Part shown: piece after piece, positions 1 through 39,522 of the stretch
How positions within the stretch are numbered: the stretch's first letter is position 1
How the letters are laid out: each line of letters opens with the position of its first letter
Source: a virus
Reading direction: 5' to 3' (one strand)
IMG/VR virus record: IMGVR_UViG_3300028675_000001
Coordinates: 1-39,522 of that record
DNA: 39,522 bases
Translations under genes and position numbers: made by a program
Notes under the pieces: model-generated
Database searches by the model: none
Seen by the model: only the letters and a program-made list of their open reading frames with translations
Told to the model about the DNA's origin: nothing

Positions 1-127
1 ATGCAAAATTATTAGCTGAACATTTAGCTAATTTAATTGATAGTCCTGCATCAATTTCTCCATTTATGGGGGCAACATTTGGTAAGTTAGCTTATATACA
101 GAGTTGGTTTCCTTATGTGGTAGCACC
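1..127. repeat. Terminal direct repeat, identical to 39396-39522 (circular-closure overlap)
   Basis: Read directly. Both copies spell atgcaaaattattagctgaacatttagc...ggtttccttatgtggtagcacc. This implies a 39,395-bp unit. Confidence 0.95.
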
Positions 128-1388
128 GTTTCAAGTAGCCCTTCAATCATTTGCTAAAAGTTTTACTTCTCCTAAATATGCTATGAATTTTTTTAAACAT
201 TTAGTGATTGGTTCAACAATTTTACCAGCTACTATTACACAATTTAGTGGAGCAGTAGATACAATTAACAATACATATGAAGGTTTATCAACAGTTTATC
301 ATACAATAGCTTCAATTCTTACAGGTAATCCTGAACCAATACAATCATATTTAGAAAAACAAGAACCAACATTTGCTCAATTATGGAAAAGTTTAATTAG
401 TAATTTAACTAACATACCGAGAGATGAATTAAATGGTAGATTGTTCCATGATTTGGGTTTAGTTTTAGCTTTACATGGTGATAATGTGGCATGGCAATAT
501 ATTAAAACGGGACTTGATTTTTTAGAAAAGCATATAGATTTAGCAAATAAGAATTTATTTTCTCCTGGTTCTGTTAGCACATCTTTTGAAGTAACTATGC
601 CATTAATAAACACAGCAGTAAAATTACTTACAAATTTAACAGTTTATGAAAAAGAGCAACCACAGCAAGCAGGAAGAGCCTTATTAGAAACTTTAATGCA
701 AACTATACCGATTGCTAAGAATATCAAATCAGGCATTTTAAGTGAGCTAACTCAATATGGTAGGGTAAGTGATAATAGTGTGTTGAAATATTTTGATGAT
801 GAAGATTTAGCGAAAGCGACAGGTCTTGGATATTTTCTTGGAGTAATGGTTAAACATCCTATAACGGTAGCGAAGATATTTGATACGATGTTTCTTGGTG
901 GGTTTGGTGAGGCTGTAGGTCGTGTGCTAACTGGTGAAGAGAAACGAGTTCTATTTCTTCCTAAGGTTACTGATTCTAAGAGTTATAAATTAAAAATTTT
1001 AGGTAATGAAGAATTTGTATTGCAATCTTTACGGCAAATTGAAGATCCGTATACAACGAAAAATGTTCTTCTACGATTTGCTAATGTGATGGATAATTAT
1101 TTTGATGAAAAAAAAGCTAAAAAAACAGATAGGACACCAGAAGAAGAAATCAATATGTTCAAAAGCTATTTAACTTTTTTAACTTATGACCCAAACATCT
1201 TAGATGATACGGAACTCAAATATATGGTTGAAGTAGCAAACAAATCTGCTCATTATTTTAAGGTTAAATATGGTTTGGAAGAAAAAGATTTACAACAATT
1301 TTTAGCCAAAGCTCTGGATGAACTTAAGATAAGAACTAAGCTTAGAGGACGGACGCTTCCCCCTGAAAAGGGATCTCAGGCTTCTTAA
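3..1388 (+). CDS. C-terminal 461 codons of a 1,428-aa virion protein (tape-measure or ejection-protein-like). The ORF starts at 36497 and crosses the circular junction.
   Basis: The frame is open from base 3 (gca aaa tta tta gct...). The track ORF 66..1388 is only its internal-Met tail. The same frame is continuous with 36497..39522 through the 127-bp overlap. Confidence 0.8.
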   Translation, partial: AKLLAEHLANLIDSPASISPFMGATFGKLAYIQSWFPYVVAPFQVALQSFAKSFTSPKYAMNFFKHLVIGSTILPATITQFSGAVDTINNTYEGLSTVYHTIASILTGNPEPIQSYLEKQEPTFAQLWKSLISNLTNIPRDELNGRLFHDLGLVLALHGDNVAWQYIKTGLDFLEKHIDLANKNLFSPGSVSTSFEVTMPLINTAVKLLTNLTVYEKEQPQQAGRALLETLMQTIPIAKNIKSGILSELTQYGRVSDNSVLKYFDDEDLAKATGLGYFLGVMVKHPITVAKIFDTMFLGGFGEAVGRVLTGEEKRVLFLPKVTDSKSYKLKILGNEEFVLQSLRQIEDPYTTKNVLLRFANVMDNYFDEKKAKKTDRTPEEEINMFKSYLTFLTYDPNILDDTELKYMVEVANKSAHYFKVKYGLEEKDLQQFLAKALDELKIRTKLRGRTLPPEKGSQAS

Positions 1389-2937
1389 ATAAATAATTCC
1401 ACATTTCAGTTCCTGCTTCATCTAAAGCTTTGATATATTCTTGGGCTTCTTCTTGGTTATCGCATTCTATTTGTATTTCATCGTGGATAAGGTTAACTAT
1501 TTTTGCATTTGGATATTTTTTTGTAAATAAAACTACAGTTCCTTTGAGTAATTCAGCTCCTGTGCCTTGTATTGGAAAGTTTAATGCAATATTTAGATGT
1601 TCAGTATAACGGTTTCTTCGTAGGACTGTGCTAACAGGAATGAGACCATTTTTAAGAGTATTTATAGTTGATTGGATATGTTCAGAAACTCTTCGATGAT
1701 AGGACATCCATTTAGCTCTTAAAAATTTAGTTTCTTCATAGGTCAAAAGGATATTTGCTTCGTATAAAAGTTCTTGTAATGTTTGAACTGAAGCTCCGTA
1801 AATCAAGGCAAAATTAAATTGTTTAGCAATATGTCGTTCTTGTTTGGAAATTTGGTCAATTGGTTTATCAAAGAGGAATGATGCTGTCTTGCTATGAAGA
1901 TCTTCTCCATTTCTATAAGCTGTAATAAAAGTTGGTATGTAATACATTTGTCCTGCTAATCTTAATTCTATTTGAGAAAAATCATATTTTAGAAATGGGC
2001 TCTTATAAAAAAGATACCGCAAATGCCTTGGAATATTAAGTAAATTAGAATTTGAACAAGAAAGTCTTCCAGTAATAGCTCCGCAGATATCATAATGACC
2101 ATACAATCGCCCAGATGATCCTTTATTTATCCATTCTTCTAAATAAGAGATTTCATCTTGTTGTTTTTTGAGGGATAAAATATCATGGATACATTGTTTT
2201 AGTTTTTCATCTTTTGTAGTAAAAAAGTGATAAAGTAAAGTTTGTTTTTGAGCATCGGGAAGATTAAGTTTTGTTTTAACTTGTGTAGGTGAAAAGGGAT
2301 TGAATTGATAAGTCCTCTGGAAAGCCATTAAATTTTGATTGAAAATAGGTTTCTTTTCTCGTAATAATTTAGATACTTCTTCAATATTAATTGGAACACC
2401 TCGTTTTTGTATTTGTAAGAGCCTAATTAAGAAAGCTTTATCTAAAAGATATACGGGCTTAAATTTCTCATGTTTGGCAATCGTGTGTTGATAAAGTAAA
2501 TCAGTAGCATTTAAATCTTCAGTCAAATAATCTTTCAATCGGTTATCTAATAATTTAATACCTTTTTCAAGGTCTTTGCGAATTTTATTCTTATCAGACT
2601 TGTATTCGTATAATTTGAAAAATTTACACAAATTTTCTAATCCAAATGCTCCTCGCTCAGGTTTTTCTATCTTATATTCAACTTGATAAGCTTTCATAAA
2701 AAGGTATGTATCATCAAAACAATCCCTACTCGGTGGAATAAAATCAAGCACAGAAAAATCATAAAACAAATTATGTCCCACAATCACATATCCATTGTTT
2801 ATCAAATCATTTAAAAAATCTTTAAGCTTATTTATATCTTCAAAAAATAAAATCTTTCCATCTACTTTAATACCACCAAGTAATAATTTACCATATAAAC
2901 CTTGGGTCTCGGTATCAAGCACAGCTATTCTTTTCAT
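1342..2937 (-). CDS. polA: Family-A DNA polymerase with a 3'-5' exonuclease domain and no 5'-nuclease domain
   Basis: Exo motifs: IAVLDTETQGL, GHNLFYDFSVL, YLTEDLNATDLLY. Pol motif A is YDFSQIELRLAG, motif B is RHIAKQFNFALIYGAS, motif C is LIHDEIQIE. The likely true start is MKRIAVLD at 2937, with GGAG 8 nt upstream, rather than the track start at 3048. Confidence 0.9.
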   Translation of the reverse strand: MKRIAVLDTETQGLYGKLLLGGIKVDGKILFFEDINKLKDFLNDLINNGYVIVGHNLFYDFSVLDFIPPSRDCFDDTYLFMKAYQVEYKIEKPERGAFGLENLCKFFKLYEYKSDKNKIRKDLEKGIKLLDNRLKDYLTEDLNATDLLYQHTIAKHEKFKPVYLLDKAFLIRLLQIQKRGVPINIEEVSKLLREKKPIFNQNLMAFQRTYQFNPFSPTQVKTKLNLPDAQKQTLLYHFFTTKDEKLKQCIHDILSLKKQQDEISYLEEWINKGSSGRLYGHYDICGAITGRLSCSNSNLLNIPRHLRYLFYKSPFLKYDFSQIELRLAGQMYYIPTFITAYRNGEDLHSKTASFLFDKPIDQISKQERHIAKQFNFALIYGASVQTLQELLYEANILLTYEETKFLRAKWMSYHRRVSEHIQSTINTLKNGLIPVSTVLRRNRYTEHLNIALNFPIQGTGAELLKGTVVLFTKKYPNAKIVNLIHDEIQIECDNQEEAQEYIKALDEAGTEMWNYLFKKPEIPFQGEASVL

Positions 2938-3109
2938 TTTGTTTCTCCTTTGGTTGAAAGTTTTCACAAATAGGTAATAAAGGATGTATTTCTTGTCTAT
3001 CATCTTCAAAAGTGCATCGCCAATCAAAACTTTTAATTTTCTTAGCAAATTTACAATCCTTACACTTCTTACCCGAAGCTATCATCTGAGCTAATTCTTG
3101 TAGGGTCAT
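2915..3109 (-). CDS. Small Cys-rich (zinc-finger-like) protein
   Basis: 64-aa ORF with a GGAGGG SD 5 nt upstream. Contains CKDC plus two further Cys. Its 3' end overlaps the polA start. Confidence 0.5.
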   Translation of the reverse strand: MTLQELAQMIASGKKCKDCKFAKKIKSFDWRCTFEDDRQEIHPLLPICENFQPKEKQNEKNSCA

Positions 3110-3119
3110 TTTATCCCTC

Positions 3120-6002
3120 CTATTGCCATTTGTCAGCTATTTCATCTAATTCTTGTGTGTGTATTTCGCTAAATTCCTGTTTAATTATGTCTCTAAAATC
3201 ATATCCAGCTAATTGTAGATACTGTAAAAATTTCTGAAATTCTTTTGGAAATTGAGTGATAAAATTGTTAATCGTGTCCTTATGATATGGGTCTTGTAAA
3301 ATAAATTTCATAGGATTACCTTTAACAATAACAAGCCAAAATGGATTTAAGTTCGGTTGTGATACCCAATTCCTTCTGTAAATCTTAGTCAAAAAATTGT
3401 AAAATAAATGTAATTCTACATTATAAAGTGTTGTATGCTCCAGCATAATTACTCTATCTATATTTTTATCGCCTTGATACTTAATTGTGGAGAGCATATC
3501 GTTAAATGTAATGAATTCAACCTCTTTATCAAAAATACACGGTTCAATCACCACATAATCTCTAAACTTAGGTGCTACCAAAATATGCAAAATTTGTTTA
3601 AAATAAAAGTCAGCTTTCTCTTTATCGTAAAGTTTATGTAATATAAATTCAAGTGAGAATAAAGTTTTAAGTAAAGGGTCATAATCATAAACAGCATAAT
3701 CTACTTGTTTGTATATTCCTTGTTGGATTAATTTAGCAAGCTCTTCTTCATATGGTTGAAAAATCTCTTGATAAAGTTCTAAACCCCAACCCCAATTGTC
3801 AGCTAAATGAATGATGTATTCTCTATAAAAATTTTCTATTTTATCAATATAAGATGGATCTCTATAGCCAATATTAAATGTAATTAATCTTCGCCACATT
3901 CCTTCAATGGTAATAAAAGGCACATAATATTTTGTTTCCATTGTAAATACTGCAGGCATAATCATCTCTGTTGCTCGGGAAAAATAAATGTTTGCTTTAC
4001 TTATTCTTCTATTTGCTAAATCATGAACTAATTGCTTCATATATTTGATATCTCGGTCATCATTTACAATAAAATCATCACCTACAAAAGGTGTTCTAAA
4101 AAAAGGAACTCGTCTATTCATATAAGCAACTGATATATCATCAGCATGTAAAGTAAAAAAGTGCTCAGGTTTTCTAAAGAAAAGATTATACAAACGCAAA
4201 ACAGATGTCTTACCACAACCCGTAGAACCAATCAAAACAAAAATAGGGTTCATACTAAAACAATCATAACGACGCAAATAAAAAATTGAAAACAATCCTA
4301 TCCAACAAGCAAGCTTAAAAATAAAATACTCATCAGGTAATTTGTATAAAATTTGATTAATTATCTGTTTAAAAACTTGATAACTACCGCTTGTTTCGGT
4401 ATAAAAATTTGAAAATGGGTGGTCTTCTATGGAAGCAGTAATAAAATTCTTCAATCGTATAATGGGTCGAGGTTCAGAATAATACTTAAACCCCAACATG
4501 TCTGGCTCAATAATTGTAGGAATTTCTCTATAAAAGAAAGTAAGAATATCTTTGTATCTTTTTTTATCTGAAACTGATAGCATTTCAGCTTCTTTAAATC
4601 CTTTCTCAAAACTCATTTGGACAATAAACTCATCTATCTTATTTGACCCAGCCACTATTATCTTAGCTTTACTAACACTCTCTCCTTCAATTTTATTGAT
4701 TGCAAACCACACAGGATAAAAGAACCTACAAACATATTTTAACTCTAACCCATCTGCCTGTTCACCTTTCTTAATAGGAATTCTGCAAAAATACATTTTA
4801 TCTACAACCTCAAAATCATCTGGTAAAGAGAACGTTGGAAGTATTGGAAGAGTTACTTTATTAAATTTTGGACATGTTTGCGGACAACCAAACTCACGAT
4901 TAAATCTACGGCACGACCAAAATACTAAAGGAAAATTCTTACTAACAAACCAATCAAAAAATTTCTTTGTCTTCTCTCTTGTTTTATTTGGTGGCTCCTT
5001 CTTGTATAAACTCGCATTATCTAAAAGCTCATGTAAAACCTTTCCCCGTTCTTCTTCATTTTTAGCAAAATATTGATAAAGTAAATAATAATACCATATA
5101 GCAATTTTCCATTCTATAAAACTATGTATATCCCAAGAATTTAAAATATTATTCAATACAGGACAAAATGTCTCAGTATACTTTTTAACTGATTTAACAT
5201 CATATAAAGCATAATATAAAGTTGTTGAATAATCATTTTCAAAATCAACTTGATTGTGCAAAATATTAGTTAATTCTTCATCTGAGGATTTATCATCAAT
5301 CACAATAACCTTAGAATACAAATCCCAAAAACTTTCATACCATGTTCCTTCATAAATCACCATACCATCGGCTCGAGTATAAAATCCCTCAAGAGGTATC
5401 AATTTATCTAAATGCACATGGGGTAATTCTTTTTCTATTAATTGTTTAATCTGATTAAAAAATGTAGATAAAAACATATGAAAGGTTGAAAATAAAACAT
5501 TATCTTCCTTAATTAAATATTTCTTGCTAAGCCAAAGAAAATGATATCCTTTTGTAGTTTTAATCACATAAGTCGGTATATAATTATGTTTGTTTAATAT
5601 CTCAATAATTTGATTACAATCTTGCTCAGTTATATCATCAATATCTATGACCATTAGAAAAAATGTATCTTCAAGAGTTGATTTTGATGGATAATCAGTA
5701 TAAAAACCTGTTGATATTCTAAGCTTTATATTTCGTGGTTTAAGTTTGCGTTTTGTAAAGAAGGACAATAAATAATTCAAATAGTGATTATACAAATTTG
5801 GTTTGGGGGCTTGGAAAATTCTCTTTTCACCATTTGTCGTTTCAATAAACAAATAAACATTCGCAAAATCTGATTGATATCTTTGGTATTGGTCAAATAT
5901 TTTAGCTAATAAGATGTTCTCATTTATAAAAATTGTATCTTGGAAAAATTCTATCGTTTGACTTAATATTGCATCTGTAATCTCTTGAAAATTCTCATTC
6001 AT
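3120..6002 (-). CDS. Primase-polymerase (AEP-like) fused to a P-loop helicase (D5/SF3-like)
   Basis: The N-terminal half has MVIDIDD (DxD) and GYHFLW (His motif). The C-terminal half has Walker A LIGSTGCGKTS and Walker-B-like FVGDDF. 960 aa, next to polA. Confidence 0.7.
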   Translation of the reverse strand: MNENFQEITDAILSQTIEFFQDTIFINENILLAKIFDQYQRYQSDFANVYLFIETTNGEKRIFQAPKPNLYNHYLNYLLSFFTKRKLKPRNIKLRISTGFYTDYPSKSTLEDTFFLMVIDIDDITEQDCNQIIEILNKHNYIPTYVIKTTKGYHFLWLSKKYLIKEDNVLFSTFHMFLSTFFNQIKQLIEKELPHVHLDKLIPLEGFYTRADGMVIYEGTWYESFWDLYSKVIVIDDKSSDEELTNILHNQVDFENDYSTTLYYALYDVKSVKKYTETFCPVLNNILNSWDIHSFIEWKIAIWYYYLLYQYFAKNEEERGKVLHELLDNASLYKKEPPNKTREKTKKFFDWFVSKNFPLVFWSCRRFNREFGCPQTCPKFNKVTLPILPTFSLPDDFEVVDKMYFCRIPIKKGEQADGLELKYVCRFFYPVWFAINKIEGESVSKAKIIVAGSNKIDEFIVQMSFEKGFKEAEMLSVSDKKRYKDILTFFYREIPTIIEPDMLGFKYYSEPRPIIRLKNFITASIEDHPFSNFYTETSGSYQVFKQIINQILYKLPDEYFIFKLACWIGLFSIFYLRRYDCFSMNPIFVLIGSTGCGKTSVLRLYNLFFRKPEHFFTLHADDISVAYMNRRVPFFRTPFVGDDFIVNDDRDIKYMKQLVHDLANRRISKANIYFSRATEMIMPAVFTMETKYYVPFITIEGMWRRLITFNIGYRDPSYIDKIENFYREYIIHLADNWGWGLELYQEIFQPYEEELAKLIQQGIYKQVDYAVYDYDPLLKTLFSLEFILHKLYDKEKADFYFKQILHILVAPKFRDYVVIEPCIFDKEVEFITFNDMLSTIKYQGDKNIDRVIMLEHTTLYNVELHLFYNFLTKIYRRNWVSQPNLNPFWLVIVKGNPMKFILQDPYHKDTINNFITQFPKEFQKFLQYLQLAGYDFRDIIKQEFSEIHTQELDEIADKWQ

Positions 6003-7158
6003 CGCTCAAACTCCCTTTTCTTTTTAATTCCTCTAATACATCACCCTTTCGCTTAAGTATTTTCCAAACCTTTGGGTCTATCCCTCGCTTATCAATTAAC
6101 CTCTGTAAATAAACTTTATCTTCTTGCCCATACCGCCAAACACGAGATAATGCTTGCTCATATACCCGCCATGCTAACGGTAAACAAAGAAAAATCACAT
6201 TCTTATAATTAGTTAAACTTATCCCTTCCGAAATACAATAAGTAGCAAGAATTGGCTTAGTTCCTTCCTTTAATGCATCATCTAAATCTTTTTTGTCTTG
6301 CCCTGTTAAAAAATAAACATTCTTTCTACCAAGATTTTTTACTATCAAATTCAATGGCTCAATAAAATAACTAAACACTACAGTCTGCGGATTATCATTT
6401 ATAAAATCAATCACATAATCAATTTTATCCTTAAGCAATGCACTTTTCCGATATTCATACATAAATGCTTGTAAAATATTATCGCCATTAATTTGTTTAT
6501 TATCTGATTTAATTAAATATCGTCCCGATGTAAACCATTTTTCATCTTCTATCAAACTGGGTAAGTCTACAATATCTGCACGCTTCACAAAATCAACATA
6601 CGGAAAAACATATCGCTCTAAAAACTTTTCTTTGACCCCAGGTAAAAAATCAATAATGTAATAAAACATCCCATCAATCCGAAAAAATGTATTTTTATAT
6701 TGATTAAACGATAATTCATTAAATGGATGATCTGGTCGTAAAATTCTCAATTGTGAATAATAATCTTCAGGTTTCTCAAATGGTGTCCCGCTTAACATAA
6801 CTTTATAGGTTTTTGTAAAAACCTTCATAACAAGCTTTGTAATCTGTGCTTTAATACTCTTTAACTTGTGTGCTTCATCAAAAATAATCAAATTCCAAAA
6901 AGCTTTCTTTAATATCTTAGAATAATGCAATCGGAAACTATCATAACTCACAATCTCAAAATTATTTAACCTTATACCCCACTTCTCTATTTCTTGATAC
7001 CATACTTGCTTGACCGATGCAGGACACATAATAAGCACATTCCAAAAATTCTCAGCTATTTTTAGCGCCGTTAAAGTTTTACCAGTTCCCGTTTCCCAAG
7101 CTAAATAAGAATATCCATTAAATTGTTCGACTGCCCTCTGCTGATGCGGTAATAACAT
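5995..7158 (-). CDS. SNF2/SF2-family helicase
   Basis: Motif I is ETGTGKTLTA, motif II is FDEAHKLK, motif III is LSGTPFE, motif VI is QALSRVWRYGQ. Confidence 0.85.
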   Translation of the reverse strand: MLLPHQQRAVEQFNGYSYLAWETGTGKTLTALKIAENFWNVLIMCPASVKQVWYQEIEKWGIRLNNFEIVSYDSFRLHYSKILKKAFWNLIIFDEAHKLKSIKAQITKLVMKVFTKTYKVMLSGTPFEKPEDYYSQLRILRPDHPFNELSFNQYKNTFFRIDGMFYYIIDFLPGVKEKFLERYVFPYVDFVKRADIVDLPSLIEDEKWFTSGRYLIKSDNKQINGDNILQAFMYEYRKSALLKDKIDYVIDFINDNPQTVVFSYFIEPLNLIVKNLGRKNVYFLTGQDKKDLDDALKEGTKPILATYCISEGISLTNYKNVIFLCLPLAWRVYEQALSRVWRYGQEDKVYLQRLIDKRGIDPKVWKILKRKGDVLEELKRKGSLSDE

Positions 7159-7358
7159 TATTTATCGCTTTTCATTTCTTCAAGTAAACTATACAAATCC
7201 TCAGCAAGCTTTTCCAAATCTAATTCCCCCGTCTCTTCATACCTCTCTAAATGCTCACATATCTTACAATAAGCACTAATTAACCACTCCCCTAATTTTT
7301 TCTTGCTTAATTCTTCAATTGCTTGGTCTAATAAATCAGCTATTATTACACTAAACAT
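7158..7358 (-). CDS. Hypothetical acidic protein
   Basis: 66-aa ORF with a GGAGGTG SD upstream. Its stop overlaps the start of the next gene. Confidence 0.55.
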   Translation of the reverse strand: MFSVIIADLLDQAIEELSKKKLGEWLISAYCKICEHLERYEETGELDLEKLAEDLYSLLEEMKSDK

Positions 7359-7368
7359 GCTTCACCTC

Positions 7369-8262
7369 CTATAAGAAAATTTTCTTTACAGGTTTATATT
7401 CAACATATTGCCGTTTGATTTCATCAGGTATATTATAAAATGCTCGTTGATACTCAGTTATCTTAATTATTTTATCACCAATTTTATAAGTTCCCGCATC
7501 CCATTCTTTTAATTCTTCTTTTAACTCTTTTTCCAATTGTTCATATTGTTTAAGCTTTGATTTGATTGCATAATAAATCTCAAGTTTTTTCATAAAATCA
7601 GAACTTACTTCTACCGTTCTAACAGCAATTTTTGCCTCTTCAGGATAACATTGAAAATAAAATGGACAAGCCCTACATAAATCAAATTGCTCAATCGACT
7701 TAGGTAAGGTTCCTTTCTGAAGATGTTCTTTAACATGAATCGCCCTCTCCTTAATCTCTTCAATAACTGCTTCATCCCTTTCCACATCAAAGAAATAATC
7801 TTCCCCAGTTCGCCTATCAATCACATAAAAAATTCCATGTTGCCTTTGTAAGAGTAAAATATAAGCTTGCACTTGGTAATAATATTTCTTTGTTAATTGA
7901 TTGCTTTCATAAATACCAAAACTATCTAATACATATTCATTCGCCGTGCTCTTAATCTCTATGAAATCTCCATTCTCCAATACAACATCTATTACTCCTT
8001 TCATATCGAGCTCTTCATTTATCACAGGCATTTGATAAGCTTTAACTGGAACTACTTTTAGCAATCTTTTTAAAGCAACCTCTTCAAATTCATTTCCTAC
8101 ATCAAAAAACTTCTTGGCTTGCTTAATTGGTAATGGCGTTTGCCTTAAAAGAACTAATCTCCGCTCACAAGGATGCCACAACTCCGTCGGTGGAGTATGT
8201 TGAGGACAATATGTCTCTTGGTCTTTCAATTCAATAAGTTGTTTCAATTCTTGTGCCTTCAT
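7369..8262 (-). CDS. PD-(D/E)XK exonuclease, Cas4/RecB-like, with a Cys cluster
   Basis: Nuclease motifs are IDVV...FIEIKS (D...ExK) and YYYQVQAY (QxxxY). An N-terminal Cys plus the C-terminal CRACPFYFQC match the Cas4-type 4-Cys pattern. A GGAGG SD lies upstream. Confidence 0.75.
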   Translation of the reverse strand: MKAQELKQLIELKDQETYCPQHTPPTELWHPCERRLVLLRQTPLPIKQAKKFFDVGNEFEEVALKRLLKVVPVKAYQMPVINEELDMKGVIDVVLENGDFIEIKSTANEYVLDSFGIYESNQLTKKYYYQVQAYILLLQRQHGIFYVIDRRTGEDYFFDVERDEAVIEEIKERAIHVKEHLQKGTLPKSIEQFDLCRACPFYFQCYPEEAKIAVRTVEVSSDFMKKLEIYYAIKSKLKQYEQLEKELKEELKEWDAGTYKIGDKIIKITEYQRAFYNIPDEIKRQYVEYKPVKKIFL

Positions 8263-8737
8263 CTTTAACCTCCTTCAAAATTTTTGAATTATATATCAAT
8301 TGATATAAAAGAGGTTCCAAGTCTTTCTGAACATAAACCCCAAATGGAGTAAAATAAATAGGCATATCTCTATAACTTAATCTACTTATCATTGAACTAA
8401 ATAATCGTCTCCTAATTTGATTTGTCAAAAACCCACACTTCTCATCAATCCAATCCTTTATAAATAAATAATTTTGCTTCAAATACTTATATTTCCAAAT
8501 ATTATACCACCAAACCAATTCTTTATTGGTTAATTCTTTTACCTCATCTTCCAAATACTTCCGCCACTCATCCCAATCCAAATAAACAATCCCTTTAGTT
8601 CTTAACAATTCAGCCCTCGGAATTTTCAATGCAATAAAACACCCACACCCATAATACTGATATCCAAGCAAATAACCCATATCCAATGCTTTCTTTCTTG
8701 CCCTTTCCCAGGATCTACAACCAAGCTTTGAATACAT
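8231..8737 (-). CDS. Hypothetical protein
   Basis: 168-aa ORF packed in the operon. It has a TAATG overlap with the upstream gene. Confidence 0.55.
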   Translation of the reverse strand: MYSKLGCRSWERARKKALDMGYLLGYQYYGCGCFIALKIPRAELLRTKGIVYLDWDEWRKYLEDEVKELTNKELVWWYNIWKYKYLKQNYLFIKDWIDEKCGFLTNQIRRRLFSSMISRLSYRDMPIYFTPFGVYVQKDLEPLLYQLIYNSKILKEVKDEGTRIETTY

Positions 8738-9204
8738 TATTTCATTACCTCATCAAATGATTTACTTGGTTGCTTCTCAAAAAATTCCTTGATCACCGTA
8801 TTAATCACTGCCCCAAGACATACTTCAGTCGCTCGCTTCATCGCTCTTGTTTCCGCCTTTGTCAATAAATTATGTAGGTTATCAATACCCTTTAGCTCAG
8901 CCCGCTCACAAACTCCTACCCCCTCGCCACGCCTAATAATTCCATTCGGGAATATCACCTCAAGCTCAACTCGCACAAGAGCATAATCCTCAGTTATTTC
9001 TCGCTCAATTATTCTAAAATTATACCCAACAGGCAAACTGCTCAATAGATTAAGAATACCATCTCGTTTTATCTCAACAATTTCTCCGACTTTTGTTTTG
9101 ATTTTAGCAAAATCAGTAGGTTTAAGAACTTGCTTCGCTACTTGAACAATTTTTTCGGCTGTCGCTAATTCCTTTCTTTCTTCAATAATTTGAACATCAG
9201 TCAT
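8737..9204 (-). CDS. Rad52-like single-strand annealing protein
   Basis: GEGVGVCERAE...LLTKAETRAMKRATEVCLG mirrors the Rad52 signature (VGYGVSEG...KEAVTDGLKRAL..FG) as I recall it. It sits next to the Cas4-like exonuclease. A GAGGAGGAG SD lies upstream. Confidence 0.55.
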   Translation of the reverse strand: MTDVQIIEERKELATAEKIVQVAKQVLKPTDFAKIKTKVGEIVEIKRDGILNLLSSLPVGYNFRIIEREITEDYALVRVELEVIFPNGIIRRGEGVGVCERAELKGIDNLHNLLTKAETRAMKRATEVCLGAVINTVIKEFFEKQPSKSFDEVMK

Positions 9205-9571
9205 TTTGCTCCTCCTCTTTCTTTATTTTTTCTAAACATTTATCAATTTCATTTAATAGCTCATCTTTCGTCATCTTCTTCGCTATCACATAATATTCAA
9301 AAACTTCACTTAATAATGTCCCAACAGCATTTTCTTCTCTTATTTTGACTTCAAATCTTGTATCATCATAAAACAAAACACTCTTTGCCAATTCAGACCC
9401 ATACATCGCCTCTAAAAATAAGCATGTCCTATACACTGCTTCCCATTCATATTGACAGTCTTGACTAATAATTGGATAAAATTTTAAAAATCTGTTCTTC
9501 CAATTTTCAACTAATTTCTCAAAATCATTATGATCCACAACTTCATATAAATTCTTCAATTCTCTAAGCAT
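9197..9571 (-). CDS. Hypothetical protein
   Basis: 124-aa ORF with the SD TAAGGAGGGG upstream. Confidence 0.55.
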   Translation of the reverse strand: MLRELKNLYEVVDHNDFEKLVENWKNRFLKFYPIISQDCQYEWEAVYRTCLFLEAMYGSELAKSVLFYDDTRFEVKIREENAVGTLLSEVFEYYVIAKKMTKDELLNEIDKCLEKIKKEEEQND

Positions 9572-9899
9572 TTTGCCCCTCCTTATTTATTATTTCCCAA
9601 ATTCCTTCCTTAATTAAATCAGCAACAGATCTACCTGTTAATTCACTTATTTTTAACATTTGTTTATATAATTCTTTATCCACAGATGAACCAAGCCGTA
9701 AAATTTTAGCTTTTCGTTGCCACAAAGCATTGGTTCCAGTTTCATTTACTAAAAAATTTGTATATTTCTTCAAAACCAATTCCATTGCCTCTTCTATTAA
9801 ATCTGCTATTGACTTATTAGTTTGATTGAGATGTTGAATAATTCGTTGCTGAAGTGCTTCACTTAACCTAAAAACAAAATTCCTTCTATTTTTTAACAT
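9564..9899 (-). CDS. Tandem ribbon-helix-helix (CopG/Arc/MetJ-like) DNA-binding regulator
   Basis: There are two RHH-like units: FVFRLSEALQQRI...SIADLIEEAMELV and ILRLGSSVDKELYKQM...RSVADLIKEGIWEI. It is the first gene behind a strong promoter. Confidence 0.6.
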   Translation of the reverse strand: MLKNRRNFVFRLSEALQQRIIQHLNQTNKSIADLIEEAMELVLKKYTNFLVNETGTNALWQRKAKILRLGSSVDKELYKQMLKISELTGRSVADLIKEGIWEIINKEGQNA

Positions 9900-9929
9900 T
9901 GTCCTTCACCTCCTTAAAGATTTATTTTT

Positions 9930-9957
9930 ATTTTACCATAAATTTTAAAAAAGTCAA
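9930..9957 (-). promoter_or_regulatory. Sigma70-type promoter (TTGACT, 16-nt spacer, TAAAAT, with TGn)
   Basis: The minus strand reads ggcTTGACTtttttaaaatttatggTAAAATaaaa, about 30 nt upstream of the RHH gene SD. Confidence 0.6.
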
Positions 9958-9959
9958 GC

Positions 9960-10396
9960 CTCTTTTTTCTCATCTTATCTTTCTCATTTCTAATTTACCG
10001 ACTCTCATCGCCTCCAGTCTTTTCTAAATCTATACCTTTTTCTTGTCAACTTAACGCCTCTTGGATCTTATCCTTTTACTCCAATCGCTTCATTTTTAGT
10101 CAGTTCTTTTCTAACCTCTTGGCGGATCTGGTCATTTCCTTTTCTTGTCAGCACAATTCCCCTCGCCTCCTTCTCTGATCCATTCCCCTCCTTTCCTATT
10201 CACCTTTCGTTCTTTCTAATCAAATCTCAAATCTATTCCAGTCCATCCGCTTCCTTTCCCCTCCAAATCAATTCCTTTCCCCTCTTTACCTATTCTAATC
10301 ATCTCAGCTTCTCTCACCTCCCGCTCGTCTCCTTCCCTATCCTATCATCTCCTATAGCTCTCTTCAATTCACCTTACCTCCTTTCTTCTCATTTCC
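9960..10396 (-). other. ORF-free tract that is polypurine in the minus sense and polypyrimidine in the plus sense. Candidate non-coding RNA, leader or R-loop element.
   Basis: No ORF of 60 aa or more in any frame. By hand count the plus strand is about 6 percent G and about one-third C. There are 6 CCTCC (GGAGG in the minus sense) and about 25 TCC (GGA). Confidence 0.5.
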
Positions 10397-11143
10397 TTAT
10401 CCTTTTTTAATCGTTATAACTTTTTTCTTCACATCACTTAACCGCTCAAATTCCACTACCTTAAACCTACCATATTTAGCCCCTCTCCAACTGCTCTTTC
10501 CCCAAATCTCTCCTTTTGTAAAAATATCTAAAATCTGCTTATCAGTTAACTTCCCTGCATAAACCTTCACAATAAATTCCTGCTCTATCGGTAAATTTAA
10601 CATCTCCGACCACACAATCGTAACTATATACTGCCCATATGTCCATGACCTCAATGACCTTGATAATAAACCATCAGGCTCTTTAATCAATTGCCCATTC
10701 CTTTGATAAGGAATTAAAAAATCTTTCCTATAATCCCCCGTTTCCTCAACTGGACAAATATCTACATATCTGGATATCTGATTCTTCAATGACCCAGACA
10801 TATAATGCAATGCTATTTCTTTCATAAAACCTTTAATTTGATAATGATAATCTGCCAAAAATCCCTCAGGTGTCCGAGTAAAAATTAATAATCTATTCTT
10901 CTGCTCCTCTTCACTTATCTTCATTTCTTCTTTAGCTTCAAGATCAGCCTTCAATCTTTCAATCTCTTTTTCAATAAGTTCCCGCTCCTCTTCTTTTTTA
11001 GTTTTCTTCAATTGTTTTTCAAGCTTCTCAATCTCTTTCTCAGCCTTCTTAATAATATACTGTTGAGCCAAATCACTTGATGGGTTCAAAGCTAAAACAG
11101 GAGTTAAATAACTAATCCGAATATAATATCTGTCCACTTGCAT
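10397..11143 (-). CDS. Hypothetical protein with an internal Lys/Glu coiled-coil insert
   Basis: 248-aa ORF with a GGGAGGTGGGG SD upstream. Confidence 0.6.
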   Translation of the reverse strand: MQVDRYYIRISYLTPVLALNPSSDLAQQYIIKKAEKEIEKLEKQLKKTKKEEERELIEKEIERLKADLEAKEEMKISEEEQKNRLLIFTRTPEGFLADYHYQIKGFMKEIALHYMSGSLKNQISRYVDICPVEETGDYRKDFLIPYQRNGQLIKEPDGLLSRSLRSWTYGQYIVTIVWSEMLNLPIEQEFIVKVYAGKLTDKQILDIFTKGEIWGKSSWRGAKYGRFKVVEFERLSDVKKKVITIKKG

Positions 11144-11159
11144 ACCCCACCTCCCTTTA

Positions 11160-11642
11160 TTAATTCATCATTTTTTTTATTTTTTCCAAAACAATATCAA
11201 ATGCTTTAAACCACTCAGCAACAAACTCAATATTCTCATCAAATAAAAAACACAAAATCGAAGCCCTCATCACATCAATTCCATACATTTCTTTAATTAT
11301 TTCCATACTTTCAATAAACTGTTTTTCAAATTTCTCTACAGCCTCACTTTTCTTTGCCTGTTTCAGTTCTTCAGGCAATAACTCAATTAATAAAAGAAAC
11401 CAGAAATTTTCACAACATTTAACTTCAACAAAATTCATCATACACAACCTCACTAATAACGCCAAAAACTCCTCATCAGTCAACTCAACCTTATCCTTAA
11501 ATTTCTCAACAATTGACTCAAAACACGCTTGCTTAAATAAATCAGCCGAATGATTAAAACTAAATTCTTCCAAAATCTTTAAAACTTTCTCTGGATCTAT
11601 ATTTCCAAATTTTTTGACCGCTTCAATCGCTATATCCTTCAT
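11160..11642 (-). CDS. Hypothetical protein
   Basis: 160-aa ORF with a GGGGGTGG SD upstream. Confidence 0.55.
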   Translation of the reverse strand: MKDIAIEAVKKFGNIDPEKVLKILEEFSFNHSADLFKQACFESIVEKFKDKVELTDEEFLALLVRLCMMNFVEVKCCENFWFLLLIELLPEELKQAKKSEAVEKFEKQFIESMEIIKEMYGIDVMRASILCFLFDENIEFVAEWFKAFDIVLEKIKKMMN

Positions 11643-11663
11643 TTTTCCACCCCCTTTTAAATT

Positions 11664-11996
11664 TTAACTAACCATACTCAAAACAAATTCATATTCAAGT
11701 TGCTTCAATTCTTCTTCAGTTAATATTTTGCCTTCTGGAAGTCTTGTTTTTAAAGAGAAATGCACACACATGTCCCCTGGTCTGAGTTTAACCGTGATCC
11801 TATTAAAAGGAATATTTATCCCTAATAACTCACTTAAAACTTTAGCCGTTGCTTCATGACCCACCGCCGATATAAAATCAATCTCAGATAAAATTTCTTT
11901 GGCTTCTTTTAAACTAATCTTCCTTAAAATCACTGTATACCGACTTTTTTCATCAAAATTAACAGGCACAATCAATGAATTCATTACATATAACAT
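11664..11996 (-). CDS. acrIII-1: DUF1874 / STIV B116-like protein. Candidate AcrIII-1-type viral ring nuclease (cyclic tetra-adenylate degrading).
   Basis: SAVGHEATAKVLSELLG..FNRITVKLRPGDMCVHFSLKTRLPEGKILTEEEL parallels the B116 pattern I recall (NAIGHDSTINLV...NRVEVKM.EGDEALII..SQRLEEGKVLSD.EI). About 110 aa. A GGGAGGTGGGG SD lies upstream. Confidence 0.7.
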   Translation of the reverse strand: MLYVMNSLIVPVNFDEKSRYTVILRKISLKEAKEILSEIDFISAVGHEATAKVLSELLGINIPFNRITVKLRPGDMCVHFSLKTRLPEGKILTEEELKQLEYEFVLSMVS

Positions 11997-12012
11997 AACC
12001 CCACCTCCCTTT

Positions 12013-12408
12013 TTAGTTTATTAATGTATGAATTTCTACATAAAGTAAATAATTGCCATCTCGCTTAGTCCATCGATAACACATCACATCATTGTATCTT
12101 TCTTTGCTTAACCGCCAATCTAAATCATATCCATTTGCTTCATCTTGCTCTCTTACCGCATAAGTAATCCCTATTACAACCATTCCCTCAATCATATATC
12201 TGACCCACTCCTCATCCAAATCATCATAAAATTCTAAATCCTTATCATGTAAAGAGACAGATTTCTTAGCCTCTAAATATCCTCCTTGCCAAACTAAAAC
12301 ATCAGGCTTCTCACCAAATACATTTGTAAAGTATTCAATTATCCTTTCCTTCCGTTCTTCTTCCCGTAGTTTCTTTTTTGTTTTGTTAATCCATTCAAAT
12401 TTTTTCAT
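12013..12408 (-). CDS. Hypothetical protein, distant paralog of 14345..14701
   Basis: 131-aa ORF with the SD TAAGGAGGGG. It shares W..KT..EE.R...IIE.F.N.F...PD.V and a C-terminal Y.W.K pattern with the 118-aa ORF. Confidence 0.6.
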   Translation of the reverse strand: MKKFEWINKTKKKLREEERKERIIEYFTNVFGEKPDVLVWQGGYLEAKKSVSLHDKDLEFYDDLDEEWVRYMIEGMVVIGITYAVREQDEANGYDLDWRLSKERYNDVMCYRWTKRDGNYLLYVEIHTLIN

Positions 12409-12419
12409 TTTGCCCCTCC

Positions 12420-12548
12420 TTATCTTTTAATTATCCGCTTTAGTCTATGCTTTAGTCTTTTCCATAGACCCCGACGTTCAAATTCATCTCTCTTCATAAA
12501 AACCCACTGACCATTTTTCCATATTGTTAAATACTTAAGCTCCGCCAT
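12420..12548 (-). CDS. Small basic ORF (42 aa, MAELKYLTIWKNGQWVFMKRDEFERRGLWKRLKHRLKRIIKR), not in the track
   Basis: GGAGGTG sits 5 nt before the ATG. The start overlaps the stop of 12535..12741. The stop lies 11 nt before the next start codon. Confidence 0.4.
   Translation of the reverse strand: MAELKYLTIWKNGQWVFMKRDEFERRGLWKRLKHRLKRIIKR
12438..12473 (-). repeat. 12-bp-phased CTTTAGT repeats (ACTAAAG in the minus sense), 2 to 3 units
   Basis: ctttagtctatg / ctttagtctttt / ccatagaccccg. A 20-nt core here is identical to 14090-14108 apart from the last base. Confidence 0.6.
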
Positions 12549-12741
12549 AAACCCACCTCCTTTTTGATTTTATCCCTAACTTTTTCAAAATCATTTTCCG
12601 CACTTGTTCCTCAGACCACCCCCGCCACAGTCGCCTACCTTGCTCAGTAAAAAGCAACTCAAAAAGCTTCCCTTCCTCAATAGCCCGCTCAATAATTCGC
12701 TCCAAACACGCCTCAGGAAATAATTTAAAACTCACTGACAT
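12535..12741 (-). CDS. Hypothetical protein
   Basis: 68-aa ORF with a GGTGA SD-like site upstream, abutting the upstream gene. Confidence 0.5.
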   Translation of the reverse strand: MSVSFKLFPEACLERIIERAIEEGKLFELLFTEQGRRLWRGWSEEQVRKMILKKLGIKSKRRWVYGGA

Positions 12742-12745
12742 GGCT

Positions 12746-13072
12746 TCACCTTTCTAAAAACTTTCTTAATTCTTCTCTTTTTTCTTCTGGCACTTTCATC
12801 GCTAATTCTCTCACATAATCTAAAAGCTCTTCATCTAATTTCACTTTCTCTTCAAATTGCAAACTATCATAAAACTCATCACCATCGAAAATAGTAGATA
12901 ACCACGATCCCCAACTCCACCCCCATGCCCTCTCGGGGGATCTCATATACCGCTGAAATACTAAATAAGCACATTCTTCTCTCGAATGTTTTTCCCACTG
13001 CTCATATGGCAACACATTAAATACTAATTTTTCGAACCACTCTTCAATAGTAAGCTTTCGTTGGTTTGTCAT
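12746..13072 (-). CDS. Hypothetical Trp-rich protein
   Basis: 108-aa ORF with the SD TAAGGAGGT and its own promoter upstream. Confidence 0.6.
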   Translation of the reverse strand: MTNQRKLTIEEWFEKLVFNVLPYEQWEKHSREECAYLVFQRYMRSPERAWGWSWGSWLSTIFDGDEFYDSLQFEEKVKLDEELLDYVRELAMKVPEEKREELRKFLER

Positions 13073-13082
13073 GGCTCTACCT

Positions 13083-13106
13083 CCTTAGTTTTTGCTTTAG
13101 TTCTAA
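13083..13106 (-). repeat. 12-bp-phased CTTTAGT-type repeats (2 units) between the -10 box and the SD
   Basis: ccttagtttttg / ctttagttctaa. The first unit merges with the SD. Confidence 0.5.
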
Positions 13107-13130
13107 TATAACATATTTTTAAAATGTCAA
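13105..13130 (-). promoter_or_regulatory. Sigma70-type promoter (TTGACA, 14-nt spacer, TATATT, with TGn)
   Basis: The minus strand reads cttcTTGACAttttaaaaatatgtTATATTag. The spacer is shorter than in the sibling promoters. Confidence 0.45.
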
Positions 13131-13291
13131 GAAGTTCTTTCTTGTGTTCTAAAAATTTTTTTGCTATAATATTTTGTAAAACATAAACGACATAACCTCA
13201 TAAACCCTTCTGGTTTTAACAAATAAACGGTTTGCTTAATCAAAATTGAACGCCCGCAATGGTCACATCTAATTTGCTTTAGTTCTTGCAT
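13127..13291 (-). CDS. Small zinc-ribbon protein (54 aa, MQELKQIRCDHCGRSILIKQTVYLLKPEGFMRLCRLCFTKYYSKKIFRTQERTS), not in the track
   Basis: GGAGGTG sits 5 nt before the ATG. It has paired CxxC motifs (CDHC, CRLC). Its stop codon lies inside the next promoter's -35 box. Confidence 0.55.
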   Translation of the reverse strand: MQELKQIRCDHCGRSILIKQTVYLLKPEGFMRLCRLCFTKYYSKKIFRTQERTS

Positions 13292-13314
13292 AGCTCCACC
13301 TCCTTTTTAATTTT

Positions 13315-13342
13315 ATTATACCACACTTTTTAAATTTGTCAA
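13315..13342 (-). promoter_or_regulatory. Sigma70-type promoter (TTGACA, 16-nt spacer, TATAAT, with TGn)
   Basis: The minus strand reads ccccTTGACAaatttaaaaagtgtggTATAATaaaa. Confidence 0.65.
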
Positions 13343-13349
13343 GGGGATT

Positions 13350-13387
13350 AAATTTTTTCATCTTTAAAGTAATCCGCAAGAGTGATC
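13350..13387 (-). repeat. 38-bp repeat, copy A (34/38 identical to 14191-14228)
   Basis: Copy A reads aaattttttcatctttaaagtaatccgcaagagtgatc and copy B reads aaatttttttatctctaaagtaatctgccagagtgatc. Copy A lies immediately upstream of the -35 box at 13337-13342. Confidence 0.85.
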
Positions 13388-13438
13388 TTGTATATAAAAT
13401 TTTAAATAAATGCATAGTTTAACTCAAACCCAAACCAT

Positions 13439-13467
13439 GAGCCCGAGCCCATCCTGAGCCCGAGCCC
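13439..13467 (-). terminator. Duplicated GGGCUCGGGCUC unit. Possible strand-specific G.U-dependent RNA hairpin (terminator-like) or G-quadruplex.
   Basis: The minus sense reads GGGCTCGGGCTC-aggat-GGGCTCGGGCTC, then atggtttgggtttgag. In RNA the two units can pair over 12 bp (8 GC plus 4 GU). It sits 6 nt after the stop of 13474..14052. Confidence 0.3.
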
Positions 13468-13473
13468 CTCTTT

Positions 13474-14052
13474 TTATCTTTTCATTGCTGGCATACAAAC
13501 CCCTAAAACACTTTTTAAATCTTCATAATAACCACTTGGACACTTTGCAAACCATAAGAAAATCAAATCATAATCTTGATCATGAAACTCTTCTTTACCA
13601 TCGTATATAAGATAAGATGTCCTCTTGACAACCCTTGCAATTATTTTAGACAAGGGAAGAACTTGACTAATAAAATAATAATAAACCCTATTGATTAAAA
13701 ATTTATTCTTTACCTCATCAATAACATTGTCAAGCTCATAAAAATCAGGATACTCTTTACTTTCAATTAGCTTTAAATCATCATAAAAAGAAACTTCTCT
13801 TATAATTTTTCTCGTAATATTTTCATTTAATATCCATGGCTCTTCGGAAACAAGCTCTTTAATCTCAAGTAGATCTATTAAATTGCCGACAACTCCATTA
13901 ATTTTTAAATCAACCCTTTTATCAACCCTTTGTTTTAGTAAAAAATCCCTTACCGCCCAATGACCATTACTAAAAAATCCATCTTGAGATAAATAAAGAC
14001 CCCGATCATTTAAAGCCCTCTTAAATAACCGAATACCAATCTTTTTATTCAT
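13474..14052 (-). CDS. Hypothetical protein
   Basis: 192-aa ORF with the SD AAAGGAGGTGG upstream. Confidence 0.6.
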   Translation of the reverse strand: MNKKIGIRLFKRALNDRGLYLSQDGFFSNGHWAVRDFLLKQRVDKRVDLKINGVVGNLIDLLEIKELVSEEPWILNENITRKIIREVSFYDDLKLIESKEYPDFYELDNVIDEVKNKFLINRVYYYFISQVLPLSKIIARVVKRTSYLIYDGKEEFHDQDYDLIFLWFAKCPSGYYEDLKSVLGVCMPAMKR

Positions 14053-14077
14053 GACACCACCTCCTTTCTATTTTTTT

Positions 14078-14125
14078 GCCATAGTTTTACTTTAGTCTAT
14101 GCTTTAGTTTTTACTTCAGTCTTAA
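14078..14125 (-). repeat. 12-bp-phased CTTTAGT repeats, 4 units
   Basis: gccatagtttta / ctttagtctatg / ctttagttttta / cttcagtcttaa, in the leader of 13474..14052. Confidence 0.6.
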
Positions 14126-14190
14126 ATATTTTTTACAAATTTCATTTAAAAAACAACTTTCCACCTCCTTGGTTTTTTGCCATAGTTTTT

Positions 14191-14228
14191 AAATTTTTTT
14201 ATCTCTAAAGTAATCTGCCAGAGTGATC
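14191..14228 (-). repeat. 38-bp repeat, copy B (see 13350-13387)
   Basis: 34/38 identity by direct alignment. Confidence 0.85.
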
Positions 14229-14286
14229 AAATACACTGTATGGAGTTTAAAGATGCAATTCAGGATCAATTCACCGTGGGGAGTTT

Positions 14287-14315
14287 AAAAGAAAAAAGGG
14301 GGGCTATGCCCCCCT
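14287..14315 (-). terminator. Rho-independent terminator (minus strand)
   Basis: The minus sense reads A-GGGGGGC-ATA-GCCCCCC-TTTTTTCTTTT, about 30 nt after the stop of 14345..14701. Confidence 0.75.
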
Positions 14316-14344
14316 CGTTTCTAATTCAGAGTGTGGAGTGGAGA

Positions 14345-14701
14345 TCATTCATAATATAAAGAAACGGTCAATTTATATCTGTCCATAAACTTTTTCCATT
14401 GATATGCCTTTGTCCTACTAAAATTCCAATCAGTCTCCTCACATTTTGTATTTAACTCACGAATTTCTAAAACAATTTTTTTTATTTTCTGGTTTTCAAT
14501 AAAATAGTTACTTTCTTGTAAATCTATTTCTTTGATCGCAATCAACGTCGGAGTAGAATATATATACTCTTTTTCAAACAAAACAGAGTCGGGAAAAATT
14601 GAAAATTCATTTCTAAAAATTTCAATAATCTTGAGTTGTCTCTGCTCTTCCTTCACTTGCTCCCGAGTTTTTGCTACCCAAAACTCCACTAATCTTTCCA
14701 T
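14345..14701 (-). CDS. Hypothetical protein, distant paralog of 12013..12408
   Basis: 118-aa ORF with the SD CAGGAGGTGG upstream. Confidence 0.6.
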   Translation of the reverse strand: MERLVEFWVAKTREQVKEEQRQLKIIEIFRNEFSIFPDSVLFEKEYIYSTPTLIAIKEIDLQESNYFIENQKIKKIVLEIRELNTKCEETDWNFSRTKAYQWKKFMDRYKLTVSLYYE

Positions 14702-14721
14702 AATCCACCTCCTGTTTTGGT

Positions 14722-14928
14722 TTAATTAACTAAAGGATTGCTAATAAATTTCTCTTTCTTTGTCAGGATAAGCAAGTTTTTTTCTCTAAAAGTTATCTCA
14801 TCAATAAATTGATCAAAAGCTAAATTAAAAAATGCTCTCAAAAACTCAAGTTCTGTTTTAGTTAAATTAAACTTCGATAAATCAATCATCCAAAAGTTGC
14901 CTTTTAATAATTCCCTAATCTTGTCCAT
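14722..14928 (-). CDS. Hypothetical protein
   Basis: 68-aa ORF with a GGGGGTG SD and a promoter immediately upstream. Confidence 0.5.
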   Translation of the reverse strand: MDKIRELLKGNFWMIDLSKFNLTKTELEFLRAFFNLAFDQFIDEITFREKNLLILTKKEKFISNPLVN

Positions 14929-14958
14929 GACCGCACCCCCTTCTCATTTTTTCTTTTT

Positions 14959-14986
14959 ATTATACCATATTTTTTAAAAATGTCAA
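14959..14986 (-). promoter_or_regulatory. Sigma70-type promoter (TTGACA, 16-nt spacer, TATAAT, with TGn)
   Basis: The minus strand reads ggtcTTGACAtttttaaaaaatatggTATAATaaaa. Confidence 0.65.
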
Positions 14987-14991
14987 GACCT

Positions 14992-15291
14992 TTAATCCAA
15001 ATCAAAAAACTTCTCAAATAATCTTGAAAAATAATAATCTTCTAAATTATTAACTAAATAAAGCATAATACTATAAACTTTTAACATTTTTTGATCTTTG
15101 TTTTCTAAAGCTATTTCTTTTCTTTTTTGTAAATTTTCTTTTAGCTCTTTAAATCCTTCCCAGTTATAATTTTTCAAAAAATACTCTAACTCCCTTTCTA
15201 ACAAAAATAAAATACCTTTCCTCTCTTCCTCAAAAAATAAAAATTCCTCAGCCTTCTTAATTATGTCTTCAATTCTTACTTTTTTAACCAT
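14992..15291 (-). CDS. Hypothetical protein (first gene of the leftward early block)
   Basis: 99-aa ORF with a GGGGGTG SD upstream. Confidence 0.55.
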   Translation of the reverse strand: MVKKVRIEDIIKKAEEFLFFEEERKGILFLLERELEYFLKNYNWEGFKELKENLQKRKEIALENKDQKMLKVYSIMLYLVNNLEDYYFSRLFEKFFDLD

Positions 15292-15329
15292 GACAGCACC
15301 CCCTTTTTAGTTTTTTTATTCTACCTACA

Positions 15330-15357
15330 AAGATAACACAGTTTTTTAAAATGTCAA
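15330..15357 (-). promoter_or_regulatory. Sigma70-type promoter (TTGACA, 16-nt spacer, TATCTT)
   Basis: The minus strand reads ggacTTGACAttttaaaaaactgtgtTATCTTtgt. Confidence 0.55.
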
Positions 15358-15746
15358 GTCCTTGAAAAATTCAAATTTTACCAATCTTGCCAATTTATCA
15401 TTTAATTTCTTATCAATACTTTCTTTTTTGCATTTTTTCATTATTTTTTTAAAACCCATAACCAAACCTACTCCCGATCAATTGTTGAATTATTATATTG
15501 TTTAGTAAAGAAATAAATCTGATGTAATACTTGTAAAGAAGATTTTTAAATTTTTTTTTTTACTATCAAGTTAATATTATGTAAAATTGAAGTAAATGCT
15601 AAAAAATAAAAAAGAAATTCTTCTTTACAAAAATTACAGTCCTTTAAGTTCTCTACTAAATAAATATATAATTATGAAAATATCAGAAATCAAACCTTTA
15701 CAATTCTTGACCAAAGCACATTATTTAAAAATTTATAAATTAATCA

Positions 15747-16010
15747 ATTTATTTGTTTACTTATTTATCAAAGAATAAAATTAAGTAGAGAGTAAAAGAA
15801 AGCCTCAAATGTTTAGTTTTCAAGTAAGTTTATAAAGAATAAAATTAATAACAGAATAAATCCTGTATTGTTGAGCAAATTTATTTGTTTATCATATTAA
15901 TTGAGAATTATTTGTTTAGATTTTTAGTTTGTAAATTAATTTATTTGTTGATTATCTTACTAATGAATAAATTTTTATTTGTTTGGTTTGTTTATTAAAA
16001 AGTTTGTTTA
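15747..16010 (+). repeat. Iteron-like array (ATTTATTTGTTT and variants) in an AT-rich spacer. Candidate replication origin.
   Basis: Same-orientation copies lie at 15747-15758, 15879-15890, 15907-15917, 15939-15950 and 15974-15984. Half-sites GTTTGTTTA lie at about 15986 and 16002. AAAGAATAAAATTAA occurs twice (about 15770 and 15834). A T11 run lies at about 15551. Confidence 0.5.
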
Positions 16011-16030
16011 GCAGAAAAATAAAAAATCAG

Positions 16031-16108
16031 GCAGACCAAACGACGAGGGGACACACCGAATACAAAAAGCCCCAGAGGGGGTCGGGGTTCCTCGTATGTC
16101 GTTTATGC
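16031..16108. other. GC-rich imperfect long hairpin island in the AT-rich spacer
   Basis: AAACGAC (16038-44) pairs with GTCGTTT (16098-16104). GAGG (16045-48) pairs with CCTC (16090-93). An inner CCCC-aga-GGGG hairpin sits at 16070-80. It is followed by G6-T-G4-TAT-G4. Confidence 0.3.
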
Positions 16109-16186
16109 AGGGGGGTGGGGTATGGGGTATAGGTTTATTATTTTATTTATTGTTTAATTTAAGGATTGGTTTATAATTTTATTGAT

Positions 16187-16452
16187 ATGTTACCGAAGCG
16201 TAGGGTATATAGTGATGATTTTCAGACGCCTGATTGGGTGGTAGATTATTTAGTGCCTTATTTAAGGAGGGGGTGGGTAATTTGGGAGTGTGCGATGGGT
16301 AAGGGTAATTTAGTAAGGGGGTTGAGGTGATTGTATTACCGAGGAGGGTGAATTTTGAGGTGCCGAGTGGTAGGAGGGGTTCTGGGAGTTGGTTTCCAGT
16401 TGGTTGGTTTACGAATTGGTTAGGGATTGGAAGGCAATTGATATTTATTTAA
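16187..16452 (+). pseudogene. Remnant of a gamma-class (TaqI-like) N6-adenine DNA methyltransferase, truncated and frameshifted
   Basis: 16187-16330 encodes MLPKRRVYSDDFQTPDWVVDYLVPYLRRGWVIWECAMGKGNLVRGLR-stop. That matches motif X/I, xxTPxxVVDxMV...(V)LEPxCGxGxF. No NPPY-type catalytic motif follows. A shifted frame continues to 16452. Confidence 0.5.
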
Positions 16453-16464
16453 AGGGGGTATGAT

Positions 16465-16680
16465 ATGGGTCGCAGAAGTGGGAAGAATGATAGTAAGGTA
16501 GTTGTTGATGAATTTATTGATATGATGTTAGATGATATTAGGAATGAGCTTCGGGAGATATTGAGTGAATTAGAGATTTATCAGAGGACTTGGGTGGTGC
16601 CTTGGTTTGTGCAGAAGTTACTTAGTGATTTACATATTAGATTGAGTTTATTGTTGGATAAGTTGGGAAGGAGTATGTAG
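16465..16680 (+). CDS. Hypothetical protein
   Basis: 71-aa ORF with an AAGGGGG SD-like site upstream. Its 3' end overlaps the convergent gene by 33 nt. Confidence 0.4.
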   Translation: MGRRSGKNDSKVVVDEFIDMMLDDIRNELREILSELEIYQRTWVVPWFVQKLLSDLHIRLSLLLDKLGRSM

Positions 16681-17085
16681 ATTTATGGAATGAATTTCGT
16701 GTTTGATTGTTTCAAGGTCGAGTTTATGTAGGATGAAGAGGAGAAGGTCTTTTGGTTTAATTTGATAAGTTTCTTGGATGTATTGAAGGATTTCAAGTGC
16801 GATTTTAGTATCTTCGTTGATTGGTTTAAGTTTAGATTGTCCAAGTGTTTGGAGTGATTGTGTGCGTTCGATTAGGTTAACGAGTTTTTCTTTGAAGGTA
16901 ATGATTTGGTTGAGGTTTTGGAGGGCGAGGTTGAGTTCGGCGTCATCGTAGGCAAGTTCTTTTGCTCGGATTGCGAAGATATGTTCGAGTTCTTGGCAGG
17001 CTTTAAGTAAGGCGATTAGAATTTTAGGATCAAGAAGTTCAGGATTAATTTGGTCAATGGTAAGTTGATTTTTTTGTTTAGACAT
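16648..17085 (-). CDS. Hypothetical protein, co-transcribed with the putative portal
   Basis: 145-aa ORF that starts 2 nt after the upstream stop. Confidence 0.55.
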   Translation of the reverse strand: MSKQKNQLTIDQINPELLDPKILIALLKACQELEHIFAIRAKELAYDDAELNLALQNLNQIITFKEKLVNLIERTQSLQTLGQSKLKPINEDTKIALEILQYIQETYQIKPKDLLLFILHKLDLETIKHEIHSINLHTPSQLIQQ

Positions 17086-17087
17086 GA

Positions 17088-18788
17088 TTATTTTTCCTCA
17101 TTATTTTTCTCAGGGATGGGCACGCCAGTTAGTTCGGAAATAAGTTTAGGTAAGTCAACATCTTCCATGGATGGATGTTTAGAGAATTTAGAAAGCAAAG
17201 TAAGGAGTTCAGTTAATTTTTGTTGATGTTGGAGTTCAGTTGATTGTGAGGCTTGAATGAGTTGAGCAAGTTTATTTACTTCTATAATATCAGGTGGCAG
17301 GTCAAGGTTATAAAGGATTTCGTGGATGAGTTTCTCAATGTTAAGAATAGGTAGGAGATTAAGTTGACCAAAGAGTTCGAGGAGGGACATAATTTTTTCG
17401 AGGCGTTCATTTTTTTGGACGACGGAAGTAAAACCACGAATTTTGAATTTAATTTGTGATAAGACATCATCAGGAGTGATGGTTGCGAGTAAGTTTAATT
17501 CTTCGGGTAGAAGAAGTTGCTGAAGGTTCGGTGCTTCGTATTTAAGGATGTAATAAAGGAGTTTGGTTAGAAGTTGAGAGATGAAGACGGTTTCTAAGCG
17601 TTCAATGAAAATGGCGAGGGTCATTTGAGTTTGTTGAGTTTTAAGGGAAACTTCTTTAGCAGTGACACGAGAGCGAGAGGATGGAAGACCCATAATAAAT
17701 TCAGTGATTGCGGAAACATTTGTAGCTTCGTTCTGAATGAGGTTGCGGATTGGTAAAGCATTAGGATCAAAATTGGCAAGTTTAATTGGTCGAATTGCTT
17801 GTATTTCGCCACCACCTCTTGTGTAAAAAATCTTCCATGGTTTTAATTCATCAGATAGACTATCTTCTTCAATAACGGTTGTATCAATTTCAAAACCAAG
17901 TGTTAAATTAACTAATGCACTGTCTAATATAGCACGGGTTAAGATAGTATCTTGAATATAATATGGATAAATAAGGTCAGCATAAGAAATTTGAGTGTTA
18001 ATACCATAAAGAAATTCAACGACAAATGGAGTGATTTTATCGTGCATTATTTCGGCATTGATGATTTTAGTTTTATTTAAAATAGTGTAAAGATGGGGCG
18101 TTATAATATCATTAGGTAAGAAAACAATACCATAAAATTTATCAATACGAACAACTTTATCATCATAAACTTTTTGTAAATATGTAAGAACTGAATATTC
18201 TGGATCATCTTGTGGAGCTATATATGGTTTAATTTGGTCGTAAGATAAGTTATATCTTCGAATAGCTTCTGGAATGGGCAAGTATTCTGTGATGCAGACA
18301 TAATTTAAATCGGGGGTGAGTTTGGAATGAAGTGGATTAATTACTTGTAAATCTAAGCGTTTGAGATCTTCGTTATATGTGATGTAAATAAATCCATATC
18401 CAGATAGAAGGCTATAGAAAAGGACTTTTGAAAGAGCATCTTTAACATTGAGAGTTTTAATATAATGTTGGAGGATTTTTGTTAGGATAATTTGAAGTTG
18501 TTCGTTATCGGTATCAATAGTAAAGAGATTTTCAAAAGCTTTTTCAAGAAAAGAGCGAAGATAAAAGTAAGCAAAAAAGATTTTTTGATAGAACATTGAA
18601 GATAGAAACTTTGATTGCCAAGGGTAAGGTGGGTCTGGTATATTAGTTTCGCCGTTTAATTCTTGCATATATCGGATAATTGTTGTTAAGCGACGAGAGT
18701 AAGCACTTTCAACAGATAACAATTGACCTATTACATAACTTTCAATATCAGGAAAATTGTAAATTTGATTATTGATTGATAAAACCAT
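17088..18788 (-). CDS. Putative portal protein. Assigned by size and elimination, with no motif support.
   Basis: 566 aa with an acidic C-terminus. It is the only unassigned protein of portal size. It has an AGAGGG SD and its own promoter. Confidence 0.4.
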   Translation of the reverse strand: MVLSINNQIYNFPDIESYVIGQLLSVESAYSRRLTTIIRYMQELNGETNIPDPPYPWQSKFLSSMFYQKIFFAYFYLRSFLEKAFENLFTIDTDNEQLQIILTKILQHYIKTLNVKDALSKVLFYSLLSGYGFIYITYNEDLKRLDLQVINPLHSKLTPDLNYVCITEYLPIPEAIRRYNLSYDQIKPYIAPQDDPEYSVLTYLQKVYDDKVVRIDKFYGIVFLPNDIITPHLYTILNKTKIINAEIMHDKITPFVVEFLYGINTQISYADLIYPYYIQDTILTRAILDSALVNLTLGFEIDTTVIEEDSLSDELKPWKIFYTRGGGEIQAIRPIKLANFDPNALPIRNLIQNEATNVSAITEFIMGLPSSRSRVTAKEVSLKTQQTQMTLAIFIERLETVFISQLLTKLLYYILKYEAPNLQQLLLPEELNLLATITPDDVLSQIKFKIRGFTSVVQKNERLEKIMSLLELFGQLNLLPILNIEKLIHEILYNLDLPPDIIEVNKLAQLIQASQSTELQHQQKLTELLTLLSKFSKHPSMEDVDLPKLISELTGVPIPEKNNEEK

Positions 18789-18798
18789 TTATACCCTC

Positions 18799-18826
18799 TT
18801 GCCAAAAGTTATTAGTTTATTATAAT
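18799..18826 (+). promoter_or_regulatory. Rightward late-block promoter (TTGCCA, 16-nt spacer, TATAAT)
   Basis: The sequence reads ctcTTGCCAaaagttattagtttatTATAATacaaaacAAGAGGtttgcaagtATG. Confidence 0.55.
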
Positions 18827-18846
18827 ACAAAACAAGAGGTTTGCAA
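18819..18846 (-). promoter_or_regulatory. Leftward portal-module promoter (TTGCAA, 16-nt spacer, TATAAT), overlapping the rightward one
   Basis: The minus strand reads actTTGCAAacctcttgttttgtatTATAATaaac. The two -10 hexamers overlap at 18819-18826. Confidence 0.5.
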
Positions 18847-18848
18847 GT

Positions 18849-19418
18849 ATGTTATATACAACATATCGCAAGATTAAATTAATTGATGCAAAAGGAACAT
18901 GGGAAGAATTCGAAACTTGGAAAGATTTTGGAGAAACTTGGGATGATTATTTAATTTATGATCCATATTATCAATTTGCTTGGCTGAAAGTTCCTTTTAA
19001 GACGGCAAATGTTTTAAAATATGTAAATTGGATTGGTTATGAAGGGTTAAAGGGTTATTTAGGTGAATTGTTGCCTGAAAGTTTTTATAGACGATGGGGC
19101 TGGATAAAATGGGATGAGATTTTTAAAGAAAAAATTTTAATAAATACATCTGGGTTGATTATTTTTAATGTTAAAACTGGTGTTGGTTTAGGGGCTTATT
19201 TACGAATAAAAAATTTATTTGATTTAGTTGCAATTGGATTACAAGTTAGTTCTGTGGTTATATTTGAAAGTAGTTTTATGTGGCAAATTTTAAATGTAAT
19301 TGGTTGTCAAGCAAGTGATAAAATTAGTTTTGAATGTAAGGTGTTAGAGAGTTATAGATGGGAATTTTTTGAGACTTGGGGAGATTTTCCAAATGATATG
19401 TGGAGTCCTTTATGGTAA
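18849..19418 (+). CDS. Hypothetical virion/tail protein
   Basis: 189-aa Trp-rich ORF, first in the rightward structural block. Confidence 0.55.
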   Translation: MLYTTYRKIKLIDAKGTWEEFETWKDFGETWDDYLIYDPYYQFAWLKVPFKTANVLKYVNWIGYEGLKGYLGELLPESFYRRWGWIKWDEIFKEKILINTSGLIIFNVKTGVGLGAYLRIKNLFDLVAIGLQVSSVVIFESSFMWQILNVIGCQASDKISFECKVLESYRWEFFETWGDFPNDMWSPLW

Positions 19419-20545
19419 ATAATATTAATGGTAATTGTGTAGCAGTCAATATAAAGAAAGAAGAATTGTTATTTGAGACGCCGATTATTATAGATAAAAT
19501 TGATGTAATGGGTTATATTGTTGAACTTACTGATTATGTATCAAGTGATAAGTGTATGGGAATTTATGATAGGAATGGGCAAAAGGTTGTGTATATTGAT
19601 ATTGAAAGCAAGGAAATTTTTACACATGAAGGATATGTTGATGTAGTAGGATTGTTGGTATATAAAGATAATTTGTTTGTTGTGAAGAATAATGCAATTG
19701 ATAAGATTGTTCGTGAAGATAAAATAAGTAGAAGTTATTCAAATCGGAATTTTATTGGTGTTGCTTTATATAACCCACTTTCGGTTGTGTTGCTTGATTA
19801 TGTAGATGTTCCTACGGTTCAATTTTATAGTTTACAGGAGATACTTGATTTAAGTGATTTAATCCCGACTACATTTATAAGTGTTTATGTGCCTTCATTG
19901 TTTTATGAATATCATAATTTACTTGTTAAAGATGGTTTGATTTGGGTAAGAGGAACAAATGGTTTAGTTGGTTTAAGTTTACAAATGGTTGGTAATGTTG
20001 GAATAATTTTTAATATTGAAGTGTTTTACAATTCATTTAGAGAGGTATTTAAAGATAAGCAATTAGACAAATGGCATTTTAGGAAGTGTTATAATCATAA
20101 GATTTTTGTATTTAGTCATGAAGAGACTGGTAGGTTTATGTTTTTGGCTGATGATGATGTATATTTTGGAGATTTAGCAATATTTGTGGATAGGGAATGG
20201 TTTTTTGATGTGGTGAGCAAAACTTTTTATCGATATAGATTTACGGATGAGCCAGGGACTTATCAATATGATAAATGTTATATTAATTTATTGTTTGATT
20301 TTGATAGTTTGCAAAAGTTCAGAGGATTTTATTATGATGTGAAGAAATGTCGAACAAGTCAAATAGTGTTTAATGTGGTTGCAAATTATCGTGGAGATGA
20401 GCGGTCATTGGCGTTTAATTTACCTCTTGACGAACATAATTTTCGTTGTAATTTATATGGAGAGGAGTTTAGTTTGATATGGTATTTACCAATTGCAACA
20501 AAGATGAAAATTACTAAAATTAATTTTGAAGAGGTGAGCAAATGA
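19400..20545 (+). CDS. Hypothetical virion/tail protein
   Basis: 381-aa ORF that overlaps both neighbours (ATGA at its 3' end). Confidence 0.6.
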   Translation: MESFMVNNINGNCVAVNIKKEELLFETPIIIDKIDVMGYIVELTDYVSSDKCMGIYDRNGQKVVYIDIESKEIFTHEGYVDVVGLLVYKDNLFVVKNNAIDKIVREDKISRSYSNRNFIGVALYNPLSVVLLDYVDVPTVQFYSLQEILDLSDLIPTTFISVYVPSLFYEYHNLLVKDGLIWVRGTNGLVGLSLQMVGNVGIIFNIEVFYNSFREVFKDKQLDKWHFRKCYNHKIFVFSHEETGRFMFLADDDVYFGDLAIFVDREWFFDVVSKTFYRYRFTDEPGTYQYDKCYINLLFDFDSLQKFRGFYYDVKKCRTSQIVFNVVANYRGDERSLAFNLPLDEHNFRCNLYGEEFSLIWYLPIATKMKITKINFEEVSK

Positions 20546-20901
20546 GTGAAATTTATAGAAAGGGTGCTGATTTAATAGCTCAATCGTTTAATGGAACACA
20601 AATTGGTTTATTTGATGTAAATAAAAATGAGTTATCTAGTGGTGGATATAGTAGACAAAATTTCCCTGGATTTGTTTATGTGAATGATGATGCTAATTAT
20701 TTTTATTATGTGAATTCAGATACGATTTTATTTCCTGTGGCAACGGATAATTGGGTTGATGTATATTATATTGGGTTATTTTCTGATGGGCAACTTGCTT
20801 TATTAGTGCCTTTACCAAATCCAGCGACTATACGAGCGGGTCAACAGATGATATTTTTTGCTAGTATGATTGAAATTCGGATACCTAAACAGATAACTTA
20901 A
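20542..20901 (+). CDS. Hypothetical virion/tail protein
   Basis: 119-aa ORF with an ATGA overlap to the upstream gene. Confidence 0.55.
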   Translation: MSEIYRKGADLIAQSFNGTQIGLFDVNKNELSSGGYSRQNFPGFVYVNDDANYFYYVNSDTILFPVATDNWVDVYYIGLFSDGQLALLVPLPNPATIRAGQQMIFFASMIEIRIPKQIT

Positions 20902-20915
20902 TGGAGGGATAAATA

Positions 20916-22031
20916 ATGCCATATATTAAGAACCCGATAGTTTACCCGAGTGGTTTTGTAAGTGTTGATACAGCGAAAATTAATACGAATTTTTCTATTT
21001 TAGCGGATGCTTTTTACAATTCAGATCCAGAAAGTAATCCAATTAATAGAGCGTGTTATATAGGAACAACTGCACCTACTGATCCCAAAATAGGTCAACT
21101 TTGGCTTGATATTTCTGTCAATCCACCAGTTTTAAAAGTTTATGATGGAATAAATTGGCAATCAAAGGTAAGTTTAGCTGATAGTGCGATTAATGCAACT
21201 AATGCAACTAATGCTACTAATGCTACTAATGCTACTAATGCAACTAATGCTAACTATGCAAATAATGCAGACAAAATAGATGGATTTCATGCAAGCCAGA
21301 CGCCAGCTCCGAATACGATACCTGTTGCTGATTCTTCTGGGAAGTTAAATACTAATTGGCTTCCTACTACGCTGAACGCCGACACCGTCGACAACTTCCA
21401 CGCAAGCCAAACACCAGCTCCGAATGTGATAGTGCCTCTTAATGCGAGTGGGGTTTTAGATTTGAGTGCGACTTATGTGAAGAGTAATGTTTATACATTT
21501 CGCAGAGTAGATTTGACGAATGCGACGAGTGATTACATGTTGCAGGTTGGGGAAGAAGCTTATATAAGTTTTAGTAATACAACGAGTGTTCCGTTGAGGA
21601 TTGCGACGCAGAGTGGGACTTTGTATAACTTGTATATTCATCTCACAGCACCATCTTTTGCCCAAGGTAATGGTATTACAGGAAGTGTGTTTTTAAATCC
21701 TAATAATACGAGTTATACTAATGCTTTTTATAGAGCTGGGGCAATATGGGATAGTGCGGGAAATGGTATGTCTTATGGTGGTAATATATCGGCTTTTGAA
21801 TTAAGTGGGAACCTATTTCCTGCCAACTGTTTTGCTATTGTTTATAATGAAACGAACCATAAATCAACAACAGCTATTTCAATTCATGGGGGACTGAACA
21901 CAAGTAATTATGCGAGGTGGCAACATATGAACTGTGTTTGGAATGACTACACTACAAACTGGACTTCGCTTGGGACTATAATTTTTCCAACACAATCTTC
22001 AGGATATATTTTAGTTAGGAGGTTAGCATAA
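20916..22031 (+). CDS. Tail fibre protein with a (Asn-Ala-Thr)n repeat
   Basis: Contains the GQLWLD...LKVYDGINWQ module and a duplicated HASQTPAPN..P...SG.L motif typical of fibre shafts. A GGAGGG SD lies upstream. Confidence 0.7.
   Translation: MPYIKNPIVYPSGFVSVDTAKINTNFSILADAFYNSDPESNPINRACYIGTTAPTDPKIGQLWLDISVNPPVLKVYDGINWQSKVSLADSAINATNATNATNATNATNATNANYANNADKIDGFHASQTPAPNTIPVADSSGKLNTNWLPTTLNADTVDNFHASQTPAPNVIVPLNASGVLDLSATYVKSNVYTFRRVDLTNATSDYMLQVGEEAYISFSNTTSVPLRIATQSGTLYNLYIHLTAPSFAQGNGITGSVFLNPNNTSYTNAFYRAGAIWDSAGNGMSYGGNISAFELSGNLFPANCFAIVYNETNHKSTTAISIHGGLNTSNYARWQHMNCVWNDYTTNWTSLGTIIFPTQSSGYILVRRLA
21192..21272 (+). repeat. In-frame 9-bp tandem repeat AATGCWACT, six units plus three degenerate units
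   Basis: Read directly. It encodes NATNATNATNATNATNATNANYANNAD. Confidence 0.9.
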
Positions 22032-22465
22032 TGAAAGTATGGGCTTATATTCACCCAGAACTAAAAACTCTTTGTTGTGCTTTATTACCTGAAGCAGTTC
22101 CTGAAGGAGTCTCCGCTGTAGAACTTGAGGTAGAAACTCCAGATGATGTAGTGCTTGATGAAAGCGGGCAAATCAGGATAAAAACAGAAGCAGAGAAACT
22201 TGCAGAAGAGAAGCAAAGAAAGCTTACAGAGCTCAAGAATTATGTAGCATCTTTACTTGCTTTAACTGATTACATCATCACGAAGATAGCAGAAGCTCAG
22301 ATACAAGGGGACACTGAAGAAGTAGAAGCCCTTAAGCAAAAATACTCAGCCCAACTTCAGCAAAGGAAAGCAATTCGAACCTGGAATGAGCAGATGAAAC
22401 AAGCTATAAGGAATGCGATAAGTTTAGAAGAGTTGAGGGGGATAGTAATTGAGTTTAAGGGATAA
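22031..22465 (+). CDS. Possible tail-fibre assembly/chaperone protein
   Basis: It lies immediately downstream of the fibre gene (TAATG overlap). It has a helical C-terminal half and is visibly more GC-rich than its surroundings. Confidence 0.4.
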   Translation: MKVWAYIHPELKTLCCALLPEAVPEGVSAVELEVETPDDVVLDESGQIRIKTEAEKLAEEKQRKLTELKNYVASLLALTDYIITKIAEAQIQGDTEEVEALKQKYSAQLQQRKAIRTWNEQMKQAIRNAISLEELRGIVIEFKG

Positions 22466-22811
22466 GTTTTTGAAGATTTGGAATAGTAAGTGGAATCCGT
22501 TAGGGAATTATGATGACCCAATACCATCTGACTGGTGTTTTGAGAGGTATGGTAAGGTAGGGGCTTATTTATATTGGTATTTTGTAAGGAATCCGCTTCA
22601 TAATTTTGACCGTTATTGGATAGGGACAGGAAGTTATCCAGCAGAGTGGAGGGTTTGGCACAGTAAGAGGAATTGGAATTTGATATTGCCATTTTTCAGC
22701 TATAGAGGAAAGAAGTGGGAAATGTATATAGGATGGAGACCAAAGATGCTTGAAGATGGGAGCATGGTTCAGATGTTTGGAGTTGCATTGAGGAGGAGAA
22801 AAGATGCCTAA
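22449..22811 (+). CDS. Hypothetical Trp-rich protein
   Basis: 120-aa ORF packed in the operon. Confidence 0.55.
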   Translation: MSLRDKFLKIWNSKWNPLGNYDDPIPSDWCFERYGKVGAYLYWYFVRNPLHNFDRYWIGTGSYPAEWRVWHSKRNWNLILPFFSYRGKKWEMYIGWRPKMLEDGSMVQMFGVALRRRKDA

Positions 22812-22956
22812 ACAACTTGATGATTGTGTGAAAAAAGTAATGAGAAAAGGTTATACTAAATCTGAGGCATATGCAATATGAGCCAAATCAACTGGCTGGG
22901 TCAGGGGATCTGGCGGTAAATGGGTTAAAAAGAAAAAGAAGAGAGGAGAGAAATGA
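22804..22956 (+). CDS. Small basic protein with an in-frame TGA at codon 26: MPKQLDDCVKKVMRKGYTKSEAYAI-TGA-AKSTGWVRGSGGKWVKKKKKRGEK
   Basis: GGAGGAG sits 5 nt before the ATG. The start overlaps the upstream stop. The frame stays open after the TGA (22879-81) for 24 codons and ends in an ATGA overlap with the next gene. Confidence 0.45.
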
Positions 22957-23228
22957 CCCCAGAAACAATAGTTTACTTATTGATTGCTGGATGTATTGGT
23001 ATATTGTTTAAAATAGTCTGGGATTGGTTAGTTGGGTTGAAGAGACCTAATGGTATAAAAGAAGTTTGCAAACAGAGAATGGATGTGTTTGATGATGAAA
23101 TTTGCAGGTTGTATGAACGATTAGATAAGATCGAAGAAAAATTAGAAGCAACATTAGATAAAATTAACAAAAAGATAGATGAGAAGTTTGAGCTATTGAT
23201 TAAGATGTTAACTCAAGATCGGTCTTAG
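22953..23228 (+). CDS. Membrane protein (one N-terminal TM segment plus a coiled coil), lysis-associated candidate
   Basis: Hydrophobic segment IVYLLIAGCIGILFKIVWDWLVGL. A GAGGAG SD lies upstream. Confidence 0.45.
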   Translation: MTPETIVYLLIAGCIGILFKIVWDWLVGLKRPNGIKEVCKQRMDVFDDEICRLYERLDKIEEKLEATLDKINKKIDEKFELLIKMLTQDRS

Positions 23229-23240
23229 GGAGGTGATTTC

Positions 23241-23510
23241 ATGAATGAATATTGGAAGCAATTTGGATGGCATTGGGTTATAATAATTTTTGGTTTGATA
23301 TTTTTTATTTCAGGAGTTATTGGTTTATTTTATGAGCCTTTTCAGTTTGTGTTTAAGAAGGTTTTTCTTTTGTCTTTGTGGTATGTATTTGCTTATTTGA
23401 CTAGGCTATTAAGAATAGGACATATAGATTGGGAGAGCGATGAGTGGGCTAAGAGGATATATTATATCGCTATTTTGCTGGGTAGTTCTATTGTGGTCTC
23501 AAGCGGGTAA
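23241..23510 (+). CDS. Holin candidate (three hydrophobic segments)
   Basis: 89 aa with segments WVIIIFGLIFFISGVIGLF, VFLLSLWYVFAYL and IYYIAILLGSSIVVS. It lies directly upstream of the muralytic gene. A GGGAGGTG SD lies upstream. Confidence 0.5.
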   Translation: MNEYWKQFGWHWVIIIFGLIFFISGVIGLFYEPFQFVFKKVFLLSLWYVFAYLTRLLRIGHIDWESDEWAKRIYYIAILLGSSIVVSSG

Positions 23511-24063
23511 AGCTTCTGAATGTGGGAGTTTATTACCAAAGGTAAGGCAAGCCTCTGAATTTGTGTTAGGGTTGGATTATCCTTATTGGTATAATATGGG
23601 GCAGATTGAGGCGGAGACTAATTGTTTATGGAAGACTTCTTTAGATGGTGTAGGTTCAGTGGGTTATGCTCAGTTGACAGAGAAGTTTTTACCTTTTTTG
23701 AATGAGAAGTTTCCAAATTGGAAGGTTAAGGGGCATATAGATCATTTTATGGCTCAAGCATATTTGATTAAGCAGTTGTTAGGTCAAGTAAGTTGTAAGA
23801 AGCTTTGGTGTGTGTATCAATGTTATAATCGGTCGTGCTGGAAGGTGAACAGGGAAGCGGTAAAAGTTGATTGTGTGTGGGAGAAAGCATTTGAGTTATG
23901 TAATGAGAAGTTTGCGGAGAATATTTGTGTTTGGAAGCGGGAAGGTGGATGTTTGCAGTGGCGAACGAGTTGTGATATAAATTACAATTATGGTTATAAA
24001 GTTTGGAAAAATGGGATAAAATATAGGAATGGAATTTTAGAGAAAACTTATAAATATTGGTAA
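23440..24063 (+). CDS. Endolysin candidate: lytic transglycosylase (SLT-like) with an N-terminal signal or anchor
   Basis: GQIEAET...DGVGSVGYAQLT resembles the SLT catalytic Glu and GLMQ region. The N-terminus is hydrophobic (YIISLFCWVVLLW). The start codon is uncertain because the ORF overlaps the holin by 71 nt. Confidence 0.55.
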   Translation: MSGLRGYIISLFCWVVLLWSQAGKASECGSLLPKVRQASEFVLGLDYPYWYNMGQIEAETNCLWKTSLDGVGSVGYAQLTEKFLPFLNEKFPNWKVKGHIDHFMAQAYLIKQLLGQVSCKKLWCVYQCYNRSCWKVNREAVKVDCVWEKAFELCNEKFAENICVWKREGGCLQWRTSCDINYNYGYKVWKNGIKYRNGILEKTYKYW

Positions 24064-24073
24064 GGGTTAAGAT

Positions 24074-24406
24074 ATGTCTACTCGCAATTGGTATGAAACA
24101 ATGTCTGTATATAGTTATTGGTATGAGGCGATATTAAAGAGTTTTATTACACAACAAATTTTGGAAAATTATGCTTTAACAATAAATGGAACATTAAATT
24201 TTCAACCTAAAAATGATAAAACCAGTCAAGTTATTATTATGAATAATTCTTTAAATCCTATTTATTTAGGCGCTAATTCAAATGTAGATGCTTCAAATGG
24301 GTTTCCTATTTTACCAAATGATGTGATAATTTTTACTTGTTTTTCTAATTTAACTTTTTACTTGTATGGTAATAATCAAGAAATTAGAGTTTTAGAGGCT
24401 TGTTAA
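24074..24406 (+). CDS. Hypothetical virion protein
   Basis: 110-aa ORF packed in the operon. Confidence 0.5.
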   Translation: MSTRNWYETMSVYSYWYEAILKSFITQQILENYALTINGTLNFQPKNDKTSQVIIMNNSLNPIYLGANSNVDASNGFPILPNDVIIFTCFSNLTFYLYGNNQEIRVLEAC

Positions 24407-24621
24407 TGCAGATAATAAGAGGTTATAACCCAATAAGTTATTCCACTTCCCCAACAGCTGTAGCCAGTATTGGAGACAATCCACCTATAAATCCCGTTCA
24501 AGGTCTTTTGTGGGTTGATACATCAGAGGGCAATTTTGTTTTAAAAGTTTATGATGGATCGACATGGCAAATAGTTCAAGCTGATTTATATTGGATAAAA
24601 ATAGATGGTGGGAATTTATAA
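24400..24621 (+). CDS. Small protein carrying the fibre N-terminal module
   Basis: PVQGLLWVDTSEGNFVLKVYDGSTWQ parallels PKIGQLWLDISVNPPVLKVYDGINWQ in 20916..22031. Confidence 0.55.
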   Translation: MLMQIIRGYNPISYSTSPTAVASIGDNPPINPVQGLLWVDTSEGNFVLKVYDGSTWQIVQADLYWIKIDGGNL

Positions 24622-24635
24622 AGGAGGTGTAAACG

Positions 24636-25673
24636 ATGCCAATTAAAATTCAAATAAGAAGAGGGACAGCACCAATAGGAACCCAACTTGATATTGGAGA
24701 ATTTGGTTTCAAGACCGATACTGGTAAACTTGCTATTGGGACGGGAGTAGGCAGTCCTGCTATAAAAATTATAACTCAGAAATATTTCAGCTCTAACAAT
24801 TCTATTCTTATAGCAAATACAGCTGAAACCCCTGTTGCCTTGTCGTTAGGCACAAATACTATTGTAGGTAGATTGTCAGACAATATTACAGCATTAACGG
24901 GATCAGATGTATGGTCAATAATAAATGGACAAAACTCTGTTGATATTAATGTTAACAATAAGAGAATTATCAATCTTGCAACTCCTGTTAATTCGACTGA
25001 TGCGGTAAATAAGGCTTATGTAGATACTCTTGTTGCAAGGGGGTTGACTTATCATGAAGCTGTTTTGGATAAAGATTTAACTGCTCCCCCCAGTAATCCA
25101 AATGTGGGAGACAGATACTGGATTGCACCAGGAGCTACAGGAGCTTGGGCTGGACATGATTATCAGATTGCAACTTGGAATGGTAGTTCTTGGGACTTTG
25201 AAGCTGTGACTGATGGCGACTGTGCTTTTGTAACTGATGAAAATATTTTCTATTATTATGATGCAGGCGCTACTGGTGATAAGAGAAAGCAGTTATCAAC
25301 TGCTATGGGACCACATGCTTCTGCTCACTATGCTAATGGGACAGATCCTATTGATGTTATGTATTTAGCTGATAGTAATAATAACTTGTTAACTCATGCA
25401 TTTACTGCAAAGGGGCAAATTTTAGTTGGAACTGGAAATGGGACTTATACAGCGTTGCCTGTTGGTAGTGATGGTCAAGTATTAGTAGCGGATAGCACGC
25501 AAGCAAGTGGTGTAAAATGGGCAACTATTAGTAGTGGTGGTGGGTCTTCTACTTTTATTGATCTGACAGACACGCCGAGTTCGTATACAGGTTATGCTGG
25601 ATATTTAGTCGCTGTTAAATCTACCGCTGATGGGCTTGAGTTTATTAATGTTATAGATGGAGGAACGCTATAA
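24636..25673 (+). CDS. Tail fibre / receptor-binding protein
   Basis: The N-terminus IQIRRGT...LDIGEFGFKTDTGKLAIG is like the Mtd/fibre N-terminal module. It also has INLATPVNSTDAVNKAYVD, a GDRYWIA..ATGAWAGHDYQIATWNGSSWDF (DUF2793-like) motif, and GQVLVADSTQASGVKWA. An AGGAGG SD lies upstream. Confidence 0.7.
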   Translation: MPIKIQIRRGTAPIGTQLDIGEFGFKTDTGKLAIGTGVGSPAIKIITQKYFSSNNSILIANTAETPVALSLGTNTIVGRLSDNITALTGSDVWSIINGQNSVDINVNNKRIINLATPVNSTDAVNKAYVDTLVARGLTYHEAVLDKDLTAPPSNPNVGDRYWIAPGATGAWAGHDYQIATWNGSSWDFEAVTDGDCAFVTDENIFYYYDAGATGDKRKQLSTAMGPHASAHYANGTDPIDVMYLADSNNNLLTHAFTAKGQILVGTGNGTYTALPVGSDGQVLVADSTQASGVKWATISSGGGSSTFIDLTDTPSSYTGYAGYLVAVKSTADGLEFINVIDGGTL

Positions 25674-25951
25674 TGGATGAGCCAATTTTATCTGTAGATG
25701 ATTTAATTTTTAAGATAGGAACATTAGTTGTTGAAAAGATGGAGCTTGAGAAGAAGCTTGCGAATATTACAAGGATTGAGGAAGAGTATAAAGGGGCGAT
25801 AGTGAGGGAGCAGGATTTGAGGAGGCAGTTAGAGGAATTAAGTAAAAAATACAATGAAGTAGTTGAACAATTAAATCAAGAAAAATTGAAAGTAAAACAA
25901 TTAGAGGAGAAGTTAAATGCCTATAGTGATAAGAGTAAAAAGAGGAACTGA
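25673..25951 (+). CDS. Coiled-coil protein
   Basis: 92 aa, heptad-rich and Glu/Lys-rich, with a TAATG overlap. Confidence 0.5.
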   Translation: MDEPILSVDDLIFKIGTLVVEKMELEKKLANITRIEEEYKGAIVREQDLRRQLEELSKKYNEVVEQLNQEKLKVKQLEEKLNAYSDKSKKRN

Positions 25952-26603
25952 AAGTCAAGTCAAAAATACGACACTTCAAACTGGTGAATTAGCCTTAGCA
26001 ACTGATACAAATAAGCTTTTTATTCAGGGGTCATCAGATTTAATTTGGGTTAATCTTACTTTTTATAATTTTCATTCATTTACGCCGAGACCTCCAGGGA
26101 TTACTGAATATCAAGTCCCTTATGCGGTAAATGCAACAGCAGGAACTACTTTAGCTTTAACTTCAGGTAGAATATATTGGATACCTTTTATAGTGCCTCG
26201 GAAGTTAAATATAACCCAGCTTGCGATTAATGTGACTACAGCCTCTGCAGGAACTCATTATGTTGGAATATACGCATCGGACTATTATTGGCAACCAACT
26301 GGTTCTCCGCTTGTTAGTGCAAGTTTTGACGCAAGTTCTACTGGCGTTAAGACTGCAAATGTAAGTTTAACTTTACAACCTGATGTGTATTGGTTTGCAT
26401 GGGCGGCAGGGTCGGCGGCTACAGTTCAAGCGATTGCTTTGGGAGCGTGTCCTTCTTTGGGTCTAGGAAATTTGGGAACTGCGCATACAACCTATTACTA
26501 TACCAGTGGATCTACTCTACCTAATCCAGCGCCAAGTTCTGGTTATACAGTTGCTACAGGTTCAGCATTACCTGCAATAGGAGTGCAATTTAGCTATGCT
26601 TAA
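25917..26603 (+). CDS. Second fibre-like protein sharing the RGT...GEL...TDT N-terminal module
   Basis: The N-terminus is MPIVIRVKRGTESQVKNTTLQTGELALATDTNKLFIQG. Confidence 0.6.
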   Translation: MPIVIRVKRGTESQVKNTTLQTGELALATDTNKLFIQGSSDLIWVNLTFYNFHSFTPRPPGITEYQVPYAVNATAGTTLALTSGRIYWIPFIVPRKLNITQLAINVTTASAGTHYVGIYASDYYWQPTGSPLVSASFDASSTGVKTANVSLTLQPDVYWFAWAAGSAATVQAIALGACPSLGLGNLGTAHTTYYYTSGSTLPNPAPSSGYTVATGSALPAIGVQFSYA

Positions 26604-26916
26604 GTATAGACAAATAATTTTTATTTTACTCGGGTTAATTTTAATATTTGGTTTAATTTTTTTCATTTGGAATAAGCATAAAGAGAATACAATTTTGAAA
26701 CAAGCTTTACAACAGCAAGAGCAGATGATTAAGCAAAAGGAAGAACAGATACAGCAATTACAAGATAAATTAGAGAGTTTACAGAAAGAGCAAACTTTAA
26801 GGGAAAAAAGGATTGTAATTTTGAAACAAAAACGGGGGCAAATACAGAAGCCTAAGTCAACTGAAGAAGTAATAAGAGTTTTTAAGGAGCTGGGTTATGA
26901 TGCGGTTATTAAGTAG
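26596..26916 (+). CDS. N-terminal TM plus coiled-coil protein (i-spanin-like topology)
   Basis: Has the IIFILLGLILIFGLIFFIW segment followed by Gln/Glu/Lys heptads. Confidence 0.35.
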   Translation: MLKYRQIIFILLGLILIFGLIFFIWNKHKENTILKQALQQQEQMIKQKEEQIQQLQDKLESLQKEQTLREKRIVILKQKRGQIQKPKSTEEVIRVFKELGYDAVIK

Positions 26917-27262
26917 TTTATTGATTTGTTTATTTTTAGTAAGTCAAGTATATGCAGTAGATATCTGTATACCTGAAGAGCAAGCAAAGCAGATGGTTAT
27001 TGAATTGAAACAGAAGCAGGTATTAGAGCAAGAGGTTCAAGAATATGAAGCTTTGGTTGAGAATTTGAAGAAGCAAAATGAAATCTTGAGGGAGCAAAAT
27101 CAGTTATTAAAAGAGCAGATAGAACTTTATAAAAATCAGAGGCAATTGTATGATACAGCATTAAAAGAGTGCGAGAAGAAACAGAAGGTTAGTTGGATTG
27201 AAAAAGGTAAGTATTTAGGGATTGGTATATTGTTGGGGATATTGATTGGAGTATTTAAATAA
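26897..27262 (+). CDS. Signal peptide plus coiled coil plus C-terminal TM protein (spanin-like topology)
   Basis: The N-terminus is MMRLLSSLLICLFLVSQVYA. The C-terminus is YLGIGILLGILIGVF. No clean lipobox is present. Confidence 0.3.
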   Translation: MMRLLSSLLICLFLVSQVYAVDICIPEEQAKQMVIELKQKQVLEQEVQEYEALVENLKKQNEILREQNQLLKEQIELYKNQRQLYDTALKECEKKQKVSWIEKGKYLGIGILLGILIGVFK

Positions 27263-27571
27263 ATGGAAATAATAGCACCGTTAAAAGAAGCAACTATTTT
27301 AGTTAAAGGTTCGTTTGATGGTTTAGTAAATAAAGTTTTTTCTACACAAGTTTATAAATATGGGTATTTGCTTTATAAAATAAATGGAACAGTTTCGATA
27401 ACAGTTTATATATCAGTAGATCAGTCAAATTGGGTTCAAGTTTATTCTCAAACGATTACTGATGCATTTGGTTGGCAAGTAATTGATTTAGTTGGTTTAT
27501 TTGTCAAAATAGAAATTGATGCTTCAATGAATAATGATAGTTTTATAGCATTTATTAGGTCATCAATCTAA
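27263..27571 (+). CDS. Hypothetical protein
   Basis: 102-aa ORF, last in the rightward block. Its 3' end overlaps the convergent gene. Confidence 0.5.
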   Translation: MEIIAPLKEATILVKGSFDGLVNKVFSTQVYKYGYLLYKINGTVSITVYISVDQSNWVQVYSQTITDAFGWQVIDLVGLFVKIEIDASMNNDSFIAFIRSSI

Positions 27572-28786
27572 TTCAAGGATTTCAAGCATTTTTTGGAAGT
27601 TCTCATAGTTTTCTTTTAAAGTATCGTATCCAATTTTTAGGTCTGGTGCTATAATTGTTGTTTCAATTTGTTTGATTTGTTTTTCAAGTTCTTCGTAATT
27701 TACCAGATAATTTGAATATAACACGATGCATCCAATAGTTGTATAACCTTTGATGGCGTAAAATGTTAAATCTTTTTGCACTTTGGGTTTGTAATAAGTT
27801 TGTAGAGCAATGAATTGTTCAAAAATGTATTTATCTTTAAAAGTAATTGGCACGAAGGTTTGTTCGGCTAATGGTAAGGATATTGGTATAACATAAATGT
27901 ATTCAGCTTTTGGAATAAGTGGGATATTATTTCTGATAGCTTGGTAAATATTAGAATAAAATTTTAAATAAGCGGTTCCAAGAGGGAGAGCAAGACGCAT
28001 ACAAATATCAATTAAATAAGGTTCAGTTTCTCCTTTAACTTTAATTTCTTCGGTTGAGAAGAAGCCTATATATTTCATTTGTTGCAAGATCATATCACAC
28101 ATTCTAAGATTTATTGCCCATGGTTTCATTAAGATGTCTTCTTTTCTTTTAATAACCTTAGCAATATAAGATGATTTACTTTGTTCAATTCCTATAGTGA
28201 AAGGTGTTTCAATTCCATTCCCAAGGCACAAGCAATCAAGTCCAAATTCAATTTCAATATCAGTTAAAATTTCTTCTTGATAGTAATCAATATCTTTAGC
28301 GAATTGTCCAGCTGTTTGAATGAGTTTCTGTTTATAGAATTCAAGCTCATATTGATTCCGAATGATTGCACTTTCAAATGAATTTCTATATATTGGATCG
28401 ACCTTAGTAATTGCGGGAAAATTTAAATGGTCAAAACTTACTACACGATAGCGGGGAATTTTCGGCATAATTTGTTTTTGAAATAAACGATTATTTTCTA
28501 ATCTTGCTTCAACACCAGCCCCAAATACATCAATTTTTAATTGCTTGAATAGTTCAATAAGGAAACCAAAGTAGCAATCAAGTGTTATAACTTTATCTAT
28601 ACGACTAAGAACTTCTTGGGGTAAATCAGTAAGCACATGAACATTTTGGATATTTCTACCAAAGGCAAGGTCTTCCATATCGGGGAATGCACTAATAAAG
28701 TCAGCAAATAGATAAACTTCTTCATGCTTGGCGAATTCTTCAATGTATCCACAATCCATTCCTGTTGTTAACCATAATACAGCCAT
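27563..28786 (-). CDS. ATP-grasp-like ligase (tentative)
   Basis: The layout resembles the ATP-grasp fold: FPAITKVDPIYRNSFESAIIRNQYELEFY (ATP-binding strand region), YYQEEILTDIEIEFGLDCL, and GFFSTEEIKVKGETEPYLIDICMRLALP (compare the ExN-R region). Confidence 0.45.
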   Translation of the reverse strand: MAVLWLTTGMDCGYIEEFAKHEEVYLFADFISAFPDMEDLAFGRNIQNVHVLTDLPQEVLSRIDKVITLDCYFGFLIELFKQLKIDVFGAGVEARLENNRLFQKQIMPKIPRYRVVSFDHLNFPAITKVDPIYRNSFESAIIRNQYELEFYKQKLIQTAGQFAKDIDYYQEEILTDIEIEFGLDCLCLGNGIETPFTIGIEQSKSSYIAKVIKRKEDILMKPWAINLRMCDMILQQMKYIGFFSTEEIKVKGETEPYLIDICMRLALPLGTAYLKFYSNIYQAIRNNIPLIPKAEYIYVIPISLPLAEQTFVPITFKDKYIFEQFIALQTYYKPKVQKDLTFYAIKGYTTIGCIVLYSNYLVNYEELEKQIKQIETTIIAPDLKIGYDTLKENYENFQKMLEILELD

Positions 28787-29220
28787 TATACCACTCCTTC
28801 ATAAAAGAATTTAATTCCTTGCTTATAATCTTCAATTAACAAATCTGCATAAGGAGTAAGCTCATCTTGGATGATCCCAAATTTTCGTAAAAGATTGATA
28901 ATATAATTATACTCAAAATAACTCAAACGCCCAAAGCCAAGGTAATATGTTTTATTATTATCCCTCAATTTAAATGAAAGGCAGAAAGGTTTATGTGGGT
29001 CTTGTAATATTTCTAACCGATCTTTATTATCTCGGATGAATTCGGCAATTGCAACTAAGTAATCTTCATTATCAGACCGTAGAACTATTACATCGCCTTC
29101 TTTTATACCAATGATCATGTTTTTATATTTAAGGATAGCCCGTTTTTGATTGATATTATGAAAATCTGATGTTTCTATTACTTCAGGTATTGATGTGGCA
29201 GGAATAATTTTTTTATCCAT
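28786..29220 (-). CDS. Hypothetical protein, upstream partner of the ATP-grasp-like gene
   Basis: 144-aa ORF. Its stop overlaps the ATP-grasp start (ATGA-type). Confidence 0.55.
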   Translation of the reverse strand: MDKKIIPATSIPEVIETSDFHNINQKRAILKYKNMIIGIKEGDVIVLRSDNEDYLVAIAEFIRDNKDRLEILQDPHKPFCLSFKLRDNNKTYYLGFGRLSYFEYNYIINLLRKFGIIQDELTPYADLLIEDYKQGIKFFYEGVV

Positions 29221-29229
29221 TCATTTAAT

Positions 29230-29256
29230 AATATACTTGTTTTTAGGAGAAGTCAA
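29230..29256 (-). promoter_or_regulatory. Leftward promoter for the ATP-grasp cassette (TTGACT, 15-nt spacer, TATATT)
   Basis: The minus strand reads acTTGACTtctcctaaaaacaagTATATTattaaatgaATG. The -10 box ends only about 9 nt before the ATG, so the leader is very short. Confidence 0.4.
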
Positions 29257-29264
29257 GTTATAAT
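29237..29264 (+). promoter_or_regulatory. Rightward promoter for the terminase block (TTGTTT, 16-nt spacer, TATAAT)
   Basis: The sequence reads acTTGTTTttaggagaagtcaagtTATAATttaaagggaaaATG. Confidence 0.4.
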
Positions 29265-29275
29265 TTAAAGGGAAA

Positions 29276-30733
29276 ATGCTTCAATTAATACTTTCACCAA
29301 TCCAAGAGAAGATTTGGGATTTATTCTTTAATTCGGATTATCGTTGGCTTGTATCTGTAGGTGGTAAGGGTTCTGGTAAGACACAGCTTGCTATTTTTAT
29401 TTTGTATGAATTATTAACGAATGAAAAATATCGTGGATCTCGAATTCTTATTGCTCGTGAAAGTTTAAGAGACCTTCGGAATACATTGGTTGCTGGTCTT
29501 GAGCGTTTATTAGCAGAAAATCCATATCTTAAATCAATGATTACAACAAATTTAAATTTGCAAGTAATTAGAAATGAAGCAACAGATGTAGAAATTTACT
29601 ATTTATCTCTCAATGAAAAGAATGCTCAATATAAGTCTGTATTATCTTATGAATTCAATGTGATAATTATTGATGAAGTTGATAGAATAAGTAGGGAAGC
29701 ATTTATTGAAGTAAGTGAGCGTTATAGGTTAGTTCATGAATTTTCTAAAGGTATGTTGATACTTAATCCATGTTCACAGGAACATTGGTTATATAAAGAA
29801 TTTGTTGAGAAAAATCGTGAAGATACTTATATTATTCGGTCATCTACTTATGATAATTATTTGATAACTCGGATTAGCAAAAAAGAATGGGAGATGATGG
29901 CGCCATATAGTTATGGTGGGAAAGAATATTTTGTAAGCAATAACATTAGATATGAAAAGCTTTATGAGGTAGGAGATATAGTAATTGCCAAGCGATTTAA
30001 TGTGTCTCATTCTTTTATAACTGAGATGGAAATGAAGCCATTAGGTTATAGGAAGATTATGCTTGAAGGGGATTGGGGAGCTTTTGATTATGGTGGTGGT
30101 TTATTTGATGATGTATTTGATGAGCAAAATATTATTACTATTGACAACAGATTAATTGACATAACATTTGATTATACACTTTACTGTGGAATTGATTTTG
30201 GAATAAGGCATTCGGCATATGTATTAGTTGGAGTTGATTATCTTGGTAGGATTGTGATTTTAGACGATTATATTTCTGACAATCAACCTCTTAAAGTTTT
30301 TATTGAATACATGCTTGAACGGTTTAAAAAGAAGTTTAATATAAAAAGACCGCAAATGATAACTTATGTAGGGGATATTGCTGGGAAGAATAGAGAAATA
30401 TATGATGGATATGATTTATTTACTAAGTTACGAAAAGATTATGGTCTTGTTTTTCGTGGAAATCGTGTAAAAATAGTTGAGAGCATAGCAATGATAAAAG
30501 ATTTATTAGAAAAAAAGAAGTTATTAGTTAGTGACCAAGCCCACAGATCATTGGAAGGATTTTTAGGGAAGTTTCAGTCTGATAATTATGGTAATTATAA
30601 GAAAGATGGATTTTATGAACATTTACTTGATGCGATACGATATGTTGTAGTAGAGATATATAAACAAAGCAAACCACAGAAGAGTAAATATTTAAAAATA
30701 CCGACATATGCATTCCCTACCAGTTATTTTTAA
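29276..30733 (+). CDS. terL: Terminase large subunit
   Basis: Walker A is VGGKGSGKTQ and Walker B is NVIIIDEVD. Nuclease-domain motifs are CGIDFGIRHSAYV and HLLDAIRYVV. Confidence 0.85.
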   Translation: MLQLILSPIQEKIWDLFFNSDYRWLVSVGGKGSGKTQLAIFILYELLTNEKYRGSRILIARESLRDLRNTLVAGLERLLAENPYLKSMITTNLNLQVIRNEATDVEIYYLSLNEKNAQYKSVLSYEFNVIIIDEVDRISREAFIEVSERYRLVHEFSKGMLILNPCSQEHWLYKEFVEKNREDTYIIRSSTYDNYLITRISKKEWEMMAPYSYGGKEYFVSNNIRYEKLYEVGDIVIAKRFNVSHSFITEMEMKPLGYRKIMLEGDWGAFDYGGGLFDDVFDEQNIITIDNRLIDITFDYTLYCGIDFGIRHSAYVLVGVDYLGRIVILDDYISDNQPLKVFIEYMLERFKKKFNIKRPQMITYVGDIAGKNREIYDGYDLFTKLRKDYGLVFRGNRVKIVESIAMIKDLLEKKKLLVSDQAHRSLEGFLGKFQSDNYGNYKKDGFYEHLLDAIRYVVVEIYKQSKPQKSKYLKIPTYAFPTSYF

Positions 30734-31073
30734 ATTGAGCTTACCGAGGAATAAAATATTTCATATTGAGAAAGATATAAATAATTTTTTGAAGAAATTT
30801 GTTTTTATCAAAGCATTTAAATTATATTGTCCTGTAATAAGGGGATTGCCTGATTTTTTAGTTATTAAAGCAAAATATGATTTACCGAGTGGATTTTATG
30901 AAGTAAAAAATTGGAATAATCATTTAAGTGAGCATCAAATTAATATGTTAAATGTATTGAGCTTATCGTTTAATTGTGTGGTGGTTCAATATAATAAGAA
31001 GGAACACTGTTTATATTTTTATGAGTGGACACCTCTTGACAAAGAAAATGAATTGATGTATAATATGACATAA
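30708..31073 (+). CDS. VRR-NUC / PD-(D/E)XK nuclease
   Basis: Contains HIEKD, GLPDFLVI, FYEVK and LSEHQINML in the VRR-NUC order (E, D, ExK, Q). An alternative TTG start exists at 30735. Confidence 0.6.
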   Translation: MHSLPVIFKLSLPRNKIFHIEKDINNFLKKFVFIKAFKLYCPVIRGLPDFLVIKAKYDLPSGFYEVKNWNNHLSEHQINMLNVLSLSFNCVVVQYNKKEHCLYFYEWTPLDKENELMYNMT

Positions 31074-31083
31074 GGAGGGAGAG

Positions 31084-31725
31084 ATGGATTTGAGCAAACT
31101 TTTTGAATGGTTAAAAGAACCTGTTAAACTTGATAATCAAGAAGTAGAAAACTCGCAGGAACAAATAGAACAATCTATACAAACTCAACCACAAGAAGAA
31201 AGTAAACAACAGCCACAGCAATCAATACAAAATCAACCAGAACAAAAACAAACAATTCAAGAACCATTCCCAGGGGCAGAATATTTAACTAATGCAGATT
31301 TACATGATATAGCGGTTGGTAGGCAAAGATTTGTAGCTAAGTATGCTAATTTTGAAAATTTAAATAATTTATTGCAGACAATTGAACCTATAGCTTATCG
31401 GCAGTATATCTTAGATATTCAAATGGGGAAAAAACAAGGAGATTATTATACATATCTTGAAAAAGCAAAAGATTTAACACTTGAAGCAACGAAGACATTA
31501 GCAGACCAATTAAGAAGGCTACAACAGTATAATCCGTATTACATACCAAACAAACAGCAGAGCAAAAGACCTTATACAGTAAGAGATTTAATGAGAGATT
31601 ATAAGAAAGCATTACCTTATATAACGACAAAATATCACATGATTTATCATATGGATGACCAGACCGTTGATCGGGGTAGATTAGATTTATCTACTCCAAG
31701 CGGTCTACCAATAGAAAAACAATAA
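31084..31725 (+). CDS. Possible scaffolding protein (Gln/Glu-rich N-terminus)
   Basis: It lies immediately upstream of the capsid gene. A GGAGGG SD lies upstream. Confidence 0.35.
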   Translation: MDLSKLFEWLKEPVKLDNQEVENSQEQIEQSIQTQPQEESKQQPQQSIQNQPEQKQTIQEPFPGAEYLTNADLHDIAVGRQRFVAKYANFENLNNLLQTIEPIAYRQYILDIQMGKKQGDYYTYLEKAKDLTLEATKTLADQLRRLQQYNPYYIPNKQQSKRPYTVRDLMRDYKKALPYITTKYHMIYHMDDQTVDRGRLDLSTPSGLPIEKQ

Positions 31726-31738
31726 GGAGGGATGAACC

Positions 31739-32845
31739 ATGGCAGATTTATTTTGGGGAGATTTAGGAGCTGAAGGCGGTAATATATCGGCATCCAACTT
31801 TTATGATACAACAGATGCACAAGCTGTTATACGGACTGAATTATCCAAGGATTTATGGAAGATTACTTTTGCTTATTCAAACTTCAGGCGATATGTAGAC
31901 AAAATTACTGGATTTACTGAGAAGATGTCTGATAAGTTTATGGTTCCGAAGGATCTCTTTAGACCTGAAGATGCGTTATGGGATGAAGTAGGAGAGTTTG
32001 ATGCTTTACCTGATTTTAATCTCAATTTTGGTAGGTTCTTAATTCAAATAGCTGAAAGAGGCAAACAATTTAAGCATACAGAAAGAGCGGATTTATTTTC
32101 TTTTGTAGATATTGAGGGGCTTGCAAGGGAAAAATTTAGTCAGATTGGTGTAGCATCGATTGAAAGAGACTTATTAATGAATGCATTTGTTTATCTTGAT
32201 GTATTGGGAATTGCCCAATCGGCTGGTGATGTGTTTTATGAAACAAGCAAAACTTTAGCACCGACTAAATCATTCATGAGAGATGTTGATGGAATATTTA
32301 CCCCAATAACGATTACACAGGTTACTTATGATACAAGTGCTCATACTATTGAGGGGAAGACACCAGCTAATTTAACCATGTCTCATATTCTTAGATTTGC
32401 TCAGATTTTACATGATTTAAATGTTCCTTCTTATACAGGAGATGGTTATGGGACTTATTTAGTGATAATTAACAAGCAAGCTGAGAATAGGCTTTTGACT
32501 GATCCTGTATTTTTCCAAGCTGTTACTTATTCTGGTGATGTTGAAAAACTTTACAAAGGGTATATTGGTTCCTTCTATGGTCAGGAATTTGTGCGTGATG
32601 AGGGTAAATATATTGATAAATTTGTTTGTGGATTAAATCCCGAATTACAAGGTAAAGCAATTTGTATCTTTTTAGGTAAGCAACCTGTAGTTGAAGCTGT
32701 GATTAGACCTGAAGCCGTATATGAAGAGAGACCAATGGACTATGGTAGGTATAAAGGAATGGCTATTAGGACTTATAGAGGAGAGAGCCCAACTTGGTTT
32801 AGTGCAGAAGGACAGCCAGTTGGTGGTATACTTGTAGGCGCTTAA
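31739..32845 (+). CDS. Major capsid protein candidate
   Basis: 368 aa with a strong GGAGGG SD. Its position after terL and the scaffold-like gene fits. Fold not verified. Confidence 0.55.
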   Translation: MADLFWGDLGAEGGNISASNFYDTTDAQAVIRTELSKDLWKITFAYSNFRRYVDKITGFTEKMSDKFMVPKDLFRPEDALWDEVGEFDALPDFNLNFGRFLIQIAERGKQFKHTERADLFSFVDIEGLAREKFSQIGVASIERDLLMNAFVYLDVLGIAQSAGDVFYETSKTLAPTKSFMRDVDGIFTPITITQVTYDTSAHTIEGKTPANLTMSHILRFAQILHDLNVPSYTGDGYGTYLVIINKQAENRLLTDPVFFQAVTYSGDVEKLYKGYIGSFYGQEFVRDEGKYIDKFVCGLNPELQGKAICIFLGKQPVVEAVIRPEAVYEERPMDYGRYKGMAIRTYRGESPTWFSAEGQPVGGILVGA

Positions 32846-32855
32846 TGAGTATGCA

Positions 32856-33494
32856 ATGTGGGCATCAAATGATGAATATATTCAACACATCTTAAAATTT
32901 GCGGGGGTTCCGTATGAGGAGCCCCTGTCTTTATCAACATTTTATAATTCAGTTTATAAACCACTTTTTCAAGAAGCACTTTTAGAAATTCAGAAATTTA
33001 TTAATTTTTCCTTCATGCGTAAGGAAGAAGAGTTTGTTCTATCGGCTGGTCAATCATTTATTAAACTTAATACACCAAATATCAAATTTATTCAAGCAAT
33101 TTTCCCTAAAGGTAGTAATAAAGTTTTAGAGGGATTTGAGTATTCAAAGTATGCTGGGGCAATGCAGGTAGGAGAACCAATGGCTTATTATTTTGATGAT
33201 AATGCGATGACTATTTATTTTAATGCTACTTCAATTAATGATATTATTTATCGAGTTATTTATTACGAATATGATTTAGAAAGTGATCCGCATCCTGTAT
33301 TAAATGAAGCACCTGAAGTGTTAAAATATTTATATCTTGCCAAACTTTATTTGCATTTAGGAGAATATGAAAAATATGAAAATTCTTATCAGAAGTATAT
33401 TGCTTTATGTAAATTAGAGGATGGGCTAGAAAAAATAAAGAAAACGAAAACAACTTTACTAAAATTGAAGCATGGATATGAAGGTTGGTGGTAA
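32856..33494 (+). CDS. Hypothetical head/connector protein
   Basis: 212-aa ORF in the structural operon. Confidence 0.5.
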   Translation: MWASNDEYIQHILKFAGVPYEEPLSLSTFYNSVYKPLFQEALLEIQKFINFSFMRKEEEFVLSAGQSFIKLNTPNIKFIQAIFPKGSNKVLEGFEYSKYAGAMQVGEPMAYYFDDNAMTIYFNATSINDIIYRVIYYEYDLESDPHPVLNEAPEVLKYLYLAKLYLHLGEYEKYENSYQKYIALCKLEDGLEKIKKTKTTLLKLKHGYEGWW

Positions 33495-33813
33495 TTTAAG
33501 AAATTATATTACGAAAGAAGAGCTTGATAAGTATTTTACTAAATCGGGTTATGAAAAACTTTATATAACAAATTTAGTAGCTACGGATTGGGGGTTTGCG
33601 AGTTGGGATGTAGATAATGAAGGATATTTATTTGTTATGTCTTGTTATGGAGATGCAAAGTTATGGAAGGAGTTCTTTGTTAATTTAGCAAAGCAATTGA
33701 ATTTAAGAGGTATTAAATTTATTACTAAGAGAAATCCTTTAGCTTGGAGGAAATTACTTGATGGTTTTGTTTTAGATGAATTTGTGTTAAAATATGAAAT
33801 AGAGGGGGAATAA
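33472..33813 (+). CDS. Hypothetical structural protein
   Basis: 113-aa ORF that overlaps the upstream gene. Confidence 0.5.
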   Translation: MDMKVGGNLRNYITKEELDKYFTKSGYEKLYITNLVATDWGFASWDVDNEGYLFVMSCYGDAKLWKEFFVNLAKQLNLRGIKFITKRNPLAWRKLLDGFVLDEFVLKYEIEGE

Positions 33814-33814
33814 A

Positions 33815-34792
33815 ATGGGTGGTATAGTAGATTCTATTTTTGGTGGGGGAGATCAAGAAACTGAAGTTACATATAATATACCCCCAGAAGTATCTGCTCT
33901 CCAAAGAGCAATAGTAGAAGAACTACAAGCTTTACGACCCCTTGCTGAGCAAGCGGTTCCAGATGTTCAAAGGGCAATTCAAAGTTTTATTCAACAATAT
34001 CAAGAATGGTTACAACGAAGCCCAGAGTTTTTTGAAGAAGCACAAAGGCAAATAGGAGGACTTACTACACAAACAAAACAACAATTACAAGATGTATTTG
34101 AAGGTTTAGTAGGAAGGGCTGGTGAATTTTGGGATGAAGCAAGACAAACTTTATCAACAGATATTCAGGAAGCTGAAGAGAAAATTCCACAAATTTATGA
34201 ACAAGCAAGAACACAAACAAAAGAATTGACAAAAGAAGTTTTACAAGATGCTTTAAGGAACACAATACGAAAATTGGCGATGCAAGGGCTTATTAGTCAA
34301 ACTGCGGGAACTCAAGCAATGGCTGAACAATTTAGGCAATATGAATATGAACCATTACAAAGATTAATTGAAGCTGAAACTGGTGCAAAACAAAGATTGC
34401 AAGAACAAGCTTTAGGATATAAAACTGATATAGGAGAAAAGAAAGCTGGTGCTAAGGAAAGGATGTTAAGTGATTATGCAAGTAATATTGCTAAAACATT
34501 ACAAAGTGCGATGGCATTACAAGCTGGATTAACAGGGCAACAATTACAATATCAATTATCTTTACCAGATATTTATAAAGCAATTATGCAAGCACAACAG
34601 CAATATGCACTTACTCCATTTGAATTAAGAAGGTCTTTACTTGGAACATTGACGGGTTCGGCTGGGGTAGTTCAACAATTATCTCCTGCAAATGTAACTC
34701 AAGCCACAAGTGGGGGTGTTAATCCAGTGTTAGGTGGTTTAGTAGGAACAGCAGGGACTTTAGGTTTATTTAAGTTATTTGGTCTTATTTAA
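33815..34792 (+). CDS. Gln-rich virion protein with a Gly-rich hydrophobic C-terminus
   Basis: 325 aa. The C-terminus is GGVNPVLGGLVGTAGTLGLFKLFGLI. A GAGGGGG SD lies upstream. Confidence 0.5.
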   Translation: MGGIVDSIFGGGDQETEVTYNIPPEVSALQRAIVEELQALRPLAEQAVPDVQRAIQSFIQQYQEWLQRSPEFFEEAQRQIGGLTTQTKQQLQDVFEGLVGRAGEFWDEARQTLSTDIQEAEEKIPQIYEQARTQTKELTKEVLQDALRNTIRKLAMQGLISQTAGTQAMAEQFRQYEYEPLQRLIEAETGAKQRLQEQALGYKTDIGEKKAGAKERMLSDYASNIAKTLQSAMALQAGLTGQQLQYQLSLPDIYKAIMQAQQQYALTPFELRRSLLGTLTGSAGVVQQLSPANVTQATSGGVNPVLGGLVGTAGTLGLFKLFGLI

Positions 34793-34803
34793 GGAGGTTT
34801 AAG

Positions 34804-35523
34804 ATGGCAAATCAAGCGTTAGATCCTTTATCTTTACTTATGTTGATTAATGCACAAATATTTGGGAGGAACCCTTGGGAAACGACTACAGAAAGACCCA
34901 CTACAAGAGATTTAGCAACATTATCGGCTCAAAGAGGAAGTCCTTATGGTAAGGTGACGATTAAACAACCAAAGATGACTTGGAGTGATTTTATACAAGC
35001 AGTTATTATACCAATGGTTTCGGATTTATTGACAGCGAAAGAATTAAACAAGCCTGTATTAGATGAAAAAACAATAGAGCGATTAAAAAAGAATATTCCT
35101 GATTTAGAAAAATATGTTCAGAAAGATGAAAAAACAGGTCAATATAGATTTACAAATATAGATGAAGCACCACAAACAGTTAAGGAGATTTATAATAAAG
35201 TCAAAGAAATTGAAGAAGCACGACAAAAGATAATAAAAAACCCGAAGAATTTTTTGAGACCTGGGACTTTATCTTTAATAATGCAAAATCCTAATATTGC
35301 AAGCACTTTATTTGATGTCTCGGGACAAATTGAGCAAAGTATAAAAGCTGGCAAAAAGAAAGAAGCAATGAAAAAAGTAGCATCAAAAACATTACAATCT
35401 TTAGGAATGAAAGAAGAAGATCTGGAAGGTTTAGATTGGGAAGATTTTCAGGCATTGATACCGTTTATTTTTACGAACATTTTTAATAATTTAAAACCAA
35501 ATTTGGGGCAAAAAAATGAGTGA
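34804..35523 (+). CDS. Hypothetical virion protein
   Basis: 239-aa ORF with a GGAGG SD upstream. Confidence 0.5.
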   Translation: MANQALDPLSLLMLINAQIFGRNPWETTTERPTTRDLATLSAQRGSPYGKVTIKQPKMTWSDFIQAVIIPMVSDLLTAKELNKPVLDEKTIERLKKNIPDLEKYVQKDEKTGQYRFTNIDEAPQTVKEIYNKVKEIEEARQKIIKNPKNFLRPGTLSLIMQNPNIASTLFDVSGQIEQSIKAGKKKEAMKKVASKTLQSLGMKEEDLEGLDWEDFQALIPFIFTNIFNNLKPNLGQKNE

Positions 35524-36487
35524 TTTAATGGGTAATTTTTGGGATTATTTTAAAGAAAATTCAATACAATATCAAAGTAAAACTAAGAAAGATGAACAAC
35601 AGAAAGAGCAAGCAACTAACCAAGAAAAACAACAAATGACTAAAAAATCAAGTAAAAAGATAACGCAAACAACACAACGGGGGATAGAGCAATCATTAGA
35701 AAATTTAGTTTTTAATGAAATTAAGAGTTTGATAACAGGAGAAAAAAGCCCACAAGAAAGTAAATTATTTGCAGATATAAATACAGAGCAGGGAAAATTA
35801 AGTAAAGATTTACAAACAACTTTACAATCATATAACAATACAATGAAAGAACTGGCTGATTTTACAAACAAATTTAATGAAGCACATAGTAAGATGATTG
35901 GTTTATTTGCGTTGATGCTTGGGAAGAGTGATTTATCGAAACATACGAATGAGCATTTATTTGATAAGATGAGAGAATTGATTTTACATTATCCTGTTGA
36001 TGTAGTTCCATTAGCAATGAGAAGTTTAATTATGGGTTATTTTGCGGGCAAACAATCGGGGATAGATACAGATGGTATGAGTGTAGGTGAATTAATAGCA
36101 ATGGGAGAAAATCCTGAAATTATAGCAAAATTATCTCCGAAGAGTATAGAATTTTTAGGTCAACTAATAGATGCGATGCCACAAATTTTTCAGATGAAAG
36201 TTGCTCCATATAAAATAATTTTAGATAAATTACAAAATGAAGCAAAGATTTTAGAAACAAGGCAAACACATTTAGAAAAACTTTTAACTGGATTAGAACA
36301 ACAAAAATTAAATAGATTAAAGCTTTTAGAAATGTTGTTTAATTATTTATTAATGGCAAAAACAAAAGAAGAAACAGCAAAGATACAAGCAGGTTCTCGG
36401 ATAGAAGTAGCTAAAATAAAAAATAAAAAAGAAGAATCTCAGCAATTATTTTCACCAGAAGAGCTTAAGAAATTATTAAAGAAGTAG
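35516..36487 (+). CDS. Hypothetical virion protein
   Basis: 323-aa ORF with an ATGA-type overlap to the upstream gene. Confidence 0.5.
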   Translation: MSDLMGNFWDYFKENSIQYQSKTKKDEQQKEQATNQEKQQMTKKSSKKITQTTQRGIEQSLENLVFNEIKSLITGEKSPQESKLFADINTEQGKLSKDLQTTLQSYNNTMKELADFTNKFNEAHSKMIGLFALMLGKSDLSKHTNEHLFDKMRELILHYPVDVVPLAMRSLIMGYFAGKQSGIDTDGMSVGELIAMGENPEIIAKLSPKSIEFLGQLIDAMPQIFQMKVAPYKIILDKLQNEAKILETRQTHLEKLLTGLEQQKLNRLKLLEMLFNYLLMAKTKEETAKIQAGSRIEVAKIKNKKEESQQLFSPEELKKLLKK

Positions 36488-36496
36488 TAGGGTTTT

Positions 36497-39400
36497 ATGG
36501 GGTTAACTGATATAATACATGATTTAAAGGTTAAATTTTTTGGTTATGGAGAGGATGATGTATTAAATTTTATTGCATATCCCAAGAAAGGGGAGATTAG
36601 TAAATTATTAAAAGATAAAGCATCGAGGGAGAAGTTTTTTTCTACGGTCAATCAAATAGCTCAAAAAAGGGGTTTAAATCCAAATGAAACAATAAAAGTT
36701 GTATCAAGGTATATATTACAGAAAGCGAAGGATAATGAATTAATACGGTCAGAAGTGTTTACAAATCCTCGTTTACAAGATTATGAAGAGATAATTGGAC
36801 TTGATGAGTTAGGTCGGTATGCGTTCGGTGAAAAAGATCCTGGGTTGGGTATTGTTCGTGTGATTAATGTTGCAAATATTGGAAAAAGAATAGAAAAAAA
36901 AGAGCATGATAAATTTGTTGCTAATGTAAGAAATTCAGTGAGAATGGCTTATCAAGTTCATGATACGATTGAGCGAATAGATAAGGCATTAGATATAGCA
37001 AGTGATATTTCATTAATTTTGGGGCTTGGTAGTTTGGTTGTTAAGGGAGGTCTTTGGATTGGGAAGAGAGTATTAAAAGATGTAATAAAAGAGACTTTAG
37101 GCAAATCATTAGTAGTGAAAGCTTTAACTGGGGTTGCAAGTTTAGGGATTAAAGCTGGAGATATAGCGTTTGCTGGGAGTGAATTAGGTAAAGTGACATT
37201 AAATACAGTAGCAAAAGGGTTGCCATTATCATATTCATTAGATCATATTTTATTTGGTGGGCTTCCGTTAGCAGGTCTTTTAGGTTCAAAAACAAAAATA
37301 GGACAAGAAATTATACGCAAAACAGAAGGAGCACCATTTAAAACAGTAGAAGATATTAAAACAGCAATAATTGAGGGACAAGTTGATTTGGGGCTTATTG
37401 AATATAAACCTAAAGAAGTTGCTGATTTATTTGCTAATCAGTTAAAAACACACCTTGAGCAAAAATCTGGAAAGAAATGGTCATTAGAAGCCTTAAACGG
37501 ATTAAATGTTCAAATCGCACAAGTAGCAAATTCATTACAAGATAAAGTTAAATTCAATACTTTAATTCTTTCCGATACCATAAGTGAACCGAACAAATAT
37601 AAAGATAAAATCCATAAAATTTTCCAAGAGCACAGAGATTGGTTGGACTATAACTGGAATAAAATTTCTCAATTATTAGATAAATTACCAGATGAACAAA
37701 TAAAAATTGTTAATCAAGATCATGAATTAATTGAATTTTTTAGTATGAATACGAGCAGAGCATTATATAATCGGGTTATTAATGCAGTTGAAGATTTAAA
37801 AAAGCAAGGAATAGAATTAGACAAAGTGAAAATAAAAGTAGGGGATGAAATTGTAGCGTTTACTGGTGCTCAAGTTTATTCAAATGATTTTATGAAATTA
37901 ATTGAAGATTACACAAAGAAAGCAATAAGAAATGAACATATAGGAGTAGGGGTTGAATTTTTAGATGAAGCTGGTGAACAAATAAAAACAATTGGTTTAC
38001 CTTCAATTTATATTCCTACTTCAGATTATAAGAAAGTAATGAAAGTTTTTGTTGCAGATGAGGAGGGAATTAAAGATATTTATGTTGATATACCGCAAGT
38101 TTTATTAGGAGCAGTTGGTGAAAAATTTAAAGGAGATATTAACAAAATTCATGATTTTTTGAAAGAATATGTAGCAAAGGTTAAAGGATTAGATAAAGAA
38201 CAAATTCACGGAATTTTACAAATTTATGATCCAGCAACGCAATTGTTTCCTTCTACAATTGTTCGAGAATTAAAATTATCACAGTATAAATTATTTGATG
38301 ATTTATTAGGTTTATTTCCTGATGAAGAACTGAAGCAACTTGGGCTAAAAAGGGAACGGATAACTAAACTAACTGAATTTGCAGAAAATATAGCAACAGC
38401 ATTTAATCAACAAGTTTTCCGCTTCCATAAAATTCAAATAGAAAAATCATTAAAAGAAATCAGAAGCAATCTAAAAGAACTTTTAGGTAAAGAACCAAAA
38501 GATAAAACAAAAACTGAAAAATTACTTGAAGAGGCATTAGAAAAAGCATCTATAAGTAATAATGAAGAGTTTACTAATTTAATTAATCAATTTGCTCAGG
38601 TCGTTCAAGAATACAAATCTAAATTAATAGATATTAAAAGTTTTTATACAGACACAAAAAAAGCAAAGCTTGCTGAAAAATTAACAAAAGTCTTCCAAAA
38701 AACAAATACGCTAATTGAAAAATTAGGCAATCAACCAATTGAAACATTAAGAGAAAAAATTATTAATACATTAGCTTATAAACATCCAAGTGAATTTAGA
38801 AAGTATGGTTCTGGTTTTGTTGATGTGCAATTATTAGCACAGCTTGATAAAAATTTAGCAATAGATTATTTAGCTCGTGCATATACAAGACCGTGGACAA
38901 CAGAAACAAGGTGGTTATTAAGTGTTGTAAGAAATGTTGATGAAATAGTTCTTAATAATCCAATGCTTAAAGATACTGATTTTGCTAAAACTTTGAAACT
39001 TGTGCGGGATTATCAAGGAACGGATACAGCAAGAAGTAAATGGATTAGAACAATTGGTAAAATATCAAGAATTTATACGATGTTTTTACCAAGAATTGCA
39101 ATGGGTGCAGGAGTTCAGTTATTTAGTGCTATTTCGCAAAGGTATCCAAGTTTTAGATTTTTCCAAGCACCACTTGAAACAATAAAAGATATATTAAAAA
39201 CCCCTGAACTTAGAGATTATTTAGCTAAACAAATAAAAGAAGAACTTGGGGAGCATCATTATTTATCATTCTGGATTAGAGCTATTGAACCATTAGTTCA
39301 AACAATTTTTTACAATGAATTAATGAAAAATCCAAAATTTAGAGAAGAAGTTTTGAAAGATTTTGGGCGAGCTATTAAAGAATTTACTCCTACGGATGCA

Positions 39401-39522
39401 AAATTATTAGCTGAACATTTAGCTAATTTAATTGATAGTCCTGCATCAATTTCTCCATTTATGGGGGCAACATTTGGTAAGTTAGCTTATATACAGAGTT
39501 GGTTTCCTTATGTGGTAGCACC
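36497..39522 (+). CDS. N-terminal 1,008 codons of the 1,428-aa virion protein (tape-measure or ejection-protein-like). It is open at the window end and continues at base 3.
   Basis: Reading from the ATG at 36497 I found no in-frame stop up to 39522. The frame (position mod 3 = 2) equals the frame of 66..1388 shifted by 39,395. Gly-zipper hydrophobic segments are present (LILGLGSLVVKGGLWIG, LTGVASLGIKAGDIAFAG, LFGGLPLAGLLG). It is absent from the track because there is no stop in the window. Confidence 0.8.
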   Translation, partial: MGLTDIIHDLKVKFFGYGEDDVLNFIAYPKKGEISKLLKDKASREKFFSTVNQIAQKRGLNPNETIKVVSRYILQKAKDNELIRSEVFTNPRLQDYEEIIGLDELGRYAFGEKDPGLGIVRVINVANIGKRIEKKEHDKFVANVRNSVRMAYQVHDTIERIDKALDIASDISLILGLGSLVVKGGLWIGKRVLKDVIKETLGKSLVVKALTGVASLGIKAGDIAFAGSELGKVTLNTVAKGLPLSYSLDHILFGGLPLAGLLGSKTKIGQEIIRKTEGAPFKTVEDIKTAIIEGQVDLGLIEYKPKEVADLFANQLKTHLEQKSGKKWSLEALNGLNVQIAQVANSLQDKVKFNTLILSDTISEPNKYKDKIHKIFQEHRDWLDYNWNKISQLLDKLPDEQIKIVNQDHELIEFFSMNTSRALYNRVINAVEDLKKQGIELDKVKIKVGDEIVAFTGAQVYSNDFMKLIEDYTKKAIRNEHIGVGVEFLDEAGEQIKTIGLPSIYIPTSDYKKVMKVFVADEEGIKDIYVDIPQVLLGAVGEKFKGDINKIHDFLKEYVAKVKGLDKEQIHGILQIYDPATQLFPSTIVRELKLSQYKLFDDLLGLFPDEELKQLGLKRERITKLTEFAENIATAFNQQVFRFHKIQIEKSLKEIRSNLKELLGKEPKDKTKTEKLLEEALEKASISNNEEFTNLINQFAQVVQEYKSKLIDIKSFYTDTKKAKLAEKLTKVFQKTNTLIEKLGNQPIETLREKIINTLAYKHPSEFRKYGSGFVDVQLLAQLDKNLAIDYLARAYTRPWTTETRWLLSVVRNVDEIVLNNPMLKDTDFAKTLKLVRDYQGTDTARSKWIRTIGKISRIYTMFLPRIAMGAGVQLFSAISQRYPSFRFFQAPLETIKDILKTPELRDYLAKQIKEELGEHHYLSFWIRAIEPLVQTIFYNELMKNPKFREEVLKDFGRAIKEFTPTDAKLLAEHLANLIDSPASISPFMGATFGKLAYIQSWFPYVVA
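39396..39522. repeat. Second copy of the 127-bp terminal overlap (identical to 1-127)
   Basis: Direct comparison base by base. Confidence 0.95.

Follow-up and report, generated by a model that had tools for sequence, protein, structure and literature searches.

A DUF1874/AcrIII-1-Family Gene Predicted to Encode a cA4 Ring Nuclease in the Complete Genome of a Putative Aquificae Phage

The stretch of DNA analysed here, referred to below as the window (39,522 nucleotides, IMG/VR virus record IMGVR_UViG_3300028675_000001), carries on its minus strand, at 11664-11996, a gene whose 110-aa product is a clear member of the DUF1874/AcrIII-1 family. It is quite probable that this product is a viral ring nuclease of the AcrIII-1 type, made early in infection, which removes the cyclic tetra-adenylate (cA4) of the host and thereby counters type III CRISPR. 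The reading is carried by the family and fold of the protein, the conservation of its catalytic and ligand-binding residues, its phage context, the purifying selection acting on it, and an arrangement of promoter and operon that would suit early expression.

The Phage Genome and Its Relatives

First of all, the first 127 nt of the window (1-127) are identical to its last 127 nt (39396-39522), which indicates a closed assembly or a short terminal redundancy; the genome is thus complete, and its unique sequence amounts to 39,395 bp. The G+C content is 32%, and no tRNA genes were found in the 39,395 bp. The genome encodes a family A DNA polymerase (PolA), an SNF2 helicase, a Cas4-like PD-(D/E)XK nuclease, an SU10-type portal, a large terminase (TerL) and tail-fibre domains, as well as a 960-aa protein (primase-helicase) homologous to the "DUF927 helicase domain" proteins of Conch Spring virus and AJCSV. 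Among published genomes, that of Aquificae Conch Spring virus comes nearest: its nucleotide identity is 78% over 67% of the first 25 kb, and the portals are 80% identical. Both Thermocrinis Great Boiling Spring virus (TGBSV) and AJCSV are remoter. All three belong to the Pyrovirus genomes of Palmer et al. 2020, for which Aquificae hosts were reported on the strength of CRISPR spacers. Judging from these similarities, the genome is that of a tailed phage of the "Pyrovirus" group infecting Aquificae; the phage comes from a hot spring.

As to the general layout of the genome, the sign of the GC skew changes near 16 kb, within an AT-rich and repeat-rich gap (15.3-16.6 kb) that is likely the replication origin. 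The portal gene and an ORF of 145 aa next to it (16648-18788, minus strand) lie in DNA with a strongly positive local skew (+0.49), all minus-strand genes other than this portal module lie in negative-skew DNA, and the portal module is thus transcribed against the skew. Two short plus-strand ORFs of 54 and 41 aa, located at 16166-16452, occupy the same position as two annotated methyltransferase ORFs of Conch Spring virus; they contain the strings DFQTP and ECAMGKGN, which we take to be reminiscent of a methyltransferase N-terminus, and they resemble what would be left of a methyltransferase gene after decay or truncation.

The relatives of the DUF1874 protein itself are distributed as follows. 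The nearest metagenomic relative is 86% identical, and all relatives at 59% identity or more are located on viral or metagenomic contigs; those from IMG/VR were obtained with an alignment-based scan, the single-sequence scan having given none. The best cellular relatives, from Fervidicola, Desulfurella and an Aquificales MAG (44%), do not exceed 50% identity. Remoter homologues (35-47% identity) adjoin cmr/csm genes in bacterial genomes and are genuine Crn2. Among further cellular Crn2 examples, mostly on Pseudomonadota MAGs, the DUF1874 homologue stands directly beside cmr1, cmr3, cmr4 and cmr6 (L061, L068, L069, L088, L095, L105) or directly beside csm3, csm4 and csm5 (L096). No type III cas genes were found in the window by tblastn with Thermus Csm3, Csm4, Csm5, Cmr1, Cmr3, Cmr4 and Cmr6, and the sole cas-related match in it is the Cas4-like PD-(D/E)XK nuclease of the replication module. 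Since the context is that of a phage throughout, the best cellular relatives reach 50% identity at most and no csm/cmr homologues are present, the protein is assigned to the viral form (AcrIII-1) and not to Crn2.

The Gene, Its Family and Its Fold

The gene starts with ATG, comprises 110 codons and ends with a stop codon at 11664-11666. A strong Shine-Dalgarno sequence, GGGAGGTGGGG, read from the sequence at 11999-12009 (minus strand), lies just 5′ of the ATG, and the gap to the stop codon of the upstream ORF (12013-12408) is just 16 nt. In comparisons with four relatives of 75-80% amino-acid identity, the dN/dS ratio is 0.09-0.15. Values of this size point to a real protein under purifying selection; that is to say, the ORF is a genuine gene. 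The earlier note had drawn attention to this ORF through the motif series GH, NR, GD and R-x-P-E-G-K-x-L, and all of these motifs are present, namely SAVGHEAT at residues 43-50 (with G46-H47), N65-R66, G74-D75 and RLPEGKIL at residues 85-92; they are conserved across the family and do not occur by chance.

The assignment to DUF1874/AcrIII-1, which the earlier note had made from these motifs and had proposed to check by a profile search, is borne out by that search. The Pfam model PF08960 (STIV_B116-like, formerly DUF1874) matches with 96.8 bits against a cut-off of 26 (E 8.8e-28), residues 2-103 of the protein being aligned to positions 1-100 of the 101 in the profile, and PHROG 5063 (phrog_5063) matches with an E-value of 7e-35. 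No NCBIfam model matches the protein. When the sequences of the PDB were searched with phmmer, AFV3-109 (2j6b) was found with an E-value of 1e-26 over residues 1-106, and the other matches were SIRV1 gp29 (2x4i, and 6scf, the AcrIII-1:cA4 complex), STIV B116 (2j85) and three chains named "CRISPR-associated protein" (8y7f, 8y6z and 8y7g), which are labelled as Marinitoga Csx1-Crn2 in the Foldseek fold search. The PADLOC model of Csx16 also matches the protein (70.2 bits, E 5e-20), over residues 26-104 only, and this match is attributed to the structural relationship between Csx16 and Crn2 homologues described by Hoikkala et al. A Csx16 identity was rejected, since the match is both weaker and shorter than that of PF08960 and there is no CRISPR context.

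The fold leads to the same family. The AlphaFold (AF2) monomer model, built on 52 homologues, has a pLDDT of 92.2 and a pTM of 0.84, and in the Foldseek comparison with the PDB all 17 matches with E below 0.01 are DUF1874 structures (TM 0.65-0.87), AcrIII-1 bound to cA4 among them; the following match is a DHFR with an E-value of 0.17. In this way the superposition on B116/AcrIII-1 that had been suggested earlier was approximated, and only DUF1874 structures stand among the significant matches.

The Active Site

The protein can be aligned to SIRV1 gp29 without gaps over residues 12-100, so that the residue numbers coincide (H47, T50, R66, R85, E88 and L92). According to Athukoralage et al., H47 is the absolutely conserved general acid, the mutation H47A lowering the activity more than 2500-fold; R85 is a loop residue that locks the closed dimer; and the contacts to cA4 are made by N8, S11, N13, S49, T50, R66, Q81, I69 and L92. 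To place the phage protein against these data, an alignment of 28 sequences was used, including SIRV1 gp29, STIV B116, the 109-aa AFV homologue, the proteins of Hydrogenobaculum phage 1 and Conch Spring virus, and 22 metagenomic homologues. N6 (corresponding to N8 of SIRV1), G46, H47, R66, R85, L86, E88 and G89 are invariant in it, and T50, D75, P87 and L92 are conserved in at least 90% of the sequences. The conservation pattern is alike in a second alignment of 52 sequences, where H47 is invariant as well.

Several contact positions of SIRV1 gp29 differ in the phage protein: A stands in place of S49 and S in place of Q81, while the S11/N13 positions lack conservation. These differences recur in the AFV3-109-like subgroup. 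As far as can be read from the alignment, most but not all of the cA4 contacts of SIRV1 gp29 are thus kept. The cA4 nuclease activity of the DUF1874 family has been demonstrated for both viral and cellular members (Athukoralage et al.; Hoikkala et al.), and by analogy the phage protein is predicted to cleave cA4.

Promoters, Operon and Timing

The DUF1874 gene is the sixth in an operon-like run of eight closely spaced ORFs on the minus strand (10397-13291), which was recognised from the ORF map and from synteny in related phage contigs and is made up, in order of transcription, of ORFs of 54, 108, 68, 42 and 131 aa, the DUF1874 gene, and ORFs of 160 and 248 aa. At the head of the run stands a sigma-70-type promoter at 13342-13315 (minus strand), with the perfect consensus TTGACA-N16-TATAAT and an extended -10 TG, followed by the Shine-Dalgarno sequence and ATG of the 54-aa ORF, from which the run extends from 13291 to 10397. 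From this perfect promoter it is about 1.3 kb to the DUF1874 gene, which in turn stands upstream of the replication genes; these come behind the next promoter copy. There is no convincing terminator-like site within 10397-13291; the single weak candidate (10865-10878, with 3 GC pairs) is inside the last ORF, downstream of DUF1874.

The promoter belongs to a cluster. Perfect matches to TTGACA-N16-18-TATAAT number 3 in the window, against 0.12 expected by chance, and the promoter motif TTGACAttttTAAAAAnnnnGgTATAAT is repeated on the minus strand of the leftward arm at 15330-15357, 14959-14986, 13315-13342 and 9930-9957, that is, 4 copies where zero are expected, half of them with the perfect sigma-70 consensus. 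In addition, a strong terminator-like GC hairpin with a T-run is located at 14296-14316 (minus strand), after the 118-aa ORF. Together, the promoter copies and this terminator split the leftward arm into four or five transcription units. The layout fits early transcription by the host polymerase, as judged from the consensus of the promoters. What the earlier note had called an "early block" is accordingly plausible with respect to its arrangement: within the leftward replication arm, the gene belongs to an operon-like run with a perfect sigma-70 promoter at its head. The early timing is a reading of the promoter consensus.

Neighbouring Genes

The earlier note had also marked the small early genes around DUF1874 as anti-defence candidates, and for this idea no direct support was obtained. 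None of the neighbours of DUF1874 matches a known anti-defence family in Pfam, PHROGs, NCBIfam or PADLOC, the most conserved of them (the 248-aa ORF described below) comes from a widespread phage family that is not linked to DUF1874, and the neighbouring ORFs of 160, 131, 108, 68, 192, 118 and 99 aa gave nothing in these four collections or in the PDB sequence search. Across related phage contigs, the 160-, 131-, 68- and 42-aa ORFs are conserved in a patchy manner, and for those of 192, 99, 54 and 48 aa no homologue was found in the related loci fetched.

The 248-aa ORF beside the DUF1874 gene (10397-11143, minus strand) belongs to an uncharacterised phage family. It accompanies DUF1874 in all closer pyrovirus-like and HP1-like relatives (L001, L003, L006-L018) and does not do so in the remoter L019-L022. 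Its family has at least 442 cluster representatives at an E-value of 1e-3 or better and no Pfam model, and members are also found in Mu-like and RecT/PD-(D/E)XK phage modules without DUF1874; a role as dedicated partner of DUF1874 was rejected, because the family is so widespread and occurs without it. The PHROG label "DNA topoisomerase II" was likewise set aside, since it apparently reflects a coiled-coil hairpin insert (model residues 25-73), and the few topoisomerase matches of the model in Foldseek cover only about 51 columns.

The AF2 model of the 248-aa protein (pLDDT 70) finds in the PDB only Cas7-family RAMP proteins, namely Cmr4, Csm3, Csm5, Cas7-11 and the type VII Cas7, all of them weakly (E about 1e-3, TM 0.3-0.46). 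In profile-profile comparison by hhalign, the family gives 64% probability against Csm3, in a C-terminal segment with a glycine-rich loop, WGKSSWRGAKYGRF, and no signal against Cmr4. The RAMP likeness, which comes from a predicted model, may be regarded as a lead and not as a result.

The tandem ribbon-helix-helix (RHH) protein of 111 aa (9564-9899, minus strand; Pfam RHH_3, E 3.1e-9) is encoded two genes downstream of DUF1874, where it is the first ORF to follow the next copy of the promoter. A homologue of its second RHH is joined in frame to DUF1874 in the fusion proteins of relatives of the Hydrogenobaculum phage 1 type, namely P0012, P0023, P0032 and P0041 (166-168 aa) and L011 (6654-7317, with the fusion ORF at 6814-7317), and tblastn also links the RHH protein of the window with these fusions, in which the indels of the linker preserve the reading frame. 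By analogy, the arrangement resembles that of Acr and Aca genes. The tandem RHH protein is a candidate regulator, possibly Aca-like, and the fusions could be self-regulating Acr-Aca proteins.

Hosts and Sister Viruses

The prediction made earlier from the protein, namely that the host possesses a cA4-dependent type III system, agrees with published data on the Aquificae hosts of sister viruses, by analogy with which it would hold here. It has been reported by Orzechowski et al. 2025 (preprint) that a spacer against TGBSV is present in a type III-A locus of Thermocrinis jamiesonii, the likely host of TGBSV, that this bacterium also has a type III-B CalpL, and that the CalpL of Sulfurihydrogenibium is activated by cA4. 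For Conch37, the closest published relative, Palmer et al. reported no significant spacer matches.

Moreover, Orzechowski et al. 2025 proved biochemically that TGBSV encodes AcrIII-2, a SAVED-domain ring nuclease specific for cA4. Its gene (37253-37963 of TGBSV, L048) is the third of the equivalent leftward arm. DUF1874 is present in this genome and in Conch Spring virus; by tblastn it is absent from TGBSV, a SAVED homologue is absent from the window, and AJCSV (L049) has neither of them. No AcrIII-2/vSAVED homologue was found in any other fetched locus, and the scan of IMG/VR for this protein returned only TGBSV itself. The presence of two unrelated cA4 nucleases at corresponding positions in related phages argues that the removal of cA4 is the selected function.

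Proposed Mechanism and Alternative Explanations

Taken together, the following course may be proposed. By analogy with SIRV1 gp29, two copies of the protein would pair into a homodimer with cA4 enclosed between them and the R85 loop shut over it; H47 of each subunit would serve as the general acid, so that the ring would be cut on both sides into A2>P and A2-P. The enzyme would be made from the early leftward transcription unit of the phage. Once the type III complexes of the host detect phage transcripts, Cas10 would make cA4, the enzyme would remove it, and the cA4-dependent effectors (CalpL, Csx1, Can2 or Cam1-type) would never be activated; the expected outcome in the natural host would be an anti-CRISPR effect.

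The first alternative, considered unlikely, is that the protein is an active cA4 ring nuclease that is not an anti-CRISPR in natural infection and benefits the phage through another activity, as proposed for SIRV2 gp37, for example by inhibiting a bound host protein or by tuning another cA4-dependent process. [quoted passage not shown] These authors argue that other roles may be common among viral ring nucleases. This is a fair warning that an anti-CRISPR function needs native evidence. However, the methyltransferase partner is restricted to Crenarchaeota, with the interacting residues conserved in few rudiviruses only (Martinez-Alvarez et al. preprint), so that this mechanism cannot apply to an Aquificae phage. 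The position of the DUF1874 gene behind a perfect sigma-70 promoter, within a promoter cluster, also stands against a purely non-defensive role, as does the fact that a sister virus has a cA4 ring nuclease of an unrelated kind in this arm, which points to selection for cA4 removal.

Very unlikely, on the basis of the modelled RAMP likeness, is a two-part anti-type III module in which the 248-aa protein would act as a decoy backbone subunit or as a crRNA binder poisoning Csm/Cmr, and AcrIII-1 would remove cA4.

It is highly improbable that the product is a small DNA-binding protein acting in the replication or transcription of the phage genome, as might be thought from the RefSeq label "DNA binding protein" on homologues in the AFV, ARV1, SIFV and ATV records, from the location of the gene within the replication arm, and from the RHH DNA-binding domain fused to DUF1874 in related phages. 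The residues that never vary among the bacterial, archaeal and viral members serve to contact or cleave cA4 in 6scf, the demonstrated cA4 nuclease activity of the family supersedes the old label, and any DNA binding by the RHH-DUF1874 fusions is attributable to the added RHH domain.

Finally, that the gene is a cellular housekeeping ring nuclease of the Crn2 type (or Csx16) from a host type III locus, caught in a chimeric or prophage contig, is scarcely credible, for in spite of the partial Csx16 match and of the distant homologues beside cmr/csm, the sequence closes circularly, is phage from end to end and lacks type III cas genes, the gene order round DUF1874 is common to other pyrovirus contigs, and PF08960 outscores the Csx16 model over the full length of the protein.

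Significance

The gene is sound but ordinary, since its orthologues in the closest published relatives had already been annotated or noted as Acr-like, and the current understanding is therefore unchanged. The analysis adds a well-supported AcrIII-1 gene in a complete genome from a group of hyperthermophile phages that is not yet culturable, and it lends support to the idea that the phages of Aquificae are under major pressure from type III CRISPR signalling through cA4. Within one small phage group there is either AcrIII-1, or the unrelated AcrIII-2, or, in one member, no detectable homologue of either. As the enzyme family is active at about 80 °C, a member of it could also be used as a heat-stable reagent to stop CRISPR diagnostics that rely on cA4. 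Further study might be worthwhile for the RHH fusions and the RAMP-like neighbour alone.

Comparison with Known Systems

The closest solved structure is AFV3-109 (2j6b), which, together with the 109-aa homologues of the Acidianus filamentous viruses (betalipothrixvirus), is about 45-50% identical to the phage protein (Foldseek E 4e-13, TM 0.83). The N-terminal MLY(I/V)LNS, GH(E/Q)AT, NR, GD and RLPEG are shared between them, whereas AFV3-109 comes from an archaeal filamentous virus of Sulfolobales and the present gene from what appears to be a tailed phage of Aquificae bacteria. AcrIII-1 (SIRV1 gp29) and STIV B116 have the same Pfam family, fold and viral context, but their identity to the phage protein is only 24-33%; moreover, the rudivirus gene is a middle/late one, and it is disputed whether it acts as an anti-CRISPR in native infection.

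Among the phages of Aquificae, the orthologue of Aquificae Conch Spring virus (DAD54617, 110 aa, annotated "DUF1874" in GenBank) has 74.5% identity and that of Hydrogenobaculum phage 1 (ALG96929, 110 aa) has 65.5%, and the latter protein was already included in the alignment of the original AcrIII-1 paper (Athukoralage et al.). Both genes are placed like the one in the window with respect to the 248-aa neighbour and the replication genes, while the genes immediately upstream of DUF1874 differ among this phage, Conch Spring virus and Hydrogenobaculum phage 1. It was also noted by Palmer et al. that ORF 3 of OS3173 (Thermocrinis Octopus Spring virus) resembles a Sulfolobus virus Acr.

The cellular Crn2 and Csx1-Crn2 proteins (8y7f, 8y7g) have the same domain and the same catalytic His, with Foldseek TM values up to 0.87, and by analogy the same action on cA4 would be expected; however, they are located within type III CRISPR loci or fused to their components, whereas the phage gene stands in a genome without type III cas genes. 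AcrIII-2 of TGBSV, with 236 aa, shows no sequence similarity to the phage protein and is unrelated in fold, its SAVED domain having been taken from CalpL. Its gene is likewise located upstream of the replication genes in the leftward arm; the enzyme degrades cA4, and it presumably serves the same purpose.

Follow-up and report, generated by a model that had tools for sequence, protein, structure and literature searches.

A conserved in-frame UGA and a linked SECIS-like hairpin suggest a candidate selenoprotein gene in a hot-spring phage

Does the TGA that interrupts a small gene of this virus end translation, or is it read as an amino acid? The window that we analysed is the whole 39,522-nt stretch covering positions 1 to 39,522 of the IMG/VR record IMGVR_UViG_3300028675_000001, and the gene in question has 50 codons, with an in-frame TGA where related proteins carry cysteine. 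The evidence is computational, with no experimental or read-level data. It leads us to favor the view that the gene encodes a selenoprotein made by the SelB/SECIS-dependent machinery of the host, to which we assign a probability of roughly 0.72, with selenium incorporation itself untested. The features of the locus are as follows.

22792..22798, + strand: Shine-Dalgarno (SD) sequence GGAGGAG, 5 nt upstream of the ATG at 22804 (read directly from the sequence)
22804..22956, + strand: full recoded ORF of 50 codons, MPKQLDDCVKKVMRKGYTKSEAYAI-U-AKSTGWVRGSGGKWVKKKKKRGEK (by translation)
22825..22827, + strand: TGT encoding Cys8, the first of the two invariant Cys of the family (family alignments)
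22879..22881, + strand: in-frame TGA at family position 26, following ...SEAYAI; the proposed selenocysteine codon
22895..22914, + strand: conserved SECIS-like hairpin of 20 nt, GCUGGGUCAGGGGACCUGGC, with the 5' arm at 22895-22902 (GCUGGGUC), the loop at 22903-22906 (AGGG) and the 3' arm at 22907-22914 (GAUCUGGC)
22954..22956, + strand: TGA that ends the small gene in the ordinary way and forms an ATGA with the start codon of the next gene (ATG 22953-55)
22953..23228, + strand: downstream 91-aa gene, the first of a lysis-region block (ORF list)

An initial annotation, made without database searches, had described this arrangement, and each of its elements was found where it had been placed: the SD sequence, the start overlap (the gene, from ATG 22804, begins before the TAA at 22809-11 that ends the upstream ORF 22449-22811), the TGA, the 24 further codons (AKSTGWVRGSGGKWVKKKKKRGEK) that run until TGA 22954-56, and the ATGA overlap. 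In alignments of relatives, a purine-rich, SD-like stretch occupies the equivalent site and an A/GTGA overlap with the next gene is kept. The part of the small gene after the TGA has no in-frame start codon, and a consensus scan of 22300-23400 found no terminator-like hairpin. Around the locus, the window has ~78% nucleotide identity to ACSV, one of the “Pyrovirus” viruses of Aquificae (TOSV, TGBSV, ACSV and AJCSV; PMC7689252). The gene order is common to both, with tail-fibre genes, the small gene and the 91-aa gene followed by genes that are annotated in ACSV as a putative holin and a lytic transglycosylase; the small gene itself was left without annotation in the ACSV record. The SD sequence and start of the 91-aa gene lie in or adjoining the second half of the small gene, and the two genes are possibly coupled in translation, a suggestion whose sole basis is the ATGA overlap. 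A +1-frame ORF at 22871-23011 was considered as an alternative product and rejected, as its length is not kept in ACSV and the codon-position pattern suits the main frame.

The window alone cannot carry the argument. After two other TGA stops within it, the frame stays open for 21 and 24 codons, and an open stretch of 24 codons after a TGA is therefore not unusual here, as the initial annotation had itself cautioned; the significance of the pattern rests on the relatives. The gene belongs to a family of uncharacterised phage proteins of roughly 40-50 aa, of which we found 399 and aligned 66. Cys8 and Cys26 are invariant among those 66, and the Cys8 column is invariant in both family alignments (A5 and A6). 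The motif ...SAYAIC(T/A)KS.G..., which the initial annotation had cited, exists in this family, and the Cys of the homologues coincides exactly with the TGA column. At the nucleotide level, TGA-bearing forms comprise 16 distinct gene sequences (the window, ACSV and 14 others) from at least 7 independent metagenome assemblies, and these differ from each other at many synonymous sites. A further 37 close DNA variants (TGBSV and 36 others) have TGT or TGC in the same column. When the codon at position 26 was left free in a search of viral_contigs, only TGT, TGC and TGA were recovered there, and no TAA, TAG or other codon.

All TGA-bearing relatives keep the frame downstream of the TGA open, and it is subject to purifying selection in them. 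Across the 16 TGA forms, pN/pS was 0.28 upstream of the TGA and 0.06 downstream of it, and the downstream variable sites were distributed 3/1/14 over the three codon positions (18 sites each), or 2/1/10 once the hairpin was excluded. Because variation outside the hairpin is biased toward third positions and pN/pS is lower than in the N-terminal half, we conclude that selection acts on the encoded protein rather than on the RNA. With an invariant Cys column and a frame that is open in all TGA relatives, the original proposal of selenocysteine or readthrough at a Cys-equivalent UGA is supported.

The full-length product is predicted to form a two-helix hairpin (residues 3-15 and 19-30), after which come a small beta-hairpin and a tail rich in Lys. 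Cys8 lies in the predicted helix 1, and both it and residue 26 are nine residues from the center of the turn, so the two would face each other. In this fold, a selenylsulfide could link Cys8 to Sec26 in place of the disulfide expected in relatives, although the bond is only inferred. The function of the protein is unknown. A Pfam scan of the read-through protein returned only a sub-threshold chance match, PHROGs gave matches with E of 0.05 or worse, and in a Foldseek search of an AF2 model against the PDB nothing matched at E below 0.8, which left no functional lead. As the same 26-aa module is found at the head of DUF2213 and other phage proteins, our guess would be a morphogenesis- or nucleic-acid-associated module.

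Downstream of the TGA lies a hairpin whose consensus in the TGA forms of the clade is GCUGGGUC-AGGG-GAYCYGGC, with an 8-bp stem and an invariant AGGG loop. The RNAalifold consensus of 13 TGA forms has 8 pairs with 0 of 104 cells broken, and all one-sided stem changes (9/9) keep pairing. No fully compensatory double changes were seen in the stem, only G-C/G-U/A-U switches at synonymous sites. All TGA forms have a predicted stem-loop energy between -10.0 and -14.9 kcal/mol, whereas the median for the Cys forms is +9.1. The hairpin is the only match in the window to the pattern TGGGTCN{3,6}GAYCYRG, and 100 shuffles gave none. A looser version of this pattern had further matches in phage loci, which were discarded because they proved to be a terminator-like palindrome or to involve out-of-frame TGAs. 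Trp-Val codons already dictate the UGGGU of the 5' arm.

The published model of bacterial SECIS elements has a loop of 3-9 nt, a stem of 4-16 bp, a distance from the UGA of 16-37 nt, a G within the first two nucleotides of the loop with G or U after it, and an MFE of -7.5 kcal/mol or below (PMC13188914). We applied these criteria by hand, without bSECISearch or deep-Sep runs, and the hairpin meets them with a 4-nt loop, an 8-bp stem, a spacing of 21 nt and the loop A-G-G-G; the energies of the TGA forms likewise fall within the limit. It also agrees with a description of the SECIS as a 6-8 bp stem with a conserved loop G ~20 nt downstream (PMC4605307). Rfam had no match in 22700-23100 at E up to 10, and the predicted free energy of the isolated hairpin, with the sequence of the window, is ~0 at 75-85 C. 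The initial annotation had drawn a larger hairpin at 22882..22914 (+ strand), which is essentially the MFE fold of the window (-16.2 kcal/mol, z = -2.5; 5 of 200 shuffles fold as well) and has its 3' arm in common with the conserved one. However, its register is not the one conserved in relatives, as it is not predicted for most of them or by the consensus. A C-to-U change at 22909 weakens the conserved stem of the window to -10.0 kcal/mol, and for this reason the single-sequence fold favors the larger alternative. The loop spacing near the lower bound for bacterial elements that had been noted for that register does not hold for the conserved hairpin, whose loop begins 21 nt after the UGA.

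The hairpin is strongly associated with the TGA. Thirteen TGA forms have it and none lacks it, while five Cys forms have it and 16 do not (Fisher p = 1e-5, with relatedness not corrected for). In a flank-based tree, the TGA forms are interleaved with hairpin-less Cys forms. Most Cys forms encode identical amino acids by way of other codons and have no hairpin; the same W-V-R-G is encoded there with GUU CGU GGY, versus GUC AGG GGA. The Cys forms that keep the hairpin include a decay series of -7.8, -2.4 and -0.5 kcal/mol, in which one sequence (L132) has the loop AAAA. An outlier (L116) has a hairpin of its own of only -5.9 kcal/mol, and its status is ambiguous. Since five Cys forms retain the structure, a second role for it is possible.

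Relatives of this virus have been assigned to Thermocrinis/Aquificae (also PMC7689252), and the host family of the window is likely Aquificaceae. The initial annotation had tied its proposal to the presence of selenocysteine machinery in the host, and this holds for the likely family, which has tRNA-Sec, selA, selB and selD, but not yet for the real host of the window, which has not been identified. A. aeolicus has a selB-selA-selD cluster, and tRNA-Sec has been found in Aquificaceae except Hydrogenobaculum, with some Aquificales (Hydrogenobaculum and Hydrogenothermaceae) lacking it (PMC4227106). The host evidence was drawn from SelD homologues and their contigs; a scan of genome_contigs with A. 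aeolicus SelB gave 80 loci from other phyla and none from Aquificae. The window itself has no SelA, SelB or SelD homologues and no tRNA genes.

A UGA-containing selD was found in eight lineages, namely A. aeolicus, T. minervae, H. thermophilus, Hydrogenivirga and four Aquificaceae MAGs, and in all eight the UGA is followed by NU[GA]GGUC-CG[GU]N[GU]-GACCU[AG]N. The GGUC/GACC pairing segments are common to these sequences and the phage hairpin, and the selD arms of one MAG (L230), CUGGGUC/GACCUGG, are the same as the phage arms but in another reading frame. The host loop is 5 nt (CGGNG) versus 4 nt (AGGG) in the phage, and the phage stem is 5 nt farther from the UGA. With a covariance model trained on host selD (R1), the phage hairpin was reported neither from the window nor from 20 phage loci; this model is dominated by flanks and by loop positions fixed by selD coding. 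A model trained on the phage sequences (R2) ranked host selD SECIS sites first, but with E ~5. The covariance models thus give no statistical support to the similarity between phage and host elements, and the match is not significant in these searches.

The case for a selenoprotein rests on a UGA that is conserved at a Cys column, a downstream frame under protein-level selection, and a UGA-linked hairpin that meets SECIS criteria. From these we infer the binding of SelB and the actual insertion of Sec at UGA-26. With a ribosome at UGA-26 (22879-81), the hairpin at 22895-22914 would be positioned at the mRNA entrance, where host SelB carrying GTP and Sec-tRNA(Sec) may bind it, as at host selD and fdhA. 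Sec would then be inserted and translation would run for 24 more codons, until the hairpin-less TGA at 22954-56 brings about normal termination.

Programmed readthrough without selenocysteine is unlikely but cannot be dismissed. Here, a near-cognate tRNA (Trp, or Cys/Arg) would decode the UGA at a low rate, perhaps with stimulation from the hairpin, and the gene would yield a mix of a 25-aa peptide and the full-length protein. The Qbeta coat gene offers a precedent, as UGA readthrough there gives the A1 protein, with Trp inserted; there too, some of the ribosomes on a phage gene continue past a UGA and extend the C-terminus. A conserved UGA, an open downstream frame and a downstream hairpin are all compatible with this process, the covariance models do not establish the hairpin as a SECIS, and there is no measurement of Sec insertion. 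However, the Qbeta UGA has no Cys homology and needs no SECIS-like hairpin, whereas the UGA of the window replaces the Cys that all aligned homologues have, so that Trp or Arg would take the place of an invariant Cys. Position 26 is also only ever UGA among the stop codons, never UAG or UAA, and the loop composition, stem length and spacing of the hairpin suit the bacterial SECIS model, with arms that match the host selD SECIS. To our knowledge, stimulation of readthrough by a hairpin is not an established mechanism in bacteria. The evidence favors Sec over plain readthrough, and an experiment is needed to settle the matter.

If the TGA were instead a true stop, only a 25-residue N-terminal peptide would be made, and the downstream sequence would be kept for RNA structure or for ribosome loading of the lysis-region gene. 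The location of that gene's SD sequence and start is in keeping with this, and the hairpins of the five Cys forms may point to a role of their own. We nevertheless consider it very unlikely, because the pN/pS of 0.06 and the 2/1/10 distribution outside the hairpin reflect selection at the protein level, and truncation would cost the peptide half of helix 2 and leave it with only one of its two invariant Cys. Less probable still is that TGA has been reassigned to Trp or Gly, as in alternative-code phages, or is suppressed during infection by a suppressor tRNA encoded outside the window, in which case it would be a plain sense codon. Stop-codon recoding occurs in other phages, and one JGI gene call for the ACSV copy (P0011) has W at the TGA. 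Whole-genome reassignment (genetic code 4 or 25, or as in recoded phages), however, would require that TGA not serve as a terminator and be frequent in-frame in conserved genes, and this criterion is unmet: as had been noted at the outset, TGA is a normal stop elsewhere, ending 9 of the 46 long ORFs of the window, the small gene included. The window has no tRNA gene, and a general sense reading would leave the exclusive placement at the Cys column and the linked hairpin unexplained. An error of sequencing or assembly, or a decaying gene with a newly acquired nonsense mutation, would need only one TGY-to-TGA change ahead of a frame whose openness is not rare here, and had been raised as the mundane alternative, but it is effectively refuted by the recurrence of the TGA in 16 distinct sequences from several metagenomes, with their many synonymous differences, and by purifying selection downstream of it.

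Returning to the selenoprotein reading, a more speculative extension, to which we give only a small chance, is that the UGA and SECIS form a translational gate tied to the selenium and SelB status of the host. Bacterial Sec insertion is inefficient, and the small gene overlaps through ATGA the gene heading the putative holin/lytic transglycosylase block (by synteny with ACSV); on this basis, the fraction of ribosomes that pass UGA-26 could set the dose of the full-length protein and, via translational coupling, that of the lysis-region genes.

In known bacterial selenoprotein genes, such as E. coli fdhF and those of Aquificaceae (including selD and fdhA of Aquifex aeolicus), an in-frame UGA is likewise aligned with Cys and a hairpin within the coding sequence has a small G-containing apical loop ~20 nt past the UGA. 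Unlike these, the phage gene is viral, encodes only 50 aa, and belongs to a family that lacks any known enzyme function and would be new among selenoproteins. Among viruses, searchable reviews and databases list only poxvirus selenoproteins, a GPx1-like protein of molluscum contagiosum and a GPx4-like protein of fowlpox (PMC8310308). These are likewise viral genes in which the UGA is decoded as Sec by host machinery, and the fowlpox SECIS is in the coding region (PMC8310308). However, poxviruses are viruses of eukaryotes rather than phages, with eukaryotic (SBP2-type) SECIS elements and genes captured from the host, whereas here some lineages of a native phage family appear to have switched Cys to Sec with a bacterial-type SECIS made from their own codons. 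The recoded gene is not mentioned in the “Pyrovirus” paper (PMC7689252) or the GenBank records, even though ACSV has the TGA and hairpin as in the window and TGBSV is a Cys form. We found no report of a phage-encoded selenoprotein of this kind in the searchable literature, and PMC13188914, PMC13326102 and PMC12013277 make no mention of phage selenoproteins. Similar cases may be systematically missed, because gene callers render the TGA as Trp, or else split or drop such genes.

Were it confirmed, the gene would add a selenoprotein of a bacterial virus, a hot-spring phage, and would mean that a phage can exploit the SelB pathway of its host by fashioning a copy of the host SECIS from its own codons. 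It would also be a case of Sec/Cys switching caught in progress, as the closely related genomes range from TGA with the hairpin to TGY with a hairpin that is present, decaying or absent. Should the gate exist, the Sec and Cys alleles that coexist on mosaic backgrounds would represent alternative regulatory settings within the viral population. The 150-nt gene would provide a compact natural system for the study of SECIS evolution and SelB recognition in hyperthermophiles.

On comparative sequence evidence, a 50-codon gene of the window satisfies the standard computational requirements of a bacterial selenoprotein gene and is here considered a putative one: its UGA aligns with Cys, the frame beyond it is conserved, a SECIS-like hairpin at suitable spacing is linked to the UGA, and the likely host family has the selenocysteine (Sec) trait. 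The features of its locus are as follows.

22449-22811 (+), upstream ORF, whose stop overlaps the small-gene start
22792-22798 (+), SD sequence GGAGGAG, 5 nt upstream of the small-gene ATG
22804-22956 (+), small gene, translated as MPKQLDDCVKKVMRKGYTKSEAYAI, the internal TGA, then AKSTGWVRGSGGKWVKKKKKRGEK and the terminal stop
22879-22881 (+), internal TGA (codon 26), read from the sequence
22954-22956 (+), terminal TGA, in an ATGA overlap with the ATG of the next gene
5' arm 22895-22902, loop 22903-22906, 3' arm 22907-22914 (+), conserved hairpin from the RNAalifold consensus

Re-reading of the window sequence reproduced every coordinate in the initial annotation for the SD, the start/stop overlap, the internal TGA and the ATGA overlap. 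The region has ~78% nucleotide identity to Aquificae Conch Spring virus (ACSV, BK013345), one of the ‘Pyrovirus’ viruses, which infect hyperthermophilic Aquificae (PMC7689252). Tail-fibre-like genes lie on one side of the locus, and on the other is a block whose ACSV genes are annotated hypothetical protein, putative holin, and lytic transglycosylase. ACSV DNA has the same TGA-interrupted arrangement (MPEKLDRCVRKVMRKGYTKQEAYAI before the internal TGA, AKSTGWVRGPGGRWINKKAKKRKKK before the terminal stop), and in the related virus TGBSV codon 26 is TGT, within an annotated homologue of 44 aa (...SAYAICSTSTGWKRAKGGKWVKRK). Annotation pipelines treat the small gene inconsistently: it is unannotated in the GenBank ACSV record, where the locus-tag series skips a number, and JGI’s version of the ACSV copy, called at a contig end (P0011, L005:3001-3129, 41 aa), reads the TGA as Trp (…AYAIWAKSTGW…). 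The upstream ORF (120 aa, TTG start, no PHROG match) lies between a 144-aa gene and the small gene; ACSV has no counterpart, its small gene directly following the 144-aa homologue, and this is a one-gene indel adjoining the putatively recoded gene. Elsewhere in the window, ORF 20916-22031, for a tail-fibre-like protein, contains 8.8 tandem copies of a 9-bp unit (TAATGCAAC, 21191-21269, +); this repeat is translated as the run NATNATNAT... and is possibly a length-variable region. ORFs 23241-23510 and 23440-24063 (+), homologous to the ACSV putative holin and lytic transglycosylase genes, share a 71-nt overlap as listed, and the real start of the latter probably lies further downstream.

Relatives were sought in viral contigs by a protein-guided scan and with a degenerate DNA pattern, and in metagenome contigs with the same pattern. 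Pooled, these yielded 51 distinct 60-nt segments from codon 26, 14 with TGA (TGA forms) and 37 with TGT or TGC (Cys forms). Distinct TGA-form genes over 132 nt numbered 16, window included, and TGA-form contigs came from at least seven metagenome datasets (Ga0080008, Ga0080004, Ga0334722, Ga0326760, Ga0315272, Ga0272449, and IMG/VR 3300034696). When codon 26 was left unspecified, the viral collection showed TGT, TGC, and TGA only; TAA or TAG there was searched for in that collection and not found. A profile search returned 399 family members, every one labelled ‘hypothetical’ and none with a Pfam domain, and Cys8 and Cys26 are invariant in a 66-sequence family alignment. The homologues thus establish the Cys column and the Sec/Cys-type relationship that the initial annotation had suspected at the TGA. 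As TGA recurs in these 16 genes at an invariant Cys column, a sequencing error or one-off nonsense mutation at codon 26 can be ruled out. Two outlying sequences were also seen. One, a divergent sequence with TGA in the Cys26 column (L116:998-1162, Ga0180301_10039244; MPAILDRCVKGRIAEGYTKERAYAI, TGA, AKSTGWKKAPGGGW...), lacks the clade’s hairpin and has a candidate stem-loop of just -5.9 kcal/mol, leaving its recoding status unclear. A GC-rich distant member (L102:341-484, Ga0180433_10143139) instead has TGA at Cys8, between MPKQLDR and VQAV...AYAICAKSTGW; its frame is open past the TGA, and a hairpin (UCGGUG-AUGGACG-CACCGA) begins 13 nt after it. Possibly the partner cysteine underwent a Sec/Cys swap of its own, independent of that at Cys26, but this rests on a single contig and error is not excluded.

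The initial annotation had cautioned that a chance opening of 24 codons is not very improbable, and indeed the open stretches after two other TGA stops in the window run to 21 and 24 codons; the opening is therefore unremarkable here, and the case depends on comparative data. Variable sites in codons 27-44 of the 16 TGA forms number 3/1/14 at codon positions 1/2/3 (18 sites each), a pattern unchanged when the hairpin is excluded (2/1/10), and pN/pS is 0.06 there vs 0.28 for codons 2-25. There is no in-frame start codon after the internal TGA in the window’s small gene, and an overlapping +1-frame ORF (22871-23011) was rejected because its length is not conserved in ACSV. Together, these results indicate that the post-TGA sequence is under selection as protein, in the frame running through the TGA.

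The initial annotation had also proposed a hairpin at 22882-22914. The window folded alone does yield this structure (-16.2 kcal/mol, z = -2.5), but most other TGA forms fold otherwise and it is not the RNAalifold consensus. That consensus (13 TGA forms) is an 8-bp stem pairing G17-C24 with G29-C36 (U of UGA = 1) around an invariant AGGG loop at nt 25-28. All nine one-sided substitutions in the stem keep pairing (0/104 cells broken), with no double compensatory changes among the 13 forms; four-fold degenerate sites have pair-preserving bases only within the stem, and transversions at the same kind of site outside it. The window’s stem-loop is the weakest of the clade’s TGA forms because C31 is U. 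Applied by hand, all criteria of a bacterial SECIS model (PMC13188914) are satisfied, and the hairpin also fits a general SECIS description of a ‘6-8 bp stem, conserved loop G about 20 nt downstream’ (PMC4605307). The region has no Rfam family match. A terminator was rejected, as no terminator-like site occurs in 22300-23400.

Table. Bacterial SECIS model (PMC13188914) and the conserved hairpin
Criterion; SECIS model; conserved hairpin
Loop length; 3-9 nt; 4 nt
Upper stem; 4-16 bp; 8 bp
G in first two loop positions, then G/U; required; A-G-G-G
Distance from UGA; 16-37 nt; 21 nt
MFE; -7.5 kcal/mol or lower; -10.0 to -14.9 kcal/mol (isolated stem-loop, every TGA form of the clade)

The hairpin is linked to the UGA. 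Across the W-V-R-G residues, most Cys forms use GUU CGU GGY AAA vs GUC AGG GGA YCU in TGA forms; the ‘stem’ energies of most Cys forms are positive (median +9.1 kcal/mol), and only 4/37 reach -7.5 kcal/mol or lower. Within the clade counted, the hairpin is present wherever TGA occurs (13/0 with/without, vs 5/16 for Cys forms; Fisher p = 1e-5, uncorrected for relatedness). On a tree of the small gene and downstream flank, with codon 26 and hairpin masked, TGA-plus-hairpin forms are interleaved with hairpin-less TGT forms (neighbours window/L061, L112/L062, and ACSV/L095), which indicates mosaicism or repeated switches. The few hairpin-bearing Cys forms belong to one subclade in which the structure is progressively lost: it is intact in L003 and L131, falls to -7.8, -2.4, and -0.5 kcal/mol in L114, L127, and L130, and keeps its stem with an AAAA loop in L132. 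Such decay would be expected of relaxed constraint after a Sec-to-Cys change, although retention in some Cys forms leaves room for a second hairpin role.

TGA ends 9 long ORFs in the window (TAA 31, TAG 6; G+C 32%), in keeping with the earlier view that it is a normal stop elsewhere, and no tRNA gene or SelA, SelB, or SelD homologue was found in the window, so any recoding must use the host. The tRNA-Sec occurs in Aquificaceae (Hydrogenobaculum excepted) and Desulfurobacteriaceae and is absent in Hydrogenothermaceae (PMC4227106). Using A. aeolicus SelD (via PDB entries 2yye and 2zod) as query and examining the contigs of its homologues, we found SelD in Aquifex, Hydrogenivirga, Hydrogenobacter, Thermocrinis minervae, and many hot-spring Aquificaceae MAGs, with a selB-selA-selD cluster in A. 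aeolicus. Host selD itself carries an in-frame UGA (between VR[AS]SG and A...) and, 9 nt after it, the hairpin NU[GA]GGUC-CG[GU]N[GU]-GACCU[AG]N, both in 8/8 distinct sequences. At these loci (L226:1-3936, which is A. aeolicus AE000657, L220, L222, and L227-L233), the start is called 3' of the UGA in 8/8, so deposited proteins lack the Sec-containing N-terminus M[VE]ELLKLVR[AS]SGU....

The phage hairpin, (G)CUGGGUC-AGGG-GACCUGG(C), has the same 7-nt arms as an abundant MAG lineage (L230-232), two G-U pairs included, and shares its GGUC/GACC core with all host selD SECIS elements; as the reading frames differ, the likeness is at the RNA level. In contrast to the host elements, its loop is 1 nt shorter and starts with A rather than C, and an additional 5 nt separate its stem from the UGA. 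Trp-Val codons already impose UGGGU. A covariance model trained on host selD elements does not report the phage hairpin, and one trained on phage hairpins places selD SECIS sites at the top, but only at E ~5; a post hoc pattern (TGGGTCN{3,6}GAYCYRG) has one window match, 22897-22913, and 0 in 100 shuffles. Mimicry of the host SECIS is thus suggestive but not established.

An AlphaFold2 model of a close Cys homologue (P0005, with 65 family members as input) is confident (pLDDT 85.6): two helices (3-15, 19-30) are followed by a small beta-hairpin (32-34 / 40-42) and a tail rich in Lys. A Foldseek search gave no significant structural match. The turn centre of this antiparallel helical hairpin is nine residues away from both Cys8 and position 26, which should therefore face each other, an inference made without coordinate measurement. 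The obvious reading, also inferred from the model, is that a Cys8-Sec26 selenylsulfide would replace a disulfide or a shared metal site. The 26-residue module MPxKLDRCV...SAYAIC also stands at the head of unrelated phage proteins of much greater length (L024, L048, L060, L015, and L052), including DUF2213 proteins, an Acb1-type (anti-CBASS) 2H-phosphoesterase, and others, and thus behaves as a portable N-terminal module of unknown role.

We put SelB-dependent Sec insertion at UGA-26 at roughly seven chances in ten; there is no proof of selenium insertion, the actual host is unidentified, and SelB-specific recognition has no statistical support. Sec-independent readthrough of UGA-26 is considered unlikely, and the remaining probability is divided among a true stop, local suppression, and an artefact. 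No report of a phage-encoded selenoprotein was found in the literature searched, which was incomplete, so that absence is not proof of novelty. A recoding review lists viral selenoproteins from poxviruses only (PMC8310308), phages are unmentioned in a 2026 prokaryotic selenoproteome review, BSepDB, and deep-Sep, and tRNA-Sec-like genes have been noted in huge phages with no selenoprotein named (PMC10747093). The mechanism would be the known bacterial Sec-insertion route; what would be new, if this reading is true, is the bacteriophage carrier, a selenoprotein family of 50 aa, and the coexistence of Sec and Cys alleles among close relatives.
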